Assembly: GCA_002869565.1 (NCBI GenBank)
Contig: PKUJ01000027.1
Span: 34,368-98,367 of the forward strand
Direction of reading: 5' to 3'
Source: Arcobacter sp.
GTDB taxonomy: Bacteria > Campylobacterota > Campylobacteria > Campylobacterales > Arcobacteraceae
DNA length: 64,000 nucleotides
Program-made: the position numbers and the translations under genes
The notes under the pieces: model-generated
What the model was told of the DNA's origin: nothing
The model's input: the letters and a program-made list of their open reading frames with translations, nothing else
The model's database searches: none
Shown here: positions 1 to 64,000 of the stretch, piece by piece
Layout of the letters: each line of letters starts with the position of its first letter
Position numbering within the stretch: the first letter of the stretch is position 1

Positions 1-1
1 G

Positions 2-427
2 TGTACTTTTATCAATTGTGATTTATCTTTAGCTAGTTTGATAAATTCTGTTTTTAATGATGTTTCTTTCGAAAACTCTAAACTTATAGGATTGTCTTGG
101 AGTAAGTGTGATGAACCTTTTGATGTGAAGTTTGATTCGTGTAATATTTCACAGAACTCTTTTCATCTTATGGATTTGCGACAAATGAAATTTATCAATT
201 CCCTCATAAGAGACACTGGTTTTGAGGAGTGTAATCTTGAGCGGGCATTGTTTGATAATTGTGATTTAGAATTGAGTGTTTTTATAAATAACAATTTGCA
301 AAAAGCCAATTTTGAGACATCAAAAAACTACCTAATTGATCCAAAACAAAATGATATAAAAAATGCACAGTTTTCTCTTCCAGAGGCTTTGAGTTTTTTA
401 AGTTTACTTCCTATAAAAGTAAAATAA
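2..427 (+). CDS. pentapeptide-repeat protein (5' end outside window)
   Basis: The frame is open from the window edge. Tandem pentapeptide-like repeats are present (CDLSLASLINSVFNDVSFENSKL, CNLERALFDNCDLELSVFINNNLQKANF). Confidence 0.7.
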   Translation, partial: CTFINCDLSLASLINSVFNDVSFENSKLIGLSWSKCDEPFDVKFDSCNISQNSFHLMDLRQMKFINSLIRDTGFEECNLERALFDNCDLELSVFINNNLQKANFETSKNYLIDPKQNDIKNAQFSLPEALSFLSLLPIKVK

Positions 428-447
428 TTATAATTTGAAGGAAAAAT

Positions 448-750
448 ATGAAAGAATCAAGTCAATGTAAAAATATGAACGATATTAGAGAGGCTATTGA
501 TATTATTGATGAAGATATTGTAAAATTAATAGCAAAACGTTCTTTATATGTAAAAGAAGCTTCAAAGTTTAAAAAAGACGAAGAGGCTGTAAAAGATAAA
601 GAAAGAGTAGAAAAAGTAATAAAATCAAAAAAAAATTTAGCAAAAAGAGTTAATGCTTCTCCTGAGTTAGTTGAATCAATTTATAGAACTATGATTGATT
701 ATTTTATAAAAGAAGAGATGAAAGAGTGGAAGAAAAAACAACAGTTTTAA
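448..750 (+). CDS. AroQ-class chorismate mutase / isochorismate-pyruvate lyase-like
   Basis: 100 aa, all-helical. Contains IREAIDIIDEDIVKLIAKRSLYVKEASKFKK, typical of the CM_2 domain. Confidence 0.7.
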   Translation: MKESSQCKNMNDIREAIDIIDEDIVKLIAKRSLYVKEASKFKKDEEAVKDKERVEKVIKSKKNLAKRVNASPELVESIYRTMIDYFIKEEMKEWKKKQQF

Positions 751-812
751 AACTTTTTGATATTATATGAAATAGTTAATATAATTAATAACTTTAATTA
801 AAAGGGTAGAAA

Positions 813-1025
813 ATGTCTCTTACAGTTATGTTTGTTGTACTTTTTGCAGCCTTATTGCATGCAACTTGGAATTTTTTAGTTAAACAAAATAATGATAAAC
901 ATATAAGTATGTCTGCTGTAGTTTTAGGACATGCCCCTTTTGCTTTTGGAGCACTCTTTTTTGTACCTTTGCCTAATTTAGAATCTTTTTCTTATATCAT
1001 AATTGGTGCTTTGTTATATTATTAA
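813..1025 (+). pseudogene. truncated DMT/EamA-type transporter (N-terminal ~70 aa only)
   Basis: The start (MSLTVMFVVLFAALLHATWNFLVK) looks like a DMT-family N-terminus. The ORF stops after 2 TM segments, whereas full-length family members are about 290 aa. Confidence 0.5.
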
Positions 1026-1030
1026 ATAAA

Positions 1031-1126
1031 AATATAAAGGATATTCAAGAGTTAATAAATATTGCAGATGCTGATATGTATAAAAAGAAAAGAGAAAAAA
1101 AACTAAATAAGACTTCAATATCATAA
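1031..1126 (+). pseudogene. C-terminal relic of a GGDEF diguanylate cyclase
   Basis: Translates to NIKDIQELINIADADMYKKKREKKLNKTSIS*, which matches the conserved GGDEF-domain tail (compare ADKALYKAKENGRN at 63.4 kb). There is no upstream domain and no start codon. Confidence 0.45.
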
Positions 1127-1131
1127 AGATA

Positions 1132-2499
1132 TTATTTATTATAGTTCTCTATTGCTTTTACAGCTTCAACGGCTGCTGGAAGTAGGGCTTCACTCATAGC
1201 TGGATGTATATAAAGCATTTCTTTTAGATGTCTTATGTCGTTGTTTATATGCATTACTGTTAAGACTTGATGCATCATTGTTGAGCTTTCTGGTCCAATC
1301 ATATGACAAGCTAATATTTCATAATTTTTTGGATTAACTATAAATTTTGTTACTGGATATTTTAGTCTTGTTGACATGGCTTTCGCACTTGCTAGCCAAT
1401 TTGTTGTTGTGGTAATATGTTCTATGTTTTGTTTTTTTGCTTCTTGTTCACTTATACCAACACTTGCAATTTCTGGTTCTGTAAAGACTGCATGTGGCAT
1501 ATATTTAAAAGATAGAGGTTCTTTACAATCTTCTAATAAAATTTTACTTAAGTGATTTACTTCATATGCAGCTGCATGCTGTAACATATAAACTCCTGCT
1601 GCATCACCTACCACATAAACACCTTTTGCTGTTGTTTCAAAGAACTCATTTCTTTTTATATAGCCTCTATCATCAGTCTCTATTGAAGTGTTTTCTAGTT
1701 TTAGACTTGAAGTATTTGACTCTCTTCCTATAGCATAAAGTAGGGCTTCACTTGTATGATCTTTTTTTGTGCCATTTTTATTTTCAAGAGTCATTGAAAA
1801 TTGTTTATTTTTATATTCTACATCTTTAGCACTTGTATCAAACTCTATATTTACTTTTTTACTAAATTCATTTTTAAAGATTTCTTGTATCTCATGATCT
1901 TCTTTCCCTAGGATATTTTGGCTTCTTATAAGAAGAGTTGTTTTAATACCTACTTCAGAAAAAAATCCAGCTAATTCACAAGCGATAAATCCAGAGCCGA
2001 CAATAGTAATAGATTTTGGTATTTCTCCTTCTAAAGGAAAAATATCATCACTACTCCAAGCCTTTTCATGTTCAGGTTTTATTGGTTTTGTTCCTGTTGC
2101 TATTACTATTTTAGGAGCAGTGAGTTGCTCATTATTAATTTGAATTATATTATTAGAAACAAATGAACCAGTTCCTTTAAAAACCTCCACATTCTCATTA
2201 AATCTACTATTGTATTTTTCATCTATTTTTGAGATATATTCATTTGTTTCTTGGAAGATTTTATTTATATCTATTTTATTTATACTTGCATCTATAAAGT
2301 GTCTATTTGATTCTTTTATTGCATTTGCTACATGTGAAAAACCAAGTAATAGTTTTGATGGCACGCAACCTCTGTTTGGACAAGTTCCACCTAAAGTCGA
2401 TTTTTCTATTATGGCAACTTTTTTACCAGCTTTACCAGCTGTAACTGCCAAATTACTTGCTCGTCCTGCTCCAATTATAATTAAATCAAACTTTTTCAT
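1132..2499 (-). CDS. class I pyridine nucleotide-disulfide oxidoreductase (dihydrolipoyl dehydrogenase / glutathione reductase family)
   Basis: FAD motif IIIGAGRAS, redox-active disulfide GGTCPNRGCVPSK, NAD motif VGSGFIACE, and a C-terminal dimerisation region containing HIHPAMSE. Confidence 0.8.
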   Translation of the reverse strand: MKKFDLIIIGAGRASNLAVTAGKAGKKVAIIEKSTLGGTCPNRGCVPSKLLLGFSHVANAIKESNRHFIDASINKIDINKIFQETNEYISKIDEKYNSRFNENVEVFKGTGSFVSNNIIQINNEQLTAPKIVIATGTKPIKPEHEKAWSSDDIFPLEGEIPKSITIVGSGFIACELAGFFSEVGIKTTLLIRSQNILGKEDHEIQEIFKNEFSKKVNIEFDTSAKDVEYKNKQFSMTLENKNGTKKDHTSEALLYAIGRESNTSSLKLENTSIETDDRGYIKRNEFFETTAKGVYVVGDAAGVYMLQHAAAYEVNHLSKILLEDCKEPLSFKYMPHAVFTEPEIASVGISEQEAKKQNIEHITTTTNWLASAKAMSTRLKYPVTKFIVNPKNYEILACHMIGPESSTMMHQVLTVMHINNDIRHLKEMLYIHPAMSEALLPAAVEAVKAIENYNK

Positions 2500-2583
2500 A
2501 TGATAAGCCTTTTATATTTGTTTCATTGTATTATAAAAGTATTAATTATTTGTTTAGTCTATGATATTAGGTTTTTGGGTGAT

Positions 2584-2976
2584 TCATTTTACTTTTTGTA
2601 ATAGTCTATAGTTTTTATAGTAGTTTATAGTTTCCATCAAAAGGAGGGCTATTATTCCCATAATCCAGTAAATAAACCATTGAGAAATCATACCAATAAA
2701 ACCACCCTCAGAATAATAATCATATACTTGAAATAGCAAAAAAAATAGTATAGTAGACTTTAAAGAAACCTCACTATTTCTATTGAAATTTATTATTTCA
2801 TAGTCTTTTAGTTTAAATTTAAAATATAAAAATGCAAAACTAACAGGAATAAGCCATAAAACATAAAGATAATCTTCTTTTAGTATTTCTAATGTTTTAT
2901 TTTCACCTAATACATATAGATAAACTGTAATAATAGCTACAAAAGTTACTGTAAAAAGATTTATTGGTTTATTCAA
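2584..2976 (-). CDS. hypothetical membrane protein
   Basis: 130-aa ORF with about 4 hydrophobic segments and no recognisable motif. Confidence 0.45.
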   Translation of the reverse strand: MNKPINLFTVTFVAIITVYLYVLGENKTLEILKEDYLYVLWLIPVSFAFLYFKFKLKDYEIINFNRNSEVSLKSTILFFLLFQVYDYYSEGGFIGMISQWFIYWIMGIIALLLMETINYYKNYRLLQKVK

Positions 2977-3116
2977 AATATTTCCTTGTATTTTTGTGAT
3001 TTTATCAAATTAAAATAAAATATGAGATTATATAAAAAAGCTTATTTTATCTATCTATATTAAGCATTTATTGAGTAAAGTTATTTAAATAAAAATTTTT
3101 AATCAAAGGTAAATTT

Positions 3117-3404
3117 ATGACACAACGCCCTCTATTTAAATTAACAGAGCAAATAAACAATGAAAGAACTTGCGTCAATCATCTTCTTTTCCCTGCACAG
3201 TGTGAAACACTTTGGCATAGACATGAAAGAGATTATGTGATTGTCCCTATGCAAGATTGTGAGCTTTTGATGGATAGTGGAGATGGTGAAAAAATAATAA
3301 GTCTAAAATCAGGTGAATGTTATTATCGTGATGCTGGAGTTGAACATAATGTAATAAATCCTACCAATAAAGATATAGTACTAATAGAAGTGGAATTTAA
3401 GTGA
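3117..3404 (+). CDS. cupin-domain protein
   Basis: 95 aa with a cupin-like pattern (WHRHERDYVIVPM ... GVEHNVINP). Confidence 0.6.
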   Translation: MTQRPLFKLTEQINNERTCVNHLLFPAQCETLWHRHERDYVIVPMQDCELLMDSGDGEKIISLKSGECYYRDAGVEHNVINPTNKDIVLIEVEFK

Positions 3405-4015
3405 TCAGTTTAGAATTTTTATTAACTTCATTAGTTGTAGTTTTGATACCTGGAACTGGAGTGATATATACTGTTTCAATGGGTTTATTTATGGGAGCAA
3501 GAGCTAGTTTTTTTGCTTCTATTGGATGTACTTTAGGTATAGTACCATCACTTTTAGCAAGTATATTAGGTCTTGCTATTATTATTCATACCAGTGCCCT
3601 TGCTTTTCAAATAGTAAAATATGCGGGAGTAATTTATTTATTATATCTAGCATGGATGATGTGGAAATCAAGTGAATCCTTGTCATTAGATGAAAAAGTT
3701 GAAAAACAAAGTATGTTTAAAATAGCATTTAGAGGATTTTTAATAAATATATTAAATCCCAAGCTTACAATCTTTTTCTTAGCTTTTTTGCCACAGTTTT
3801 TACCGATAAATATGAATTCATATACAATTGATATGATGATATTAGGTGTAATATTTATGTTAATGACTTTGGTTGTTTTTATAATTTATGGTTTATTAGC
3901 AACTATAATTCGTGATTATATGATTAATTCAAAAATAATTAGTAAATATGTTCAACGAATATTTGCTGGAACTTTTGCTATATTAGGACTTAAATTGGCA
4001 TTTACTGAAAAGTAA
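3401..4015 (+). CDS. LysE/RhtB family amino-acid exporter
   Basis: 204 aa with 6 TM segments. Typical N-terminus (PGTGVIYTVSMG) and the NPK motif (LNPKLTIFFLAFLPQF). Overlaps the cupin gene by 4 nt. Confidence 0.8.
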   Translation: MISLEFLLTSLVVVLIPGTGVIYTVSMGLFMGARASFFASIGCTLGIVPSLLASILGLAIIIHTSALAFQIVKYAGVIYLLYLAWMMWKSSESLSLDEKVEKQSMFKIAFRGFLINILNPKLTIFFLAFLPQFLPINMNSYTIDMMILGVIFMLMTLVVFIIYGLLATIIRDYMINSKIISKYVQRIFAGTFAILGLKLAFTEK

Positions 4016-4040
4016 GAGTAAAACAAATAAACAATCATTA

Positions 4041-4238
4041 ACTTTACAAGGTGCTATTTCAATATCTTGTGTCTGGTGTTACCAAAGATTTGCAAAAAAA
4101 ATTGCTTGGTATGTTGGTTATGTAAAAAGTAAAAAGAGTGTTTGGTTTTTCGCCTTAAATGCTGATATCTCAAAAGAATAATTAAAATATAGAAAGCAAA
4201 TAGTACTGGAAGCTTTAAAAAGTAAAAATATAATTTAG
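4041..4238 (+). pseudogene. relic of a class D (OXA-type) beta-lactamase
   Basis: Reads SCVWCYQRFAKKI (SxV-box region, compare SVVPVYQEFARQI), then directly AWYVGYVKSKKSVWFFALNADISKE (compare GWWVGWVE..VWFFAMNMDM). An in-frame TAA lies at 4179-4181, followed by LKYRKQIVLEALKSKNII* (a typical OXA C-terminus). The STFK active-site region and the middle of the protein are absent. Confidence 0.7.
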
Positions 4239-4254
4239 TAAATAGGAATAAAAT

Positions 4255-4545
4255 ATGAATTCAGAAATATCATTAATCATTGATATCGTAGTAAAAGTTG
4301 GATTAAGAGATAAACAAATTGAAGCTTTTAACGAATTGTCTCCTCATGTATTAAAAGAAGAGGGATGTATTCAATATGAACTAAAAGAAGTACAAGGAGA
4401 TACAAATAGATTTATTATCCTTGAAAAATGGGCTTCAGAAGAAGCACTTTTAGCACATGATAAAACTGCTCATATGATGGAAGCAGAATCTAAAAGTCCA
4501 CTATTTAGAGAGAAAACAACAGTTTTAAAGCTTTTTGATATTTAA
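4255..4545 (+). CDS. antibiotic-biosynthesis-monooxygenase (ABM) domain protein
   Basis: 96 aa with a ferredoxin-like ABM pattern (EEGCIQYEL ... ILEKWASEEALLAHDKTAHM). Confidence 0.7.
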   Translation: MNSEISLIIDIVVKVGLRDKQIEAFNELSPHVLKEEGCIQYELKEVQGDTNRFIILEKWASEEALLAHDKTAHMMEAESKSPLFREKTTVLKLFDI

Positions 4546-4650
4546 AATAAAAAAAGATTTTTATAGAAGATTTCTGGATGATAAATCTACTGATTTATCT
4601 AAAACTAATTAATTTAGTAAAATTTAATAATAAATGTAAAAGGTTTTACA

Positions 4651-5145
4651 ATGGATATTCTTATGAATATAAGAGAAGCAAAAAAAGAAGATTTTGATGC
4701 TATTTGGCTTATTTTTAGTGAAATAGTAAAAGTTGGGGAAACCTATGCATACAATAGAGATACTACAAAAGAGCAAGCTTTTGAATTATGGATGGATACA
4801 CCTAGAAAAACCTTTGTTTTTGAAGAAAATGGTAATATCTTAGCTACATATTTTATCAAAACTAATCAAGCAGGACCTGGTAGTCATGTTTGTAATTGTG
4901 GATATATGGTTTCTTCAAGTGCTAGAGGAAAAGGATTGGCAACAGCTATGTGTAATCATTCCCAAAAAATTGCAAAAGAGCTTGAATATAAAGCTATGCA
5001 GTTTAATTTTGTAGCATCTAGTAATGAAGGAGCTGTACGACTTTGGAGTAGACTTGGTTTTGAGACAGTAGGGCGTTTGATAAAAGCTTTTAATAATCCA
5101 AAATTAGGTTATGTTGATGCTTTGGTTATGTATAAATGGTTTTAA
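4651..5145 (+). CDS. GNAT family N-acetyltransferase
   Basis: Acetyl-CoA binding motif (SSARGKGLATAM) and the tail NEGAVRLWSRLGFE. Confidence 0.8.
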   Translation: MDILMNIREAKKEDFDAIWLIFSEIVKVGETYAYNRDTTKEQAFELWMDTPRKTFVFEENGNILATYFIKTNQAGPGSHVCNCGYMVSSSARGKGLATAMCNHSQKIAKELEYKAMQFNFVASSNEGAVRLWSRLGFETVGRLIKAFNNPKLGYVDALVMYKWF

Positions 5146-5216
5146 TTAAAATTAATTTATGTTAATGACAAAAAAATTTTTTAATTTTATAATTTCGATG
5201 TTACAAGGAACAAACT

Positions 5217-6176
5217 ATGAATAAAGTCTATATAACAGATAAAATAACAGATCCATATATTGAAAAAGAGGTTTTAGGTGATGAAATATCATCTGAATTA
5301 CACGATGATATTGAAGTTTTGTTAGTCTGGCATAAAAAAATATCAAATGAGTATATAGATAAATTGCCAAACTTAAAAGCACTAGTTAGATATGGTGTTG
5401 GTTACGATGTTTTTGAAGATCTTGAATATATTAGAGAAAAAGGTATTTATGCTTCTAATACACCTGATTATGGAACAGAAGAAGTAAGTGATACAGCTAT
5501 TGCTATGATTATGAATATTGCTCGTGTGATTACAAGATATGATTACCAATGTAGGGATTATGAAGATGGTTCTTGGCAAGTAAATACTTTTAAAAATATC
5601 AAAAGAAATAGTGATTATAAACTTGGAGTAATAGGAGCTGGACGAATAGGTGGAAGTGTCATATTAAAGGCGAATGCCTTGAGGTTTCAAACTCACTTTT
5701 ATGATCCATATTTATCAGCAGGTACTGAAAAGATGCTCGGTGCTAAAAGATTTGATGACTTAGATGAGTTACTAGCAACTTGTGATATTATTTCTATTAA
5801 TTGTCCTTTAACAGCCCAAACAAATGCCCTAGTAGATGAAAACTTTATATCTAAAATGAAAAAAGGTGCATCAATAGTAAATACAGCACGAGGTCCAATT
5901 GTAAAAGATTTAGATGTCTTTTATGAGCCTTTAAAATCTGGACATCTAAATTGTGTGAATCTTGATGTTTTACCAAGTGAACCACCAAAAAGCGGCTTGA
6001 TGATAGATGCTTGGAAAGCAAAAGAGTCATGGCTAGACGGTAGGTTTCTTATAAATCCACATTCTGCTTTTTATAGTGATAAAGCCTATTTTGAAATGAG
6101 ACAAAAAGCTGCATTAAATGAAAAAAGAGTATTAGATGGTAAAAAGCCAATTAATATTGTAAATGGATTAGAGTAG
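5217..6176 (+). CDS. NAD-dependent D-2-hydroxyacid dehydrogenase family protein (CtBP-like)
   Basis: Rossmann motif GVIGAGRIGG, plus NTARG and a conserved catalytic-region pattern (NPHSAF). Confidence 0.8.
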   Translation: MNKVYITDKITDPYIEKEVLGDEISSELHDDIEVLLVWHKKISNEYIDKLPNLKALVRYGVGYDVFEDLEYIREKGIYASNTPDYGTEEVSDTAIAMIMNIARVITRYDYQCRDYEDGSWQVNTFKNIKRNSDYKLGVIGAGRIGGSVILKANALRFQTHFYDPYLSAGTEKMLGAKRFDDLDELLATCDIISINCPLTAQTNALVDENFISKMKKGASIVNTARGPIVKDLDVFYEPLKSGHLNCVNLDVLPSEPPKSGLMIDAWKAKESWLDGRFLINPHSAFYSDKAYFEMRQKAALNEKRVLDGKKPINIVNGLE

Positions 6177-6305
6177 ATAATAATAGCAATATTTGGATTG
6201 TGTGATTTTTTTCATTTGGTTATACTTCTTTAAAATTTATAGAGCAATTTTATACTATACTCACTTTTAATTATTGCCTATGATTCAGATTTTAAAGGAG
6301 AATAG

Positions 6306-7181
6306 GTGAACTTGAAAAGTATTTTATTAGCCTTATTAGTTGTTTTGATTTGGGGAGTTAATTTTTCTGTCATAAAATTTGGATTAGAAGAGTTGCCTCC
6401 TATACTTTTTTCCTCTTTAAGATTTTTTATTGTAGCTATTCCTATTGTTTTTTTTATACCTTTTCCTAAGACTTCTATTTGGAATGTTTTAGGAGTAGGG
6501 GTCTTTTTAGGAGTATTAAAGTTCTCTTTTCTTTTTATTGCTATGAGAGAAGATGCTAGTGCTGGAATCTCTTCTTTATTGCTGCAAGCCCAAGTTATTT
6601 TTACAATTTTGCTTAGTATGATTATTTTTAAGGAAAAAATCTCTTCTTCTCAACTTATAGGTATGACAATTGCTTTGATAGGTTTTTCTTTTTTCTTTTT
6701 TACTGTGAATACAAATATTACATTTTTTGGATTAGTTCTTATTCTAAGTGCAGCAATTTTCTGGTCTATATCAAATATCATAATGAAACAAGTTAAAGAT
6801 GTAAATCTTTTGCATTTTATGGTTTGGGTTAGTCTAGTTCCACCTTTGCCTCTATTTATACTTTCTTATATATATGAGTCCCAGGAGCCTTTGAGCATAA
6901 TATTAAATTCGAGTATGAAAACTTGGCTTTCTTTGGCTTTTACTGGATATATTTCTACCTTAGTTGCATTTGCTATTTGGGGATGGTTACTTAAAAACTT
7001 CAATGCTTCTGTAGTCACACCTTTTGCTTTGGCTATTCCTGTAGTTGGTATTATAAGTTCTAGTATCTTACTTGGGGAAGAACTGAATATTATTGAAACT
7101 ATAGGTGCTATACTTATATTATTTGGTTTATTTATTTCTGTATTAGGAAATAAAATTCGAAAGTTAATTTTAAAGTCTTGA
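6306..7181 (+). CDS. EamA/DMT family transporter
   Basis: 291 aa with 10 TM segments and the duplicated EamA pattern. GTG start. Confidence 0.8.
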   Translation: MNLKSILLALLVVLIWGVNFSVIKFGLEELPPILFSSLRFFIVAIPIVFFIPFPKTSIWNVLGVGVFLGVLKFSFLFIAMREDASAGISSLLLQAQVIFTILLSMIIFKEKISSSQLIGMTIALIGFSFFFFTVNTNITFFGLVLILSAAIFWSISNIIMKQVKDVNLLHFMVWVSLVPPLPLFILSYIYESQEPLSIILNSSMKTWLSLAFTGYISTLVAFAIWGWLLKNFNASVVTPFALAIPVVGIISSSILLGEELNIIETIGAILILFGLFISVLGNKIRKLILKS

Positions 7182-7266
7182 TTTTCTTGTCATAAAATTT
7201 ATTTTGAAGAATATCCTAACAATTATCTAGGTAAGATGAATATCGATATATAATTCAAGGAAAAAA

Positions 7267-7983
7267 ATGCTCGATAAAAGAACAATAAAACTTGCTGTAT
7301 TGATTGATGCGGATAATGCCCAAGCTTCACTTGTAGCAGAATTACTTGCTGAGGTTGCAAAATTTGGTGTTGCTAGTATTAAAAGAGCTTATGGCGATTG
7401 GACTACTACAAATTTAAAACAGTGGAAAGAACATCTTAATAAACATGCTATTCAACCAATTCAACAGTTTTCTTATACCCAAGGAAAAAATGCCACAGAT
7501 GCCTCTTTGATTATTGATGCAATGGATATTTTACATGAAAATAGTTTAGATGGTTTTTGTCTAATCTCTTCAGATAGTGATTTTACAAGACTTGCAACAA
7601 GAATTAGAGAGTCAGGTTTGATAGTTTATGGATTTGGTGAGAAAAAGACTCCCGAGGCGTTTATTGCTGCTTGTGATAAGTTTGTTTTCACAGAGATTTT
7701 ACGTGAAAAACGAGATGAGGAAGATAAAGATGAATCCAATAATGCAGAGTTGAAACCTATGATTTCTTCGGCAATTAATGCAGTCTCAAAAGATGATGGC
7801 TGGGCTAGACTTTCAAATGTAGGAAGTTATATTAACAAAAATAACCCTTCTTTTGATTCACGTAATTATGGATATGATAAGTTAGGTAAACTAATAAGAA
7901 ATTTAAATTATATTGTTATTGATGAAAGAAAATTTAATGATGATTCTAACAATGTTCACATATATATTAGGATAAAAGATTGA
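7267..7983 (+). CDS. NYN (LabA-like) domain protein with C-terminal OST-HTH/LOTUS domain
   Basis: N-terminal NYN pattern (LAVLIDADNA ... ISSDSDFTRLATRIRESG ... YGFG). The C-terminal WARLSNVGSYINKNNPSFDSRNYGYDKLGKLI is typical of LOTUS. Confidence 0.75.
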   Translation: MLDKRTIKLAVLIDADNAQASLVAELLAEVAKFGVASIKRAYGDWTTTNLKQWKEHLNKHAIQPIQQFSYTQGKNATDASLIIDAMDILHENSLDGFCLISSDSDFTRLATRIRESGLIVYGFGEKKTPEAFIAACDKFVFTEILREKRDEEDKDESNNAELKPMISSAINAVSKDDGWARLSNVGSYINKNNPSFDSRNYGYDKLGKLIRNLNYIVIDERKFNDDSNNVHIYIRIKD

Positions 7984-8010
7984 TATAGGAGGATTATCCT
8001 CCTATATTTT
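7983..8010. terminator. bidirectional hairpin between convergent genes
   Basis: TATAGGAGGA-tta-TCCTCCTATA is a perfect 10-bp stem followed by TTTT. Confidence 0.6.
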
Positions 8011-9586
8011 AATTACTTTTATAAGGTTTTTTTGTTGATAATCTACTATCAACTAATCCTCTTCCTATTGTAAAATGATAAAGTGATTGGAAGTGGTTTG
8101 TTTTTAAACCAACTGTTCCATGAAGTATATCATCTAAGAAACATCCTATTCCTGTAGCAGACAATTTTAGAGAAGTAGCTTCTAAATATAACTGTTGTCC
8201 AATAGCACCACAATCCCAATACAGTTGCTTGTATCTTGAAGCTCCATATTGTTCCAGTTGATTTGTAAATTCTGCTAACATTCCAAGTGTAAATGCTCCA
8301 TGGCTTGCGATATCTTGATTACAAGAAATTGCTTTTGATAAAAATTTAAAATCACCAGCTTCAAGTTTGTATAATTGACCTGCTTGTGTATCAACTTTTT
8401 CCCAAAGGAATTGCTCTTTAAATAGACTTTGTAACTGTACTTTATGATTTTCATTACGAACTAAAATATAAAGTCCAGCTTCAATATCAGTCACATTGTG
8501 TATAAATACAACTAGGTGTATTGCAGAGTTGTTTGATTTTACGGAAGATATAATAGTCTCAAACTCTTTTTTTGTGATATTTGCATCATCTTTGTCCATA
8601 GCTTGTGCAGAACGTCTATTTAATACAACATCTTTTGCTAAAAATGAAGTTTCTCTGTAAGTGTTAATTTCATAGATGTCATTTTTGTACTCTTTTTTAA
8701 TCAAGTCATCACTCAAAGTCGCATCTTCTATTTTTTCTAAAATATCCCACTTGTGCCAATCACGGCTTAATTGATTTGCTTTTCCTCTGTAAGTCTCTTC
8801 TAGTGTTGTTCGTATATTGTCAATATCTATTGTATTTGAATTATTTTTTGAATCATTATCAAAAGAGACTAATAATAACATATCAGGAAGTTCTCTTTCT
8901 TCAGGAACATATCTACTGCTTTGATCAAATCCAATTAAATTTTGGAGAGAAGAATCTTTAGTATTAAGAACTTCAATTTTCCAACCTAATATGGAAGCAG
9001 AAATTTCTAAAGCTTTTAAGGCATGTCCACAGTCGAGTTGTGTATATCTCCAAGCTCTTTCCCCATATTTCCAAGCTTCCCTCCATACAATAGAAGATAG
9101 ACAGACTAAGAAACTATTTTTTGGTAGAGTTAATTCTTCATTTGCATTTGATAATAATTCAAGGGAATGTTCAAGTGGTGAGTAATGAAAAAGTCCATCA
9201 TCAATACCTTGTATATCATTTGATATAAGATAAGCCTCACTTGGCTGTAGGTTTCCACTTGAGGCATTACATCTTAAAGCCCAAGATTGGTCACCATACT
9301 CTTTTATTGCAGCAAGTCCCAATGAGAATTGAAAAAATTGTGATATGGCTTCTTTACATAGAGGAGCTGAGATTATATCCTCTTTTTTTTGATTAAATAT
9401 TTGACTATATTCTAAAGTTTTATTTTCAAATGATAAGGGTAACTTTATTTTTCTAGTATCACTATACGTTCTATATGGATTTGGTTGTGTTGCCCAATCC
9501 ATATATCCTAAAGATCTTGCATATCTTTGTTGCGAATGTTTTGTTTCATTGTGGTAGTTATAAACCATCTGTAAGTTTTTATTCAT
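8009..9586 (-). CDS. SagB/ThcOx-type two-domain nitroreductase-family protein
   Basis: 525 aa. N-terminal YHNETKHS motif and two nitroreductase-like halves (RRSAQAM ... GIGCFLDD). Confidence 0.65.
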   Translation of the reverse strand: MNKNLQMVYNYHNETKHSQQRYARSLGYMDWATQPNPYRTYSDTRKIKLPLSFENKTLEYSQIFNQKKEDIISAPLCKEAISQFFQFSLGLAAIKEYGDQSWALRCNASSGNLQPSEAYLISNDIQGIDDGLFHYSPLEHSLELLSNANEELTLPKNSFLVCLSSIVWREAWKYGERAWRYTQLDCGHALKALEISASILGWKIEVLNTKDSSLQNLIGFDQSSRYVPEERELPDMLLLVSFDNDSKNNSNTIDIDNIRTTLEETYRGKANQLSRDWHKWDILEKIEDATLSDDLIKKEYKNDIYEINTYRETSFLAKDVVLNRRSAQAMDKDDANITKKEFETIISSVKSNNSAIHLVVFIHNVTDIEAGLYILVRNENHKVQLQSLFKEQFLWEKVDTQAGQLYKLEAGDFKFLSKAISCNQDIASHGAFTLGMLAEFTNQLEQYGASRYKQLYWDCGAIGQQLYLEATSLKLSATGIGCFLDDILHGTVGLKTNHFQSLYHFTIGRGLVDSRLSTKKPYKSN

Positions 9587-9718
9587 GGGATTATATTATC
9601 ACATCAGATTTAATAAATTATTAAAGATAAATAGTAAGTTTATAAATAAAAAATTCAAGAATTTTAGATATGATACTGAAAATAAAAATAAGAAAAAATA
9701 GAATAATATAGGTAGAAA

Positions 9719-10414
9719 ATGAAAGAAAAAATATACTTACTTCCAGGACTTATGACAGATGAAAGATTATGGGAAAGATTAATACCATTTTTAAAAGATG
9801 ATTATGAATTAGTTCATGTTGCTCTTCCTATGACAGATGATTTTGATCTTGCAACAAAAGAATTAGAAGAGATTTTTCAAGAAGAAAAAATAAATCTTTT
9901 AGGTTTTTCTTTAGGAGCTTACTTCTCATCATACTTTGCAATTAAAAATCCAAATAGGGTAAATAAACTTTTTTTAGTTTCCGGAACTCCAAGTGAAATG
10001 AAAAAAGATGAAATTGAAAAAAGAAAACAGACTTTAAAACTTATGAATACCCTTGGTTTCAAAGGATTATCTCATCAAAAGACAATTTCATTATTAGAAA
10101 AATCAAATAAAGATGATGAAGAATTAATTAAAATTGTAAAAGATATGTTCTCTGATTGTGGAGAAGAGCTTTATAATATCCAGATGAATTGTACTTTCAA
10201 AAGAAAAGCTTTATATAATGAATTGATTTCTACAGGTTTACCAATCAAACTTTTTTACAGTACAGAAGATAGACTGTTTTCCCATGATTCTTTAGAGTAT
10301 TTTACAGATGAACATAAACATATTACAAAAGTATCAAGAGAAGGTACTAGTCATATGACACCTCTTGAAGTACCAGAAAAGTTGAGTTATGAAATAAAAA
10401 AGTGGATGAGGTAA
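9719..10414 (+). CDS. alpha/beta hydrolase
   Basis: Nucleophile elbow GFSLGA and a C-terminal His region (EGTSHMTPLE). Confidence 0.7.
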   Translation: MKEKIYLLPGLMTDERLWERLIPFLKDDYELVHVALPMTDDFDLATKELEEIFQEEKINLLGFSLGAYFSSYFAIKNPNRVNKLFLVSGTPSEMKKDEIEKRKQTLKLMNTLGFKGLSHQKTISLLEKSNKDDEELIKIVKDMFSDCGEELYNIQMNCTFKRKALYNELISTGLPIKLFYSTEDRLFSHDSLEYFTDEHKHITKVSREGTSHMTPLEVPEKLSYEIKKWMR

Positions 10415-10419
10415 GGATG

Positions 10420-11286
10420 TTAATTACCTCTTCCCAACATCTCCGTTGCCTCTGTAATAATCATAAAACCATCAGGGTCGACTTCTCTTATCATTTGTCT
10501 TAAACGTTGAAGTTTTGTTACTTCTACAACGATTAGTATCATTTTTTTATCTTGACCATCAAATAAACCATCACCTCTTATAATAGTTCCTTCTGGCCCA
10601 AGTTCTTCTCTTATTAGAGTTTTTAGTTCTTCCGTTTTGTGTGTAACTATATATACAACTTTTTTATTTAGGCTTCCTGTTAATATAAAATCAATTACTT
10701 TTGTAGTGATATAAATACTTATAACACTCCATAATACTTTTGCTGTATCCTCTATAATAAAAAGAGATGATAAAACGATTAAAGAGTCAATTATTAATAT
10801 AACTTGACCTGGTTTGATTTCAGTTTTTGAGGAGATGATTTTTGCAAGAATAGTAGAACCTCCTGCCGAAGAGTTGCCTTTGATGACTAGAGCTAATCCA
10901 ACCCCTGTAAATATACCTCCAAATATTGCACTAAGTGAAGTATCAATAATAAATGGTTTGAGTTCAATAATTTGTGCAAAAAAATCGATAAATGAAGAAA
11001 TCATAAGTATAGTAATAATAGTTCTAATAGCAAATATTTTACCTAAGTACTTACTGCCAATTACAAGTAAAGGAAAGTTAACAAGGGCAATTAGTGTTCC
11101 TATTGTCAATGGTGTTACATAGTGAATTAATAAGGCAAGTCCGGCTGTTCCTCCTGTAATCATTTTATTTGGTAGAAAAAAACCAACAACTGCTAAGCTT
11201 AAGATAATTGAACCAATTATCATAAAAGTATAGTTTTTTATTTCATTTTTTGAGAAAAAAGCATTCATAAGTTTCCAATATAGCAA
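10420..11286 (-). CDS. YitT family membrane protein (with C-terminal DUF2179)
   Basis: Five TM segments with GGTAGLAL and GGSTIL motifs, plus a soluble C-terminal domain. Confidence 0.8.
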   Translation of the reverse strand: MLYWKLMNAFFSKNEIKNYTFMIIGSIILSLAVVGFFLPNKMITGGTAGLALLIHYVTPLTIGTLIALVNFPLLVIGSKYLGKIFAIRTIITILMISSFIDFFAQIIELKPFIIDTSLSAIFGGIFTGVGLALVIKGNSSAGGSTILAKIISSKTEIKPGQVILIIDSLIVLSSLFIIEDTAKVLWSVISIYITTKVIDFILTGSLNKKVVYIVTHKTEELKTLIREELGPEGTIIRGDGLFDGQDKKMILIVVEVTKLQRLRQMIREVDPDGFMIITEATEMLGRGN

Positions 11287-11415
11287 ATTTTTTGAGTTTT
11301 CATTTTAACTGTTTATTTGTAATAGAAAGGTTATTTTTTCTAAAATATTTTCTATAATTACTATTTAGATATAATCAAACTTATTTCGTAATGTAAAATT
11401 AAATTAGGCTAGAAC

Positions 11416-12186
11416 TTGAATAAAATTGTAGATATAAATGATCCAAAAATAAAAGAGTTTGTCTCTTTAAAACAATCATCTTTAGATGAAAAGTTTGTTG
11501 TTGTTGAAAGTAAAAATGTTTTTAAAAAACTATTTAATACAAATACAATGATTCATAAAGTATTTACAACAGTTGAAAATCTTGAATTTATAAATGAGCA
11601 CTGTGAAAATATAAATTTCCCAATTTTTACCGCAAACAATGAAATCATGAAGAAAATTGTTGGTCATAAAATTCACCAAGGAATGATGGCTGTAATTGAT
11701 AGACCAGAGTATATATCTTTTGATGAAATAGCAGGAAATGTAGTTGTCTTAAATGGATTGACATCTCCTGAAAATGTAGGTTCTATTGTACGTTCTTGTG
11801 CTGCATTTAATATTAGTACACTTATAATCGATGAAAAAACTTGTTCTCCATTTATTAGAAGATGTATAAGAGTCTCTACTGGAAATATATTTAATATAAA
11901 AGTTTATAAAACAGAAACTTTAGAAGAGGATTTAATAAATCTTAAGAGTAGGGGCTATACTGTCTTATCTACTGCAAATTCACCTGAGGCAATTAGCCTT
12001 TCTAAATATAGTTTTTCAGGAGAATGTGCAGTAGTTATAGGAAGTGAAGGGTATGGAGCGGATGAAGAGATTTTAGAGTTATCTGATACAATTTTGAAAA
12101 TTGATATAGATGAAGAAGTAACGAGTTTAAATGCTGCAATAGCAGCTTCTATTGTTTTGTATCAAATGAAAAATTTAAATATATAA
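11416..12186 (+). CDS. TrmH/SpoU family RNA 2'-O-methyltransferase
   Basis: SpoU motifs (PENVGSIVRSCAAF, VVIGSEGYG, LNAAIAASIVLY). TTG start. Confidence 0.8.
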   Translation: MNKIVDINDPKIKEFVSLKQSSLDEKFVVVESKNVFKKLFNTNTMIHKVFTTVENLEFINEHCENINFPIFTANNEIMKKIVGHKIHQGMMAVIDRPEYISFDEIAGNVVVLNGLTSPENVGSIVRSCAAFNISTLIIDEKTCSPFIRRCIRVSTGNIFNIKVYKTETLEEDLINLKSRGYTVLSTANSPEAISLSKYSFSGECAVVIGSEGYGADEEILELSDTILKIDIDEEVTSLNAAIAASIVLYQMKNLNI

Positions 12187-12187
12187 A

Positions 12188-12218
12188 ATAAGAAGAGAAT
12201 CTTCTCTTCTTATCTTTT
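12188..12218. terminator. bidirectional hairpin
   Basis: ATAAGAAGAGA-atct-TCTCTTCTTAT is a perfect 11-bp stem with a T-run after it. Confidence 0.6.
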
Positions 12219-12224
12219 GAAGTA

Positions 12225-13475
12225 TTAAACTGTTTCTAGTTTATCTTGCTTATCGTTAAAATTATCAATGATAACAGCACAAGCCGCATCCCCTGTGATA
12301 TTTAAAGCAGTTCTAGTCATATCAAAGATTCTATCAAGTGCAAAAAGTAATGGTAATCCTTCAATAGGAATACCTGCTGCAATTAAAACAGCAACTACTA
12401 AAAATGAAGGACCAGGAACTCCTGCTTGTCCAATTGCACCAATAGTTGCAGTAAAAATAATAGCTGCATATCCTGCAAAACCTAGGTCAATATTATAAAC
12501 TTGAGCAAAGAAAATAGCTACAAGACCATAATAAATTGCATTTCCACTCATATTTATTGTTGCTCCTAATGGTAGAACAAAAGATGCTGTAGATTTTGAA
12601 ACTTTTAAATCTTCTTCACAAGTTTTAATGTTAACAGGAAGCGTTGCCATAGAAGAAGCAGTAGATAAAGCTACTATTTGAGGCTTTCTCATAGCTTTTA
12701 AAAAAGTAATAACTGGTGTTTTTGAAAATAGTTTGATAATAAGTGGATAAAATATAAATCCATAAACTAATAAAACTCCAATATATACAATAAATAGTTT
12801 TGTAACAAGGCTTAACATATCAAAACCATATGTTCCAACTGATTCTGCCATAAGTCCAAATACACCTATTGGTGCTATTAGCATTACTACTGTTACCATC
12901 CAAATTAGTGCTTGAATCATAGCTTCTAAACCATTTAATAATGGAGCACTTTTTTCTTTTGGTATTTTAGAAATTGCAATTCCAAAAAATAGACAGAATA
13001 CTAAAACTTGCAGTATATTTGCATCTACAAGTGATTGGAATACATTTGTTGGAATCATTCCTATAATAGTATCCATTGCACCTGGTAAAGCACCTTTATC
13101 AGCATATTGGTTAGAGAACATATGTGTAACACTACTTAAATCAAGACCAACACCTGGTTTAAATATTTCACCTGCAAATAGTGCTAATGCAACTGCAATT
13201 GCTGAAGTAGCTAGAAAAAAGAATATTGTTCCTATTCCAACTTTTCCTGCGCTAGGACCATCGCTAAGATTAGCAGCTCCAGAAATGATAGAAATTACGA
13301 TTAAAGGAATTACTAACATTTTGATTAAATGAATAAATATTGTACCTAATGGTGCAAAAACAGTTGCCTCTTTTCCCATAAAAAAACCTACAGCCGTACC
13401 AAGAATCATTGCAATAATGATTTGTACTCCTATGTTCTTTAAAAATGATTTCTTTTTCATTGAATATCCTTTCAT
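12225..13475 (-). CDS. dicarboxylate/amino acid:cation symporter (DAACS family)
   Basis: 416 aa with conserved DAACS blocks (STASSMATLP, PLGATINMSGNA, DRIFDMTRTALNITGD). Confidence 0.85.
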   Translation of the reverse strand: MKGYSMKKKSFLKNIGVQIIIAMILGTAVGFFMGKEATVFAPLGTIFIHLIKMLVIPLIVISIISGAANLSDGPSAGKVGIGTIFFFLATSAIAVALALFAGEIFKPGVGLDLSSVTHMFSNQYADKGALPGAMDTIIGMIPTNVFQSLVDANILQVLVFCLFFGIAISKIPKEKSAPLLNGLEAMIQALIWMVTVVMLIAPIGVFGLMAESVGTYGFDMLSLVTKLFIVYIGVLLVYGFIFYPLIIKLFSKTPVITFLKAMRKPQIVALSTASSMATLPVNIKTCEEDLKVSKSTASFVLPLGATINMSGNAIYYGLVAIFFAQVYNIDLGFAGYAAIIFTATIGAIGQAGVPGPSFLVVAVLIAAGIPIEGLPLLFALDRIFDMTRTALNITGDAACAVIIDNFNDKQDKLETV

Positions 13476-13644
13476 ATACTTAATTTTAATGTTTCAAAGT
13501 GTCTTAAAAGTGTATTTTAGTTTTTTAGATTAATTTTAAATTAATTTTAAGAATCAAATTAATAAATTTTTCTATTATAAAATTTAAAAAAATATGATAA
13601 GATAGAAGAAAGATAATAAATTTAAAAATTATTAAGGATAAAAA

Positions 13645-15291
13645 ATGCCAAATAAAAAAGATTTAACTTTCTACAATTTAAAAGAAAGAAGATGGCTTAC
13701 TAGATTAGATAGAGGCTCTATAGTTGGGCATACTAGTTCAAGTGATACAAAACTTTGGTTTAGATTTAAATCAAAAGGTAAGTATCTTCTTGTGATATCA
13801 AAAAAATCATTGAAAAACAATATTGAAAAAATATCCAAAAAATATGAAGAGGAGCTAGCTTTTCATTGTGCAGTTGAAGTAGAAGTTGATGGAACTAGTG
13901 ATTTTACATGTGTATTAGATACTTTTAATGATGACTCTATCTTAAAATTAGAGGCAGATACTGTTTATTATTATGGTGCATATAATTTAGATGAAGATAC
14001 TTGGGAAATTGGAGTTGAAAATTCTCACTCTTTTAAAACTATGCCTGATAATAAAAGTGACAAATCTTGGGATATTTCCTTTGGTCTTTATAGTTGCCAT
14101 ATGCCTTTTGATCCTAAAAATCCATCTACAACAGATGCAAGTATGTGGGATCTTATGGAAAAAGAGTTAAAGTTTTCAAATGCAAAATTTGTGATTGGAG
14201 GAGGAGATCAAGTATATACTGATGGAGTTGATTATCTAAATATTTGGAATTGGTTGAAAAAAATTAAAGATGATAATCCAACAGTGAAAGATATGTATTC
14301 TTGGTATAGAGATATTTATAGAGGTTATTGGGGTTTTCCTGGAGTGAAAGCTGTGCATAGACAGTTTCCTCATTATATGATGTGGGATGACCATGAGATA
14401 ATGGATGGTTGGGGCTCGTATACAAAAAAAGAGTTATCAAATCAACTAGATACTATTTTTGAATGGGAAAATGAATAAAAAAATTTGAAACTTGCAAATC
14501 ATATGTTCAAAGCTGCAACACATGTGTATAAAGAGTATCAGCATAGTCATAATCCAGTAAGAGAAGATGTAAAAGATTGTTATGATTATGATTTTAATAC
14601 TTGTGGAAGTGATTTTTTTGCATTGGATATGAGGGCGAAGAGAGATTTTGATAATGACTATACAATTTTAGGTAAAAAACAAATATCAAGATTTAAAACA
14701 TGGGCAAAAGAACTTGAAAATTCAAATAATAAAGGTCCTATATTTGTCTTATCTACAGTTACAATGGTTCATTTAAAAGATTTTGTAAGTAATCTATTTG
14801 ATTGGGTTGGAGTATTTGGTGCAAGAGATGATGTAAGAGATCACTGGGCACATGAAAAACATGGTAAAGAGTTTTTAAAAATGCTAAATACTATTTTCAA
14901 AACTTCACATAATACAAATCGACCATTAGTAGTGTTAAGTGGTGATGTGCATATTGGAGGTGTTTTTAAACTTTTTAGTGATAATCCAAAATATAAGAAT
15001 GCTAATGTAACACAATTAACATCTAGTGCTATTACTTATGCAGCATTGGGTCCCATGAAAATGAATCTTCTTGCAAAGGCCACAGTAGAAAAAGGGCTTA
15101 TTGGTAAACAAACTAAAAAAGGAGCTACTTTTAGTTTTAAAAGAGAAGTACTTTTCCCTCAATACAATTTTTCTATAATAAATTATAAAACAGATGAAGA
15201 AAAAACAACAGAGATAAATATTGAATTAATAGGTAAATCTGATGACAATAGAGTTAAAGAGAGTGTAAGACTTAACTTATTAGACTTATAA
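13645..15291 (+). pseudogene. PhoD-like metallophosphatase split by a single in-frame TAA
   Basis: The two listed ORFs (13645..14478 and 14485..15291) are in the same frame, separated only by a TAA at 14476-14478. Motifs GGGDQVYTDG and WDDHEIMDGWG are in the first half; SGDVHIGG is in the second. Confidence 0.75.
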
Positions 15292-15303
15292 ATTTTTATG
15301 GTA

Positions 15304-15324
15304 GGCTAGATTTAATATCTAGCC
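15304..15324. terminator. short hairpin between convergent genes
   Basis: GGCTAGA-tttaata-TCTAGCC. The stem overlaps the ppiC-like stop codon. Confidence 0.35.
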
Positions 15325-15593
15325 ATTATCTCTATTAGATGAAATCCAAATTCAGTTTTAATTGGTCCATGAATTTTATGTAAATCTTCTGTGAAAACTA
15401 TTGTGTCAAACTCTTTTACCATTTCACCTTTTTAAAATGTTCCTAAATTCCCACCATTTTTTCCAGAAGGACATTTAGAAAACTTTTTAGCAGCTTTTTC
15501 AAAAGTGATTTCTTTTTTTATAATTTCTTTTTTTAATTTTTTAGCTAAACCTTCATGTTTTAATAAAATATGTCGTGCTGTTGCTTTTGCCAT
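15312..15593 (-). pseudogene. ppiC: parvulin-type peptidyl-prolyl isomerase PpiC with an in-frame TAA
   Basis: The reverse strand reads MAKATARHILLKHEGLAKKLKKEIIKKEITFEKAAKKFSKCPSGKNGGNLGTF*KGEMVKEFDTIVF...GPIKTEFGFHLIEIMARY. It is colinear with E. coli PpiC. The stop lies at 15432-15434, where PpiC has R/K. Confidence 0.8.
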
Positions 15594-15887
15594 GAGAATC
15601 CTTTAAATGCTACTATTATATCTTTCTATTTCTTTAACTGTCACAATAATTGTATGAACTAATTTTTCACTTAAAAGCTGAATAGATATATAACATTTCT
15701 TTTATGCCATTTTAAAATTGATTTGATAGTATATATAAGAAGTATTTATACTTTGTGCAGATTTTATTTTTAGATGATATAATAATTTATAAATGTATAA
15801 TGAGATAAATAAAGATTACAAAAAAAGAACAAGTTATGGACATACAAAAAGTATGCGTATCAATAGGTATATATATAGGAACATTTT

Positions 15888-16454
15888 ATGAACAAATATT
15901 TTTTAATTTTACTATTGCCATATTTTATTTTTGCTAAACCAGTTATTAATAGTAAAATTGAGCATTATGATATTTATCCTGAGTCAAAGAATGATTTGAG
16001 AAGAGCACTTTTTGCTAAAACACCTATAATTATTAATGGAAAAAAATATTTAGGTGTAACTAGGTGGGAAATTTATTTAGAATATGAAATTTTAAAAAAG
16101 AAACATACTTGCGAAGCTTTAAATTTAAAAACTATTGCAAATATTATAATAATTTTGCCTAATATATCGAAAGAACAAAAAGTCTCATATAATACAAAAA
16201 GTAGTTTTAGAAGATTTTACAATAAGGTAAAAAAACATGAGCAAAAACATAAACAATATATAATAAGTGCTACTAAAAAGATTGATAAAAAGATTCAAAG
16301 AATAAGAATCCAATCTAATTGTGAAAAATTAAAAATGAGATTTGAAAGAAATTTGAAAAAAATTATTACTAAATACAACAAAAAGAATGAGATATTTGAT
16401 ATAAAGGCAAAAAAAGAACATAATCCTAATTCAGACTTAGATAGTTATCTTTGA
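15888..16454 (+). CDS. secreted DUF922-like putative Zn-protease
   Basis: Has a signal peptide and an HExxH motif (HEQKH). It is a paralogue of the next gene. Confidence 0.5.
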   Translation: MNKYFLILLLPYFIFAKPVINSKIEHYDIYPESKNDLRRALFAKTPIIINGKKYLGVTRWEIYLEYEILKKKHTCEALNLKTIANIIIILPNISKEQKVSYNTKSSFRRFYNKVKKHEQKHKQYIISATKKIDKKIQRIRIQSNCEKLKMRFERNLKKIITKYNKKNEIFDIKAKKEHNPNSDLDSYL

Positions 16455-16514
16455 TATGTTGAAAAATTAAATAAATTTAGTTATAATTATTAAAATTATT
16501 AAATAAGGAAAATT

Positions 16515-17069
16515 ATGAAAAAAATAGTTCTATTAAGTCTATTCATTTTGCTACCACTGAGTATTTTTGCTAAGGTAAATGTTGAAAAAAATATTGTATA
16601 TTATAATATTAATCCAAAATAAAAAAAAGATTTAAGTAATGAAATGTTGAGAAAAAGTCCTGCAAAAACTGAGGGAAGAAAACTTTATGGTGTTACTAAG
16701 TGGAAAATAAACACTAGCTATGAATTTAAAGGAAAATGTAGGGTTACTAAAGCGCATGTCGATTTAAGTATAAGTACTTTATTGCCTAGGTTAACTCCAA
16801 AGATGAGTATTAAGTTTAGTGTAAAAAGTCCTTTTAGAAAGTTTGAGAGTAAGCTTATTTCATATCAAAAAAAACACGAAAAATATGCAAAACAAGCTGC
16901 TCAAGAAATTGAAAAAAAACTTTTATCGTATGGTTCACCAAAAGATTGTGATAAAGCTAGAAAGATTATGCGAATTGATATAAATAATATTATAGAAAAG
17001 TATAAGATGAAAAGTAAAGTATATGATAAAAAAACAGATTATGGACGAACAAAAGGTGTTAAAATATAA
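16515..17069 (+). pseudogene. DUF922-like paralogue interrupted by an in-frame TAA
   Basis: The signal-peptide ORF (MKKIVLLSLFILLPLSIFAKVN...NPK) and ORF 16644..17069 share one frame, joined through a TAA at 16620-16622. Aligns with the upstream copy (YGVTKWKI versus LGVTRWEI). The HExxH is degraded to HEKYA. Confidence 0.6.
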
Positions 17070-17089
17070 ACAATAATTAGGAGACTAAA

Positions 17090-18205
17090 GTGTTAAAACC
17101 TTTTATGTGGATTTTATTTTTCTTCCCGTACTTTCTATTTTCACAAACAGTATTAAAATTTTCTAGTGAAGATATGAATATTCAAGTTGAAAAATTGGCT
17201 TCAGGTTTGGGTGTTCCTTGGGGTATGACTTTTATTTCTGATGGAAAGCTTCTTTTGAGTTTGAAAGATGGAAGAATTAAAACTTTAGATATCGCTACTA
17301 AAGATATAGAAGATGTTTTAAATGCTCCTGATGTTTTATATGATGGACAGGGTGGTTTACTTGATGTACAAAGCTCTCCAACTTTTAAGAAAAATAAGTT
17401 ACTTTATTTTACATATGTTAAAGATATAAAAGGTAAAGGTGTTACTACTTTATCTCAGGCTAGATTTGAAGAGAATAGATTATCTGATTGGAAAGATTTA
17501 TTAGTTACTAAATCTGCTAGTGATACTACAAGACATTTTGGTAGTAGAATAACATTTGATGAAGAAGGGCATATATATTTTTCAGTTGGTGAGAGAGGTG
17601 TTAGAGCAAACGGGCAAGATTTATCTACTCATGCAGGCTCAATTTTACGATTAAATATAGATGGTACAATTCCAAAAGGCAATCCTTTTATAAGTGAAAA
17701 AGGAAAATTATCAGAGATTTATTCATATGGACATAGAAATCCACAAGGCCTTTTTTATGATAAAATAAATAAAAACTTATGGAGTATAGAACATGGTCCA
17801 AGAGGTGGCGATGAAATTAACTTAATCTTAAAAGGTGCAAATTATGGTTGGCCTATAGCTTCCTATGGTAAAGAGTATTGGAATCCATTATATGTGGGAG
17901 ACTTTAGAGAAAAAGAGGGAATAACAAATCCTACAAAAGTGTATATTCCCTCTATAGCACCTAGTTCTTTAATAGTTTATGATAGTAATACTTTTGCAAA
18001 TTGGAAAGGTAATATCTTCTCAGGTGCTTTAAAACTAAGACATTTAAATCGTATAGTCTTAGACAAATATAATAATGTAATAAAAGAAGAAAGATTATTG
18101 CAAGAACTAGGAGAAAGAATAAGAAATGTTATTCAATCTCCAAAAGGTAACTTATATATATCTACTGATAGTGGAAATATATATAGATTAGTACCTTTTA
18201 AGTAA
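17090..18205 (+). CDS. PQQ-dependent soluble sugar (glucose/sorbosone) dehydrogenase
   Basis: Has a signal peptide and beta-propeller motifs (GGLLDV, GSRITFDEEGHIYFSVGERG, YSYGHRNPQGL, HGPRGGDE). GTG start. Confidence 0.8.
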   Translation: MLKPFMWILFFFPYFLFSQTVLKFSSEDMNIQVEKLASGLGVPWGMTFISDGKLLLSLKDGRIKTLDIATKDIEDVLNAPDVLYDGQGGLLDVQSSPTFKKNKLLYFTYVKDIKGKGVTTLSQARFEENRLSDWKDLLVTKSASDTTRHFGSRITFDEEGHIYFSVGERGVRANGQDLSTHAGSILRLNIDGTIPKGNPFISEKGKLSEIYSYGHRNPQGLFYDKINKNLWSIEHGPRGGDEINLILKGANYGWPIASYGKEYWNPLYVGDFREKEGITNPTKVYIPSIAPSSLIVYDSNTFANWKGNIFSGALKLRHLNRIVLDKYNNVIKEERLLQELGERIRNVIQSPKGNLYISTDSGNIYRLVPFK

Positions 18206-18210
18206 ATATT

Positions 18211-18441
18211 TTATTTAGATTCTTGTAAGTTCTTTGGCGTGCACTTTTTACTAACAATACATAATGGACAAAAATCAGCTAATCCTGCAAGTAAAGGTAT
18301 TACTCCTAAATAAAACCAATTAATTCCAGTGAAAAAACCAGCAGCAATCAAAACTAATCCAATAACAATTCTAAATGGTCTACAAAAACTTCTAATCTTA
18401 TCAAACGTATTCATTATAATTTCCCCTAATGACTTTTTCAT
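18211..18441 (-). CDS. DUF2892 (YgaP-like) small membrane protein
   Basis: 76 aa with two TM segments and the FCPLC motif typical of DUF2892. Confidence 0.6.
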   Translation of the reverse strand: MKKSLGEIIMNTFDKIRSFCRPFRIVIGLVLIAAGFFTGINWFYLGVIPLLAGLADFCPLCIVSKKCTPKNLQESK

Positions 18442-18581
18442 AATTATAACTTATAAAACTTAGACTTATTTTAATAAAAAAAGTTAAGAAAAACTTATAT
18501 TTCTTTATTTTGTATTTTTATTGCTACTGTTACAAGTTATAATTTTGGAAAATTATAATTAGCTTGTTTAGGGGTTTATAA

Positions 18582-18869
18582 ATGAAAAAAGAAGATATAA
18601 AAAAAGAGTTTGCAAAAGTAATTTTAAATGCGAAAATTTCTGCTGCAATCTTTTTTATATTGTTAACACCAAGTTTAGTAATGGTTCTAAAAGATAGAAC
18701 TGAAGTTTTTGGTATGGATCAAGATTTTTGGTTTAGAGCTGGTATTGCTGGATTTGTTATATATATGGGATTTACTATATTTTTATGGAAATGTCCTAGT
18801 TGTGGAAAATTTCCAGGTCGAGGATGGTTTAGAAAAGAATGTGATAATTGTGGAGTGGAGTTAAGTTAG
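18582..18869 (+). CDS. small membrane protein with C-terminal zinc-ribbon
   Basis: Two TM segments followed by CPSCGK...CDNCG. Confidence 0.45.
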   Translation: MKKEDIKKEFAKVILNAKISAAIFFILLTPSLVMVLKDRTEVFGMDQDFWFRAGIAGFVIYMGFTIFLWKCPSCGKFPGRGWFRKECDNCGVELS

Positions 18870-18881
18870 ACTCCACTTTTT
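18854..18881. terminator. hairpin terminator between convergent genes
   Basis: AGTGGAGT-taagttag-ACTCCACT followed by TTTT. Confidence 0.6.
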
Positions 18882-19566
18882 AAAACTCTATTTTTTTATA
18901 TATATTAATCTCTTGATGATTTATGTCTGATTGGTATACTAATACTTCAACACCTTTTTTTCTAGCTTCTAAAAAAGCTTTATAATACTTTTTATCAATT
19001 TCATTTGCTAATCTAAAATTTACTTTGTCTGTTCTTTGTATTATATATAACATAACTGCTCTATGTCCTTCTTCTACCATAGAGACTAATTCATTTAAGT
19101 GTTTTGTTCCTCTTAATGTAACTGCATCAGGAAAGGCTAATTCATCTTCTATTCTAAGACTTACACTTTTTATTTCCACATAACATTTTTCATTTTCATT
19201 TTCTAATAAAATATCAATTCTGCTATTTATTCCATATTTTTGTTCAGGTTTTATTGAAGAGTAGCCTTGTAGTTCTTTTATAGTGCCGTTGTTAATTGCT
19301 TCAATACCTATTTTATTTGCAACTCCTGTATTTGTGCAGATTAGATATTCTTGCATTTGTGTTAGTTCTAGGGTATATTTTAATTTTCTTTTTGGATTAT
19401 CATGGAAACTAACCCAAACAGAACAGTTTTCTTCTATACATGAAGTCATGGCTCCACTATTTGGCACATGGGCTGTTATCTCTTGCCCATCTTCTAAAAT
19501 AATATCTGCCAAAAATCTTTTATATCTTTTTATTAACTTTCCTTTGAATAGTTCTGGAAATTTCAT
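18880..19566 (-). CDS. sfsA: sugar fermentation stimulation protein SfsA
   Basis: N-terminus KGKLIKRYKRFLADI and conserved blocks along the whole 228 aa. Confidence 0.85.
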   Translation of the reverse strand: MKFPELFKGKLIKRYKRFLADIILEDGQEITAHVPNSGAMTSCIEENCSVWVSFHDNPKRKLKYTLELTQMQEYLICTNTGVANKIGIEAINNGTIKELQGYSSIKPEQKYGINSRIDILLENENEKCYVEIKSVSLRIEDELAFPDAVTLRGTKHLNELVSMVEEGHRAVMLYIIQRTDKVNFRLANEIDKKYYKAFLEARKKGVEVLVYQSDINHQEINIYKKIEF

Positions 19567-19662
19567 TTATTGAATCCTTTATATATTGTAGTAGTGTTAT
19601 AGCTTATTTATACTTGCAATTTTTTTAATAAAAGTTGGAATAGTTTTTGCATATATAAGATT

Positions 19663-20067
19663 ATGAAAAATATAAAAGAATTCGAAAACGAAAAACATTT
19701 ACTTAAAAATGATACTATGGATACTCTTCACCAAGAGTTTCTAGATATTTATAACAGTGTTGATATCTCTTCTTATGAGAGTTTTATCCAAAAGCTTATT
19801 CAACTTAAAGAACATAGTAGAGTTCATTTTGCTAAAGAAGAAGAGCTCATGGATGAGTTTAACTATCCAACTGCTAGAGAACATAAAGATGAACATGCAA
19901 AGGTTTTAGCTGAACTTAACTATTTTATTAATAATGCCGTTTCATCTTTTGGTAAAAAGATGTTAAAAGCTTACTATATAGAAAAACTTCCTGATTGGTT
20001 TGATTTACATCTTTTAAGTATGGACAGTGATTTAGCCGCATATCTCAATAAAAGTAAAGCTTCTTAA
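19663..20067 (+). CDS. hemerythrin-like metal-binding protein
   Basis: H / HxxxE / H..H / HxxxxD ligand pattern (LHQEF, HFAKEEELM, EHKDEHAKV, HLLSMDSD). Confidence 0.8.
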   Translation: MKNIKEFENEKHLLKNDTMDTLHQEFLDIYNSVDISSYESFIQKLIQLKEHSRVHFAKEEELMDEFNYPTAREHKDEHAKVLAELNYFINNAVSSFGKKMLKAYYIEKLPDWFDLHLLSMDSDLAAYLNKSKAS

Positions 20068-20068
20068 T

Positions 20069-21088
20069 ATGATAACACCTGCAATTGGTACACAAGAGTT
20101 ATATAAACAACTTAATACTTTGTTACTTGCAGATATTCCTGTATTTATTCATGGAAGTCCAGGTATTGGAAAATCATATATAGTCAATGATATTGCAGAA
20201 CAAAATGATTTAGAGATTATCGATGTTAGGCTTTCCCAATTAGATGCTGTGGATTTAAGAGGGATTCCTACTATTGAGAACGGACAAACTAAATGGATGC
20301 CACCAATTTTTTTACCTACAAATGAAGATTCAAAAGGAATTCTTTTTTTAGATGAATTAAATTCTGCTCCGCTCTCTGTACAAGCAGCAATTTACCAGTT
20401 GGTACTTGATAGAAAAATAGGGGAATACTCTATGCCAAAAGGCTGGAAAATAGTATGTGCAGGTAATAAGATAAATGACAAAGGTATTGTATTTAAACTT
20501 CCATCACCTTTGATTAATCGTATGGTACATATTGTACTTGAAGCTAAGTATGATGATTTTAAGGTTTGGGCAATTAAAAATGATATTCATGCTTTTATTG
20601 TAGGTTTTTTAGGATTTAGACCTGATTTACTTAGTACTGAAGTTCCAAGTTCAACTGAGACTAATCCTGCTTTTTGTACACCAAGAGCTTGGAATATGTT
20701 ATCTAATATTGTTAAGGCTTCATTTACTAATAACACAGATATTAAGAGTATTAATCCTATCATATATGGTACAGTAGGTTATGGAGCTGGTATAGAGTTT
20801 ATCTCATTTGTAAAGGTATATAAGACTCTCCCTGATATTGATGCAATACTAGAAGGGACAATAGAAATAGTACCAGAAGAACCAAGTGCTTTATATGCAC
20901 TTTGTGCAGCTATTATTGAAAAATACAATAGTACAGAACAAGCTGTTCATTTATTTGAATATTGTAAAAAACTTCCAGTTGAATTCAATGTGATGTTAAT
21001 AAAAGATTTAATCATAAAAGATGAAGATATTGCAGAACTTGAAGCTTTTGATACTTGGATGGAACAGTATGGCGAATACATCCTATGA
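20069..21088 (+). CDS. MoxR-like AAA+ ATPase (AAA_5 / NorQ-CbbQ type)
   Basis: Walker A HGSPGIGKS, Walker B ILFLDELN and the GWKIVCAGN sensor region. Starts 1 nt after the hemerythrin stop. Confidence 0.8.
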   Translation: MITPAIGTQELYKQLNTLLLADIPVFIHGSPGIGKSYIVNDIAEQNDLEIIDVRLSQLDAVDLRGIPTIENGQTKWMPPIFLPTNEDSKGILFLDELNSAPLSVQAAIYQLVLDRKIGEYSMPKGWKIVCAGNKINDKGIVFKLPSPLINRMVHIVLEAKYDDFKVWAIKNDIHAFIVGFLGFRPDLLSTEVPSSTETNPAFCTPRAWNMLSNIVKASFTNNTDIKSINPIIYGTVGYGAGIEFISFVKVYKTLPDIDAILEGTIEIVPEEPSALYALCAAIIEKYNSTEQAVHLFEYCKKLPVEFNVMLIKDLIIKDEDIAELEAFDTWMEQYGEYIL

Positions 21089-22295
21089 TGAAATCTTTCA
21101 AAAGATACGAATAAACTTTCTTTTTAACCATCCTTTTTTATCCGTATTAGCTCTTTCTATTCCTACAGTATATGAAGAGAACGCTAATAGTGCTTTTCAA
21201 ACAAATGGTACAAAACTAAGTGTTGATACTAAAAAACTAGAAAAATACTCCGCAGATGAAATAACATATCTTTATGCTCATACTCTTTTGCATATAGTAT
21301 TAAAACATCCATATAGACAAAAAACACGAGAGAAAAAGCTTTGGAATCAAAGTTGTGACTTAGTCATAAATCTTATTATGTCCTCTTTTTTAAATATAGG
21401 AACAATGCCAAATGATGAAGTTTTAGATTTAGACTTAGAAGATAAATGTGTGGAAGAGGTTTATGAGATTTTATATAAAGAGTCTGAGCAAGAGAATAAC
21501 TCTAGCCAAGAAGAAGAGAAAAAAGAAGAAGAGATAAAAACAACTCCAAATCAAAAAGGAAAACTAAAAGCATATATTTATGATGAATCAAAACTAGATA
21601 TAGACGAGGTAAATGATGATAAGAGTTCACAAGGAGATAGAGAAAAACTTGATGGAATTATCATTCAAGCTCTATCTATAGCTAAGAAGAGTTCAAAAGA
21701 GTATGTAGGGCTTCAAATAGAAATAGATACGCTAATCAAACCTGAGCTTAGTTTACAAGATACACTAAAAGAGTATTTAATAGCTTCTTTGTTTGAAAAG
21801 ACTGCAACTTACAATAGACCAAATAGAAGATTTGTACATAGTGGTTTGTATCTTCCTGGAAATAAAAAGAGTGAAGAGCTCATAGAAGTCTATATAGCTT
21901 TAGATAGTTCTTCTAGTGTAAGCTTAGATGAGTACAAAAAGTTTTTAGGAGTTATAAAAGATGTTTGTGATGGATTTTATGAATATAATGTAACTGTATT
22001 GCCTTTTGATTTAAAGGTTAAAGAAGAGCATATTATAAAATTTGATAGTTTTAACCCACTAATAGAAGATGAGATATTTATTCCTAAAAGTGATGGTGGA
22101 ACAGATTTTGATGAGGTTTTAAGATATTTGAAAAAATCAACTGAAATTAGAAGTGATAATTTACTTATGGTTTTAAGTGATGGTGAATTTGATATGAGAG
22201 AATCTTTAGTATCAAATACATTGTTTATAATAAGTGCAAAAAAAAATATAAAGAAGTTTGAGGCATATGGAAGAGTTATTCAATTTAACCTATAA
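21069..22295 (+). CDS. VWA-domain protein with N-terminal putative metallopeptidase-like domain (DUF2201 type)
   Basis: N-terminus MANTSYDEIF..NHPFLSVLAL and an YAHTLLHIVLKH helix. The C-terminal VWA has a MIDAS-like IALDSSSS. The preferred start (21069) overlaps the ATPase gene by 20 nt. The listed ORF starts at 21021. Confidence 0.7.
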   Translation: MANTSYDEIFQKIRINFLFNHPFLSVLALSIPTVYEENANSAFQTNGTKLSVDTKKLEKYSADEITYLYAHTLLHIVLKHPYRQKTREKKLWNQSCDLVINLIMSSFLNIGTMPNDEVLDLDLEDKCVEEVYEILYKESEQENNSSQEEEKKEEEIKTTPNQKGKLKAYIYDESKLDIDEVNDDKSSQGDREKLDGIIIQALSIAKKSSKEYVGLQIEIDTLIKPELSLQDTLKEYLIASLFEKTATYNRPNRRFVHSGLYLPGNKKSEELIEVYIALDSSSSVSLDEYKKFLGVIKDVCDGFYEYNVTVLPFDLKVKEEHIIKFDSFNPLIEDEIFIPKSDGGTDFDEVLRYLKKSTEIRSDNLLMVLSDGEFDMRESLVSNTLFIISAKKNIKKFEAYGRVIQFNL

Positions 22296-22968
22296 AGATG
22301 AGGTAGAAGTATTAAAAGATGAAGATGACTTTGAAATCTTAGGTGATGAAAAATATTTAAATCATCAAGATATGGAAGCAAGACTTTACTGGGCTTTTTG
22401 TAGACCAAATGGCTCATGTCCTGAACAAATCTCTGATATTGATCCTCTTGTATCTATCATGGCTTTTAATCACTCTAAACTCTCAGCTCTAAAAAGATTT
22501 CAACTTATACATAAAGATGTAATAGAAAAAGAGAGTCTAAGAGTCAAAATCAGAAATAGAACTAGGATGTTATTTAGAAGTTTAGTTGACAATGATTTTA
22601 AGGAGCTAAATGAAGTATTAGACTTAGTACCAGTTTTTATAGAAGTTGCTATTGATCAGCTTAAAAATGGTAGAAAATGGAATGACATAAACGCCGATGA
22701 AATAGAAGCAACAAAATTTATAAAAAAAGCTCAAGAGTATTTAGACGATGATTTTTTTGATGCACTATTTTTTAAATTAAAAGATGTAGAAGAGTTTGAT
22801 TCTGGTGAATTAAAAGATTTCTTAAATGAAATTATTCCCAAAAAAGAAAAAATAGATAAAAGAATATTAGAGTATTACCAAAAGAAAATTGCCTTTTGGT
22901 GTGAAAATAGTGATATTCATATTTTGCAGAAAAAAGGTATAGAGAAACTCTCACATAAGTTGAGTTAG
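22258..22968 (+). CDS. hypothetical protein, last gene of the MoxR/VWA operon (paralogue at 31660)
   Basis: 236-aa ORF overlapping the VWA gene. No known motif, and the start is uncertain. Confidence 0.5.
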   Translation: MRHMEELFNLTYKDEVEVLKDEDDFEILGDEKYLNHQDMEARLYWAFCRPNGSCPEQISDIDPLVSIMAFNHSKLSALKRFQLIHKDVIEKESLRVKIRNRTRMLFRSLVDNDFKELNEVLDLVPVFIEVAIDQLKNGRKWNDINADEIEATKFIKKAQEYLDDDFFDALFFKLKDVEEFDSGELKDFLNEIIPKKEKIDKRILEYYQKKIAFWCENSDIHILQKKGIEKLSHKLS

Positions 22969-22988
22969 TGAAAAACTATATAGTTATA

Positions 22989-23198
22989 TTATTCAAGCAT
23001 TTTTTTTATTTTTACAGCTTTTTCAAAATGGTCTAATTTATTTGTCAAAATCCACCATTGGGCAACTTCCATTAATAACTCAGGGTCATCATTTTTATTT
23101 GCAAAAAATGCATAAAATGATAAGCCTACGTTTGGACCTTTTGCTTCGATTTTTTTATTACATATTTCAATGATTTTACTTTTAAAAGATTCTCTCAT
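22989..23198 (-). CDS. small hypothetical protein
   Basis: 69-aa ORF. Its ATG overlaps (ATGA) the stop of the YoeB-like relic upstream. Confidence 0.35.
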   Translation of the reverse strand: MRESFKSKIIEICNKKIEAKGPNVGLSFYAFFANKNDDPELLMEVAQWWILTNKLDHFEKAVKIKKMLE

Positions 23199-23326
23199 TT
23201 ATTTCCTTTTTGTGAATAATTAGAATCATCTATTCCATGCAAAGAGTTATTCTCTATACTGTAGATTCTAGAAATTGTTGTTACTTTTTCTTCATTTCTT
23301 AGTTCATAAACTAGTCTATGTTGCAT
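23195..23326 (-). pseudogene. C-terminal relic of a YoeB/Txe-type toxin
   Basis: Reads (V)NMQHRLVYELRNEEKVTTISRIYS..., which resembles the YoeB tail (EHRLVY....I..CRYHY). The N-terminal two-thirds are missing and it abuts the MATE stop codon. Confidence 0.35.
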
Positions 23327-23342
23327 ATTTACCTTCTACTAA

Positions 23343-24659
23343 CTATTTTTTTGGACTAATTTTTTTAAATAAAATCATTGCTATTAAAAAAGTAATAAAT
23401 TCTGCCATTGGTATTGCTATGAATATTCCCTTTTCATCAAATAGAAAAGGTAGAGTAAATATAAAAAATACAGGAAAAATAAAACTTCTTGATAATGCAA
23501 TAATCATAGAAGCTAAGGGTTTATGAATTGCTGTTAAGTAAGCAGAAATTACTAGATTTCTACCATTGAAAAGAAAAGCTATCCATATAAATGTAGCAAA
23601 ATTTAGAACTATTTGTTTTGTTTTAAAATTAGTATCTTCCAAAAAAATATTTGCTAAGGTATCTGGTATAAATAGGAGTAGCAGTATCATTATAATACCA
23701 AACAAACTTGTAGATAAAAAAGCGAATTTTAAAAATTCTTCTATTCTTTTATATTCTTTTGCTCCAAAATTTTTACTAATAATTGGTTGCAAAGAATCAC
23801 TTATCCCAAAACTTATCATTATTCCAATCAATAAAAGATAATTAATAACTGTAAATGCAGCTATGCCTTCTATGCCGAAACTTTTTATCATTACATAGTT
23901 AAAAATCAAAGTCGTTATTCCTATTGAAATTTCATTAACAAAATCTGAAGCCCCGTTATAAGTAGCTTTGGCAATTTGAATATAACTGCCCACAGGTTTT
24001 ACAAATTTGAGAGTTGCTTTTTTTGAAAAAAAATGAGGCAAAAGAATGAACAACAAAATAAGTTGAGAGATACCTGTTGCAAGTGCTGCTCCAAAAATAC
24101 CTTTTTGTAAATATACAATCATAAACCAATCTAATACCACATTTACAATAGCACTTAAGAGCAAAGCTATAAAAGCAAGATTTGGTCTATTGTCAATTCT
24201 TACAAAATAATCTAAAACTACTCCAATCATCAAAAAAGGAATAAAAATCAACATAATAGATAAATACTCTATTGCGATTTTTGTTAAGATTTCATCTGCA
24301 CCAAAAAGATGCAAGATAGTCTCAATATTTAAAGCTAAAACTATACTAGATAAAAAGCTAAAAAGAGTGATACAAACTATCGTTTTGCTAAAAATAATAT
24401 AAGCATTGTTAATCTTTCCTTCACCAATTAATTTTCCTGATATAACACTGCTACCAATTGCCATCATTAAAGCAAAGCCAAATAGTAAAGAAAAAATAGG
24501 AAGACTTATATTTATTGCTGCAAGTCCAAAATCTCCTACATAATTTCCTATAAAAAAACCATCAACTATACTAGCTGATGAAATTGCTAACATTCCCAAT
24601 ACTGAGGGGATTGAATAGTGAAAAAAAATGGATGATATTTTATCTTTTATTACGTTCAT
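23343..24659 (-). CDS. MATE family efflux transporter
   Basis: 438 aa with 12 TM segments and a typical MATE N-terminus (IPSVLGMLAISSASIVDGFFIGNYVG). Confidence 0.85.
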   Translation of the reverse strand: MNVIKDKISSIFFHYSIPSVLGMLAISSASIVDGFFIGNYVGDFGLAAINISLPIFSLLFGFALMMAIGSSVISGKLIGEGKINNAYIIFSKTIVCITLFSFLSSIVLALNIETILHLFGADEILTKIAIEYLSIMLIFIPFLMIGVVLDYFVRIDNRPNLAFIALLLSAIVNVVLDWFMIVYLQKGIFGAALATGISQLILLFILLPHFFSKKATLKFVKPVGSYIQIAKATYNGASDFVNEISIGITTLIFNYVMIKSFGIEGIAAFTVINYLLLIGIMISFGISDSLQPIISKNFGAKEYKRIEEFLKFAFLSTSLFGIIMILLLLFIPDTLANIFLEDTNFKTKQIVLNFATFIWIAFLFNGRNLVISAYLTAIHKPLASMIIALSRSFIFPVFFIFTLPFLFDEKGIFIAIPMAEFITFLIAMILFKKISPKK

Positions 24660-24966
24660 ACTCTTTCTTTATAATCTTTTTTTATCTCTTCATCAAAAAG
24701 CTTTTCTAAGATATTAAAAATAGTTTGATACATAGTATTAAATTCTTGAAGCTTATTTTGTGTTAAACATTCCAAAGATTAACTGCCTGAATTTCATATC
24801 CAACTAAAGTATCAATATATTTTTCAAATTTTCTTTTCCACTAATAGGAATGCACTCTATAAACTTAACTATCATTATCATTGCACCTAATACATTTTCA
24901 TATATTGATTATTATATCAAATATAGTTTTATGTTATTTGTATTATACTTCTTTTTTAATTTATAG

Positions 24967-25869
24967 ATGGGATTATATATGCAAAATACTAAAGGCAATA
25001 TTTTAGGTTTATTAACGATATTTTTATGGTCAACACTAGCCCTTTTTACCGTATATTCTGGAAATATTCCACCTTTCGAACTTTTAAGTATTTCTTTTTT
25101 TATTGCTTCATTTATTGGAGTTTTGATGTTAAAAAAACAAAGAAGAAGTTTTTCAAGTTTGAAAAGTATTCCTCTTAAAGCTTATATAATAGGTGTTAGT
25201 GGATTATTTGGCTATCACTTTTTTTATTTTTTAGCAATAAAAAATGCTCCTGCTATTGAAGCAAATTTATTAAATTATTTATGGCCTTTACTTATTGTTC
25301 TTTTTTCAGCTCTGTTACCAAATGAAAAACTAAAGTGGTTTCATATAGTAGGTACACTTCTAGCTTTAATAGGAGCTTTTTTACTTGTATTAAAAGATGG
25401 AAGTTTAGAATTTGATTCTAAATATACTTTAGGTTATCTTTTTGCACTTACCGCTGCACTTATTTGGTCAAGTTATTCAGTTATATCTAAAACATTAACC
25501 CATGTGCCAACATATGCAGTAACTGGATTTTGTATCATAACTGCTGTACTTTCATTTATTGCACACTTAATTTTTGAACAGACTATAATTCCTACATTTA
25601 CAGAGTTGTTAGCAGCTATTATGTTAGGATTGGGTCCAGTTGGTGGAGCATTTTATTTATGGGATTTTGCACTTAAAAATGGGGATATTAAGATACTAGG
25701 TTCACTTGCCTATTTAGCTCCACTTTTATCAACATTGATTTTAGTATTTGTTGGAGTATCAAAAATGACAACATCAATTGCCTTAGCTTGTTTATTTATA
25801 GTTTTAGGTTCAATTATTAGTTCAAAGCAGTATTTAAAAATGATAATAAAGCTAATTTTTAAGTCTTGA
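24967..25869 (+). CDS. EamA/DMT family transporter
   Basis: 300 aa with 10 TM segments and the duplicated EamA pattern. Confidence 0.8.
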   Translation: MGLYMQNTKGNILGLLTIFLWSTLALFTVYSGNIPPFELLSISFFIASFIGVLMLKKQRRSFSSLKSIPLKAYIIGVSGLFGYHFFYFLAIKNAPAIEANLLNYLWPLLIVLFSALLPNEKLKWFHIVGTLLALIGAFLLVLKDGSLEFDSKYTLGYLFALTAALIWSSYSVISKTLTHVPTYAVTGFCIITAVLSFIAHLIFEQTIIPTFTELLAAIMLGLGPVGGAFYLWDFALKNGDIKILGSLAYLAPLLSTLILVFVGVSKMTTSIALACLFIVLGSIISSKQYLKMIIKLIFKS

Positions 25870-26007
25870 TAATATATTTTTCATAAAATTCAACATAAAC
25901 TTTTTTATCTTTAATTTATTTAAATAAAACTACTTACAGAGCAATTATTTGTAATAAAGCTGTTTTTTTGGACATCAAGATATAATAGGTATTAATTAAG
26001 GAGAATT

Positions 26008-28008
26008 ATGGAAAATAAGAAAAAATATTCTACTGTTTTAAAACCTGTTTTTTATCCTTCTGTTGCAGTTATTATAATACTTGTGATATTTGCAATGACA
26101 ATGCCTCAAATAGCAGGTGAAACTTTTAATGGTATGAAACAATTTATAGCAGATAAATTTGGTTGGCTTTATATGCTTAGCGTTGGAATCTTTACTATAT
26201 TTGTAATATCTTTAGCGATTTCTCCCTTTGGACGATTTAAACTTGGACCTGACCAATCAAAACCAGCATATAGTCATATCTCATGGTTTGCTATGCTTTT
26301 TAGTGCTGGTATGGGAATTGGGCTTATGTTTTGGGGTGTAGCAGAACCTGTTATGCATTATGGTGCACCTCCTGTTGGAGACAAAGAAACGATTGAAGCT
26401 GCTAAACAAGCTATGAGGATTACTTTTTTCCATTGGGGATTACACGCTTGGGCAATTTATGCTGTTGTTGGTTTAGTCTTAGCATATTTTTCTTTTAGAC
26501 ATGGCTTACCCCTTTCTATTAGATCAGCTCTCTATCCAATGATAGGAGAGAAAATTTATGGGAAAATAGGACATACCGTTGATACAGTTGCAATACTTGG
26601 AACTATTTTTGGGGTTGCAACTTCATTGGGACTAGGAGTATTACAGGTAAATGCTGGACTTAATTATATTTTCGATATTCCTGTTGGACTTACCACACAA
26701 ATTATTTTGATTGCTATTATTACAACTATGGCAACAGTTTCTGTTGTTTTAGGACTTGATGGAGGGATTAAACGATTATCTGAATTAAACCTTTACCTTG
26801 CATTAGCACTTGTTTTATTTGTATTTATTGCAGGTCCAAGCTTCTTTTTACTTGGAGCATTAGTTCAAAATATAGGAAATTATTTATCGCATATTGTTCA
26901 AATGACTTTCAACCAATACATTTATTTAGATACAAAATGGATGGGATCTTGGACATTCTTTTATTGGGCTTGGTGGATTGCATGGGCACCTTTTGTTGGG
27001 ATGTTTATTGCACGAGTTTCAAGAGGTAGAACTATAAGAGAGTTTGTTCTTGGTGTGCTATTTGTACCTGTTGGATTTACTTTAGTTTGGATGACAGTTT
27101 TTGGTAATAGTGCATTGCATTCAATTATGAAAGAAGGATTTACTAGTCTAAGTTCAGCTGTATCAGCAGATGTTGCAACTGCCTTGTTTAAATTTTTAGA
27201 ACACTTTCCTTTTTCTAGTGTTGTTTCAATTCTTGCTATTATCTTAGTTGTTACTTTTTTTGTGACTTCTTCAGATTCAGGTTCATTGGTAGTTGATACT
27301 ATTTCAAGTGGAGGAAGAGAAAATAATCCTGTATGGCAAAGAATATTTTGGGCAGTACTTGAAGGTGTTGTTGCAGCAGCATTATTGATAGCTGGTGGAT
27401 TAGGTGCTTTACAAGCAGCTTCTATTGTTATAGCTTTACCTTTTGCTATTATTATGCTTATTGCATGTTGGGGACTTTATAAAGCCTTACATTTAGAATC
27501 TATTCGATATGAATCTCTTCAACATCACATGAATGCAGGAAGACATGGAGAGGTGTCTGGAACGTGGCAAAATAGACTTTCAAGACTTATTGAATTTCCA
27601 GTACCAGATGAAACACGAAGATACATCAATGAGGATGTAATTGCTGCCATGAAAACTGTAGAAGAAGAGCTCGAAAGACATGGTTGGAATGTAGAAGTTT
27701 TTAATAATAAAGAAAAAAGTGTTTCTATTTTAACAGTGGAGCACAATGGTGATTTAGACTTTACTTACGAAGTAAGATTTAGTAGATATGATACACCAAC
27801 ATATGCATTTCCTGAAATACTTAATCCAAACCATGAACAAAAAAAATATGCTAGAGCAGAAGTATATTTGCAAGATGGTAATAAAGCCTATGATATTTAT
27901 GGATATGAGATGGATGTAGTCGCAAGTGATATTATTGATCAGTTTGAAAAACACAGACACTTTTTACATATAACTGCAGGATTAAACCCTGTTATACCTA
28001 TAGATTAG
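26008..28008 (+). CDS. BCCT family (betaine/carnitine/choline) transporter
   Basis: BCCT signature WTFFYWAWWIAWAPFVGMFIARVSRGRTIREF. 666 aa with a cytoplasmic C-terminal extension. Confidence 0.9.
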   Translation: MENKKKYSTVLKPVFYPSVAVIIILVIFAMTMPQIAGETFNGMKQFIADKFGWLYMLSVGIFTIFVISLAISPFGRFKLGPDQSKPAYSHISWFAMLFSAGMGIGLMFWGVAEPVMHYGAPPVGDKETIEAAKQAMRITFFHWGLHAWAIYAVVGLVLAYFSFRHGLPLSIRSALYPMIGEKIYGKIGHTVDTVAILGTIFGVATSLGLGVLQVNAGLNYIFDIPVGLTTQIILIAIITTMATVSVVLGLDGGIKRLSELNLYLALALVLFVFIAGPSFFLLGALVQNIGNYLSHIVQMTFNQYIYLDTKWMGSWTFFYWAWWIAWAPFVGMFIARVSRGRTIREFVLGVLFVPVGFTLVWMTVFGNSALHSIMKEGFTSLSSAVSADVATALFKFLEHFPFSSVVSILAIILVVTFFVTSSDSGSLVVDTISSGGRENNPVWQRIFWAVLEGVVAAALLIAGGLGALQAASIVIALPFAIIMLIACWGLYKALHLESIRYESLQHHMNAGRHGEVSGTWQNRLSRLIEFPVPDETRRYINEDVIAAMKTVEEELERHGWNVEVFNNKEKSVSILTVEHNGDLDFTYEVRFSRYDTPTYAFPEILNPNHEQKKYARAEVYLQDGNKAYDIYGYEMDVVASDIIDQFEKHRHFLHITAGLNPVIPID

Positions 28009-28203
28009 AAAATTTATACCAATAGCTTTAAAGCTGTTGCACATGCGACTTTACAAAAGGTTTTATAAGTGTAGAAAATTTTATAAAATCATCAAAAGAG
28101 TTTATTTGATTAGGATAGTGAGCTTCGAGCCAATCATCTTCTGAAAAAAGTACTGCATTTTTTTATTGTATAGAAATATAAGAAAGAATATTAAATATTT
28201 TAG

Positions 28204-28277
28204 AAATTAACTTGGATTTTTACTGTGAATTTAGTTTATTTGGGACTAAATTCACAATCTGTTTGATTTGTTATACC
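28204..28277 (-). other. candidate attC of cassette 2 (degenerate)
   Basis: GTTATACC (plus strand, 28270-28277) overlaps the cassette ORF stop, as in attC1. The far end is AATTAAC (28205-28211). The centre is a perfect 11-bp stem, GTGAATTTAGT/ACTAAATTCAC. The outer boxes pair poorly. Confidence 0.35.
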
Positions 28278-28696
28278 TTGTATGTCAACATTGCAAATAT
28301 AACACCTAATATCAAACACAATGGTGAAAAATATCTTGTATCATAAATTGCAAATTCTGTATCTTTTATTTTTTTGAAAAACCCAACAGCATTGAATTCA
28401 CCAATTGCTCTTAAGATAAAAATAGTGGATAAAAATATTCCACTATATAAATAAAAGTTTCGATTTTCATTGACTGTAAAATCATAAAACTGTAAAGCAT
28501 ATGCAATATATGCAAAACTGTTCAAAACAATACCAACAAGTATAGTTAATGATTTACTTGGCTTTAATAAAAGCTTTCCATCTTTAGTTGGTAAAGCTTT
28601 GTCTAAACCAATTTTTCCACCAAAAGCCCAATAAAAATGAAACAATCCCATAATGATTAATGTAAAAATTGTACTAATTGCTATAAAATTCATCAT
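28271..28696 (-). CDS. DUF3995-like membrane protein (integron cassette 2)
   Basis: 141 aa with 4 TM segments and the FHFYWAFGG motif. Confidence 0.55.
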   Translation of the reverse strand: MMNFIAISTIFTLIIMGLFHFYWAFGGKIGLDKALPTKDGKLLLKPSKSLTILVGIVLNSFAYIAYALQFYDFTVNENRNFYLYSGIFLSTIFILRAIGEFNAVGFFKKIKDTEFAIYDTRYFSPLCLILGVIFAMLTYKV

Positions 28697-28707
28697 GTTC
28701 CTTTATA

Positions 28708-28778
28708 ATTATAACGCCCGTATCTGTGGTTGTTTGAAGCGAAGCGTAAGGCAATCCATAGCATACGCTTGTTATGAC
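28708..28778 (-). other. attC-like recombination site of cassette 1
   Basis: On the minus strand: GTCATAAC-AAGCGTATGCTATGGATTG...CAAACAACCACAGATACGGGC-GTTATAAT. This is a 71-nt imperfect palindrome with unpaired bases and locally high GC. The inverse core GTCATAAC is the exact complement of the GTTATGAC at the attI-side junction. Confidence 0.6.
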
Positions 28779-28780
28779 TT

Positions 28781-29344
28781 TTACTTACTTTTAACCCAAC
28801 CAATATTTTGGTCTTTAACTGGGTCTATTAGCGGATAAATATCATCTTGTGTAAAAGGCTCTGCATCTAAGCCCACACCAAAAAGAAGATAGTTATTACC
28901 GTTATTGATTACTTCGTAATGAAAGTCTCTTTGTTTTTGACCCATTTTCATTGGACCAGACACATCATAAGAGAACACTATTTCACCCTCTTTTAGATTG
29001 CCTCGAACTTCTTCCATATTCTTAGGGTATGAACCACTTTGCAATTTAATGTATTCAATATTACGAACTAAAGAAGTCATAGCGCTTATTGCATGAGGCT
29101 CGAAATTCTTACCGCCTAAGCCATCTCCTTGAAACAATTTGTAGAACATGGAACCGTAAAGAACAACACTAAATATTATTCCTGCGAAACCCAAAAAGCC
29201 CAATAGTCTTGAATTAGTTTTTCGCCCTATAGCAGCAATAATAATGCAAATAACTCCTGTAAATATTCCAATCAATGGTATAAACGAAATTCCTGCTAAA
29301 ACAAAAGCTCCTACGCCATGTTTGTTCTTTTCTTCAGTACTCAC
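28781..29344 (-). CDS. membrane-anchored protein with pseudopilin (GspG)-like C-terminal domain (integron cassette 1)
   Basis: GTG start with GGAGAGAAA 1 nt upstream. Two N-terminal TM segments. The tail (LFGVGLDAEPFTQDDIYP) resembles the type II secretion G-like fold. Confidence 0.5.
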   Translation of the reverse strand: MSTEEKNKHGVGAFVLAGISFIPLIGIFTGVICIIIAAIGRKTNSRLLGFLGFAGIIFSVVLYGSMFYKLFQGDGLGGKNFEPHAISAMTSLVRNIEYIKLQSGSYPKNMEEVRGNLKEGEIVFSYDVSGPMKMGQKQRDFHYEVINNGNNYLLFGVGLDAEPFTQDDIYPLIDPVKDQNIGWVKSK

Positions 29345-29358
29345 TTTCTCTCCTATTC

Positions 29359-29366
29359 GTCATAAC
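29359..29366 (-). other. attI-side core site (GTTATGAC on the minus strand)
   Basis: Lies between the intI relic and the first cassette, 15 nt upstream of the cassette-1 start. It is the exact inverted repeat of 28771-28778. Confidence 0.4.
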
Positions 29367-29620
29367 TATTTATTGAATATACATTATATAAATAAAGTAC
29401 TTAAATCCACTAATTTATTATATATTTGCAAAGAAAGCTTATTTTATGCATCTTTATAGAAAAAATATTACATAATGCAATAATTTTTATAGATATTTTT
29501 ATTGTAAGTTATAATTTTTATATATATTTTATGTCGGTATTTAGAACTTTAATATACATAATGTATGTTAAAAGTAAAAAATTTAACTTTAAATAACATT
29601 TTTATAATTTAGGAGATATT

Positions 29621-29870
29621 ATGGGTAAAAAACTACTTGATATAATGAGGGATAAAATAAGAGTAAAACACTATAGTATAAAAACAGAAAATGTATATAT
29701 TTATTGGGCAAAGAAATATATATTATTTCATAATAAACGACATCCTAATACTATGGGTAAAAAAGAGATTGAAGAATATTTAACCTATCTAGCCAAGAAT
29801 CAAAATACAAGTTGAAAAAGTCAAAGAGTTGCACCAAAAAGATGAGATAAGAAGTTCATTGGATTTTTAA
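29621..29870 (+). pseudogene. intI: integron integrase relic (N-terminal 64 aa plus a short frameshifted internal piece)
   Basis: LLDIMRDKIRVKHYSIKTENVYIYWAKKYILFHNKRHPNTMGKKEIEEYLTYLAKNQN matches the IntI N-terminus ([51 protein letters not shown]). In the +1 frame it then reads QVEKVKELHQKDEIRSSLDF (compare IntI ...LHEKDLAEG). The catalytic domain is absent. Confidence 0.75.
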
Positions 29871-30002
29871 AATAAAAATAGTTTTGTAAAGTGATAAATT
29901 GACTAGAGATTAAGATGAAAATAACAGCTATACTAATTCAGTAAAAAAAACATATAATAACAAAAATATTTCAATATTTATCTAAAACAAAAGGCTTAAA
30001 AT

Positions 30003-30416
30003 ATGATAGAAACACCCTTTATAGCAACTGATGGTATTATAAAGCTATATAATGAAAAAAATGAATTTCAAGGTATTGTTTTGATTGAAAGATTAAACAG
30101 ACCTTTTGGTCTAGCACTTCCTGGTGGTTTTGTTGATATTGGTGAAAAAGTTGAAGATGCTTTGGTTCGTGAAATGCAAGAAGAAGTTACTTTAGATGTA
30201 AAAATTGAGAAACTTCTAAATATCTATTCTGATCCAAAAAGAGATGAAAGATTTCATACAGTATCTGCTGTCTATATTTGCAATGCCATAGGAGTTCCCA
30301 AAGCAGCTGATGATGCAAAAAAAGTATTTGTTTATAAGTTAGATGAAATACCTTTTGAAAAGCTTGTTTTTGACCATAAAAATATATTAGAAGATTTTAT
30401 TTTAGAAGAGAAGTAA
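30003..30416 (+). CDS. NUDIX hydrolase
   Basis: Nudix box GGFVDIGEKVEDALVREMQEEVTL. Confidence 0.8.
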   Translation: MIETPFIATDGIIKLYNEKNEFQGIVLIERLNRPFGLALPGGFVDIGEKVEDALVREMQEEVTLDVKIEKLLNIYSDPKRDERFHTVSAVYICNAIGVPKAADDAKKVFVYKLDEIPFEKLVFDHKNILEDFILEEK

Positions 30417-30430
30417 ATTCTCTTCTTTTT
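30404..30430. terminator. hairpin terminator between convergent genes
   Basis: AGAAGAGAA-gtaaa-TTCTCTTCT followed by TTTT. Confidence 0.6.
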
Positions 30431-30431
30431 A

Positions 30432-31601
30432 CTATTTATTATAAGCTAAAATTTTATCGACATATCTTTTGTGTCTCATTCCAACTAAGATTCTAGTAAC
30501 ATACTCTTTGTCTTCTAAAAACTTAAGGGCAACTGCATCAATAGGACCTTTGATATTCATCTCTTTTGCAGTATTTTGTGATAGTTTGTATTTTATATTG
30601 TTTTTATAACAATCTAAAAAGTTATCAAATAGTTGGAAATAGATTGGGTCAAGTTGTACATTTTCTATAATATAAGGGATAACTTGATACTCAATTGTAT
30701 CATCAACATCTCCCGCCCATCTGTATTCACTTTGAATGTCTAAAAGTTGTTTTATCACTTCCTGAAAGTGATCATTTGGGACTTCATGAATTTGCCCTAA
30801 AAGAGTATCAAAATTAATACACTCAGTATAACTTGCTAGTCTTACCATTTTATCTTTATTAAAAGCATTTAGTGGTCTATTTATATGTACTTCTAAGCCA
30901 TTTTCATAAGCCCATTTTGCAGCTTCTTCGCCAGCTGTTTCGTACATATTCATTGGTAGTTGTATTACTTTTAGGTGGTGATTGTTATTTGAAACTTCAT
31001 TTGCATAACCTACTAAGTGCTTATACTCTAAAAAATGCAAATCACTTCTTTTTTTAGAAAAAGAGTTTGAGCTTATTCCATATGATTTGATTTTTCCTTC
31101 TTTTACTTTTTCTTCTAGTAGGGCAAAGGCATTTTTGATTCTTAGTTGCATGATATTGTGATGTTCAAGTATTTTTTCTTGGGTTAATCCTTTTTTTATC
31201 TCTTTAATTAGATAGTATTCTGGATTGTGGAGTAAATAAGTATCTATATAATCAGTTTTCATTCTTTGTAATGAGTTGTCAATCTGGTCACTTAAAAAAT
31301 CTTGCGAAATACTATGGAAACAGTTTGCATCATATCTTACAAGTTCATCAACTTTGTAACCTTCTTGTACTCTTTGTAAGTTTTTACCTTGGATATATCC
31401 ACCTTTTGAAACTATAGTTATATTTTCTCTTTTTCTATTTTCAATAGCTTGACCGATAAGCTGTTCGGCTTCACCATTCATATAATTTGATGATGTATCA
31501 ATATGAGTAATACCATTTTCAAGGGCATAATTCAATGCATCTCTATGAACTGGATTTTGATAAGTTGTACGATATGTTCCAAATGAGTATTGAGATAACA
31601 T
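30432..31601 (-). CDS. aldo/keto reductase family protein
   Basis: AKR pattern (FGTYRT ... HIDTSSNYMNGEAEQLIG ... DTYLLHNPE). Start chosen at MLSQYSF (AAGG 9 nt upstream, TATAAT further upstream). The listed ORF extends to 31640. Confidence 0.75.
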   Translation of the reverse strand: MLSQYSFGTYRTTYQNPVHRDALNYALENGITHIDTSSNYMNGEAEQLIGQAIENRKRENITIVSKGGYIQGKNLQRVQEGYKVDELVRYDANCFHSISQDFLSDQIDNSLQRMKTDYIDTYLLHNPEYYLIKEIKKGLTQEKILEHHNIMQLRIKNAFALLEEKVKEGKIKSYGISSNSFSKKRSDLHFLEYKHLVGYANEVSNNNHHLKVIQLPMNMYETAGEEAAKWAYENGLEVHINRPLNAFNKDKMVRLASYTECINFDTLLGQIHEVPNDHFQEVIKQLLDIQSEYRWAGDVDDTIEYQVIPYIIENVQLDPIYFQLFDNFLDCYKNNIKYKLSQNTAKEMNIKGPIDAVALKFLEDKEYVTRILVGMRHKRYVDKILAYNK

Positions 31602-31659
31602 TTTTGTAGCCTTTTTGTAAATAATAGGAATTATATACAAAAACTATACCTTAGGCAAC

Positions 31660-32253
31660 ATGAGGTATGAATATTGCATATACAATTTCATGGAAAATAA
31701 CTATAATTTAGAAACTTATGATAGGTTTTTAGGAGACTTTAAAGCTGATGGGGCACATTGGGATAGAATTGAAAAAAGAACTGCTACTCTTTTTCAAGTT
31801 TTGATAGATGGAGATTTAAAAGAGTTAGTTTTTGTTTTAAAACATTATCCAAAATATATTGAAATAGTATGTGACCATTTTAGGTACCTTTATAATTATT
31901 CATCACAAGAAGCAGATATTTATGCAGCTTCTAAATTACTTACTATGAGTGAGGGATACCATCAAAAACAGTTTGTGCGAAATTTAGTTAGAAAATTAGA
32001 AAAAATCGATGAATTAGATATCTCTAGTTTAAAAACTTTTTTAGATGAATTAATTATAAATCAAGATAAAATTCATGCAATTATTTTAGGGTTTTATAAA
32101 AATGAGATTGAACATAATATTAAAAATAACAACTATCATAAATTGCAAATAAAAGTAATAGAAAAAAATCTAAAAAAACTGATTGTAGATGATAGTTTTG
32201 ATTTTAGTGCGAAAGATAGAGATGCAAATCTTGATATACCATATATGGACTAA
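31660..32253 (+). CDS. hypothetical protein, paralogue of 22258..22968
   Basis: Shared blocks: RTATLFQVLIDGDLKELVFVL versus RTRMLFRSLVDNDFKELNEVL, and LKTFLDELIINQDKIHAIILGFYKNEI versus LKDFLNEIIPKKEKIDKRILEYYQKKI. Confidence 0.5.
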   Translation: MRYEYCIYNFMENNYNLETYDRFLGDFKADGAHWDRIEKRTATLFQVLIDGDLKELVFVLKHYPKYIEIVCDHFRYLYNYSSQEADIYAASKLLTMSEGYHQKQFVRNLVRKLEKIDELDISSLKTFLDELIINQDKIHAIILGFYKNEIEHNIKNNNYHKLQIKVIEKNLKKLIVDDSFDFSAKDRDANLDIPYMD

Positions 32254-32262
32254 GGAGAATTA

Positions 32263-32688
32263 ATGAGCCAATTTTTTACAAAAAGAGAAATCCTGTTTTA
32301 TGAAAAGCCAGGTTGTGCAGGAAATAAAAAACAAAAAGATTTATTAACAAGTAAAGGAATAATTTTCAAAGTCAAAAACTTATTAGATACTCCTTGGACT
32401 TTTGATAGTCTAGGAAGTTTTTTTGTTGGTTTAGAAAAAGATGAAATTGTTAATGTTTTCGCTCCAAAGATTAAAAAAAATGAGATAGATATTGATAAAT
32501 TGAGTAAAAAAGAATTAATAGAGTATATGATTAAAGAGCCAATTTTAATCAAACGACCGCTAATTCAGGTTGATGAAGAAAAAATCTGTGGTTTTAATCT
32601 TGCAAAATTAAATAAAATTTTAAATTTAAAACTTGATACTGATAAACAAATTGGTACTTGTCAAAGTAGTGATTCATGTTTAACTTAA
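32263..32688 (+). CDS. ArsC/Spx-family thioredoxin-fold protein
   Basis: N-terminal YEKPGCAGNKKQKDLL and the IKRPL motif. Confidence 0.6.
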   Translation: MSQFFTKREILFYEKPGCAGNKKQKDLLTSKGIIFKVKNLLDTPWTFDSLGSFFVGLEKDEIVNVFAPKIKKNEIDIDKLSKKELIEYMIKEPILIKRPLIQVDEEKICGFNLAKLNKILNLKLDTDKQIGTCQSSDSCLT

Positions 32689-32813
32689 AAACTTACAGTA
32701 CTATTTAAATAAATTATTTTTATTATTATTTGTCTTAAAAGACTATTTTATATACAGAAAATAAATATTATTTATTAAAATATTCATTATATTTATGATT
32801 ATGGAGATTTATT

Positions 32814-34637
32814 TTGACTTATTCTAATATTGATATTTTATGGATTTTATTAAGTGCTTTTTTAGTGTTTATGATGCAATTAGGCTTTTCTTTTATTGAA
32901 ACAGGAACTGTTCGTTCTAAAAATACAATTAATGTAGCAATGAAAAACCTGATAGATTCAATATTTGGTGTGATTTTCTTTTGGTTAATTGGTTATGGAA
33001 TAATGTTTGGGGTTGATACATATGGCTTGTTTGGTATAAGTAAATATGCAATTGATGGCTCAGATTTATATGAAAATGCTTTTTTCTTTTTCCAAGCTAT
33101 GTTCGCAGCAACTGCAATAACAATTGTATCAGGAGCTGTTGCTGAGAGAATAAAATTTAACGGTTATTTAGTAGTTTCTATTATAGTAACAGCGCTTATT
33201 TATCCTATTTTTGGTCATTGGAGTTGGAATGAAAATGGTTGGCTTTCACAACTTGGTTTTGTGGATTTCGCAGGTTCAACTGTTGTACATTCTGTAGGAG
33301 CTTGGATTGGTTTAGCTGGTGCTATTGTTCTAGGTCCAAGACTTGGAAAATTTAGAGATGGAAAAGTTACCTATTTCCCACCAAGTAATCACAATATGAT
33401 TGTTTTTGGAGTATTAATTCTTATCTTTGCTTGGTTTGGATTCAATGGCGGAAGTTTATTGAAATTTGATATGGAAGTTACTAGAATCTTATTAAATACT
33501 CTTTTATCAGCTAGTTTTGGTGGTTTGGCTGGTTGGCTTTTAAGTGTTATGTATAAAGAGAAGGTTAGTATTGAAGTTTTTTCTTTTGGAATAATTTCAG
33601 GTTTAGTTGGTATAACTGCTTGTTGTTATGCTTTTGATACCTTAACTTCTGCCTTTGTAGGTTTTACTTCTGCAATTATAATGCATTTTTCTGATCAATT
33701 TTTTACAAAAAAATTACATATTGATGATCCTTTAAGTGTAGTTAGTATTCATGGGGTTGTAGGAGCTTGGGGTACATTGTGTGTTGGTTTTTTTGCAGCT
33801 TTAAGCGATGGAATGACTAGACTTAGTTTTATTGGAATTCAACTTACAGGAATAGTTACTGCTTTTATTTTTGCATTTACTTTTGGGATTGCACTTTTTT
33901 TCCTTTTATATAAACTAAATCTTTTACGAGTATCAAAAAAACACGAAGTAATAGGTTTAAATGTAAGTGAACACAATGCTAGAATGCCATGGGTAGATAC
34001 TATTGAGAGTATTGTTCGAATGATGAAAACAGGAAATTTTTCAAAAAAAATACATGAAGAAAAATTTACAGAAGTTGGAATGGTTGCTAAATTTTTTAAT
34101 TATTTACTTGATATTTTAAGACAAAAACAGATTGATTTAACAAATATAAATCAAAAACTTAGAACAAAATCAGAAATTGACCCTTTAACAAAAATTTTAA
34201 ATAGAAGAGCTTTTATGGAAAGGCTTGGAGAGAGAAATCTTTTTTTAAGTAGTTTCTCTGTCATAATTATTGATATAGATAAATTTAAAGATGTAAATGA
34301 TACTTATGGACACAGTGTCGGTGATAGTGTTTTAGTTGAATTATCAGATATTGTAAAAAAATCAATACGTACACGAGATGTTTTTGCTAGATGGGGAGGC
34401 GAAGAGTTCGTATTGTTAGTGCATGCGGAAGAGGGTAATATTGCTGAATCAATTGCAGAAAAAATAAGAATTGAAATTGAAAATTTTAATTTTACTACAG
34501 TTAAAAAAATAACTGCTTCTTTTGGTGTTTGTACACCTAGAAGTGAAAAAGAATCCTTTGACGAGGTTTTTGAAAAAGCTGATAAATCACTATATCAAGC
34601 TAAAAAATTAGGTAGAAATAGGGTTTGTACTTGGTAA
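32814..34637 (+). CDS. ammonium transporter (Amt) fused to a GGDEF diguanylate cyclase
   Basis: Amt signature DFAGSTVVHSVGAWIGLAGAIVLGPRLGKF with 11 TM segments, then a linker, then a GGDEF domain (DPLTKILNRRAF, RWGGEEFVLL, ADKSLYQAKKLGRN). TTG start. Confidence 0.85.
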   Translation: MTYSNIDILWILLSAFLVFMMQLGFSFIETGTVRSKNTINVAMKNLIDSIFGVIFFWLIGYGIMFGVDTYGLFGISKYAIDGSDLYENAFFFFQAMFAATAITIVSGAVAERIKFNGYLVVSIIVTALIYPIFGHWSWNENGWLSQLGFVDFAGSTVVHSVGAWIGLAGAIVLGPRLGKFRDGKVTYFPPSNHNMIVFGVLILIFAWFGFNGGSLLKFDMEVTRILLNTLLSASFGGLAGWLLSVMYKEKVSIEVFSFGIISGLVGITACCYAFDTLTSAFVGFTSAIIMHFSDQFFTKKLHIDDPLSVVSIHGVVGAWGTLCVGFFAALSDGMTRLSFIGIQLTGIVTAFIFAFTFGIALFFLLYKLNLLRVSKKHEVIGLNVSEHNARMPWVDTIESIVRMMKTGNFSKKIHEEKFTEVGMVAKFFNYLLDILRQKQIDLTNINQKLRTKSEIDPLTKILNRRAFMERLGERNLFLSSFSVIIIDIDKFKDVNDTYGHSVGDSVLVELSDIVKKSIRTRDVFARWGGEEFVLLVHAEEGNIAESIAEKIRIEIENFNFTTVKKITASFGVCTPRSEKESFDEVFEKADKSLYQAKKLGRNRVCTW

Positions 34638-34766
34638 TTTTACTTTTATATATATTTACCTTTGATTGTAACTTTTTTTATAATATTTTAATTTCTTTAT
34701 AAAATACAATAGCTATGAAAATTATTTAAAGCTATTAATATTATAATAACACTAAAAAGAGTACTT

Positions 34767-36326
34767 ATGCCTAAACTTTTCAAAAACTTTATATTTTTTG
34801 GTGGAATTATAATAATAATTTTATCTATAATTGACCTATCTTTTTTATCTTTATTCCCGATATATTTAATCATTATTTTAATTGCTTTGTATGATATCAA
34901 ACAGACTAAACATTCTTTATGGAGAAACTTCCCGGTAATAGGTAGAATGAGATGGGTTTTAGAAGAACTTAGACCTCCTATTAGACAATATTTTATTGAA
35001 TCGGATATTGATGGTGTTCCAATTAATAGACAGTTAAGAAGTCTTGTTTATCGACGTTCAAAAAAGCAAGTAAGTACAATTCCTTTTGGTACAAAAGTTG
35101 ATGTATACAAAGCTGGATATGAATGGATTGGACACTCTTTAAAAGCTATGAAAGCTCATGATTTAGACCAAGACCCAAGAATAGAAATTGGTGGAATAGA
35201 TTGTAAACAGCCTTATTCTTCTAGTATTTTAAATGTATCTGCAATGAGTTTTGGTGCTCTTAGTGCAAATGCAGTTATGGCTTTAGGTTATGGTGCAAAA
35301 ATTGGAAATTTTGCCTTAAATACAGGTGAGGGGGGATTAAGTAGATATCATTTAGTTAGTAATTGTGATTTAATTTGGCAAGTTGGTACTGGATATTTTG
35401 GATGTAGAAATGAAGATGGAACATTTAATGCAGATAAATTTGAAGAAAAATCAAAAAATGAAAATGTAAAAATGATAGAAATAAAACTATCACAAGGGGC
35501 AAAACCAGGACATGGAGGAATTCTTCCTGCTGATAAAAACACACCTGAAATTGCAGAGATTAGGGGTGTAAAAGCTCATACAAGAGTTGATTCTCCACCA
35601 ACTCATAGTGCTTTTGATTCTGTACAAGGCTTACTTCGATTTGTCAAGAAATTAAGAGACTTATCTGGTGGGAAACCTATTGGATTTAAACTTTGTGTTG
35701 GAAGAAAAGAGGAGTTTATTGATATTTGTAAAGCAATGATTGAACTTGATATTAAACCTGATTTTATTACAGTTGATGGTGGTGAAGGTGGAACTGGAGC
35801 TGCTCCACTTGAATATACAAATTCAGTGGGAATGCCTTTACGTGAAGCTTTAGTTTTTGTAGTAGATTCTTTAGTAGGATTTGGCTTGAAAGATGAAATT
35901 AAAATTGTTGCATCAGGGAAAGTTTTAAATGGAATGCATATTACAAAAGCCTTAGCCTTAGGTGCAGATTTATGTGCAAGTGCAAGGGGAATGATGTTAA
36001 GTTTAGGTTGTATTCAAGCTTTAGACTGTCATAAAAATACTTGTCCTACAGGTGTAGCAACTCAAGATCCAAGGTTTTCAAAAGGTTTAGTAGTTGAAGA
36101 TAAAAAACAGCGTGTTGCAAACTTCCATAGTGGAACTGTCGAAAGTTTTGTTGAGATTTTAGCTTCAGCTGGACTTGATGATAGTGCAAAACTTAATAGA
36201 ACTCATATTTTTAGAAGACTAGATCAAACAAGTTACAAAAGATATGATGAACTTTATTCTCCTATGAGAGAAGGTGATTTACTTCAAGAACCATATCCTG
36301 AGGATTTTGAGAGGTTTATGAAGTAA
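34767..36326 (+). CDS. FMN-binding glutamate synthase-family protein (GltB central-domain homologue) with N-terminal membrane anchor
   Basis: Has ISAMSFGALS, KLSQGAKPGHGG, DFITVDGGEGGTGAAP and CHKNTCPTGVATQD. Confidence 0.8.
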   Translation: MPKLFKNFIFFGGIIIIILSIIDLSFLSLFPIYLIIILIALYDIKQTKHSLWRNFPVIGRMRWVLEELRPPIRQYFIESDIDGVPINRQLRSLVYRRSKKQVSTIPFGTKVDVYKAGYEWIGHSLKAMKAHDLDQDPRIEIGGIDCKQPYSSSILNVSAMSFGALSANAVMALGYGAKIGNFALNTGEGGLSRYHLVSNCDLIWQVGTGYFGCRNEDGTFNADKFEEKSKNENVKMIEIKLSQGAKPGHGGILPADKNTPEIAEIRGVKAHTRVDSPPTHSAFDSVQGLLRFVKKLRDLSGGKPIGFKLCVGRKEEFIDICKAMIELDIKPDFITVDGGEGGTGAAPLEYTNSVGMPLREALVFVVDSLVGFGLKDEIKIVASGKVLNGMHITKALALGADLCASARGMMLSLGCIQALDCHKNTCPTGVATQDPRFSKGLVVEDKKQRVANFHSGTVESFVEILASAGLDDSAKLNRTHIFRRLDQTSYKRYDELYSPMREGDLLQEPYPEDFERFMK

Positions 36327-36389
36327 TCATAAACTTCCCCAAGGAACGTTTCTTGCATTATAAAGTATATTATAATACAAGGAATAAAA

Positions 36390-36953
36390 ATGGCAACTCC
36401 AATAGAGTTTATTAAAGAGAACAAATTAGACTGGCAACCTTCTTTTAACGGAAAGCTAAGTGATGGAACTGATGGTTATAGAGGTGCATTAATAATTGAA
36501 GAGGGTAAACAAATCTCTCCTGATAGAGTTCTACCTCCTAAAATCCAAGCTAGACAAGTAATAATGATAAGTGATGAAAAAATTAAATTTTTCTCTTGTG
36601 AATTAGAGAGTTTTAATCATTTTTTACCAATGTTTGAAAGATATAAAGAGTTTTTTAGTCCAGAAGGTATGAATTTACTTTATGTAACTGATTTAGATGG
36701 CAATGGAACATTTGAGTATGAAGGTATTAAATTTACAGCTGTTATGCTTGATGAGAGTTCTGTATGGAATGAATTATTGGAAGTAGCTGCTTTAGAAAAA
36801 AGTGAAATGAAAAGATTAAAAAAACAAGAAGAAAAAATTGAAGCACTATACGCAGAACTGTTAACTGCTGATGTAGAATATGGACCAAAATCTTATGAAG
36901 AGATGATGGGTTTAATTGGAGAAAGTTCTAAACAACTTATGGGAGCAGTTTAA
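36390..36953 (+). CDS. hypothetical protein
   Basis: 187-aa ORF with no recognisable motif. Confidence 0.45.
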   Translation: MATPIEFIKENKLDWQPSFNGKLSDGTDGYRGALIIEEGKQISPDRVLPPKIQARQVIMISDEKIKFFSCELESFNHFLPMFERYKEFFSPEGMNLLYVTDLDGNGTFEYEGIKFTAVMLDESSVWNELLEVAALEKSEMKRLKKQEEKIEALYAELLTADVEYGPKSYEEMMGLIGESSKQLMGAV

Positions 36954-37000
36954 TAACTGCTTTTTTTCAAAGATTTAATACTATTTAACTATAATGCCAT

Positions 37001-37483
37001 ATGCAAAATGATTTAATAACAGAGTATGGATATCAAAATATAGTTAAAGAGTTTAAAAAACTTCTTGAAGTAGAAAAACCTTATTGGGTAAAAGAAAAAG
37101 AAATAGCTGCCCAACATGGTGATAGAAGTGAAAATGCAGAGTACATCTCTGCTAAAGAAATGATTCGGAATATTGATAAAAGATTAAGGTTTTTAAATAA
37201 AATTATCAATAATTCTGATGTAATCGATATTACAAAAATCCCACACAAAAAAGTTAATTTTGGTTCAGAAGTTATTCTTTTAGATTTAGAAAAAGATGAA
37301 AAGAAGACTTATATTTTAGTCGGAACAAATGAGACAAATCCTAGTGAAAATAAAATATCAAATAAATCTCCATTGGGAAGAGTTTTATTAGGTAAAGAGT
37401 TAAATGAAGAGTTTGAATTTAATATAAATGGTCAAACCTTTGAATATGAAGTTCTTTCAATAAAAATGCATGAGTTTGAATAA
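37001..37483 (+). CDS. GreA/GreB family transcription elongation factor
   Basis: GDRSENAEY motif in the coiled-coil tip. 160 aa. Confidence 0.8.
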   Translation: MQNDLITEYGYQNIVKEFKKLLEVEKPYWVKEKEIAAQHGDRSENAEYISAKEMIRNIDKRLRFLNKIINNSDVIDITKIPHKKVNFGSEVILLDLEKDEKKTYILVGTNETNPSENKISNKSPLGRVLLGKELNEEFEFNINGQTFEYEVLSIKMHEFE

Positions 37484-38396
37484 TATGACAATAGATGCTT
37501 TAAAACTACTTATAATAGAAAATATTAAACTTAAAAACAGAGAGTTCAAGAGAGTTTTCCATGGACGTGGAAATTTCTATGATGATTTTAACTATTTGAC
37601 AGTGGATAGTATTGATAAAATTTTATTTGTTTGTTTTTTTGAAGATGTTGCAGTTGAAAAAGAATTGCTAGAATTATTAGAAAATATAGCTAAAAAAGAA
37701 GATTATGATACTTTAGTCTGTCAAAGAAGATATTTGACAAATGCCCCTTGCGAAGTTTTAATTGGAGAATTAAAAGAAGAAACATATGCTATAGAAAATG
37801 ATTTAAAATATAGAATTAGTTTTACAAATAAAAATATTGGAATCTTCCCTGATATGAAAATAGGGCGTGAATATATAAGAAATACTTCAAAAGATAAAAA
37901 TATTTTGAATCTTTTTTCATATACTTGTGCTTTTTCTGTATCTTCACTTGAAGGTGGAGCAAAACAAGTTGTAAATGTAGATATGGCAAAAGGCGCTTTA
38001 ACTACTGGTCGTATAAATCATCATATAAATAATCAAGATACAAAAAAAGTAAAATTTTTACCATATAATATTTTAAAATCTTGGAGTAGAATAAAAAAAG
38101 ATGCTCCCTATGATATTATCATTATAGATCCACCATCTTTTCAAAAAGGAAGTTTTGCAGCTAGTGCTGATTATGTAAAAATTATCAAAAGATTAGATCA
38201 ATTAGCTTCAAAAAATTGTGTAGTTTTATCTTGTCTAAATGCTCCTGAGTTAAATGTGTCTTTTATGTTAGATTTATTTAAAGAAAATGCACCTGACTTT
38301 GAATTTATTCAAAGGCTAAAAAATTTAGATACTTTTCCTACAAATAATGAAGAAAAGAGTTTGAAAAATTTAATATTTAAAAGGAAAATAGTTTGA
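37470..38396 (+). CDS. class I SAM-dependent (RlmI/YccW-like) methyltransferase
   Basis: Has NLFSYTCAFSV, VNVDMA and DIIIIDPPSFQK. Overlaps the gre gene by 14 nt. Confidence 0.7.
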   Translation: MSLNNMTIDALKLLIIENIKLKNREFKRVFHGRGNFYDDFNYLTVDSIDKILFVCFFEDVAVEKELLELLENIAKKEDYDTLVCQRRYLTNAPCEVLIGELKEETYAIENDLKYRISFTNKNIGIFPDMKIGREYIRNTSKDKNILNLFSYTCAFSVSSLEGGAKQVVNVDMAKGALTTGRINHHINNQDTKKVKFLPYNILKSWSRIKKDAPYDIIIIDPPSFQKGSFAASADYVKIIKRLDQLASKNCVVLSCLNAPELNVSFMLDLFKENAPDFEFIQRLKNLDTFPTNNEEKSLKNLIFKRKIV

Positions 38397-38605
38397 TTAA
38401 TCCAAAAATTTGTCCATTTTGTAAAAAAGAAAATAATTGTATGGCTGATATTCCAAATAATAATTGTTGGTGTAATGATATAAAAGTGCCAAAGGAACTA
38501 ATCTTATTAGTTCCTGCAGAATATGAACATAAAGCTTGTATTTGTAAAAATTGTATTTTACAATTTAAAGAAAACAAAGATAAATTTATTCAAAACTTAA
38601 AATAA
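38393..38605 (+). CDS. cysteine-rich CWC family protein
   Basis: CPFCKKENNC...CWCNDIKVP...CICKNC. Overlaps the upstream gene by 4 nt. Confidence 0.65.
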   Translation: MINPKICPFCKKENNCMADIPNNNCWCNDIKVPKELILLVPAEYEHKACICKNCILQFKENKDKFIQNLK

Positions 38606-38694
38606 AAAAAGCCTAAAAATTATCCTTTATTCTTTATCGTTTTATTAAAAAAACTCGCTAAAATCCATCTTTATTTATTTTATTAGTAGGAATT

Positions 38695-39939
38695 ATGATG
38701 ATTGAAAAAAATCGTTGGTTGATGGCTTTATCTGCTGTAGGCGTTCATATTTGTATTGGTTCTGTATATGCATGGAGTGTTTATGTTAAACCTATTCAAG
38801 CACAATTAAACTGGACTTTGACAGACGTGACTATTTCATTTAGTATTGCAATCTTCTTTTTAGGATTATCAGCAGCACTTATGGGGAAATTTGTAGAGAA
38901 AAATGGGCCAAAAGTTTCTGCTTTAATTGCAGCATCACTTTTTGGTTTAGGAACAGCTGGTTCTGGACTTGCTATTATGATGGAATCAAAACTTCTTTTA
39001 TACTTTTTTTATGGTGTATTAGGTGGTTGCGGGTTAGGAATAGGTTATATCTCTCCTGTTTCAACCTTAGTTAAATGGTTCCCTGATAAAAGAGGTATGG
39101 CTACTGGACTTGCAATTATGGGATTTGGTTTTGCCTCTGCTATTTGGGGACCTACAATTAAGATATTAATAGGTTCAGTTGGTATTGCTGGAACATTTTT
39201 TATTTTAGGAATTACTTATTTTATTGTAATGTTTTTATCTGCTTTATATCTAGAATCTCCAGAAAAAGATTATATGCCAGAAAAATTTAAGAAAAAAGTT
39301 GAAGAAGGTAAAAAGAAAATCAAAAAAGATTTAGCCAGTTTAGGGCTAAATGATGCCGTTAAAACACCTAGATTTTATGGTTTATGGATAATGCTTTTTA
39401 TCAATGTAACCTGTGGAATTGCAATAATTGGTGTAGCTTCTCCTTTACTCCAAGAAGTTGTTGGCATATCTGCAATTGCAGCAGCTGCTGCTGTAGGACT
39501 TATGGGAATATTTAATGGTGCAGGAAGAATAGTTTGGGCCTCTTTATCTGATTATTTAACTAGGCCAGTAGTATATATTATTTTCTTTTTTACTCAATCT
39601 ATAGCTTTTTATATGTTACCTTCAATTTCTGATATCGTGATTTTTCAATTTGTTTTATATTTTATAATGTCTTGTTATGGTGGTGGTTTTGCTTCAATTC
39701 CAGCATACATAGGAGATATTTTTGGAACAAAAGAACTTGGTGCAATTCATGGATATATTTTAACAGCATGGGCAGCAGCAGGATTAGTTGGACCATTGAT
39801 TATTTCAATTGTAAAAGATATGACAGGAAGTTATTCTCAAACTTTATATGTATTTGCAGGTTTTTTTGTTATTGCTTTAGTAGTATCAATTTTTATGCTT
39901 ATAAATATAAAATCTATTCAAAAAAAGAAGAGTCTTTAG
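38695..39939 (+). CDS. MFS transporter (oxalate/formate antiporter-like, OFA family)
   Basis: 414 aa with 12 TM segments and WFPDKRGMATGLAIMGFG. Confidence 0.8.
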   Translation: MMIEKNRWLMALSAVGVHICIGSVYAWSVYVKPIQAQLNWTLTDVTISFSIAIFFLGLSAALMGKFVEKNGPKVSALIAASLFGLGTAGSGLAIMMESKLLLYFFYGVLGGCGLGIGYISPVSTLVKWFPDKRGMATGLAIMGFGFASAIWGPTIKILIGSVGIAGTFFILGITYFIVMFLSALYLESPEKDYMPEKFKKKVEEGKKKIKKDLASLGLNDAVKTPRFYGLWIMLFINVTCGIAIIGVASPLLQEVVGISAIAAAAAVGLMGIFNGAGRIVWASLSDYLTRPVVYIIFFFTQSIAFYMLPSISDIVIFQFVLYFIMSCYGGGFASIPAYIGDIFGTKELGAIHGYILTAWAAAGLVGPLIISIVKDMTGSYSQTLYVFAGFFVIALVVSIFMLINIKSIQKKKSL

Positions 39940-40132
39940 TATTCTTTTATTTGATAAGTCCATTGGACTTATCAAAAATAAATATATCAATAAATTATAT
40001 TGTAAATTTTCATACAATAAATATGTAACAATCGTATAATCTAAATTAAAATTTATCTTTGTTATAATCTTCAAAATTAAAATTGATTTTTTATTTTTTT
40101 TTAAGTAAATATTTAAATTTTATAGGATTATT

Positions 40133-41344
40133 ATGAAAAATAGTAACTCAGTAGTTGCAAAGTATGCTAATGGAAATTTGGTAGTTCAAATTTTAGTAGG
40201 TATCGTTTTAGGTGTTGTTGTGGCAAGTATCTCTAAGGATTTAGCCATGTCTTTCTCAATTTTGGGAACACTTTTTGTAGGAGCTTTAAAAGCTATTGCT
40301 CCTATTTTAGTTTTTGTTTTAGTTGCAACGGCAATTGCAACTAAAGAGGTGGGTGTAGAAACTGGTATGAAACCAATTGTTATGCTCTATTTAATAGGAA
40401 CATTCTTAGCTGCACTTGTTGCAGTTGTTGCAAGTTTTCTTTTTCCTGTTGAACTTGTACTTATAGATGCGGCGGATAAAGTTTTAACTCCTCCGGATAG
40501 TGTTGTTACAGTTTTAAAAACTGTATTATTTAATATGGTTGATAATCCAGTAAATGCTTTGCAAACAGGTAACTTTATAGGTATTTTAGTTTGGGCTGTA
40601 GCGATAGGTTTTGCTATGCATTATAGTTCTGCTGAAACAAAGAAAGTTTTTTTTTATGTATCAACTGGAATTACAAAGATTGTTAAATTTATAATTAAGC
40701 TTGCACCTTTTGGTATTTTTGGTCTTGTTGCAAATACTTTTGCACAGACTGGATTTTCTGCACTTTTAAGTTATTCAAAACTTTTATTAGTCCTAGTAGG
40801 AACTATGCTATTTATAGCTTTTGTAATTAATCCTATAATTGTATATATTAAAACTAGAAAAAACCCATTTCCACTTATTTTAACTTGTGTAAAAGAGAGT
40901 GGTATAACTGCATTTTTTACAAGAAGTAGTGCAGCTAATATTCCTGTGAATTTAAATTTATGTAAAAAATTAAATTTGCACGAAGATACATACTCTATAT
41001 CTATTCCTTTAGGAGCTACAACAAATATGGCTGGGGCTGCAGTTACTATTACTGTTTTAACTTTAGCAACTGTTCATACACTTGGTATGACAATTGATTT
41101 AGGAACTGCTTTATTATTAAGTGTTATTTCTGCACTTGCTGCTTGTGGAGCATCAGGAGTTGCTGGTGGATCACTTTTACTTATACCTTTGGCTTGTTCA
41201 TTATTTGGAATATCAAATGATATTGCCCTACAAGTAGTTGCAATTGGTTTTGTAATTGGTGTTGTACAAGATTCAATGGAAACAGCACTTAATTCTTCTA
41301 CAGACGTTGTTTTTACGGCTGCTTGTCATAAAGAAGACAATTAG
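40133..41344 (+). CDS. sstT: serine/threonine:sodium symporter SstT
   Basis: N-terminus [14 protein letters not shown] and DAACS-like blocks ([23 protein letters not shown]) characteristic of SstT. Confidence 0.8.
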
Positions 41345-41366
41345 GTTTTTACCTAATTGTCTTTTA
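41340..41366 (+). terminator. rho-independent terminator
   Basis: ATTAGGT-tttt-ACCTAAT followed by tgtctttt. Confidence 0.55.
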
Positions 41367-41513
41367 TATATTAATTATTTCTCTTTTAAATAATATTTTC
41401 ATACTTCTCTTTAGATAAGTTTTTCTTAACTTAATGTTATATTAAATATAAAACTAACATATAATTAACATTTTAGATTTATAATTCTAATAAGTTTTAA
41501 ATAAGGAGTTTTC

Positions 41514-42851
41514 ATGGATATTATAGGACAATTTCCATTGTTTTATTTTCCAGAATACGGAAGTGCTTGGATGATGGGTATGACAGGAACCATTCATATT
41601 TTAGCATCTCATACTTCCGTTGGTGCTGCAATGCTTTTTGCATTTCTAGCTTACAAAGCATATAAAGAAGACAGAAGTGATTTATATCCGTATATGAAAA
41701 AATACGGTATGTTCTTACTAATTTTCTCATATGTAATCGGTTCAATAACCGGTCCAGGTATTTGGTATACAGCAACAGCTGCTAGCCCACGGGGTATTAG
41801 TGCCCTTATACATAACTTTGTATGGGTGTGGGCAACTGAATGGGTCTTTTTCGTTTTTGAAGTAATTGGTGTTTTTGTTCTTGTTTATTTTATTGATAGG
41901 ATTGATAAAAAAACCCACTTGAAACTTACATTTTCTTTTGCCATGGCCTCAGTTGGTACTTTGGCACTTATAATTGGAATTATTAGTTTTATGATGTGGC
42001 CGGGAACTCAAAATTTTTATGTAACTGGAAGTGCAAGTGATGCCTTTTTTGGTACAAATACTTTCCCTCATATGTTTTTAAGAATAGGTTTTATGATTAT
42101 GCTTTCAGGAGTAATAGGGCTTCTTATTTCAAGTGCTATGAAAAAGGATAATTTAGAGCTATCTAAAGAACTTACTAAAAAAATGGGTTATATAAGTATG
42201 CTCGGTGGATTTTTAGTTCTGTTTTTCTTTATGTGGTATATGGGAACATTACCTGATAATGCCCATGCAGTTTTTAATATAACAAAAGCTGATGTTATTC
42301 AAAGTAGAATTATTCTTACAATTGTATTTTCAATATATTTCTTAATGGCAGTATTTAAACCTAGATGGATAAGTCCAACTTTGGCATCTATTATGATTTT
42401 TGTAATACTAATTGGTGGAATATGGCCAGGTGAAAAATTAAGAGAATCTATGCGAAAACCATATGTTGCTGGACAATATATCTATTCTAATCAAATTATT
42501 AGTCGTGATGTTCCAGGTAAAGGAATTAAAAGTGAATTACCTATCATAGCTGAAAAAGGTTTATTAGCAGTAAATCCCTTTGTTCCAAAAAATTTAAAAG
42601 TTATTACAGATGAGAATAAATTAGAAGCTGGAAAACTTTTAACAAGAATGTCATGTTCAAATTGTCATTCTTTAGAAAAAACAGGGAAATATAGACCTTT
42701 AAAAGATAGATTAAAAGGAATGGATAAAGAAGCTATAAAATCTATTTTATATGCAATTGGTAGTGGTGGAATGCCATATATGCCAACGTTAAAATTACCA
42801 GAACAAGAAACAGATGCAATTGCTGAATATATCGCATCATTGAAATATTAA
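41514..42851 (+). CDS. cytochrome bd superfamily subunit I-like membrane protein with C-terminal mono-haem cytochrome c domain
   Basis: The N-terminal helices align with CydA: MTGTIHILASHTSVGAAMLFAFL versus LTAMYHFLFVPLTLGMAFLLAI, and ATEWVFFVFEVIGVFVLVYF versus AIEGLMAFFLESTFVGLFFF. The C-terminus has CSNCHS plus a GGMPYMP Met-ligand region. Confidence 0.6.
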   Translation: MDIIGQFPLFYFPEYGSAWMMGMTGTIHILASHTSVGAAMLFAFLAYKAYKEDRSDLYPYMKKYGMFLLIFSYVIGSITGPGIWYTATAASPRGISALIHNFVWVWATEWVFFVFEVIGVFVLVYFIDRIDKKTHLKLTFSFAMASVGTLALIIGIISFMMWPGTQNFYVTGSASDAFFGTNTFPHMFLRIGFMIMLSGVIGLLISSAMKKDNLELSKELTKKMGYISMLGGFLVLFFFMWYMGTLPDNAHAVFNITKADVIQSRIILTIVFSIYFLMAVFKPRWISPTLASIMIFVILIGGIWPGEKLRESMRKPYVAGQYIYSNQIISRDVPGKGIKSELPIIAEKGLLAVNPFVPKNLKVITDENKLEAGKLLTRMSCSNCHSLEKTGKYRPLKDRLKGMDKEAIKSILYAIGSGGMPYMPTLKLPEQETDAIAEYIASLKY

Positions 42852-42860
42852 GGAGGAATT

Positions 42861-44054
42861 ATGGACGCATCAGTATTATTAGCATTAAGAGACCCTGCCG
42901 GGGTACCTTTTTATCCTGTCGTATTTCAAGTATTGTATATTTTGACATGGGCACTTCATGCTGCTTTTGTTTTATTAGCATTGGGTTCAATGGGATTGTC
43001 GATTGTTGGAACTTTTAAACAAAAAAATGATTCAACTTGGAAAATATTAACACCACATTTGATTCAAACAGGAAAAATAAGTATCTCTATTCTTATTGTT
43101 TTAGGTGTTGCACCACTTTTGTTTACACAAGTTATTTATGATCCAAATTGGTATGTGGCAAATACATTATCAGGTATGTGTGTATTTATTTTTATATATA
43201 CCTTGCTTGTTGGTTATAGTATGTATTATTGGTATTACTATGCAAATAAAAAAACAGAAGGTGGAGGTAAATTAATTGGAATCATATCTTTTCTTATTTT
43301 AGTTTTCGCTGGATTATTAATGCATAACTTTGCAGTAACATCTATCATGCCAAATGATTGGATGAATATGTATGCACCAAATGGTGTAGTAGATAATAGT
43401 GGTTGGACATTTAATATGAATATTGTAAGATTAGTATTTATGGTAAGTTTAGCTATTCCTGTTGTTGGAATATTTTTACAAAACTATAGTCGCTTTTTAA
43501 GTACAAGAGAAGATTTTAGTGAAGAGTTTGTTTCTTATACTGCTAGCCTAGGAACTAAACTTGGTGTTGTAGGATTACTTATTAGTGCTCTTGCCTTTGT
43601 TGCTTGGATGATGCAAATTGGATATTTAATGAATCCATTATCTTTGGCAATTATTGTAGGTGTAGTAATATTATTAGTAATGGTTTTTCTAAATAAAAAT
43701 AGTTATATTACAACAGGAATATTAGTTGTTGTAGCACTTCTGATCTCAGGAATGAGAGAGCTTATTAGATTTGATATTATGTCTAATTTGGGATACAGTA
43801 TTTATGACTATCCTGTAAATCTTGAAATACCGACAATTACAATGTTCTTGCTTACTTTCTTAGTTCTCGGAGGAGTAGGTGTAGCTTATTTATTAACAAT
43901 GGCTTGGAAAGTGGGAAAAACACAAGGAATTTTCGATGGTTCTAAAGATAAAGCTGTTACAAGATTAGGTAATTACACTCTTACTATAATGGTTGTATGG
44001 ATGGTTATTTATTTTGCTTGGGGAATGACAATACTTTTTTCCAATACACTTTAA
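42861..44054 (+). CDS. polytopic membrane protein, probable partner subunit of the bd-like protein
   Basis: 397 aa with about 10 TM segments. Starts 9 nt after the upstream stop. No cofactor motif recognised. Confidence 0.5.
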   Translation: MDASVLLALRDPAGVPFYPVVFQVLYILTWALHAAFVLLALGSMGLSIVGTFKQKNDSTWKILTPHLIQTGKISISILIVLGVAPLLFTQVIYDPNWYVANTLSGMCVFIFIYTLLVGYSMYYWYYYANKKTEGGGKLIGIISFLILVFAGLLMHNFAVTSIMPNDWMNMYAPNGVVDNSGWTFNMNIVRLVFMVSLAIPVVGIFLQNYSRFLSTREDFSEEFVSYTASLGTKLGVVGLLISALAFVAWMMQIGYLMNPLSLAIIVGVVILLVMVFLNKNSYITTGILVVVALLISGMRELIRFDIMSNLGYSIYDYPVNLEIPTITMFLLTFLVLGGVGVAYLLTMAWKVGKTQGIFDGSKDKAVTRLGNYTLTIMVVWMVIYFAWGMTILFSNTL

Positions 44055-44071
44055 ATATTTATTTTAATATG

Positions 44072-44105
44072 AAAAGCCAAAGAGTTAACACTTTTTGGCT
44101 TTTTT
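44072..44105 (+). terminator. rho-independent terminator
   Basis: AAAAGCCAAA-gagttaacactt-TTTGGCTTTT followed by a T-run. Confidence 0.65.
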
Positions 44106-44114
44106 GTTTAAGTT

Positions 44115-44798
44115 ATGGAGCTCAAAATGACTGGGACAAAAATACTTTTTTTGGAAGATGACAAATTATACCAAGAGAGTATAAAAGATTTTTTAGAAGA
44201 AGAAAAATTTATTGTAGAAACTTGCAATAATGGACAAGAATTTTTAGATAAGATTTTTAATAATATGTATGATTTATATATTATAGATATAAATGTACCT
44301 ATAATAAATGGAAATGAAATAATGTTGATGTTAAAAGAGTACAATGATCCAACTATGAAGCTAGTACTAACATCAATTCCAAATAGTATTTCTGAATCAT
44401 TTAAAAACGGTTGTGATGATTACTTAAATAAAAATGCAGATGTAGACGAAATTTTACTTAGAATTAAGAGCCTTATAAAACGAGCTTACCATTCATATCA
44501 AGATGTTATTAAGATTAAAGAAGACATAAACTATAACTTGTTTAACAAAAAAATATATAAGAATAAAGAGAATATAGAACTTGAGATTCGTTCCATATCA
44601 GTTTTAGATTATTTAATAAAAAAAAGAGGTGAATATGTCTCAACATTTGAATTAGAAAAAAATATTTACCCAACTAATAGTAAATCAAAATCAAATGTAA
44701 TACGATATCATATTTGGAATTTGAGAAATACTCTAGGCAAAGATTTAATTGAATCAAAGAAAAACATAGGTTATATGTTGAAACCTCTTATTATTTAA
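44115..44798 (+). CDS. OmpR-family response regulator (no cognate kinase adjacent)
   Basis: Receiver domain (ILFLEDD, DLYIIDINVP) plus a winged-helix C-terminus (RYHIWNLRNTLG ... GYML). Confidence 0.75.
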   Translation: MELKMTGTKILFLEDDKLYQESIKDFLEEEKFIVETCNNGQEFLDKIFNNMYDLYIIDINVPIINGNEIMLMLKEYNDPTMKLVLTSIPNSISESFKNGCDDYLNKNADVDEILLRIKSLIKRAYHSYQDVIKIKEDINYNLFNKKIYKNKENIELEIRSISVLDYLIKKRGEYVSTFELEKNIYPTNSKSKSNVIRYHIWNLRNTLGKDLIESKKNIGYMLKPLII

Positions 44799-44904
44799 AA
44801 AAGTTAGATTAAAAATTAGTAGGAGGAGATTAATCTAACTTTTTTTGTTGGTTCATTAAAATTATAATAAACTTGTGTTAATCCTTCGTTAGTTTTAAAT
44901 ATTT

Positions 44905-45594
44905 TTAAATATTTCTTACATCAATAAAAGAACCACTCTCAAATTTTTCAATTTTTTCTATAACACTATGTACCCTTTTTGCTGCAATATCTGGCTTTTG
45001 AATATCTCCATCTTTTAGTATTTTCGCAGATGTAAAAATATTGTCATTTACTTCATATCTAATATAATCTGTCATAGGAGTTTCAATAACTCCTGGAGCT
45101 ACGGCTAAAAGTTTAACATTTGTCATCTCTTTTGCGTAAAGATTGATAAGCATATTTAGTGATGATTTTGATAAAGAATAAGCTCCCCATCCTTTTGAAC
45201 CTTTTTGAGATGCTCCTGATGAAAGTGCTATTATATTTTTTACTTTTGTTTTAGTTAAAATATCAAGTATTTCTTTATTTGCAAAAACATTTAAATCTAA
45301 TACTTCTTTTATTTCATCAATTCCAAGATTTGTCATTTCTTTAATTTCACCAAGCATTCCTGCATTTAAATATACTGTATTTAAATTTTTAATATCATAG
45401 ATAAAAGAACTAAGTTCTTCTTTTATCTTATCTATTTTAGATAGATTAAAATCTTTAAAATAAAAGTTTTTATTTTTTATATCAGGCCTTGACCTACTAA
45501 TGCCATAAACCTTATATTTATTATTTAAATAAAAATTTGTTAAAGCTAAACCTAAACCTGAGCTACAGCCTGTTATTAAAATACTTTTATTCAT
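44905..45594 (-). CDS. short-chain dehydrogenase/reductase (SDR)
   Basis: Has TGCSSGLG, NAG and YSLSKSSL (YxxxK). Confidence 0.8.
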   Translation of the reverse strand: MNKSILITGCSSGLGLALTNFYLNNKYKVYGISRSRPDIKNKNFYFKDFNLSKIDKIKEELSSFIYDIKNLNTVYLNAGMLGEIKEMTNLGIDEIKEVLDLNVFANKEILDILTKTKVKNIIALSSGASQKGSKGWGAYSLSKSSLNMLINLYAKEMTNVKLLAVAPGVIETPMTDYIRYEVNDNIFTSAKILKDGDIQKPDIAAKRVHSVIEKIEKFESGSFIDVRNI

Positions 45595-46116
45595 TTACCT
45601 TTTCTCCCATTTATATCTTTTATCATCTTTTACTTTTGACCAAAAAAGTATTCCTGAATCTCTCCACGCATCTAATACAATACTATTTTCGAAACTTACA
45701 TCATCTCTTGTTAAAATTAGACTATTATGTTCAAAATATTCGCCTCTATTTGCAACTACTTTTTGAAAATAAAAACTCTTGTATTTTTTATCTTCTAAAT
45801 ATTTCATTAAATCATTTGCATAATGATAACAGTATCCTTTTTCTTTTAAATTTAAATTTACAAGAGTATTATGAAATAGGGCAGGCTTGATAACTTCATA
45901 TTTATTTGCTAAAAACTTTGAATAAGTTATTGCATCATAAGAAACATTTATTGATTCTTTTTCATTGATTTCTTTTGACAATTTTTTTATGTCATCAGAA
46001 AGATTAATCATACTCTTATTAATGACTTTTCTATTTTGAATATCTACATTTTTATACTTTACAGAGCAAGCATTAAAAGTAAAAACAATAAAAATGAATA
46101 AATATAATAGTTTCAT
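45595..46116 (-). CDS. putative lipoprotein
   Basis: Signal peptide with lipobox (FTFNAC). Abuts the SDR gene with no gap. Confidence 0.5.
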   Translation of the reverse strand: MKLLYLFIFIVFTFNACSVKYKNVDIQNRKVINKSMINLSDDIKKLSKEINEKESINVSYDAITYSKFLANKYEVIKPALFHNTLVNLNLKEKGYCYHYANDLMKYLEDKKYKSFYFQKVVANRGEYFEHNSLILTRDDVSFENSIVLDAWRDSGILFWSKVKDDKRYKWEKR

Positions 46117-46229
46117 AAAATATCTTTTTTATTTACATTATAAGTTTATTTAATTAAAATTTACTTTACAAAAGAGGGTACTTTGGATATAATCCCACTA
46201 ATTTAGGGATAAAGAGAAAGTATTATTAC

Positions 46230-47357
46230 GTGCAACAATTAAAAATTACAAATGAAATTAAAAATCTAGATATTACAAAAATAGAAGAAAATCTTTTCTA
46301 CTACAAATATGATTCAAGAAATGTCAAACCTTTACTAAAATCAAATTCTGAAGATATTTCTTTAGAAAATATTGCTACATACAATAGTTTTAAAGGTGAA
46401 GTTTACGAAAATATAATATATGAATTACTTTTAGATTATGTAAAAGATAATGATTTTATTACAAAATTTGTATTAAAAGGTCCACATCAAAATAGAGTTG
46501 ATAAGTTTTATAAAACTGGACTTATGATAGATAGAAGTCTTCAAATTGTTTATAAATCTAATTATAAAGATATAAGTGAATTTGATGCACTATTTTTTAC
46601 AAAAGATGCTTTATATTTTGTAGAAATGAGTACTTCAAAAAAAACTGTTAGTTTAAATAAAAGACTTGATAAAAAACAAGCATTATTAAAAGTACTTTTC
46701 CCGAATCTTCATATAAGAGCTTTAATTGTATTGACGGAGGGAACTATCGGGCTTAAGAGATTCCCTTCTTATTGTACAATTTGGATTACAAAAGATTTAA
46801 CTGATAATGAATTACTAAAGAAACTTGTATTTAATAGAAAAAAAAGAGGTTTAGAATCTGTATATAAAGAAGATAAGTTTATTGAAGCATTTTCAATAAA
46901 TACTAGTAGATTTATATATTTTCAAACTTTAGAATGGATTTTAAAAAATACAAGAAAAAAAGAAAAATTACCTATAAATCTAGATTTTTTCAAATCAAAG
47001 AAATTATCTTTATATTTTGATATTTTTACAAAACTATATATAGGTTTTCTAAATATTGATGATTTCTTATCAATGGTACCATCTTACAATGATACTATTG
47101 CTAATATTTTTGTCACAATTGAAAAAATAAATACTAAAGATTTTGATATTGTATTTTATGTGAAAAATACAAATGGAAAATTAAGAAGAGTAAGAATTAC
47201 CTCTAAAGAAATATCCATAAAAGATAAAGAAGTCGATGGTTTTACTAATGTTGAAGTTAGGTTTATGAAATATTTAATAGAAGACAAATATATGTTAGAA
47301 AAAGAAGAAGTTAGCGATTTAAAAGAAAAATTAAAGAAATTCTCTTTTAATAATTAG
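46230..47357 (+). CDS. hypothetical protein with possible NERD / PD-(D/E)xK-like nuclease core
   Basis: GEVYENIIYELL ... EFDALFFTKDALYFVEMSTSKK resembles the GE...EID..hh....hhhhE.K pattern of NERD-type nucleases. GTG start. Confidence 0.4.
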   Translation: MQQLKITNEIKNLDITKIEENLFYYKYDSRNVKPLLKSNSEDISLENIATYNSFKGEVYENIIYELLLDYVKDNDFITKFVLKGPHQNRVDKFYKTGLMIDRSLQIVYKSNYKDISEFDALFFTKDALYFVEMSTSKKTVSLNKRLDKKQALLKVLFPNLHIRALIVLTEGTIGLKRFPSYCTIWITKDLTDNELLKKLVFNRKKRGLESVYKEDKFIEAFSINTSRFIYFQTLEWILKNTRKKEKLPINLDFFKSKKLSLYFDIFTKLYIGFLNIDDFLSMVPSYNDTIANIFVTIEKINTKDFDIVFYVKNTNGKLRRVRITSKEISIKDKEVDGFTNVEVRFMKYLIEDKYMLEKEEVSDLKEKLKKFSFNN

Positions 47358-47364
47358 TTAATTA

Positions 47365-49242
47365 TCAAAGGGATTTTTTATATAAAAGTTTCCCTTGCAT
47401 TTTATCATATTTATATATATCATCTCTAAATTGAAGCATTCCCTTTTCATCTATCCATGATGTTAAATATACAATATGAACTGGAATCTGTTTATTCAAA
47501 TCAAAGTCAGTTTTTTCAATATCATTTAAAATTTCTTTAGCTTTATCATAATTAATACTTGAATCTTCTTGGGCAATTGTTTTTAAAAGATCATACGGTT
47601 TTGATAATCTAATACATCCGTGAGAATAAGCTCTTTTATTGTTTTTAAATAATCCTTTAAAGGGTGTATCATGTAAATAAACGGAATATCTATTTGGAAA
47701 CATAAATTTAATTCTTCCTAGAGGATTTTTATCACTTGGTATTTGAATAAATCTCATTGGGGCTTCTTGGCTATTCCCTATTAAATCATTATTAATATAC
47801 ATATTCCAATCAACACTATCTGTATTATATTCCATTGATTTATGACTCCAATTTTCAAATACTTTTATATCACTAGTTGCTAAATAATTTGGGTCTTCAA
47901 CAAGTTTAGGAATAATCTCTTTTTTTACGATTCTTTGTGGTATTCTCCAATAAGGATTTAGAACAATTGAAGACATTTTATGACTAAAAATAGGCGTGGG
48001 ATTTTTGTACTCCCCAACAACTACTGCCATGTCTAATTTTAATTCGCCATTATTGTACATTTTTAATTTATAATCTGGAATATTGACTATTAGATATTTT
48101 TCACCTAATGATCTTGGCATCCATCTCATTCTTTCCAGATTTATTCTCATTTTTTTAATTTTTTTCTCAATTGGAATATTTAATCTTTTGATTGTATTTT
48201 TTCCAACAATTCCATCTTCTTTTAAACCATGATTTTTTTGAAAAGATTGTACAGCTTCAAATACATTTTGATCATAAAGTTCTAGACAGTCTTTTACAGG
48301 AGTTATTTGCTCTTTTTTTATCTCTATAACGGCTGTTAATTCATCAATTTTTTTAGTGCTAATTTGAGTCTCTTGTTTAAATAAATTATTTTGCTTTACA
48401 TCTACATTCTTTTCAGCACATTCTTTATTTAATAAATCTTTACTTTGGAAAAGTCTTTCTCTTAGTAGTTTAATCTCAGGATAATAGTTATCTTTTTTTA
48501 AAGATTCTTTTATAAGTGGTATTTTTACATAACCACCATTTCTTGCAATTTCTTCAAATTTCTTAATAAGATTTGATAGTTGTTCAGCTTTTGGGAAAGT
48601 ATAGTTAACTTTATTTATGGCAAGATTAATATCATCTTTTTCAATAGCTTCATAAAGTAGTTTTCTAATATTTTTTCTTAGCTTATATCTTCTCCAATTT
48701 GCAATTATTTCTTTTTTTTCATCTAGATTTTTTAATTCTTCTTGAAATGCTTTCCAATCGATAAAGCCATTTGATAAATATCTCATGTATTGATGATATG
48801 AACTTGTTAACATTATGTCAAGCATCATTAATTGTTCAATATTTTCATTTTGGGATTGACTATTTTCTATTTGTAAATTGATTTTTTCTAAATTAAAAAG
48901 TTTTTTTGAAAAAGGTTCTAATACTGAATCTTCATCAATTTTTTTGATAAGAGAATATGCAATTGGTTTTATTCCTTGGTAATTAATCCAAAAAGGAGAA
49001 TAGTTATGTTTTTTATAATATTTTTTTATAAGCCCTTTACTTATTAAAGTAGATGGATTTTTTTTTCTATTTAAAATATTTTTTAATATTTCTTTACTTT
49101 TTAACACAAAAATACTGTTTTTATCTGACATATTAATTTCTTGAATATTTTGTTCAATTACACTTTGTTCTATTGTAGTAATTGCAGCATTTAGCAAACT
49201 ACATGATATAAACAATCCAAATACAAAACTAATTTTTTTCAT
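47365..49242 (-). CDS. L,D-transpeptidase (YcbB-like) with peptidoglycan-binding domain
   Basis: PG_binding_1 (AVQSFQKNHGLKEDGIVGKNT) and the YkuD catalytic motif (LHDTP...SHGCIRL). Has a signal peptide. Confidence 0.8.
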   Translation of the reverse strand: MKKISFVFGLFISCSLLNAAITTIEQSVIEQNIQEINMSDKNSIFVLKSKEILKNILNRKKNPSTLISKGLIKKYYKKHNYSPFWINYQGIKPIAYSLIKKIDEDSVLEPFSKKLFNLEKINLQIENSQSQNENIEQLMMLDIMLTSSYHQYMRYLSNGFIDWKAFQEELKNLDEKKEIIANWRRYKLRKNIRKLLYEAIEKDDINLAINKVNYTFPKAEQLSNLIKKFEEIARNGGYVKIPLIKESLKKDNYYPEIKLLRERLFQSKDLLNKECAEKNVDVKQNNLFKQETQISTKKIDELTAVIEIKKEQITPVKDCLELYDQNVFEAVQSFQKNHGLKEDGIVGKNTIKRLNIPIEKKIKKMRINLERMRWMPRSLGEKYLIVNIPDYKLKMYNNGELKLDMAVVVGEYKNPTPIFSHKMSSIVLNPYWRIPQRIVKKEIIPKLVEDPNYLATSDIKVFENWSHKSMEYNTDSVDWNMYINNDLIGNSQEAPMRFIQIPSDKNPLGRIKFMFPNRYSVYLHDTPFKGLFKNNKRAYSHGCIRLSKPYDLLKTIAQEDSSINYDKAKEILNDIEKTDFDLNKQIPVHIVYLTSWIDEKGMLQFRDDIYKYDKMQGKLLYKKSL

Positions 49243-49458
49243 TAAATAACCTAGAAAATTTTTTTGAATTATAGTAAAATATTACTAATATTATACCCTT
49301 GATAATAAATTACTTGTTTAATATTATTAAATTTACAATATAAAAAATGCGCTTTTATAGAGCACTTGTATTATTATAATAGATTAAATTATGATTTAAT
49401 CTAAAATTAAGAATTGTATTGCTATAGTTAGTAATATAATTGTAATAAGGAGCCTATT

Positions 49459-50097
49459 ATGGAAGCGTTAAATTTAAATGCTTTTCAAAGTAATGCATAT
49501 GAAAATGTTGCAACACATAATCCTATTCATAACCCATTAGAGGGACATAAAAAGCATGATTCTGCAGAAATTGAGAGTAAAATCCATAATTCAGCAGTAA
49601 ATGTTTCAATCTCTATGGAGAGTATAAAAGTTTTTTTAAACATAAAAAGTGTTGAGTTATCTCAATCAAATGCTTCCGCACAGAATGTATTGATGAATAT
49701 TGTTAACAATACTGAAGTTTATGATTTCTTATCGGGAAAAGAACTTAAGGGTGGTTTTAGTTTAAAATCTATTGGGTATGATGGAAAACCAATTACAGAA
49801 CTATCACCTGCTGAAGCTAAAGAGTTAGTATCAGAAGGAGGATTTTTTGGAGTAAATGAGACATCATCAAGAGTTAGCTCTTTTGTTATTAATATGGCTG
49901 GAGATAATATAGAAGGATTACAAGAAGCTAGAAAAGGCATTGTTCAAGGATTTGAAGAGGCTGAAAAAATGTGGGGTGGAGAACTTCCTGAAATCTCTTA
50001 TCAAACACAAGCCAAAACATTAGAAATAGTTGATGCTAAAATTGCAGAACTTTTAAAAACTGATGCACAAAAAAAATCTGAAATTTCAGATAATTAA
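49459..50097 (+). CDS. hypothetical protein
   Basis: 212-aa ORF with no motif I can name with confidence. Confidence 0.45.
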   Translation: MEALNLNAFQSNAYENVATHNPIHNPLEGHKKHDSAEIESKIHNSAVNVSISMESIKVFLNIKSVELSQSNASAQNVLMNIVNNTEVYDFLSGKELKGGFSLKSIGYDGKPITELSPAEAKELVSEGGFFGVNETSSRVSSFVINMAGDNIEGLQEARKGIVQGFEEAEKMWGGELPEISYQTQAKTLEIVDAKIAELLKTDAQKKSEISDN

Positions 50098-50106
50098 GAA
50101 TGAATT

Positions 50107-50739
50107 TTAGTATTCTTTATATCTAATATTTTTTGATTTATCAAGACAGTCTAATTGAAAATCAACCATTTTCTTAAATGGTTTAGTAAATTCTGTTAAA
50201 CTATTTTTAGGTATATTTTCTAAATTATGCTTATTTAATAATTCTAATATATATTGTGTTGATTCTATTGTTGATAGACAATAACTAGCTGGTTGTTCTT
50301 TTATCTTAAATTCTGATGTTCTTGTACTTTGGAAGCTTACTTTTCTTAAATTCTTTAAATTTTTACTTTCTCTTATCATTTTTTTTGAACATGCCCAAGT
50401 TGAATCTATTATAAAAAGTACAATATTCTTTTTTGTTTGAATACTTTCTTGATTTAATTTTATACTATCATTTCCCGGATATAGAATAAAACATTCATTT
50501 TCTTTATTATTTAAAATTTCATTTATTTTATCATTATTTGTAAAGTTTATCCCAATAAATATTTCCGAATTTGTTAGCGATTTATTAGTAAAATGGCCAG
50601 TACCATTTTTTGTTTTTCTATACTCTTTAGGATGCATTAAAATTATAAATTTTGTATTTGTATCTATTGGTTTTATATATTTACACATACAACTAGTTTT
50701 TGGTCTATAACAAGTGTAACAAGTATCTCTTTGAATCAA
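50107..50739 (-). CDS. DTW-domain protein (tRNA-uridine aminocarboxypropyltransferase family)
   Basis: N-terminal Cys cluster (CYTCYRPKTSCMC) and the DSTW motif. Confidence 0.75.
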   Translation of the reverse strand: MIQRDTCYTCYRPKTSCMCKYIKPIDTNTKFIILMHPKEYRKTKNGTGHFTNKSLTNSEIFIGINFTNNDKINEILNNKENECFILYPGNDSIKLNQESIQTKKNIVLFIIDSTWACSKKMIRESKNLKNLRKVSFQSTRTSEFKIKEQPASYCLSTIESTQYILELLNKHNLENIPKNSLTEFTKPFKKMVDFQLDCLDKSKNIRYKEY

Positions 50740-50818
50740 TTTTAAATCTTTTTTTTTGATGTGATTATATTAAAAAAAAAGTTAGAATACGCCATATATA
50801 AAATATAGGAAGAATAAA

Positions 50819-51460
50819 TTGTTAGATATTACTCAAATGAGAAAAGAATATGCCAAAAAAGGTTTAAATGAAGAGGATTTAAATATAAATCCAATCAAAC
50901 AATTTGAGCTTTGGTTTAACCAAGCTATTGATGTGAATCTTAGAGAACCTAATGCAATGGTATTAGCAACAGTAGGAAATGATATGATGCCAAGTACAAG
51001 AACAGTATTATTAAAAATATTTGATGAAACTGGGTTTGTATTTTTTTCAAATTATAAAAGTAAAAAAGCAAGAGATATTGAACAAAATCCTAAAGCATCA
51101 GTTCTTTTTCCATGGCTTGATTTAGACAGGCAAGTAAAAATTGAAGGAAATATAGAGAAAATTAGCTCAAAAGCCTCTTTAAAATATTTTTTATCAAGAC
51201 CAAAAGGTAGTCAAATAGGAGCTTGGGTTTCTCACCAAAGTGAAGTAGTAAGCTCAAGAAGTATACTTGAAGCAAAATTTAATGAAATAAAAAACAAATT
51301 TGTAAAAGGTGAAATACCATTCCCTGATTTTTGGGGTGGATATATTTTAAAACCTACTAAAATTGAGTTTTGGCAAGCAGGGGAAGATAGATTACATGAT
51401 AGGTTTGTTTATACTTTTCAAGATGATAATTCTTGGAAAATTGAGAGATTGGCTCCATAA
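50819..51460 (+). CDS. pdxH: pyridoxamine 5'-phosphate oxidase
   Basis: Colinear with PdxH (PNAMVLATV, RTVLLK, FFSNYKSKKA, IEFWQAGEDRLHDR). TTG start. Confidence 0.85.
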   Translation: MLDITQMRKEYAKKGLNEEDLNINPIKQFELWFNQAIDVNLREPNAMVLATVGNDMMPSTRTVLLKIFDETGFVFFSNYKSKKARDIEQNPKASVLFPWLDLDRQVKIEGNIEKISSKASLKYFLSRPKGSQIGAWVSHQSEVVSSRSILEAKFNEIKNKFVKGEIPFPDFWGGYILKPTKIEFWQAGEDRLHDRFVYTFQDDNSWKIERLAP

Positions 51461-51470
51461 GGTTTATTTT

Positions 51471-51504
51471 AAAAAGCTAGATTCTAAGAAATCTAGCTTT
51501 TTTT
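51471..51504. terminator. bidirectional hairpin between pdxH and rtcB
   Basis: AAAAAGCTAGATT-ctaaga-AATCTAGCTTTTT is a perfect 13-bp stem. Confidence 0.65.
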
Positions 51505-52839
51505 ATATTTTTTCCCAGTATTATCTTTGATATTAATAAGTACTTTTACATGGTCTATAATTTCAACAAGATCTTCTTGTAATTTCATAACTTCAAAAAT
51601 ATCTTTATACGCAAAAGGTGCTTCATCAATTGTATTTTCATCAATAGTTCCTTTTATCCCTTTCATACTATCTTTAAACTCTTGCATATTAATATTTGTT
51701 TTAGCTTTTTTACGACTCATTACTCTTCCTGCCCCATGGGATGATGAATTTAATGAATCATTACAACCCTTTCCTATTATTATAAAAGAACCATCTCTCA
51801 TATTTCCAGGTATAACTCCTGTCATATTTTTTTGAGCATCTGTCGCACCTTTTCTATGTATCCATTCTTTTGTGGATTCATTAAATTGGACATGGTTATG
51901 GTTTCTATTAATAAATTTTTTTTCATCTTCATAATCTATTTTAGAATTGCTATTTAAAGTAGAATTTAATATATTATGAATTACATTAATCATCTTTTTA
52001 CGATTTTCAAGTGCATATTCTAAAGCAAAATTTTGATCTTTTATATAATCTTTTCCTAGTTGACTATTGGGGTTAAGTTCCCATGTACCTTCCATTTTCT
52101 CTATATCTATTTTTTTATTAAGCTCTAAAATATTTTTATGTTTTACTTTTAAAAGACTTTTTTGAAAAGCTTCTGGATTATTTGATTTGTATTGTAAATT
52201 TCTTTGTGTGTACTCTTCTACAATTTTTTTTAACTTATCCTCATGTTTATTTTTATCTAGATAGGCTTGAATCATATAGTGTGAAGCAATTTTATGCCCA
52301 AAACCACGACTACCAGAATGTATTACAATCCATACTTTATCATCTTTTCCATATCCAATTTCTATAAAATGATTTCCTCCTCCTAATGTACCCAATTGCT
52401 TAAGTCCTGAGGTATTTAATAAATATTGAGCATAATCCGTTAACGGTAAATCTAATTTTAATGATTGGTGATTTTTGTGAGTTTTAGATCCAAGTGGAAT
52501 CTCTTGAATAATCTTTTCATAAATTAAATCTGCATTTTCTTGTATATCTTTTTTATAAAAATCAGTTTTGTATGCACACATTCCACAACCAATATCAAAC
52601 CCCACAAAGGCAGGTATTACAGCATCTTTTGTAGAACAAACTGCTCCAATTGGCATTGAGTAACCCGCATGAGCATCAGGCATTAATGCTGCATAAGTTA
52701 CAAATTTTTGATTCAATACTTCATAGAATTGTTCTTGTGAAATTTCATCTAATACTTCAGCATAAATTTTATAGTCTGTATGTGTTTCTTGAAATTTTTT
52801 ATGATTAATTTCATAAAAACCAAATTTTTTTAAATCCAT
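51493..52839 (-). CDS. rtcB: RtcB family RNA 3'-phosphate/5'-OH ligase (long paralogue, 448 aa)
   Basis: Has FDIGCGMC, GGGNHFIEIG, HSGSRGFGH and HGAGRVMSR. Confidence 0.85.
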   Translation of the reverse strand: MDLKKFGFYEINHKKFQETHTDYKIYAEVLDEISQEQFYEVLNQKFVTYAALMPDAHAGYSMPIGAVCSTKDAVIPAFVGFDIGCGMCAYKTDFYKKDIQENADLIYEKIIQEIPLGSKTHKNHQSLKLDLPLTDYAQYLLNTSGLKQLGTLGGGNHFIEIGYGKDDKVWIVIHSGSRGFGHKIASHYMIQAYLDKNKHEDKLKKIVEEYTQRNLQYKSNNPEAFQKSLLKVKHKNILELNKKIDIEKMEGTWELNPNSQLGKDYIKDQNFALEYALENRKKMINVIHNILNSTLNSNSKIDYEDEKKFINRNHNHVQFNESTKEWIHRKGATDAQKNMTGVIPGNMRDGSFIIIGKGCNDSLNSSSHGAGRVMSRKKAKTNINMQEFKDSMKGIKGTIDENTIDEAPFAYKDIFEVMKLQEDLVEIIDHVKVLINIKDNTGKKYKKS

Positions 52840-52868
52840 AATTTCTCCTTATTTTTAATGACAAAAGA

Positions 52869-52903
52869 ATTATATATTTACCTTTGGTCATATTTTGTCC
52901 AGT
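52869..52903 (-). promoter_or_regulatory. candidate promoter of the long rtcB with an upstream shared 18-nt motif
   Basis: Minus strand: ACTGGACAAAATATGACC, an 11-nt spacer, then TATAAT, about 29 nt before the ATG. Confidence 0.4.
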
Positions 52904-52910
52904 ATAAGTT

Positions 52911-53642
52911 TTAATTTTTAGGCATTTTTTTAAAAGAGAATTTATCAAATCCTTTAGATTGTAGTAAATATTTATCTTCTATTTTTATAGTCTCATTTTC
53001 CATATGATTTATTTCTCCTAGATACATAGAAATTTCTTGAAATGCTTCCATTGGATTTTTTATTTGAATAAATTTATAATTTTTTAGTATGGGATTTGAA
53101 ATATATCTAAATTTTAGTTCAAAACTTTTATACTGTTTTCTCTCAATTTTTTGATAATATTGTTCTGCAACAAAATAGGGTATTTTGTGAAGATTGAAAA
53201 GATCAAATAACCCCTTATATTCAATTTCTTTAAATTCTTCAAAAATTTTATATATGAACTTTGATTTGTCCCATCTATATTTTTGTAGTTGTTCAATTTG
53301 ATTCATATTTAAATGTTTAAGAAGAGAATCGATTATACTTTTTTGAGTAAAACAAAACTCTTCAAAAATTAGTTTTTTCGAATATTGTTTATTCTCTTTT
53401 TTTATTTTATATATCTCAATTTTTATAAATGGATATATCTTACCACAAAATCCTAAGAAATTAAAATAAAATTCTATTTCAAAAAATTTAAAATCTTTAA
53501 TGTAGTTAGTTTTAATAGAGTTTGTTTGTATTTTTATATTTGATTTAATCTCTTTTTCTACTCTATTAAATCTTAATTTTTCATCAATACCATAAGCTAG
53601 ACCTATATCATAATAATCACTAAATTTTGAGATGATTTTCAT
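52911..53642 (-). CDS. hypothetical protein embedded in the rtcB/prfH operon
   Basis: 243-aa ORF. Its ATG overlaps the prfH stop (TAATG). No recognisable motif. Confidence 0.5.
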   Translation of the reverse strand: MKIISKFSDYYDIGLAYGIDEKLRFNRVEKEIKSNIKIQTNSIKTNYIKDFKFFEIEFYFNFLGFCGKIYPFIKIEIYKIKKENKQYSKKLIFEEFCFTQKSIIDSLLKHLNMNQIEQLQKYRWDKSKFIYKIFEEFKEIEYKGLFDLFNLHKIPYFVAEQYYQKIERKQYKSFELKFRYISNPILKNYKFIQIKNPMEAFQEISMYLGEINHMENETIKIEDKYLLQSKGFDKFSFKKMPKN

Positions 53643-54232
53643 TATATTTGTTCCTTAAAATCTGAACCAATAAAGATTTTTCTTGGATTACCTCTTTGTA
53701 TTTCTTTTTTCTTTTTCCATAAAGAGTGTTGAATTCTATTGCTTTGATTCTGTATTTTTTTTTCATATTTTTGAATTAAAAGATCAAGAGCAATGGTTTT
53801 ATTTCTATGTTGACTTCTTTGAGAATATGAAATAGCCTCAATATTAAACTTTGGATAAACAGCTCGTACACCGCTAGATGTTGTATTTACATGTTGCCCT
53901 CCATTTTTTGGACTTTTCATAGTTTGATAAATAACTTCTTTTTTATTAAACTTTTCGTTTTTATTCTCTTCATAATATTCTAATGAAAAATACCAATTCT
54001 TTCTTTTGCATTTAGGTCGAAAAGGACTTGTAGACTTCCAAAGATGTATCCCTTCTAAGTGCTTAAATCGTTTGTCATCACTTTTTAAAAGGATAGATTT
54101 ATAGCAATTGTGAAATGATTTTTCAACTGAGATAATTTCAAAACTATAGTTTTTTTCTAACCACTTGCTAAAATGCCATAATGCTCTACATACTTCATCT
54201 ATGCCATTACCACTACTAATATATATATACAT
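53642..54232 (-). CDS. prfH: peptide chain release factor H-like protein
   Basis: 196 aa. GGQ motif in an RF-1-domain context (SPKNGGQHVNTTSSGVRA) and no codon-recognition domain. Directly downstream of the short RtcB. Confidence 0.8.
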   Translation of the reverse strand: MYIYISSGNGIDEVCRALWHFSKWLEKNYSFEIISVEKSFHNCYKSILLKSDDKRFKHLEGIHLWKSTSPFRPKCKRKNWYFSLEYYEENKNEKFNKKEVIYQTMKSPKNGGQHVNTTSSGVRAVYPKFNIEAISYSQRSQHRNKTIALDLLIQKYEKKIQNQSNRIQHSLWKKKKEIQRGNPRKIFIGSDFKEQI

Positions 54233-54235
54233 CAG

Positions 54236-55297
54236 CTACTCCTTATATGTAAGGATAGGTTTAAATGTAGCGATAACAGTTGCCAGTCCTGCATCTACTA
54301 AATCATTTATAACAACATCAATATTTTTATAAACTTGAGGTGCTTCTTCATAAAGTAACTTTTTATCTTTGCAAAGTACACGTGAACCTATTGACGTACG
54401 CTCTAAACTATCTTTAGTATAATGGTTTTTTAGTTTCTCTTCAGCTGAGCTTCTTTCCCATTTCCTTCCCGCACCATGAGCTAAAGAGTAATTAGATTTT
54501 TTTGTGTCATCTGTTGGCATAACAAGGTAACTGAGAGTCCCTCTACTTCCAGCAATTATAACTGCACCTTTATTTGTAGGAGTTGCACCTTTTCTATGCA
54601 ATAAACCATCTTTTGTTTTTTCAATACTATTGTGTGCTGTATCACTTACATATTTTAAATTAGACTCTAGTTTTATAGCTTTGAGTAATCTTTTTGCTAT
54701 TTGTTGACGACTTTTTTTTGCATATATAATTGCTTTATCATGCTCTTTTAAATAACTACTTGCTTGAGTAATAGATAAACCCTCATTTGGATTGTATTGT
54801 CCAGCTACTTTATCAAATATAATCTGTCCAAATGCACGAGAACCGCTATGAACTAAAGTATAAAGTGAATTTTCATCTAAACTTAATTGTTTAAAAAGCA
54901 TATAATCTTTAATCTCATTTACAAGATGTAACTCAGCAAAATGGTTCCCTTTTCCTATAGTTCCTAAATGGTATCCAAGTGATGGTTCATCTATATCAAT
55001 ATCATCTAAACTTTCTATCTTTGAAAGAGCTTTTACAAATTTTGATACTTTTATTTTTTTAGCTTTTAATGGTACCTCAAATAGGCTCATTCCACATCCT
55101 ATATCTCCACCTATTAGATGTGGATAGATTCTATCTTCTGTTAGTATTGCACTGCCATTAGGGACAAACCCTATACTTAAGTCTGGTAATCCGACTACTT
55201 TTTTTACACCTTTAAATTGTGTAATATTTTTTAATGTTTCTACGCTTCTAGTATCAATCCAGTTTTTCTTTGAAGCGATGATTGTTAAATTGTCCAT
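54236..55297 (-). CDS. rtcB: RtcB family RNA ligase (short RtcB2-type paralogue, 353 aa)
   Basis: Has GGDIGCGMS, GKGNHFAELH, HSGSRAFG and HGAGRKW. There is a 3-nt gap to prfH. Confidence 0.85.
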   Translation of the reverse strand: MDNLTIIASKKNWIDTRSVETLKNITQFKGVKKVVGLPDLSIGFVPNGSAILTEDRIYPHLIGGDIGCGMSLFEVPLKAKKIKVSKFVKALSKIESLDDIDIDEPSLGYHLGTIGKGNHFAELHLVNEIKDYMLFKQLSLDENSLYTLVHSGSRAFGQIIFDKVAGQYNPNEGLSITQASSYLKEHDKAIIYAKKSRQQIAKRLLKAIKLESNLKYVSDTAHNSIEKTKDGLLHRKGATPTNKGAVIIAGSRGTLSYLVMPTDDTKKSNYSLAHGAGRKWERSSAEEKLKNHYTKDSLERTSIGSRVLCKDKKLLYEEAPQVYKNIDVVINDLVDAGLATVIATFKPILTYKE

Positions 55298-55364
55298 TAT
55301 TTCTCCATGGTTTGTTATTTTTGTTTTGTGTATTGTGTTGATTTAGTTTTGTTAATGATTTCAT
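55254..55364 (-). CDS. candidate 36-codon leader ORF overlapping the rtcB2 start
   Basis: AAGGAG lies 6 nt before the ATG. Translates to MKSLTKLNQHNTQNKNNKPWRNNGQFNNHRFKEKLD*. It ends 44 nt inside rtcB2 in another frame. Translation is unverified. Confidence 0.3.
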   Translation of the reverse strand: MKSLTKLNQHNTQNKNNKPWRNNGQFNNHRFKEKLD

Positions 55365-55393
55365 ATGTGACTCCTTATTTTTTTATTGAAAAG

Positions 55394-55428
55394 ATTGTAT
55401 AATATTTTTATGACGTATTCTGTCCAGT
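55394..55428 (-). promoter_or_regulatory. candidate promoter of rtcB2-prfH with the shared 18-nt motif, overlapping a divergent plus-strand -10 box
   Basis: Minus strand: ACTGGACAGAATACGTCA, an 11-nt spacer, then TACAAT. A plus-strand TATAAT at 55398-55403 would place the motif at about +1 to +18 of the WYL operon. Confidence 0.4.
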
Positions 55429-55452
55429 TTTAAATAAAGGGAGTATTTTATT

Positions 55453-55983
55453 TTGAAAACTAAATTTTATCCAGTACACTATAGATTAAATAAAAAGAAT
55501 AGGTATCTTATTTTAGAAATAGATGATGAGAATGAAGATACATTTTATATTGATAAAAAACTTATTAAAATTCCTGTTTTTACAGAATTAAAATTTTTAA
55601 AACAATATGCAAAAAAAAGAGATATAAAAGTGGTAAAAGACTCTGAACCTATAGTGCATAATTTAGACATAGTTTTGAAATGGATAAAAAAGAATGCTAA
55701 AGGTAAAATTGAGTGTACAGACATCTTAACTGTTTGGAATTTTTTTATTGATATGGCAAATACTTTTGAGCTTGATAATGATGAATTACAAGCATATCGT
55801 AGTAAAGCTGTAAAAGCATATAAAGTATATGAAAAAGTTTTTATTGGCACGAATTTACCTAGTGTAACTCAAAATAATCCACCATATCACCCAAAATTCA
55901 ATTCAAAAGAGTTAAAACTTATTCAAAGAGTACTTACTTATGGATATAAAAAATTTAAAAAGAAACGAATAAAAATAAAATGA
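55453..55983 (+). CDS. hypothetical protein (first gene of the WYL operon)
   Basis: 176-aa ORF with a TTG start. AAGGGAG lies 9 nt upstream. Confidence 0.5.
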   Translation: MKTKFYPVHYRLNKKNRYLILEIDDENEDTFYIDKKLIKIPVFTELKFLKQYAKKRDIKVVKDSEPIVHNLDIVLKWIKKNAKGKIECTDILTVWNFFIDMANTFELDNDELQAYRSKAVKAYKVYEKVFIGTNLPSVTQNNPPYHPKFNSKELKLIQRVLTYGYKKFKKKRIKIK

Positions 55984-56303
55984 AAAACATCCTATTCATT
56001 TGTAGCCGTAACCAATGGCGAAGTCCTACGGCTGAGAAAATATATAGCAAAGATGATCGTGTCAATGTTCGCTCGGCCGGAACAAGTCCAAGTGCAAGAA
56101 AAACAGTCAATGTGAAAGATATAGAATGGGCAGAACTTATTTTCGTGATGGAGCACAAGCATAAAGAGAGGCTTAAATCTACCTTTTCTAGACAACTACA
56201 ATATAAAAAAATTATTGTCCTTGATATTTCTGATGAGTATCGGTATATGGATGAAGAATTGGTAAAATTGTTAAAAACATCAGTAGAGGAATACTTAAAA
56301 TGA
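55980..56303 (+). CDS. small low-molecular-weight phosphatase (LMW-PTP/ArsC fold) family protein
   Basis: CX5R(S) loop ILFICSRNQWRSPTAE. 107 aa. Overlaps both neighbours by 4 nt. GC is visibly higher than the surroundings. Confidence 0.7.
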   Translation: MKNILFICSRNQWRSPTAEKIYSKDDRVNVRSAGTSPSARKTVNVKDIEWAELIFVMEHKHKERLKSTFSRQLQYKKIIVLDISDEYRYMDEELVKLLKTSVEEYLK

Positions 56304-56848
56304 AAAATATCCCAACAGAAACTTTATTGGAAAATTTCGCTCAATGTGTTGATGATGAAGAAAATTCTAAATACAATAAAAATCGTAGATACTTAAATGC
56401 TAAAAAAAGACGTATAGAATATGAACTTAAAAGTCGTGGTTTTGAAAAATGGCAGATATCTGAAAAGGCTGATGAAATTATCAAAGAGCGTGAAAGTGAG
56501 GCAGTAGAATCCAATGATGAGTGGATTATGCCATCAAAGAAAAATCTCAAATCACGTATCATGTATATAGAATATAAAGGTGGTGGCATATTGGGTGATG
56601 GACGTATAGGTAGAGTTTATTTTTCTAAGTCTGGTAAAAGCTTATATTATGGCGATAAACGATTTTCTAGTTTAAAAGGTAATGGATACAAATCTAATTA
56701 TTATGATGTAGATACAGGGGAAGAATACTGGATTAGTGGTTTCAAAAAAAATCAAAGTGACAAACTCTATGGTGGCAATAAAGGTGTTGAAATAGATGAT
56801 GATGTCAAAGAAGAGTATTTAGATATCATAAATGGAAAAAATAATTGA
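56300..56848 (+). CDS. hypothetical protein
   Basis: 182-aa ORF. The conserved-looking C-terminal half is GRIGRVYFSKSGKSLYYGDKRFSSLKG..YYDVDTGEEYWISG. No family name known to me. Confidence 0.5.
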   Translation: MKNIPTETLLENFAQCVDDEENSKYNKNRRYLNAKKRRIEYELKSRGFEKWQISEKADEIIKERESEAVESNDEWIMPSKKNLKSRIMYIEYKGGGILGDGRIGRVYFSKSGKSLYYGDKRFSSLKGNGYKSNYYDVDTGEEYWISGFKKNQSDKLYGGNKGVEIDDDVKEEYLDIINGKNN

Positions 56849-57759
56849 GCCAAAAATCTAGACTATACCGAACCATCGAAATCCTAAAAGAGCTAAATGC
56901 CGGTAAAAAACTTTGTGTAACTAATCTAGCTACAGCATATGAAGTAAGTGATAGAACTATACGAAGAGATTTTGAACTTATAAAAGAGATTTTTGGGGAC
57001 TTTGTGAGCAAAGAGGGGGAGTGTTATCAAGCGTATCAAAAAGTGTTGCTTGAAGAGGTGCTAAATGCTACAGATTTGATGACATTAGCAAATATAGTCA
57101 ACTTGTTTGGTATTACACAAAAAGAGTCTCTTATCTCTGATAAAACAGAGGCACTAATAAAGCAGTCAATGAGTGTATATGACTTTAAATCTCGCCCTTT
57201 TGAGAGTATGAAGAATATTGATATAATAAAAAAACTTGAACATGCAATTAAGTTTAATAAAGAGATAAAAGTAATATATCAAACAGAAAGATCAAATACA
57301 AAAAGAACATTTCATCCTTATAAGATACTTTTTTTAAATGAAAATTTTTATTTAGTTGGTGAAAATATTTCAAAAAATTGTTTTGAATTTTTAAGAATAT
57401 CAATGATTGTAGAGCTTATATTTACAAAAAGAACATTTCATGAACATTTGGATATAAAAGAGTTTATAAAAAAACTTCAAACACCCTGGGCTGCCTTTGG
57501 AAATAATGATATTATTGTAAAACTTAGAGTTGATGTAAAAATAAGAAGATTTTTTTTATTTAAAAAATATCTTCCAAGTCAAGAGATAATACAAACTTTT
57601 GAAAATGGTGATATTCAAGTAAATTATACGGTAACTAATTTGCGAGAATTAGATGAGTTAGTTATAAAATGGCTTCCTAAAATACAAATAATAAGTCCAA
57701 AAGGACTTGAAAAAATGATTAAAAAGAAGTTGCGGCTTAAATTGAAAGGATTTAACTAG
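56845..57759 (+). CDS. HTH + WYL domain transcriptional regulator
   Basis: N-terminal wHTH (LYRTIEILKELNAGKKLCVTNLATAYEVSDRTIRRDFELI) and a WYL core (FHPYKILFLNENFYLVGE). TTG start overlaps the upstream stop. Confidence 0.8.
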   Translation: MSQKSRLYRTIEILKELNAGKKLCVTNLATAYEVSDRTIRRDFELIKEIFGDFVSKEGECYQAYQKVLLEEVLNATDLMTLANIVNLFGITQKESLISDKTEALIKQSMSVYDFKSRPFESMKNIDIIKKLEHAIKFNKEIKVIYQTERSNTKRTFHPYKILFLNENFYLVGENISKNCFEFLRISMIVELIFTKRTFHEHLDIKEFIKKLQTPWAAFGNNDIIVKLRVDVKIRRFFLFKKYLPSQEIIQTFENGDIQVNYTVTNLRELDELVIKWLPKIQIISPKGLEKMIKKKLRLKLKGFN

Positions 57760-57769
57760 TTCATAAGAT

Positions 57770-58246
57770 TTATTTCTTATGACCAGTTTGTCCTTTTCTT
57801 TCAAGTAATTCTTCACAATTTTCTCCACCTATATCATAAGCTTCTCCGAATCCAAAGATTGCTTCACCTGATTTTGGTGTAAATTCATAGATAGAAAAAT
57901 CTTTCATACTCTTTAGCATTTTCATTGTTGAACCTTGCTCTTTTTCAAAAATTGATATTAGATTATCAAATTCTTTAGTATCTCTTGGTAGTTTTACTGA
58001 TGTTGATTGTAAAACAACTCTTTTTCTTCCAAAGATATTTTCGCATGAAATTTCATCTTCTATAAAAAACAAAGCAACATTATTGTTTGCATCTAAGTTT
58101 CTTGTATGTCTAGCCATAGCGCTAATATAAACGTAGTATTTATTCTCATTTTTTATAAATGGTGCATAACTTGTAAATGGCAGATTATCTTCATCTATTG
58201 TTGATAAAACTACACTTTTGAAATTTTTTAAAAATTCTTCTAACAT
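57770..58246 (-). CDS. PNPOx-like FMN-binding split-barrel protein (HugZ/HutZ-like)
   Basis: LSTIDEDNLPFTSYAPF...VALFFIEDE pattern. Start chosen at MLEEFL (GGGAGG 7 nt upstream), whose ATG overlaps the upstream TAA (TAATG). Confidence 0.65.
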   Translation of the reverse strand: MLEEFLKNFKSVVLSTIDEDNLPFTSYAPFIKNENKYYVYISAMARHTRNLDANNNVALFFIEDEISCENIFGRKRVVLQSTSVKLPRDTKEFDNLISIFEKEQGSTMKMLKSMKDFSIYEFTPKSGEAIFGFGEAYDIGGENCEELLERKGQTGHKK

Positions 58247-60612
58247 TATATTTCCTCCCATAATAGAGATATTTTAACATTATAAATATCTTTTCTCCTT
58301 AGTTTTATGAAAGTCTCTTCAATTTCATAGTTCGAGATATGATACTCTTCATTGATTTTTTTAATTTCATCTTCAAGTTTTTCTTTTAGGTTTTCTATAT
58401 CTGCTGAAATTTCTTCTATTTCTGCTTCAACAAAAGCTACATCTTTTTTCTCTTTTAAAACTTTTGATACATTTTTTACCCCACTTGCTGCTTTACCTAC
58501 ATTTGTTTTACTTAATATTGAGTTACCAAAAAAAGCCCCTAATATTGAGGAACCAATAGAAATAAGTGTATCAGTTGTTTTGGCACTTGCCTGATCTTTC
58601 TCTTTTTCTAATTTAACATATAATCTATCAAGTTTTGTTTCTAAGCTATCTTTTTCTTTTTCATACTTTAATTGAAGTTTTTCGATATTTTCATCAATTG
58701 CTTCATTTAATCTATCTTGTACTCTAATTTTAAAATCTGCTAAGTTCTCATCTTGTTTTGAGGTGAGTTTTAATGCAGAAATTGTATGTAAGGTAAGTTT
58801 ATGATTTTGATATATTAAATTTATAAATTCTCTTTGTAAAGATTTTAATTCTCTAGCATTTTGAACAAAAGTAGGAATATTATAGTATGAAGAGTTTGCT
58901 CTTTCATTTTTTGAAAAATCAAAATTTTCTAGTTCTTCTTTATCCTCCCAATTAACATTTGAATCTGTTTCATCTAAATATATTTTATGTAAAATCTGTT
59001 TTTTTACATCTATTTTTTTTGTTGCATTATAAAAATTTAAATCACAAGAAGCAAGTAAGTATGGCTGCATTTGATAAGAGTCTTGTTGTGAAATATATGA
59101 AAAATTTTCTTCTAAATCATTTGGTAAAATAGGTTTACTTGATGATGAATCATTTGTATTTGTTTTATTTGATGAAGTTGCTACAACTTCTGGTTTTTTT
59201 AAAGCCTTAGCTATTTTATCTGCCATAAGTTTTTTAATATCATCTTTTGAAATAGGACCTTTTAAATATGATAAAACCCATCTAGTTTGAAATACTTTAA
59301 TAGCATCTTCATGAATATTTTTCATAATAAAGTTTCTTTTATTTAAGTTTGAAAGCATATCCATTAGCTCTTTTTTATCAAACTTTACCTTTCCACTTGT
59401 TGCTAATCCATCTATTACTTTCTCTTTATCTTGTTTTGTTTGAAGACGTCCAATGAACCAAGTACCAATGTTTGCTAAACCTTTATAATCTATGTCCACA
59501 GGGTTTTGAGTTGATAATATAACTCCAACTCCAAAGGATCTAGCTTGTTTTAGAAGTGTAAGCATTGGCTGTTTTGATGGGGGATTTTTTGAAGGTGGAA
59601 AATAGCCAAATATTTCATCCATATAAAGTAGGGCTTTAAGGGAAGAAGTTCCCTCTTGTCTTCTCATCCAGGCAACCATTTGATTTAGTAATAGTGATAC
59701 AAAAAACATTCTTTGTGAATCATTTAGATGTGAAATAGAGAAAATAGAAACTCTTGCTTTTCCATTTTCATCATATAATAAATTAGAGATATCTAAAGGC
59801 TCTCCCTCAATCCAAGACTTAAAAGATGGATTTGCAATAATTGTATTTAGTTTTAGTGCAAGTTTTAATCTATCATCTTGTGCAAAAAATGTCTCTAAAT
59901 CAAATACTCCAATTTTTTTAAAAGGAGGAGTAACTATTGAAGAGATTAATTCTTCCAGATTTAAATCTTTTCCTTGGCTATAAAAGTTCATAAAAATAGA
60001 AGATACTAAAATATGCTCTTTTGACGATGTATTATCTTTGATATCCACAAGTGATAAAAGTGAAGATACTGTTGAATTAACAAGCTGATTTAAAATATCT
60101 GCATCTTCTAACACCTCTTTTGAAGGAGCTTTAAAAGAAGAAAGAACAGAAACAGGAACACCTGCTGTACTTCCTGGTGTATATATTGTAAAATCAGCAC
60201 TATTTTTTAGTTTAGAAATTCTCTCTTTACTTTGAAAGTCACCAGTGATTCCATTTTCCCACAAAGTTGCAGTTTTTTGTGCAAGTTCAGCTTTAGTCAT
60301 AGAGTTATTTATCGCGTCTTGTTCTTCAACCCACGGTTCAAAATCACTTCCTTTTAACTCTGGAAAAGTTAAAAGGAGGTTCCCCATATCTCCTTTTGGA
60401 TCAATTATAATTGAAGGTATATTATCAATAGCAGCTTCTTCAAGTAGTGAAATTCCAAGCCCAGTTTTCCCACTTCCTGTCATACCAATTATTGCAGCAT
60501 GTGTAGTTAAGTGTTTGTTTTTATATATAACTGGGATTGATTCTTCATCATTGATTTTTTCTTTTCCTATATAAAAAAGTTTTAATTTTTCATAATCAAA
60601 TGTGCTACTCAT
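58246..60612 (-). CDS. HerA/FtsK-superfamily P-loop NTPase (DUF87/DUF853-like) with long coiled-coil C-terminal extension
   Basis: Walker A IIGMTGSGKTG, Walker B ALLYMDEIFGYF, plus ILSTQNPVDIDY. The C-terminal ~300 aa are coiled-coil with one hydrophobic segment. Confidence 0.7.
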   Translation of the reverse strand: MSSTFDYEKLKLFYIGKEKINDEESIPVIYKNKHLTTHAAIIGMTGSGKTGLGISLLEEAAIDNIPSIIIDPKGDMGNLLLTFPELKGSDFEPWVEEQDAINNSMTKAELAQKTATLWENGITGDFQSKERISKLKNSADFTIYTPGSTAGVPVSVLSSFKAPSKEVLEDADILNQLVNSTVSSLLSLVDIKDNTSSKEHILVSSIFMNFYSQGKDLNLEELISSIVTPPFKKIGVFDLETFFAQDDRLKLALKLNTIIANPSFKSWIEGEPLDISNLLYDENGKARVSIFSISHLNDSQRMFFVSLLLNQMVAWMRRQEGTSSLKALLYMDEIFGYFPPSKNPPSKQPMLTLLKQARSFGVGVILSTQNPVDIDYKGLANIGTWFIGRLQTKQDKEKVIDGLATSGKVKFDKKELMDMLSNLNKRNFIMKNIHEDAIKVFQTRWVLSYLKGPISKDDIKKLMADKIAKALKKPEVVATSSNKTNTNDSSSSKPILPNDLEENFSYISQQDSYQMQPYLLASCDLNFYNATKKIDVKKQILHKIYLDETDSNVNWEDKEELENFDFSKNERANSSYYNIPTFVQNARELKSLQREFINLIYQNHKLTLHTISALKLTSKQDENLADFKIRVQDRLNEAIDENIEKLQLKYEKEKDSLETKLDRLYVKLEKEKDQASAKTTDTLISIGSSILGAFFGNSILSKTNVGKAASGVKNVSKVLKEKKDVAFVEAEIEEISADIENLKEKLEDEIKKINEEYHISNYEIEETFIKLRRKDIYNVKISLLWEEI

Positions 60613-60713
60613 AATAGACCTTTTATTTTATTAATTTTGATGGATATTATAGCAAAAAAAAAGTGAATGCCTTAATAGACATTCACTTTCAAAGTAACGT
60701 GAAATTGTATTTA

Positions 60714-61037
60714 TTATTCAGTAACTTCTGCGTCTGCACTATCTGCTTTTAATTCTGCAATTGCTGCTGATCTTTCTGTCTCATCTGCAAATAATGCACT
60801 AGTTCCAACAATTTGACCATTGGTAGATTTAATATTGAAAAAAGGCTTACCATTTGATGATTCTTTTAATTCGTATCTTTCATCAATTTGACAGTTTTTC
60901 TTTACTGATTCAATACCATTTTTTGCACTAGCTTTTTGAGCATAGTTTTCACTTTTTACAATTGTTTTACCTTCTGCATTTACAAAAACAAATGTAAATG
61001 GCTCAGCTGCGTCACTTTTTCTTAAGTTTATTGTCAT
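60714..61037 (-). CDS. YegP (DUF1508) family protein
   Basis: 107 aa with two DUF1508-like repeats (FTFVFVNAEGKTIVKSENY and FFNIKSTNGQIVGTSALF). Confidence 0.7.
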   Translation of the reverse strand: MTINLRKSDAAEPFTFVFVNAEGKTIVKSENYAQKASAKNGIESVKKNCQIDERYELKESSNGKPFFNIKSTNGQIVGTSALFADETERSAAIAELKADSADAEVTE

Positions 61038-61099
61038 ATATTCTTCCTTGTGTTAAATTTATATTCATTGTATATCAAAATAATTTAAAAAATTCTTAC

Positions 61100-61630
61100 T
61101 TAAAAGAACTTTTTAGCCATTCCCATTAAATCATCAACTACAGAACCATCGTCATCTTGATCAATAAAATCAGTTAACATACATGTAATATCATTTGTAT
61201 TGGAAGTATCCTTTGAATTTAGATTTGTTTGTTTGTTTAATGCTCCCATAATAAGAGGAGCAATCATTGGTAAAAGTGAAGAGATAGATGAAGCATCAAA
61301 TCCTCTTTTTACACTTAACTCATCCGCAACATCTTTTTCATTTTCATTTAGTGAAGAAAAAAGTTGAGCTAACATATTTTCATTATCAAGAGTATCAATT
61401 TTACTTGGCTCTTCTTTTATTTTGTCTAAATCTGTATTTGAAATCATTTTGATTAAATCAGAAGAATCAGAATCTCCTGCTAAGTTTTCTTTTGCACCAT
61501 TTAAAAGTCTAGGAGTAAGTTCTGTAATAAGAGATTGAACTCCATTTGTATCGATTCCTGATTTATCTGAAAGAGTAGCCAGAATATTTTCATCTAACCC
61601 ACTTTCTAATATAGTGTTTAATATACTCAT
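61100..61630 (-). CDS. DUF937-like protein
   Basis: 176 aa, acidic, with LLPMIAPLIMGAL and a C-terminal DDDGSVVDDLMGMAKKFF. Confidence 0.55.
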   Translation of the reverse strand: MSILNTILESGLDENILATLSDKSGIDTNGVQSLITELTPRLLNGAKENLAGDSDSSDLIKMISNTDLDKIKEEPSKIDTLDNENMLAQLFSSLNENEKDVADELSVKRGFDASSISSLLPMIAPLIMGALNKQTNLNSKDTSNTNDITCMLTDFIDQDDDGSVVDDLMGMAKKFF

Positions 61631-61761
61631 TTATAATCCTTTTATAGATTTATAAAAGTGTAGCGCATTTAGTATTAATTAATAATTTGATACCTTATCA
61701 AATTTTTCAGTTATAGTAAAAATATAGTTTGTGATTTTTTATAGTTTAATAAGAGAGAAGC

Positions 61762-62811
61762 TTAAGCTTCTTTGCTTGCTCTCTCTTTTCTTTTTGCTTT
61801 CATTTTATTAAGTGCTAATCTTCTCATATCAGCTGTAGTATCAGATTCATCCATAATCTCAAGACCTAAAAGTGTTTCAATACAATCTTCTAGGGTAATA
61901 AGACCTTCTGTTTGATCATAGTTATCCAGAACAATAAACATATGCTCTCTTTTTTCAATAAACTTGTTAAGAGCTTTTGGAACTGGAATATTTTCATTTA
62001 GAGTAAATGCCGGTTTCATTATTGATTCCATTGTTGCATTTGGATTCTTAATGGCTTGTTTAAACAATTTTTTTGTAAGAACTACACCTACAATATTGTC
62101 TATAGAGTCTTCATATACTGGGACTCTTGAAAATTTATAAGTTCTTTTATCTTCTAAAATATCTTTTATAGCCGTATTCTTTTCAATAGCATATACAACT
62201 GATCTCGGAGTTAAAATATCTTTTATTTTCATCTCTTTTAAAGTTAGAGTATTCTCAATAATATCTGATTCTAAATCACCAATAACTCCTTCTTCTTCAC
62301 TTAATAGTGTAGTATGAATTAGCTCTTCTCGTGAAAGTGAATCTCCTGTATCATTGCCTTTTATTTTTTTAGTTACAAATTGAGTAAGTATAATTATAGG
62401 ATACGTAATAAAAACAAAAAATCGTATAATTCTAGCTGCTAGTGGGGCTAATTCTCTCCAGTAAACAGCTCCAATAGTTTTTGGAATAATTTCTGCAAAA
62501 AATAAAATTGCAAAAGTTAATACTATTGATACAATCATAACTAATGTTTTGTCTCCAGAAAAAACATTTTGAGCTTGTACTCCAATTGCAGTTGCACCAA
62601 GTGTATTTGCAATTGTGTTTAAAATTAAAATTGATGAGATTGAACTATCTATATCATTTTTGAGTCTTTTTAAAAGTTGTCCTGCACTTGGATTCCTTTT
62701 CTCTAAAACAGATATATAAGTAAAGTTGGTTGATAGAATAATAGATTCTAATACAGAACATAAAAACGAAATACTAATTACGGCAAAAAACAGAATTATT
62801 AAAAGTTCCAT
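61762..62811 (-). CDS. CNNM/TlyC-type protein (DUF21 membrane domain + CBS pair)
   Basis: N-terminal 4 TM segments (DUF21) followed by tandem CBS domains. Confidence 0.85.
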   Translation of the reverse strand: MELLIILFFAVISISFLCSVLESIILSTNFTYISVLEKRNPSAGQLLKRLKNDIDSSISSILILNTIANTLGATAIGVQAQNVFSGDKTLVMIVSIVLTFAILFFAEIIPKTIGAVYWRELAPLAARIIRFFVFITYPIIILTQFVTKKIKGNDTGDSLSREELIHTTLLSEEEGVIGDLESDIIENTLTLKEMKIKDILTPRSVVYAIEKNTAIKDILEDKRTYKFSRVPVYEDSIDNIVGVVLTKKLFKQAIKNPNATMESIMKPAFTLNENIPVPKALNKFIEKREHMFIVLDNYDQTEGLITLEDCIETLLGLEIMDESDTTADMRRLALNKMKAKRKERASKEA

Positions 62812-62969
62812 TTATAACCTCTATTAATGAAATTGCACCTCGAGGAATTATCTTCCAATATAACGCTCCTTTTTTTGAAAAAAATTAATGGCATATAATA
62901 GCAAAAAATATCTTTAATTTAATTTTTTTTGACAAATTTCTTCAAATTTCTGTATAATATAAGTACGAA

Positions 62970-63389
62970 TTGTATAAGGAGGTCATTATGGAATATGGAT
63001 TGATACCAAATATTAACCAATATGTGGATAATAATCAAGTTCAACTTCAACAAGTACAACCTTTAAGTGAAATTGCAAAACTTAAAAATGGAGATGAAGC
63101 TAAACAGATTGCAAAGGATAATTTTCTAAAAGGAGTTGATACTGTATCAACTGAAAAAGCATCTGAAGTTTCTAAAAGTAAAGAAGTTACTCCTCAGAAA
63201 GTCGCGCAATATCAAGAAGTTGCATTAACAAATTTGAATTTTGGATACAATGATTCATCTAAAGATTTTTATGTAAAAGCTGTAAGAGGAAAAGCTGAAA
63301 GTCAATTTCCTACTGATGAAATGATGAAACTAAAAGCATATTTTATTGCTCAATCAAAAGCAGAAATAGCCGCAGAATTGGAAGTTTAA
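62970..63389 (+). CDS. hypothetical protein, weakly FlaG-like
   Basis: The C-terminal NLNFGYNDSSKDFYVKAVRGKAESQFPTDEMMKL resembles the FlaG core. The real start is probably MEYGL at 62988. Confidence 0.35.
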   Translation: MYKEVIMEYGLIPNINQYVDNNQVQLQQVQPLSEIAKLKNGDEAKQIAKDNFLKGVDTVSTEKASEVSKSKEVTPQKVAQYQEVALTNLNFGYNDSSKDFYVKAVRGKAESQFPTDEMMKLKAYFIAQSKAEIAAELEV

Positions 63390-64000
63390 TTAAATAAAAC
63401 TATTTGATTTCTACCATTTTCTTTTGCTTTATACAAAGCTTTATCTGCATTTGCAAGAATATCTTTGAGGTGTAGGTTTTGCTTTGCTTCACTTATTCCA
63501 AAAGAAGCAGTTATTTTACGAACTTTAAAATCTTCATTTTCAATTAGATTTTTTAATCTAATAGCTAATCTTTCAGCACTATGAATTTGGGTATTCTTGC
63601 ATATAATTAAAAACTCTTCTCCTCCCCACCTTCCAATAATATCATTTTGGTTTACGTTATATTTTAATATTGATGAAATTTTAATTAAAATTTCATCCCC
63701 AACTAGGTGTCCAAAATCATCATTTATTGTTTTAAAATGGTCAATATCTAATAATATCAAAGAAAACTTTTTATTTTTTATCTCAGCATTTAATATTTTA
63801 TAAATTTTTCTTCTATTTTTTAAACCTGTTAAAGAATCTGTATTTGATAGAAATTCAAGTTGTTCATTATATTTATTGATATTTTTTTGTCTGTAAAAAT
63901 ATAAAAGTAAAAGGGTAAGTACAACAATCGAGATATTAATCATCATGCTTTTATCAATAAATTTTTTATCAAATTTTACAGTTAACCATTTTCTAATAAT
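63386..64000 (-). CDS. GGDEF diguanylate cyclase (5' end outside window)
   Basis: Has DSLTGLKNRR, RWGGEEFLII and ADKALYKAKENGRN. The frame stays open to the window edge. Confidence 0.8.
   Translation of the reverse strand: MIRKWLTVKFDKKFIDKSMMINISIVVLTLLLLYFYRQKNINKYNEQLEFLSNTDSLTGLKNRRKIYKILNAEIKNKKFSLILLDIDHFKTINDDFGHLVGDEILIKISSILKYNVNQNDIIGRWGGEEFLIICKNTQIHSAERLAIRLKNLIENEDFKVRKITASFGISEAKQNLHLKDILANADKALYKAKENGRNQIVLFN

Follow-up and report, generated by a model that had tools for sequence, protein, structure and literature searches.

A probable WYL-regulated RNA-damage island with two separable repair modules in an Arcobacter genome

A set of minus-strand genes within a 64,000-nt stretch of Arcobacter sp. 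DNA (the window) probably constitutes a WYL-regulated anti-ribotoxin RNA-damage island with two separable repair modules. Across related loci, the constant backbone is formed by a WYL regulator, an operator and a leader upstream open reading frame (uORF), with the repair genes as its cargo. An initial annotation had picked out the four repair genes, which stand, and had overlooked the regulator, the operator and the leader uORF.

Gene layout and the repair proteins

The four genes lie in the order rtcB2, prfH, X and long rtcB, followed by a hairpin:

54236..55297, minus strand: RtcB2, 353 aa, RtcB paralogue associated with PrfH
53642..54232, minus strand: PrfH, 196 aa, short-class GGQ release-factor homologue without a C-terminal tail
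52911..53642, minus strand: X, 243 aa, member of a very large uncharacterised family (phrog_4243)
51493..52839, minus strand: long RtcB (RtcBL), 448 aa, predicted 3'-phosphate RNA ligase with complete catalytic motifs
51471..51502, unstranded: terminator-like hairpin, 13-bp stem with T-runs on either side

The open reading frame list and the sequence agree throughout with the layout first described, including the protein lengths, the 3-nt gap between rtcB2 and prfH, the TAATG in which the X start codon and the prfH stop codon overlap by one base, and the 71-nt spacer between X and RtcBL. The hairpin spans the stop codon of long rtcB, faces the convergent pdxH and marks the end of the island.

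Pfam and NCBIfam profile searches bore out the identities that had been proposed for RtcB2, PrfH and RtcBL, and given the strength of these homology matches the three are not chance open reading frames. RtcB2 scored 199.7 bits against Pfam RtcB, and 419 and 374 bits against NCBIfam NF007153 and TIGR03073 ('release_rtcB'), above the respective cut-offs of 407 and 272. PrfH scored 55 bits against Pfam RF-1, with TIGR03072 (prfH) as its top NCBIfam model at 138 bits, which is under the cut-off of 166.65. In the PDB it comes closest to two solved PrfH structures, 9mor and 7sa4 (E about 1e-21, versus 1e-9 for RF2), its GGQ motif is intact (NGGQHVN), and the short class to which it belongs, without a C-terminal tail, is defined in PMC12829566.

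These two genes resemble the rtcB2–prfH rescue and repair operon of E. coli ATCC 25922 and Capnocytophaga gingivalis (PMC9304027, PMC9223846, PMC12829566, PMC1586002), whose products have an established function in releasing ribosomes stalled by cleavage of the 16S decoding centre and religating the rRNA. As in that operon, RtcB2 is directly upstream of a GGQ homologue lacking domain 1, co-oriented and tightly coupled with it, and the likeness extends to the RtcB2 scores above the 'release_rtcB' models and to the solved PrfH proteins as nearest structures. The operon of the literature has two genes, whereas here X and then a second RtcB follow downstream, a conserved leader uORF precedes rtcB2, and a WYL-type regulator and operator are present. 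None of these additions (X or a second RtcB, leader uORF, WYL control) appears in the four accounts cited. The sub-threshold TIGR03072 score of the window's PrfH is a further difference.

RtcBL scored 286.9 bits against Pfam RtcB and matched phrog_1075 with E=3e-113, and every catalytic motif (DIGCG, GGGNHF, HSGSR, HN and HGAGR) was found in it. Its identity to RtcB from phages of Proteus and Cronobacter is ∼43%, and in a neighbour-joining tree its clade is sister to Grimontviridae phage RtcB, so that RtcBL groups with phage RtcB, separately from both RtcB2 and RtcR-linked RtcB. The long RtcB does not sit in a context with rtcA or archease, which the initial annotation had named as evidence against its proposal.

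Promoters, leader uORF and the divergent regulator operon

The island also has two promoters, a leader uORF and, on the opposite strand, a regulator operon:

55399..55428, minus strand: promoter P1, operator 1 plus TATTAT -10 box
55411-55427, minus strand: operator 1, CTGGACAGAATACGTCA, whose left half TGGACA doubles as the -35 hexamer
52886..52903, minus strand: operator 2, CTGGACAAAATATGACC, within the 71-nt spacer, upstream of a TATATAAT -10 box
55254..55364, minus strand: leader uORF (MKSLTKLNQHNTQNKNNKPWRNN...), 36 codons, AAGGAG ribosome-binding site
55453..55983, plus strand: u176, uncharacterised 176-aa protein whose gene opens the divergent regulator operon
55980..56303, plus strand: mini LMW-phosphatase-like protein, 107 aa, CX5R(S) loop (CSRNQWRS)
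56300..56848, plus strand: u182, uncharacterised 182-aa protein with a C-terminal domain of ∼110 aa
56845..57759, plus strand: HTH(DeoR-like)–WYL–WCX regulator, 304 aa, candidate binder of both operators

In P1 the TGGACA -35 hexamer is separated by a 16-nt spacer from the -10 box at 55399-55404, and operator 2 with its -10 box is the predicted promoter P2 of long rtcB. A palindromic 17-bp operator (consensus CGGACAaAATAyGTCC) covers the -35 of both promoters. The 17-nt pattern has two exact matches in the window and three at up to two mismatches, versus 0.35 expected by chance, and in the 64 kb a position weight matrix derived from 15 sites picks out exactly two that reach 14 bits or more, each at a promoter (operator 2 scores 25.2 bits). 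In eight loci that were excluded from matrix building (L154, L156, L157, L160, L162, L164, L168 and L170), operator sites lie precisely ahead of the first gene and ahead of RtcBL, and the operator was not found in the RtcR-regulated locus L155. Ahead of both transcription units the distance from operator to -10 box is fixed in every locus, irrespective of cargo. The common operator on both units argues for co-regulation, and its placement over the -35 hexamer and spacer suggests repression, though a -35 position would also fit PafBC-like activation.

The regulator and the operator co-occur in more than 15 loci, which makes the WYL protein the candidate binder. In four WYL-anchored loci on short contigs (L158, L161, L163 and L165), neither operator nor ligase was found in the span covered. 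The commonest companion of the regulator is the mini LMW-phosphatase-like protein, whose family is highly conserved (70-94% identity), while u176 is found together with the regulator also in L159 and L170-L172. The C-terminal domain of u182 belongs to a widespread conserved small-protein family that is frequently mis-named DXS; neither a Pfam model nor a PDB fold match was found for u182. Among WYL transcription factors, BrxR/CapW are repressors of defence islands, and PafBC and DriD are activators of DNA-damage genes. The window's regulator shares with them the HTH–WYL–WCX domain order, a gene divergent from its presumed targets and a palindromic operator at the promoter, but the cargo here consists of RNA-repair genes, not of genes for DNA repair or phage defence. 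By sequence it has no detectable relative among solved WYL regulators, and PADLOC gave no support for an anti-phage role except matches of the regulator's own WYL domain.

The leader uORF begins 67 nt before the rtcB2 ATG, in the +1 frame relative to it, and ends 44 nt inside rtcB2. An equivalent uORF was found in each of the 15 P1-bearing loci, with its ATG 59-63 nt from the operator start, a length of 32–47 codons, a strong ribosome-binding site and an overlap with the start of the first gene. In the 14 of these loci where the distance and frame were measurable, the two ATGs are 55, 58, 61, 64, 67, 73, 76 or 82 nt apart, which is 1 mod 3 throughout, and independent gene callers annotated the uORF in L154, L157, L171 and L172. 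A nucleotide bias towards A and C, and not sensing, could account for the richness of the leader in Gln, Asn, Arg, Thr and Lys.

Modularity of the island and the place of protein X

All four genes occur together in seven Campylobacterota loci with differing flanking genes. As the initial annotation had anticipated, they are syntenic in related genomes, with the same order in the window, L003, L008, L010, L011 and L154; L004 has them in another arrangement, between unrelated flanking genes. The WYL gene accompanies them in the window, L003, L008, L011 and L154, and the short contig of L010 stops before a regulator gene is reached. RtcB2–PrfH with the WYL operon and leader occurs without X or RtcBL in Halarcobacter (L170-L172, of which L170 is a complete chromosome), and X and RtcBL occur with the WYL gene and without RtcB2–PrfH in five Sulfurovum-type loci (L006, L007, L009, L156 and L157). 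Because each pair occurs without the other, the four-gene layout is best described as two separable modules: the four genes of the earlier expanded-module idea do co-occur in the seven loci, but they are not one obligate unit. The accompanying suggestion of separate ligases for rRNA and tRNA would fit this modularity and the phage-type affinity of RtcBL. Several loci have damaged copies, with a deleted RtcBL in L157 and split genes in L156 (RtcBL) and L008 (RtcB2), which suggests errors of assembly or selection that is weak in some lineages.

Protein X gave no match in Pfam or NCBIfam searches, and its structure model is confident; neither a PDB relative nor a recognisable catalytic fold was found. 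The family comprises ∼8,016 clusters (50% identity clusters, E≤1e-3), and in 354 diverse members D9, Y10, Y11, D12, D20, R27, C66, Q202, D223, D233 and S236 are near-invariant. Of 65 genome loci, 14 have an RtcB within 10 kb of X and 51 do not; the 14 represent at least four lineages, among them Alysiella (RtcB2–X–PrfH), Lewinellaceae and Capnocytophaga. In Pyrinomonadaceae, X is downstream of a transketolase-like gene. In phages, a tRNA gene is within 8 kb of X in 43 of 68 unique loci and within 200 nt in 13, and a T4 Rnl1-type ligase is nearby in 9 of 66. The tRNA density within 2 kb of phage X is only ∼1.6 times that beyond 5 kb, and the tie to tRNA arrays could reflect a mere clustering site of accessory genes. 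In one locus X adjoins HAD_SAK_2, a HAD domain of RNA repair, together with a CCA-type nucleotidyltransferase. The closest parallels to X are RlaP, an RNA-ligase-associated Pol-beta nucleotidyltransferase (PMC12776372), and T4 Pnkp–Rnl1 tRNA repair. X shares with RlaP its neighbourhoods with unrelated RNA ligases (RtcB, Rnl1), phage tRNA provision and tRNA repair, but unlike RlaP, X has no Pol-beta or other recognisable fold and no Pfam model.

X could be a non-catalytic RtcB cofactor, either an archease-like activator or a subunit that targets tRNA-like substrates to the ligase, since it adjoins RtcB in several lineages under two regulators (WYL and RtcR), has tRNA genes nearby in phages and in many members bears a basic C-terminal tail. 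We consider this unlikely: X also accompanies mechanistically unrelated ATP-dependent Rnl1 ligases and mostly lacks a nearby ligase, L170 has RtcB2–PrfH with the WYL regulator and no X, and the invariant acidic cluster is more like an active site.

It is also rather improbable that X is a non-enzymatic inhibitor or immunity-type protein against an incoming RNase toxin, in an island combining neutralisation with repair. In Capnocytophaga and other Flavobacteriaceae, X stands in same-strand arrays with SUKH-1/SMI1_KNR4, ankyrin, DUF4272 and HEAT proteins, which are typical polymorphic-toxin immunity families, and HEAT, Sel1 and DUF1835 proteins adjoin X in Sulfurovum islands. Immunity proteins, however, are usually fast-evolving and specific to one toxin, whereas ∼11 polar residues are near-invariant across the 354 bacterial and phage members of a family of ∼8,000 clusters, X often lies in phage tRNA arrays and beside RNA ligases or RNA-repair enzymes, it matches no Pfam Imm family, and no toxin gene was found adjacent to it in the window.

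That an X–RtcB cassette of phage origin merely came to lie beside an independent rtcB2–prfH pair, with no coordination and little functional meaning, is very doubtful: the nearest characterised relatives of RtcBL and X are indeed from phages (phrog_1075 and phrog_4243), the modules are also found apart and some copies decay, but both units are preceded by one operator type at a fixed -10 distance in every locus whatever the cargo, the prfH stop and X start overlap, no further phage genes or GC anomaly were found, and three or more distinct genomic contexts retain the combination.

A model for damage-responsive RNA repair

For the regulated two-module island, we infer as follows what the proteins do, which of them binds the operator and whether it represses or activates, which signal induces the genes and what the uORF contributes. 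A dimeric HTH–WYL–WCX regulator, co-operonic with the mini LMW-phosphatase-like protein, would bind the palindromic operator until its WYL domain binds a damage signal and repression is lifted; other WYL and CARF sensors would suggest nucleic-acid fragments as this signal. Ribosomes translating the leader uORF would pass over the first gene's ribosome-binding site and start codon, which would add a layer of translational control and could link expression to ribosome stalling. Going by homology, the first module (leader uORF–rtcB2–prfH) would free stalled ribosomes and religate 16S rRNA. The second consists of X and the phage-type RtcB, the latter under its own promoter, and would mend broken tRNA-like substrates. 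RtcBL is predicted to ligate a 5'-OH end to one bearing a 2',3'-cyclic phosphate or a 3'-phosphate. Recognising or preparing the broken RNA would fall to X, most likely either an enzyme or a protein bound tightly to RNA or to the ligase.

Like the RtcR–RtcBA systems and the Salmonella rsr–yrlBA–rtcBA operon (PMC7790460), the island couples an RtcB ligase to a dedicated sensor-regulator in a presumed response to damaged RNA, and in two related loci (L006 and L008) the window's type of operator also precedes a non-coding RNA that resembles tRNA or Y RNA. One X locus, L155, is itself a true RtcR–RtcB context (RtcR–RtcB–Band_7–X). Unlike those systems, the window has no RtcR (sigma-54/CARF), RtcA or Ro60 (TROVE), its HTH–WYL–WCX regulator is paired with sigma-70-type promoters, and its ligase falls in a phage-like clade. 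X may be an undescribed component of RNA repair.

Composition of the island and its relatives

The four minus-strand genes of the island have exactly the ORFs, lengths and junctions described in the initial annotation. The rtcB2 gene lies immediately 5′ of prfH in the same orientation, with a gap of 3 nt in the window's ORFs and sequence, the ATG of the gene for X (a protein of unknown function) shares one base with the prfH stop codon (TAATG), and a 71-nt spacer leads from X to the long rtcB. Divergent from rtcB2 run four plus-strand genes encoding a 176-aa protein (u176), a mini LMW-phosphatase-like protein, a 182-aa protein (u182) and an HTH–WYL–WCX regulator. The GC content of the island is ordinary. 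By an exact protein match, the window belongs to a metagenome-assembled genome of Arcobacter sp.

Features of the island
51493-52839, minus strand: long rtcB, 448 aa
island end: hairpin over the long rtcB stop codon, seen in the sequence
52911-53642, minus strand: X, 243 aa
53642-54232, minus strand: prfH, 196 aa
54236-55297, minus strand: rtcB2, 353 aa
55980-56303, plus strand: mini LMW-phosphatase-like protein, 107 aa, CX5R loop
56300-56848, plus strand: u182, 182 aa

Profile searches with Pfam and NCBIfam bore out the identities proposed for RtcB2, PrfH and the long RtcB. RtcB2 scored 374 bits against the NCBIfam model TIGR03073 ('release_rtcB', cut-off 272) and 419 bits against NF007153 (cut-off 407). 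PrfH carries a Pfam RF-1 domain (55 bits) with a GGQ motif found in the sequence, has the ~200 aa and the lack of RF domain 1 that mark its family, and finds as its top PDB relatives the solved PrfH entries 9mor and 7sa4 at E ~1e-21, as against 1e-9 for RF2. Its highest-scoring NCBIfam model is TIGR03072 prfH, where 138 bits falls under the curated equivalog cut-off of 166.65; judged by its sequence, the window PrfH is a divergent member of the family. It belongs to the short, tail-less class as defined in PMC12829566. The long RtcB (Pfam RtcB, 286.9 bits) retains DIGCG, GGGNHF, HSGSR, HN and HGAGR when aligned to P. horikoshii RtcB, and has the RtcB fold, the metal-binding Asp/Cys/His residues and the GMP-accepting His. 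A neighbour-joining (NJ) tree of the kind called for in the initial annotation places the two paralogues in separate clades: RtcB2 groups with Alysiella RtcB2 in a clade of its own, while the long RtcB is sister to Grimontviridae phage RtcB (~43% identity), in a clade apart from both RtcB2 and an RtcR-linked RtcB.

Related loci were gathered with X, the regulator and the phosphatase-like protein as probes, and all window proteins were also run by tblastn against every locus. Three architectures were found, all with the same type of regulator. All four genes occur in a single order in the window and in five relatives (L003, L008, L010, L011, L154); in another, L004, the four genes are present with the long rtcB moved beside the regulator and with unrelated flanks. 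X and the long RtcB occur without rtcB2–prfH in L006, L007, L009, L156 and L157. Finally, rtcB2–prfH stands alone in L171, L172 and the complete Halarcobacter chromosome L170, where the pair faces the same u176–phosphatase–u182–WYL operon and closes at what, judged by eye from the sequence, is a terminator-like hairpin. The close rtcB2–prfH coupling is repeated in 10 related loci. The initial annotation had proposed an expanded four-gene module and named a lack of synteny in relatives as what would speak against it. Synteny holds, but the indivisible unit does not: since the modules occur separately, the four genes make up two joined cargo modules, one comprising a leader ORF (uORF), rtcB2 and prfH (module A), the other X and the phage-type long RtcB (module B).

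Broken copies were seen in four loci. The long rtcB has shrunk to a start-to-C-terminus fusion in L157 (10133-10330) and is split in L156 (2616-3948), rtcB2 is split in L008 (8474-9401), and X is shortened to 90 aa in L018 (608-880); we regard these as signs of decay or assembly error.

Of the described systems, the RtcB2–PrfH rescue and repair module shares with the window the RtcB2 clade, the GGQ PrfH and the gene order. By homology, the window pair would release peptides from ribosomes cut at 16S A1493 and then rejoin the 16S rRNA. Unlike the canonical Rtc system (RtcR–RtcA–RtcB), the four genes and their six neighbours have no Pfam match to RtcR, Sigma54_activat or the RTC cyclase, and where the canonical regulator is the sigma-54 activator RtcR with a CARF-like domain, that of the window is an HTH–WYL–WCX protein. 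The Ro60/Y-RNA (Rsr–YrlA) module places a TROVE protein and a Y-RNA-like non-coding RNA beside rtcB, whereas the window has no TROVE match, and YrlA-like matches were confined to the related locus L006. PADLOC defence models left the four repair genes unmatched, the only matches being the regulator's WYL domain and a marginal AriA match (E=0.0044). In our view the locus combines known repair enzymes with a regulatory backbone and a composite layout that are both new, and with a partner family that is uncharacterised.

Several features of the divergent operon and the flanks were recorded alongside. The mini LMW-phosphatase-like protein lacks the C-terminal third of normal LMW-PTPs, is far more conserved than the accompanying repair genes (70-94% identity, 2,930 matches), and adjoins an X homologue in a contig of Cocleimonas (Gammaproteobacteria; L049, 1-469). 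In u182, the C-terminal ~110 aa form a domain that, as a small-protein family, is widespread and highly conserved (585 matches, ~60% identical between phyla) and lacks a Pfam model. Its name in several NCBI records, '1-deoxy-D-xylulose-5-phosphate synthase', is probably an annotation error that has spread between records. The structure predicted for u182 is confident (pLDDT 86.8) but gave no informative fold match and none in the PDB. Two genes from the island, and in the same flank of L003, lies a gene for a DTW-domain protein (50107-50739, minus strand), which belongs to a family of tRNA aminocarboxypropyltransferases; this is probably ordinary synteny and not part of the system. On the other side (57770-60612, minus strand) a PNPOx-like 163-aa gene overlaps the end of the gene for a 788-aa protein, whose L003 homologue has DUF87/HerA matches; the same pair flanks the L003 island.

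Regulator, operator and leader

The 304-aa regulator has the arrangement expected of WYL regulators, with an N-terminal HTH (Pfam HTH_DeoR, 30.8 bits), a central WYL domain (32 bits) and a C-terminal WCX (22.3 bits, slightly under the 23.9 cut-off). It matches PADLOC WYL models at E=8e-18, and a sequence search found no solved relative. Four published accounts present rtcB2–prfH as an operon of two genes and name no regulator for it (PMC1586002, PMC9304027, PMC9223846, PMC12829566), and regulation of RtcB is known via RtcR/CARF (PMC7790460, PMC4012209). No WYL regulator is tied to RtcB or PrfH in the literature searched.

The spacers before rtcB2 and before the long rtcB share ACTGGACA(g/a)AATA(c/t)G. 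This 17-nt pattern has two exact matches in the window, and three matches at up to 2 mismatches where 0.35 are expected. Aligning the equivalent spacers of eight other loci gave the palindrome consensus CGGACAaAATAyGTCC, and in every aligned case the operator ends ~11 nt before a TATAAT-like box. Scanned with a position weight matrix built from 15 sites, the 64-kb window has exactly two matches that score 14 bits or more. In loci outside the training set, the matrix places sites precisely before the first gene and before the long rtcB; L155, in which X and RtcB lie under an RtcR-type sigma-54 activator, has none. At the window promoter before rtcB2 (P1), TGGACA serves both as left half-site and as -35 hexamer, followed by a 16-nt spacer and TATTAT. 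A generic sigma-70 promoter scan did no better than shuffles in AT-rich DNA, and was used only for showing that the operator half-site coincides with the -35 hexamer.

The operator co-occurs with the regulator gene, which makes the WYL protein the candidate binder; as a WYL regulator, it would answer to a ligand by way of its WYL domain. The position of the operator suggests repression by occlusion; by analogy with PafBC, the regulator may instead activate from this site.

In two relatives a third copy of the operator, with a TATAAT box, directly follows the WYL gene (L006 3135-3440 and L008 6545-6864, both minus strand), and is succeeded by a ~250-nt non-coding region of tandem tRNA-like modules (T-arm GGTTCGAATCC, and a D-arm-like part). 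The Rfam YrlA (Y-RNA-like) model scores 42.6 bits in L006 (E=3e-8), below its 69-bit gathering score, the Rfam tRNA model scores 37.8 bits on this type of region, and ARAGORN calls no tRNA; the fold z is -4.5 for L006 and -0.6 for L008. These observations suggest a Y-RNA-like RNA that is under WYL control and unaccompanied by a Ro60 protein. The window itself has no Y-RNA or tRNA-like RNA by Rfam gathering and E-value thresholds, ARAGORN or a T-arm pattern search, and no Rfam match of any kind at 49000-60000. A distant WYL homologue (42% identity) in L169, a contig of 40% GC, runs divergently from a site that resembles the operator, GTGGACGGAATATGACA (~7900-8000, on the other strand from the WYL gene). 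After this site come a leader with a T-arm-like hairpin (GGTGGTTCAAATCCACC), judged by eye only and without an Rfam match, a 191-aa gene and a split RtcB.

Every P1 locus has, 59-63 nt from the operator start, an ATG with an AAGGAG-type ribosome-binding site. The uORF that opens there is 32-47 codons long, spans the first gene's own ribosome-binding site and start codon, and ends 35-68 nt into that gene, whether it is rtcB2 or X. Independent gene callers also predicted it. In the 14 of 15 loci where it could be measured, the spacing between the uORF ATG and the main ATG takes eight values from 55 to 82 nt, and all 14 distances equal 1 mod 3; since the leader changes length in whole codons, selection is keeping its reading frame. 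The peptide itself shows little conservation. Compared with local proteins, it is rich in Gln (4.5x), Asn (3x), Arg (2.9x), Thr (2x) and Lys (1.6x), statistics that are overstated because the leader sequences are related, and the composition may be a mere bias towards A/C-rich RNA. Our hypothesis is that the uORF is a regulatory leader, on which translating ribosomes would mask the main start site and ribosomes stalled early in the leader would leave it accessible.

The X family and its genomic company

Members of the X family are ~215-280 aa long, conserved over their full length and nearly all stand-alone proteins, and a profile search of 1.84 billion representatives returned 8,016 clusters at E<=1e-3. 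X itself matches no Pfam or NCBIfam model, Pfam scans of 47 family members were empty, as was a profile search of PDB sequences, and X corresponds to phrog_4243, a PHROG family without an assigned function. Its AlphaFold model is confident (pLDDT 88.9, pTM 0.81) and found no PDB relative by Foldseek (best E=0.02, TM below 0.3), and in BFVD only uncharacterised phage proteins. X, like the WYL link, may already be mentioned in Burroughs & Aravind 2016, the main catalogue of RNA-repair neighbourhoods.

For the majority of X genes, no ligase is close by. Of 65 bacterial loci, 14 have RtcB within 10 kb of X; these represent at least four lineages (Campylobacterota, Alysiella, Lewinellaceae, and Capnocytophaga with other Flavobacteriaceae); in Alysiella the order is RtcB2–X–100 aa–PrfH. 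In L155 (2798-9905) an X homologue of 40% identity sits in a canonical RtcR (sigma-54/CARF) context without a WYL-type operator, in the order RtcR, RtcB (425 aa), a tRNA-Met gene, a Band_7/SPFH protein, X and two unknown proteins. A Band_7 protein likewise follows RtcB in Proteus phage Privateer (L072).

For viruses we compared 80 IMG/VR loci, many on contigs longer than 100 kb and up to 527 kb. A tRNA gene lies within 8 kb of X in 43 of 68 unique loci, within 1 kb in 21 and within 200 nt in 13, and 346 of 356 tRNA genes are co-stranded with X. Near X the density of tRNA genes is only ~1.6x that of the outer flanks. An X homologue also lies within the tRNA array of the cultured Stenotrophomonas phage DLP_6. 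A T4 Rnl1-type RNA ligase follows 2-6 kb downstream of X in nine of 66 unique viral loci, and RtcB is present in two. On a 182-kb IMG/VR contig (L074, 8001-14884) X is inside an array of 13 tRNAs and its next gene encodes an ATP-dependent ligase; an ORF ~6 kb downstream is PrfH-like (27% identity over 166 aa), and it would be unusual for a phage to encode PrfH. A phage-like region of Saprospiraceae has X flanked on one side by an RNA-repair HAD domain (HAD_SAK_2) and on the other by a CCA-type nucleotidyltransferase. Since X accompanies ligases with opposite end requirements, we infer that its role would be independent of RNA end chemistry; X could act on tRNA-like RNA by recognising the substrate, by trimming or restoring nucleotides, or by removing adducts.

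The rival explanation, that X is an inhibitor or immunity-type protein, is kept because of its company in Flavobacteriaceae, where its neighbours are of immunity type (SUKH, Ank, HEAT). Only this neighbourhood is immunity-like; no toxin gene adjoins X in the window, and neither X nor the family members scanned have an Imm or SUKH Pfam match. Moreover, immunity proteins are expected to diverge rapidly, whereas the polar residues of X are strongly conserved: among 354 diverse members, D9, Y10, Y11, D12, D20, R27, C66, Q202, D223, D233 and S236 are 86-99% conserved, a pattern that fits an active or fixed ligand site better than a fast-evolving inhibitor. These invariant residues, together with the phage tRNA and ligase contexts, led us to downgrade the immunity reading. 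X was also considered as an archease, the activator of RtcB, but neither X nor 47 family members match PF01951, and there is no PDB match by sequence or fold.

The Flavobacteriaceae loci (L062-L071, from Capnocytophaga and others; L063 is C. gingivalis ATCC 33624) carry a divergent X subfamily that keeps the same N- and C-terminal motifs. Their same-strand array of RtcB (463 aa), ankyrin, SUKH-1, DUF4272, X, a 205-aa unknown protein, MscS and SUKH+HEAT looks like a poly-immunity locus, and in L062 PrfH lies just upstream of RtcB. An MscS-type mechanosensitive channel gene also recurs one to three genes from X across Campylobacterota and Bacteroidota (L006, L018, L040, L043, L062, L065, L066, L071, L156, L157), which may be coincidence.

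Implications for RNA repair

Taken from sequence, the locus is rather probably a WYL-controlled, modular anti-ribotoxin RNA-repair island. A broader reading, which we offer tentatively and as a single whole that we think doubtful, has three parts: X would found a very large unnamed enzyme family (~8,000 clusters, with a fold lacking a PDB relative); X would be a general partner of RNA ligases (RtcB, Rnl1) in the repair of broken tRNA in phages and bacteria; and the WYL regulator with the ribosome-traversed leader would form a new two-layer circuit that answers ribotoxin damage with both rRNA and tRNA repair.

Of the leads that emerge, the X family and the control circuit of operator and leader are the strongest. 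To our knowledge, no system but RtcB2–PrfH undoes the damage that ribotoxins do to the ribosome, and the locus supplies a concrete candidate circuit for its control, with a regulator, a defined operator and a leader ORF; in it, nature has combined the ribosome-repair pair with a second ligase module. The abundant 'dark' X family, common in large phages beside tRNA genes, is a candidate for a missing part of RNA repair or of phage–host tRNA conflict, and if X acts enzymatically on RNA ends, it would extend the known RNA-repair toolkit.

Follow-up and report, generated by a model that had tools for sequence, protein, structure and literature searches.

What a tightly packed array of four genes, the last encoding a WYL-domain regulator, is doing opposite the genes of an RNA- and ribosome-repair system in Arcobacter was examined in a window of 64 kb, the whole stretch of DNA analysed. 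The four overlapping plus-strand ORFs described in the initial annotation were confirmed, both in their coordinates and in the 4-nt overlaps between neighbouring ORFs at all three junctions. They are referred to here as g176, g107, g182 and the WYL regulator, and their positions are collected with those of the facing genes and the control elements in Table 1.

Table 1. Genes and control elements of the island, numbered from the first nucleotide of the 64-kb window.
Feature	Position	Strand	Remarks
g176	55453-55983	+	ORF, 176 aa; optional cargo gene
g107	55980-56303	+	ORF, 107 aa; predicted mini LMW-PTP-fold phosphatase
g182	56300-56848	+	ORF, 182 aa; optional cargo gene
WYL regulator	56845-57759	+	ORF, 304 aa, HTH-WYL-WCX; last in array
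rtcB2	54236..55297	-	PrfH-coupled RtcB ligase, 353 aa; NF007153, TIGR03073
prfH-like	53642..54232	-	Release-factor homologue, 196 aa, GGQ present; RF-1 domain
g243	52911..53642	-	243 aa; overlaps prfH stop by 1 nt; phrog_4243
rtcB448	51493..52839	-	Second RtcB-family RNA ligase, 448 aa, own predicted promoter; Pfam RtcB
Putative operator, copy 1 (GACGTATTCTGTCC)	55412..55425	+	8 nt downstream of array -10 box
Putative operator, copy 2 (GTCATATTTTGTCC)	52887..52900	+	Antisense to rtcB448, directly upstream of its -10 box
Array -10 box (TATAAT; TGGTACAAT in relatives)	55398..55403	+	Kept in 28 related promoter regions
Predicted divergent promoter	55426..55399	-	Promoter scan; -35 TGGACA inside operator; -10 is complement of array -10
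rtcB448 -10 box (TATAAT)	52869..52874	-	Assigned by sequence
Candidate leader ORF, 36 codons (MKSLTKLNQHNTQNKNNKPW...)	55254..55364	-	AAGGAG Shine-Dalgarno; overlaps rtcB2 start by 44 nt

The facing genes were characterized by profile searches. RtcB2 scored above the cut-offs of NF007153 (419.3 bits against 407) and TIGR03073 release_rtcB (374.4 against 271.8 bits), and its gene is separated by 3 nt from that of the PrfH-like protein on the same strand (rtcB2 ends at 54236 and prfH starts at 54232). The PrfH-like protein carries an RF-1 domain (E 7e-15, 55.4 bits against a cut-off of 35) and a GGQ motif seen by eye, and its length of 196 aa leaves it without domain 1; the best match, TIGR03072 prfH (E 2.9e-40), gave 138 bits, under the cut-off of 166.65. 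g243 matched phrog_4243 over its full length (E 5.7e-18) and is present in at least 14 related loci, a recurrent partner of RtcB448/PrfH in the clade. The second ligase, RtcB448, matched Pfam RtcB (E 4.5e-85), and its orthologues (61-63% identity) adjoin the WYL array in the Sulfurovum loci L002 and L084. The PHROGs search of the island returned function-unknown families only, and Rfam and tRNA scans of the island gave no matches. Neither a CARF/sigma54 activator nor RtcA was found among the eight island genes and the four flanking ORFs scanned.

The segment 55980-57100, previously described as GC-rich and suggestive of horizontal acquisition, has a GC content of 0.330, the mean of the window being 0.280 (sd 0.027 for windows of equal size; 97th percentile), and other stretches of the window reach 0.34. 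The enrichment is thus real but modest, and it is driven mainly by the phosphatase gene: the GC3 of g107 is 0.315, against 0.154 +/- 0.026 in 41 long ORFs (z = 6.1), with z = 1.6 for the g182 and WYL genes and a below-average GC3 for g176. GC alone was too weak as evidence of transfer, and GC3 together with a break in synteny was used instead. A six-gene block at 89% nucleotide identity occurs in Halarcobacter sp. FB10N2-1, the 4.1 kb common to the two lying in a different chromosomal context there. The shared block and the GC3 of g107 support acquisition by horizontal transfer.

The CX5R(S) phosphatase loop reported for g107 (CSRNQWRS) is intact. It lies at the N-terminus as C8-SRNQW-R14-S15. 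Across 50 homologues its C, R and S show a conservation of at least 95%, and an LDIxDEY motif is also conserved. The Pfam profile LMWPc (PF01451) matched above its cut-off (E 8.5e-8, 32.9 bits against 23.2), the alignment being limited to residues 4-40 of g107 and positions 1-44 of the 144 in the profile. The LDI(P/S)DEY motif, with D82 and D85, is outside both the HMMER and the PDB alignments; an Asp of this motif could act as general acid. The group carries the JGI name 'predicted protein tyrosine phosphatase', and we take it to be COG4551.

Of all cargo genes, g107 is the most constant across related arrays, and its association with RtcB and PrfH, suggested in the initial annotation, gained support from an unrelated marine bacterium. 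In Pseudoalteromonas spp. the phosphatase gene comes third in an rtcB2-prfH operon, co-directional and after an 8-nt gap, and the operon converges on a Band_7-RtcB-RtcA-CCA/HD-RlaP operon. These loci form one close group (phosphatases at least 95% identical) and so count as one independent event. Most other members of the phosphatase family sit among unrelated genes, in Pantoea, P. aeruginosa, R. albus, an enterobacterial fragment and about 25 metagenome loci. The Pseudoalteromonas phosphatase and PrfH fell in one protein cluster; no fusion of the two was found, and the cluster representative is a plain PrfH. The 125-aa gene that follows the R. albus phosphatase was also tested, and is not a g182 domain. 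The Pseudoalteromonas operon makes g107 a candidate accessory factor of ribosome repair. RtcB requires 3'-P or 2',3'>P together with 5'-OH ends, so that a simple RNA phosphatase would have no obvious place in the pathway.

The other two cargo proteins belong to large orphan families. g176 is present in some arrays only, and its family comprises 801 representatives with no Pfam match; sequence and profile searches of g176 against PDB sequences gave 0 matches. The AF2 model is that of an alpha/beta protein (pLDDT 94.6, pTM 0.90), and Foldseek matched it to 6drq, the C-domain of SatS (E 1.9e-5, probability 1.0, TM 0.56-0.58), from which a SatS-C chaperone-like fold is predicted. g182 consists of a clade-specific three-helix N-terminal part (residues 6-70) and a beta-rich C-terminal domain (about 78-177). 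The latter is widespread (at least 558 species), with 60-70% identity between phyla, and is currently mislabelled as DXS. g182 had no Pfam match and 0 PDB sequence matches, and no fold match in PDB or BFVD reached an E value below 0.05; scattered weak PH-domain matches left 'PH-like' as an impression of topology, and the label was dropped. In the proposed survey of neighbourhoods, homologues of g176 and of the g182 domain from outside the clade stood by themselves among unrelated neighbours, in variable or mobile surroundings that include HigB/HTH, group II intron reverse transcriptases and IS elements.

The assignment of the last ORF as an HTH and WYL protein was borne out by Pfam matches to HTH_DeoR (30.8 bits), HTH_11 (25.3 bits) and WYL (E 1.2e-7, 32.0 bits against a cut-off of 21.8). 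The WCX profile matched slightly under its cut-off (E 1.7e-4, 22.3 bits against 23.9), giving an architecture by profile search of N-terminal wHTH, WYL domain and WCX C-terminal extension. The WYL model of PADLOC matched the regulator (E 8e-18), and PADLOC found nothing else in the island. WYL orthologues (66-78% identity) terminate every related array examined, and the WYL protein is the sole DNA-binding protein encoded throughout the locus set. Against PDB sequences it gave 0 matches, with no detectable similarity to solved WYL regulators, the PafBC chains included.

A role of the WYL protein as regulator of the island, suggested in the initial annotation, is supported by a conserved 14-nt putative operator, GWCRTATTYTGTCC, which opens the array along with a conserved promoter in about 30 related Campylobacterota loci. 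The motif has exactly two matches in the 64-kb window, both perfect, one at the divergent promoter of the array and rtcB2-prfH and the other at the rtcB448 promoter. None was found in 100 shuffles, and the window contains no copy with one or two mismatches. Counted in 1.64 Mb of fetched loci, which include those from which the motif had been defined, there were 39 perfect matches, all on the array strand and all in these two promoter contexts. The motif was absent from about 130 unrelated loci, including those of Pseudoalteromonas, which are without the WYL gene. In 28 related array promoters the -10 box is followed by 8 nt, the operator, about 12 nt and the Shine-Dalgarno site. At rtcB448 the order is operator, 9-11 nt, TATAAT, about 23 nt, AAGGAG and ATG (9/9 aligned promoters), with no canonical -35 element in any of the nine. 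The motif is not a clear palindrome, unlike what is expected for a dimeric HTH protein. Its presence at both promoters, at the same positions in relatives, supports the WYL protein as the putative local regulator of the repair island.

Upstream of rtcB2 lies a hypothetical leader ORF, for which the Shine-Dalgarno site, the ATG and the open frame are kept in 19 distinct sequences, both ahead of rtcB2 and ahead of g243. The coding test gave a weak signature (synonymous/non-synonymous 202/1515 in frame, against 122-157 out of frame), and we treat it as a candidate.

With moderate confidence, we read the locus as an RNA/ribosome-repair island under local regulation, with shifting cargo, that occurs in Campylobacterota (Arcobacteraceae and Sulfurovum relatives). 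Its constant parts are probably the HTH-WYL-WCX regulator, a control module of about 120 nt and at least one of the repair modules rtcB2-prfH(-g243) and rtcB448(-g243). The control module contains back-to-back -10 boxes, one 14-16-nt operator (TGACGTATTTTGTCCR) and the candidate leader ORF. The array read from this module is translationally coupled and ends with the regulator gene, so that genes inserted ahead of the regulator share the same control; in the Arcobacter window these are g176, g107 and g182. We infer that a WYL dimer sits on the operator, which would cover +1 to +16 of the array promoter and the -35 region of both the divergent rtcB2-prfH promoter and the rtcB448 promoter. At these positions the bound regulator would repress all three promoters, and a damage-derived nucleic-acid ligand, most plausibly cleaved RNA, would release repression by binding the WYL domain. 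Among the cargo, g107 is the likeliest partner of RtcB2-PrfH, probably as a Cys8-dependent phosphomonoesterase whose substrate would be an RNA end or a phosphorylated translation component. In this view g176 and g182 are independent, swappable accessory proteins.

The initial annotation had instead seen the four genes as one operon and, with the facing genes, as an eight-gene unit. If this were a single obligate system, in which the unknown proteins and the phosphatase process RNA ends, it would account for the 4-nt overlaps, for the conservation of the six-gene block in Halarcobacter, for the g176-g107 pair that recurs in about eight loci and for the g107-g182-domain pair also found in Hahella sp. 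CCB-MM4. Yet most related arrays are without g176 and/or g182 or have another order (g182 precedes g107 in L095 and L097), and Sulfurovum L002 has the g182 domain and WYL without g176 or g107. The phosphatase is near only 3/80 g182-domain loci and 0/4 distant g176 loci, these four members, looked up singly, representing the wider g176 family. What lies between promoter and WYL gene changes from one related array to the next, with at least 14 gene families exchanged in that slot. The fixed unit is therefore not borne out; comparative data have already largely refuted it, and we regard it as very improbable. The same shuffling of unrelated small cassettes is what a poly-immunity or resistance locus would show, one whose cassettes are independent, orphan immunity proteins or antidotes countering interbacterial toxins or those of phages, parked by ribotoxin-countering RNA-repair genes under one WYL switch, none of them taking part in RtcB/PrfH chemistry. 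Alternative cassettes include HEAT, Sel1, DUF6891 and small membrane and secreted proteins; family matches were limited to HEAT_2, Sel1, DUF6891, DUF1835/DUF3658 and zf_Tbcl, and many cassettes are repeat, membrane or signal-peptide proteins. Such a locus would also fit the stand-alone occurrence of g176 and the g182 domain, the protein-binding, chaperone-like fold predicted for g176, the PADLOC match of the regulator, since WYL regulators commonly govern defence systems (PMC11888443), and the nature of RtcB2-PrfH itself, which is an anti-colicin device (PMC9223846). On the other hand, no cassette matched an Imm family or a PADLOC model and no toxin gene was found nearby, the g182 domain is far more conserved across phyla than typical immunity proteins, and in Pseudoalteromonas the phosphatase lies inside an rtcB2-prfH operon with no array at all. 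We consider this reading possible but doubtful.

The position of the operator bears on how the regulator might act. Campylobacterota promoters are often without a -35 element, so that position alone cannot tell a repressor from an activator. For activation, WYL proteins of the PafBC type use a site directly upstream of the -10 box, PafBC being a WYL activator bound to RNA polymerase (PDB 9fnd). By this precedent the ligand-bound protein could replace the -35 contact upstream of the rtcB448 and rtcB2-prfH -10 boxes and recruit RNA polymerase, the array site providing negative feedback only; the 9-11 nt between operator and TATAAT, and the missing -35, at all nine rtcB448 promoters would agree with this. 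However, in the regulator's own promoter this site covers +1 to +16, where repressors classically bind, the protein has no sequence similarity to PafBC chains, and BrxR and CapW, single-chain HTH-WYL-WCX regulators of accessory systems, are characterised as repressors in work cited in PMC11888443. We judge activation rather unlikely, and retain repression in our preferred reading. It seems improbable that adjacency has no regulatory meaning, in which case the motif would be an element tied to promoters or to recombination, or would belong to another, unlinked regulator, and the WYL protein would autoregulate at most. The lack of a palindrome would agree with such a reading, as would the duplication of promoter plus motif with cassettes in L095, possibly the mark of a recombination hot spot. 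Against it, the motif is confined to loci encoding this WYL orthologue (a co-occurrence biased by the anchoring of loci on g107, g176 or g182 and not on the WYL gene), it stands in fixed register to two different -10 boxes, and it is kept at rtcB448 even where other genes separate rtcB448 from the array.

The preferred reading of a locally regulated repair island can be taken further, tentatively, to an undescribed WYL-sensed 'ribotoxin-damage regulon'. Cleaved RNA fragments would bind the WYL domain and derepress two RtcB ligases, PrfH and the plug-in array through the shared operator, with the leader ORF as a second, ribosome-stalling sensor and the phosphatase as the third RtcB2-PrfH component, which might, for example, heal a dead-end RNA end or dephosphorylate the ribosome or a translation factor. 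To our knowledge, RNA-damage sensing in bacteria is understood for little more than a single regulator, the CARF-domain protein RtcR. If true, a WYL protein with a compact operator would bring RNA/ribosome repair, beside DNA damage and phage defence, under WYL sensing. The candidate third gene of the ribosome-repair module is present in cultivable Pseudoalteromonas, and the cargo of the plug-in slot offers a list of candidate partners of RNA repair or toxin resistance, including the SatS-C-like family (about 800 cluster representatives) and the g182 domain.

Comparison with known systems places each part of the island. The variable array resembles the poly-immunity loci of polymorphic toxins in architecture, here without recognised Imm families or a nearby toxin gene. 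g107 shares with LMW phosphatases (PF01451) an N-terminal CX5R(S) P-loop followed by AGT and 'VMExxH' segments, but has 107 aa instead of about 150, and the C-terminal DPYY acid loop is replaced by the conserved LDI(P/S)DEY; its closest solved relative is the B. subtilis arginine phosphatase YwlE (1zgg, E 1.2e-5). The predicted fold of g176 is like that of the C-terminal domain of SatS, a chaperone of the M. tuberculosis SecA2 pathway (6drq/6dnm; PMC6333443), whereas at 11% identity there is no sequence-level relationship, and g176 is a single-domain cytoplasmic protein with no SecA2 context.

RtcB2-PrfH has been shown experimentally to rescue and repair colicin-E3-cleaved ribosomes (PMC9304027, PMC9223846). 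As in E. coli ATCC25922/CFT073 (PMC9304027, PMC9223846, PMC1586002), a release-factor-H-coupled rtcB lies directly before, and is coupled to, a domain-1-less GGQ release-factor homologue; here the PrfH scores under the TIGR03072 cut-off, and the module belongs to a larger island that also holds a second RtcB, g243, a candidate leader ORF, a WYL regulator and cargo. The RtcB2-PrfH literature examined describes no third gene, dedicated regulator or accessory factor, and no WYL-RtcB/PrfH or LMW phosphatase-PrfH link was found in the papers examined, although Burroughs & Aravind 2016 (NAR, RNA repair systems) may describe one. With regulators of the BrxR/CapW/DriD/PafBC/YafY type the WYL protein shares the HTH, WYL and WCX architecture and a gene inside the unit under its predicted control, with a putative operator in its own promoter. 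Here the targets would be RNA/ribosome repair and variable cargo in place of BREX, CBASS or a DNA-damage regulon, and the putative operator is a non-palindromic 14-16-mer. CARF and WYL have been described together as ligand-binding regulator domains (PMC4012209), and RtcR, the CARF-AAA+ sigma54 activator of rtcBA, senses tRNA fragments with 2',3'-cyclic phosphate (PMC7790460). The island follows the same logic, an RNA ligase operon with a divergently placed local regulator that is predicted to sense a ligand, but with an HTH-WYL-WCX protein and sigma70-type -10 boxes, and with predicted repression in place of enhancer-type activation.

The four plus-strand ORFs of the initial annotation were recovered at the coordinates claimed for them, with a 4-nt overlap at each of the three junctions. 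Pfam searches agreed with its domain calls: the g107 protein, a mini LMW phosphatase, matched LMWPc above threshold over its first 40 residues only, and the last protein comprises HTH, WYL and WCX domains. Neither the 176-aa nor the 182-aa protein (g176 and g182) had a Pfam match. A MAG named Arcobacter sp. encodes a protein 100% identical to the 176-aa one, and the nearest complete genome is Halarcobacter sp. FB10N2-1. The reported GC-rich segment (55980–57100) is real but modest, at 0.330 versus 0.280 ± 0.027 (97th percentile; window GC 28%), and a single gene drives the signal, the phosphatase, with a GC3 of 0.315 versus 0.154 ± 0.026 (z = 6.1). Overall, what had been observed was confirmed, and its interpretation was supported in part.

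Features of the RNA-repair island and its candidate operator
Feature	Position	Strand	Description
g176	55453-55983	+	176 aa
g107 phosphatase	55980-56303	+	107 aa
g182	56300-56848	+	182 aa
WYL regulator	56845-57759	+	304 aa
rtcB2		-	353 aa, PrfH-coupled RtcB, facing array; NCBIfam equivalog above cut-off
prfH-like		-	196-aa RF-1 protein, facing array; best match TIGR03072, below cut-off
g243	52911-53642	-	243 aa, phrog_4243 (family of unknown function)
rtcB448		-	448 aa, second RtcB, facing array
Operator copy 1	55412-55425		pattern match, downstream of array -10
Operator copy 2	52887-52900		pattern match, within 71-nt spacer upstream of rtcB448

The g243 gene shares 1 nt with the prfH stop. It is found as a recurrent partner of RtcB448/PrfH in 14 or more related loci and is a candidate, as yet uncharacterised, for membership of these RNA-repair modules. 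Immediately after the WYL gene, on the minus strand, lie a PNPOx-like 163-aa gene (57770–58261) and, overlapped at its end by 16 nt, a gene for a 788-aa HerA/DUF87-type ATPase whose C-terminus is a long coiled coil (58246–60612). The two genes, which related loci do not share, may form a further pair of accessory or defence type.

Relatives were gathered via the 182-aa protein (558 species matched, 80 loci kept) and also via the 176-aa protein and the phosphatase (80 metagenome loci), and all eight window proteins were mapped onto them. A common frame was found in about 30 loci of Campylobacterota-like genomes, mostly hydrothermal metagenomes, with Sulfurovum (L002) and Halarcobacter (L001) also represented. 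One strand carries at least one of the two repair modules, rtcB448 (alone or with g243) and g243-prfH-rtcB2; the opposite strand carries a co-directional array in which the WYL regulator (66–78% identity) is last in every case. The cargo between promoter and WYL gene differs by locus and amounts to at least 14 families, so the array does not constitute a fixed operon. Only some of these loci carry g176. The g182 domain is cargo in some, preceding the phosphatase in L095 and L097 and occurring in the Sulfurovum array without g176 or phosphatase. Nearly all related arrays contain the phosphatase, the majority of those loci having been picked via the phosphatase itself. Other cargo includes HEAT_2, DUF6891 and Sel1 proteins, several small membrane/secreted proteins and further unknowns. 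Such cargo is compatible with a poly-immunity locus, a reading that fits the array architecture but is supported by no family match.

The prfH-to-WYL block (53621–57728 versus L001 5323–9428) shares 89% nucleotide identity with Halarcobacter sp. FB10N2-1, where it sits between sufBCD and mla-like genes in otherwise unrelated surroundings; the flanks of the two copies had nothing else in common, and no integrase or transposase was visible. Hence the island travels in blocks, and its cargo is exchanged. In L082, a 57-codon ORF (579–752, minus strand) that fuses residues 1–39 of rtcB2 with the final 28 of g243 is a deletion scar, the repair genes having been lost and the WYL array retained. In Sulfurovum and in several of the metagenome loci (L002 9770–10891; L111 10712–11866), the gene after WYL encodes a Band_7/SPFH protein, which the window's island lacks.

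Alignment of the regions upstream of arrays exposed a conserved promoter and operator. The promoter reads TGGTACAAT in relatives, with TATAAT at 55398–55403 in the window; TGACGTATTTTGTCCR lies 8 nt downstream of its -10, with the Shine-Dalgarno that serves the first cargo gene about 12 nt further on. The pattern GWCRTATTYTGTCC had exactly two matches in the 64-kb window, both perfect, as compared with none in shuffles, and no site there matched with one or two mismatches. Across 1.64 Mb of fetched loci, 39 perfect matches were found, all on the array strand and in either promoter context, and none in unrelated loci. In 9 of 9 rtcB448 upstream regions the reverse complement, CGGACAnnATAYGACC, stands 9–11 nt upstream of TATAAT, with AAGGAG and ATG about 23 nt beyond. 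A promoter scan predicted a divergent, minus-strand sigma70-like site whose -35 (TGGACA) falls within the operator and whose -10 is the complement of the array -10, so that a single operator can occlude the two divergent promoters together.

The promoter-plus-operator unit is duplicated inside one array in L095 (77–91 and 391–405) and L108 (1287). Each copy fronts a different cassette, with GGTCACACCTACG before it, which may mark how cassettes get inserted. A candidate 36-codon leader ORF (55254–55364, minus strand), served by a strong AAGGAG Shine-Dalgarno, begins about 70 nt before rtcB2 and runs 44 nt into that gene. Across 19 distinct sequences, with either rtcB2 or g243 next, its Shine-Dalgarno, its ATG and its open reading frame (MTHIFTKPNRQTQEQTKQR... 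in relatives) have been kept. Its codon-position signal is weak, so a conserved A/C-rich leader is another reading of this stretch; if it is a stalling-sensitive leader, its place ahead of a ribosome-rescue operon would be interesting.

The WYL protein is the sole DNA-binding protein encoded throughout the related locus set and is thus the obvious candidate for the operator-binding factor. The operator shared by both promoters lends computational support to the central proposal of the initial annotation, that this protein may regulate the RNA-repair island. At the repair promoters, activation in the manner of PafBC is a serious alternative. Repression is favoured because the operator spans positions +1 to +16 of the promoter from which the regulator itself is expressed and because BrxR and CapW provide precedent for repression by WYL regulators (cited in PMC11888443).

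The phosphatase family is large (2,932 matches), its records being named 'low molecular weight protein tyrosine phosphatase family protein' or 'predicted protein tyrosine phosphatase'. Cys8, Arg14, Ser15 and an LDI(P/S)DEY motif are conserved among homologues. The protein lacks the second Cys that ArsC-type chemistry needs, and its nearest solved relative, over the N-terminal part only, is the arginine phosphatase YwlE. In Pseudoalteromonas spp., whose loci form one closely related group, the phosphatase gene lies 8 nt behind rtcB2-prfH and is co-directional with it (in strain BZK2, for example, WP_187491105 is RtcB2 and WP_187491103 the phosphatase) and converges on a Band_7-RtcB-RtcA-CCA/HD nucleotidyltransferase-RlaP operon, in which the Band_7/SPFH protein precedes RtcB. 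This is a second, differently organised association of the phosphatase with the same repair module; numerous other family members lie among unrelated genes. The aberrant GC3 and the 62–66% identity to the proteins of Pseudoalteromonas and Hahella suggest that the gene was acquired from a source of higher GC, which may have been gammaproteobacterial. The ends that RtcB requires are 3'-P or 2',3'>P together with 5'-OH, so that the use of a simple phosphatase of RNA would not be obvious; candidate roles would be to take a blocking phosphate off a dead-end RNA end or to dephosphorylate a ribosomal or translation protein.

One 90% protein cluster (P0412–P0426) joins the Pseudoalteromonas mini-phosphatase (106 aa) and PrfH (212–220 aa). 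The cluster representative is plain PrfH, so the joint cluster looks like an artefact, perhaps through a chimeric gene call, and not like a natural fusion. Relatives of the mini-phosphatase with 36–39% identity are encoded by megaphages (LR756504.1 397258–397590 and two other ~630-kb 'uncultured phage' records); RtcB/PrfH was not found within 10 kb of the phosphatase gene in the one record checked.

Both g176 and g182 are best described as swappable accessory cargo. g176 gave 16 word-indexed matches at first, and restriction to this clade was rejected when a profile search returned 801 cluster representatives of similar length; the family has no Pfam family or PDB sequence match. A confident AF2 model (pLDDT 94.6, pTM 0.90) matches the C-terminal domain of SatS (6drq, E 1.9e-5, TM 0.58), an M. 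tuberculosis export chaperone (PMC6333443), and this modelled likeness points to a role in binding proteins. The surroundings of four distant homologues are unrelated, none of the four adjoining a phosphatase.

g182 joins a clade-specific N-terminus of three helices to a roughly 100-aa C-terminal domain, which is 60–70% identical across phyla and usually a stand-alone protein of 110–130 aa. No conserved neighbour of this domain was found among 80 loci, with two exceptions: Hahella sp. CCB-MM4 has the phosphatase gene immediately before it, and Hahella sp. NBU794 has an RtcB at a distance of 1.4 kb. The model is good (pLDDT 88), and fold searches returned no structural neighbour. The domain (~110 aa; e.g. 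P0049, P0063, P0114; L036) occurs in at least 558 species of many phyla and is fused to DUF6714 in P0050. NCBI records often mislabel it '1-deoxy-D-xylulose-5-phosphate synthase'; it adjoins a dxs gene in three loci, and the wrong name may stem from this.

Several parts of the island are familiar: RtcB2-PrfH is a known module (PMC9304027, PMC9223846), WYL regulators are a known kind (PMC4012209), and the phosphatase is of known kind, with an LMW fold. The literature examined describes none of three further features, and Burroughs & Aravind (2016) could mention them. These appear to be new: an array of plug-in architecture, a mini-phosphatase that repeatedly accompanies rtcB2-prfH, and one operator wiring two RtcB modules to a candidate regulator of WYL type, whereas the regulator of the RtcR system is of CARF type.
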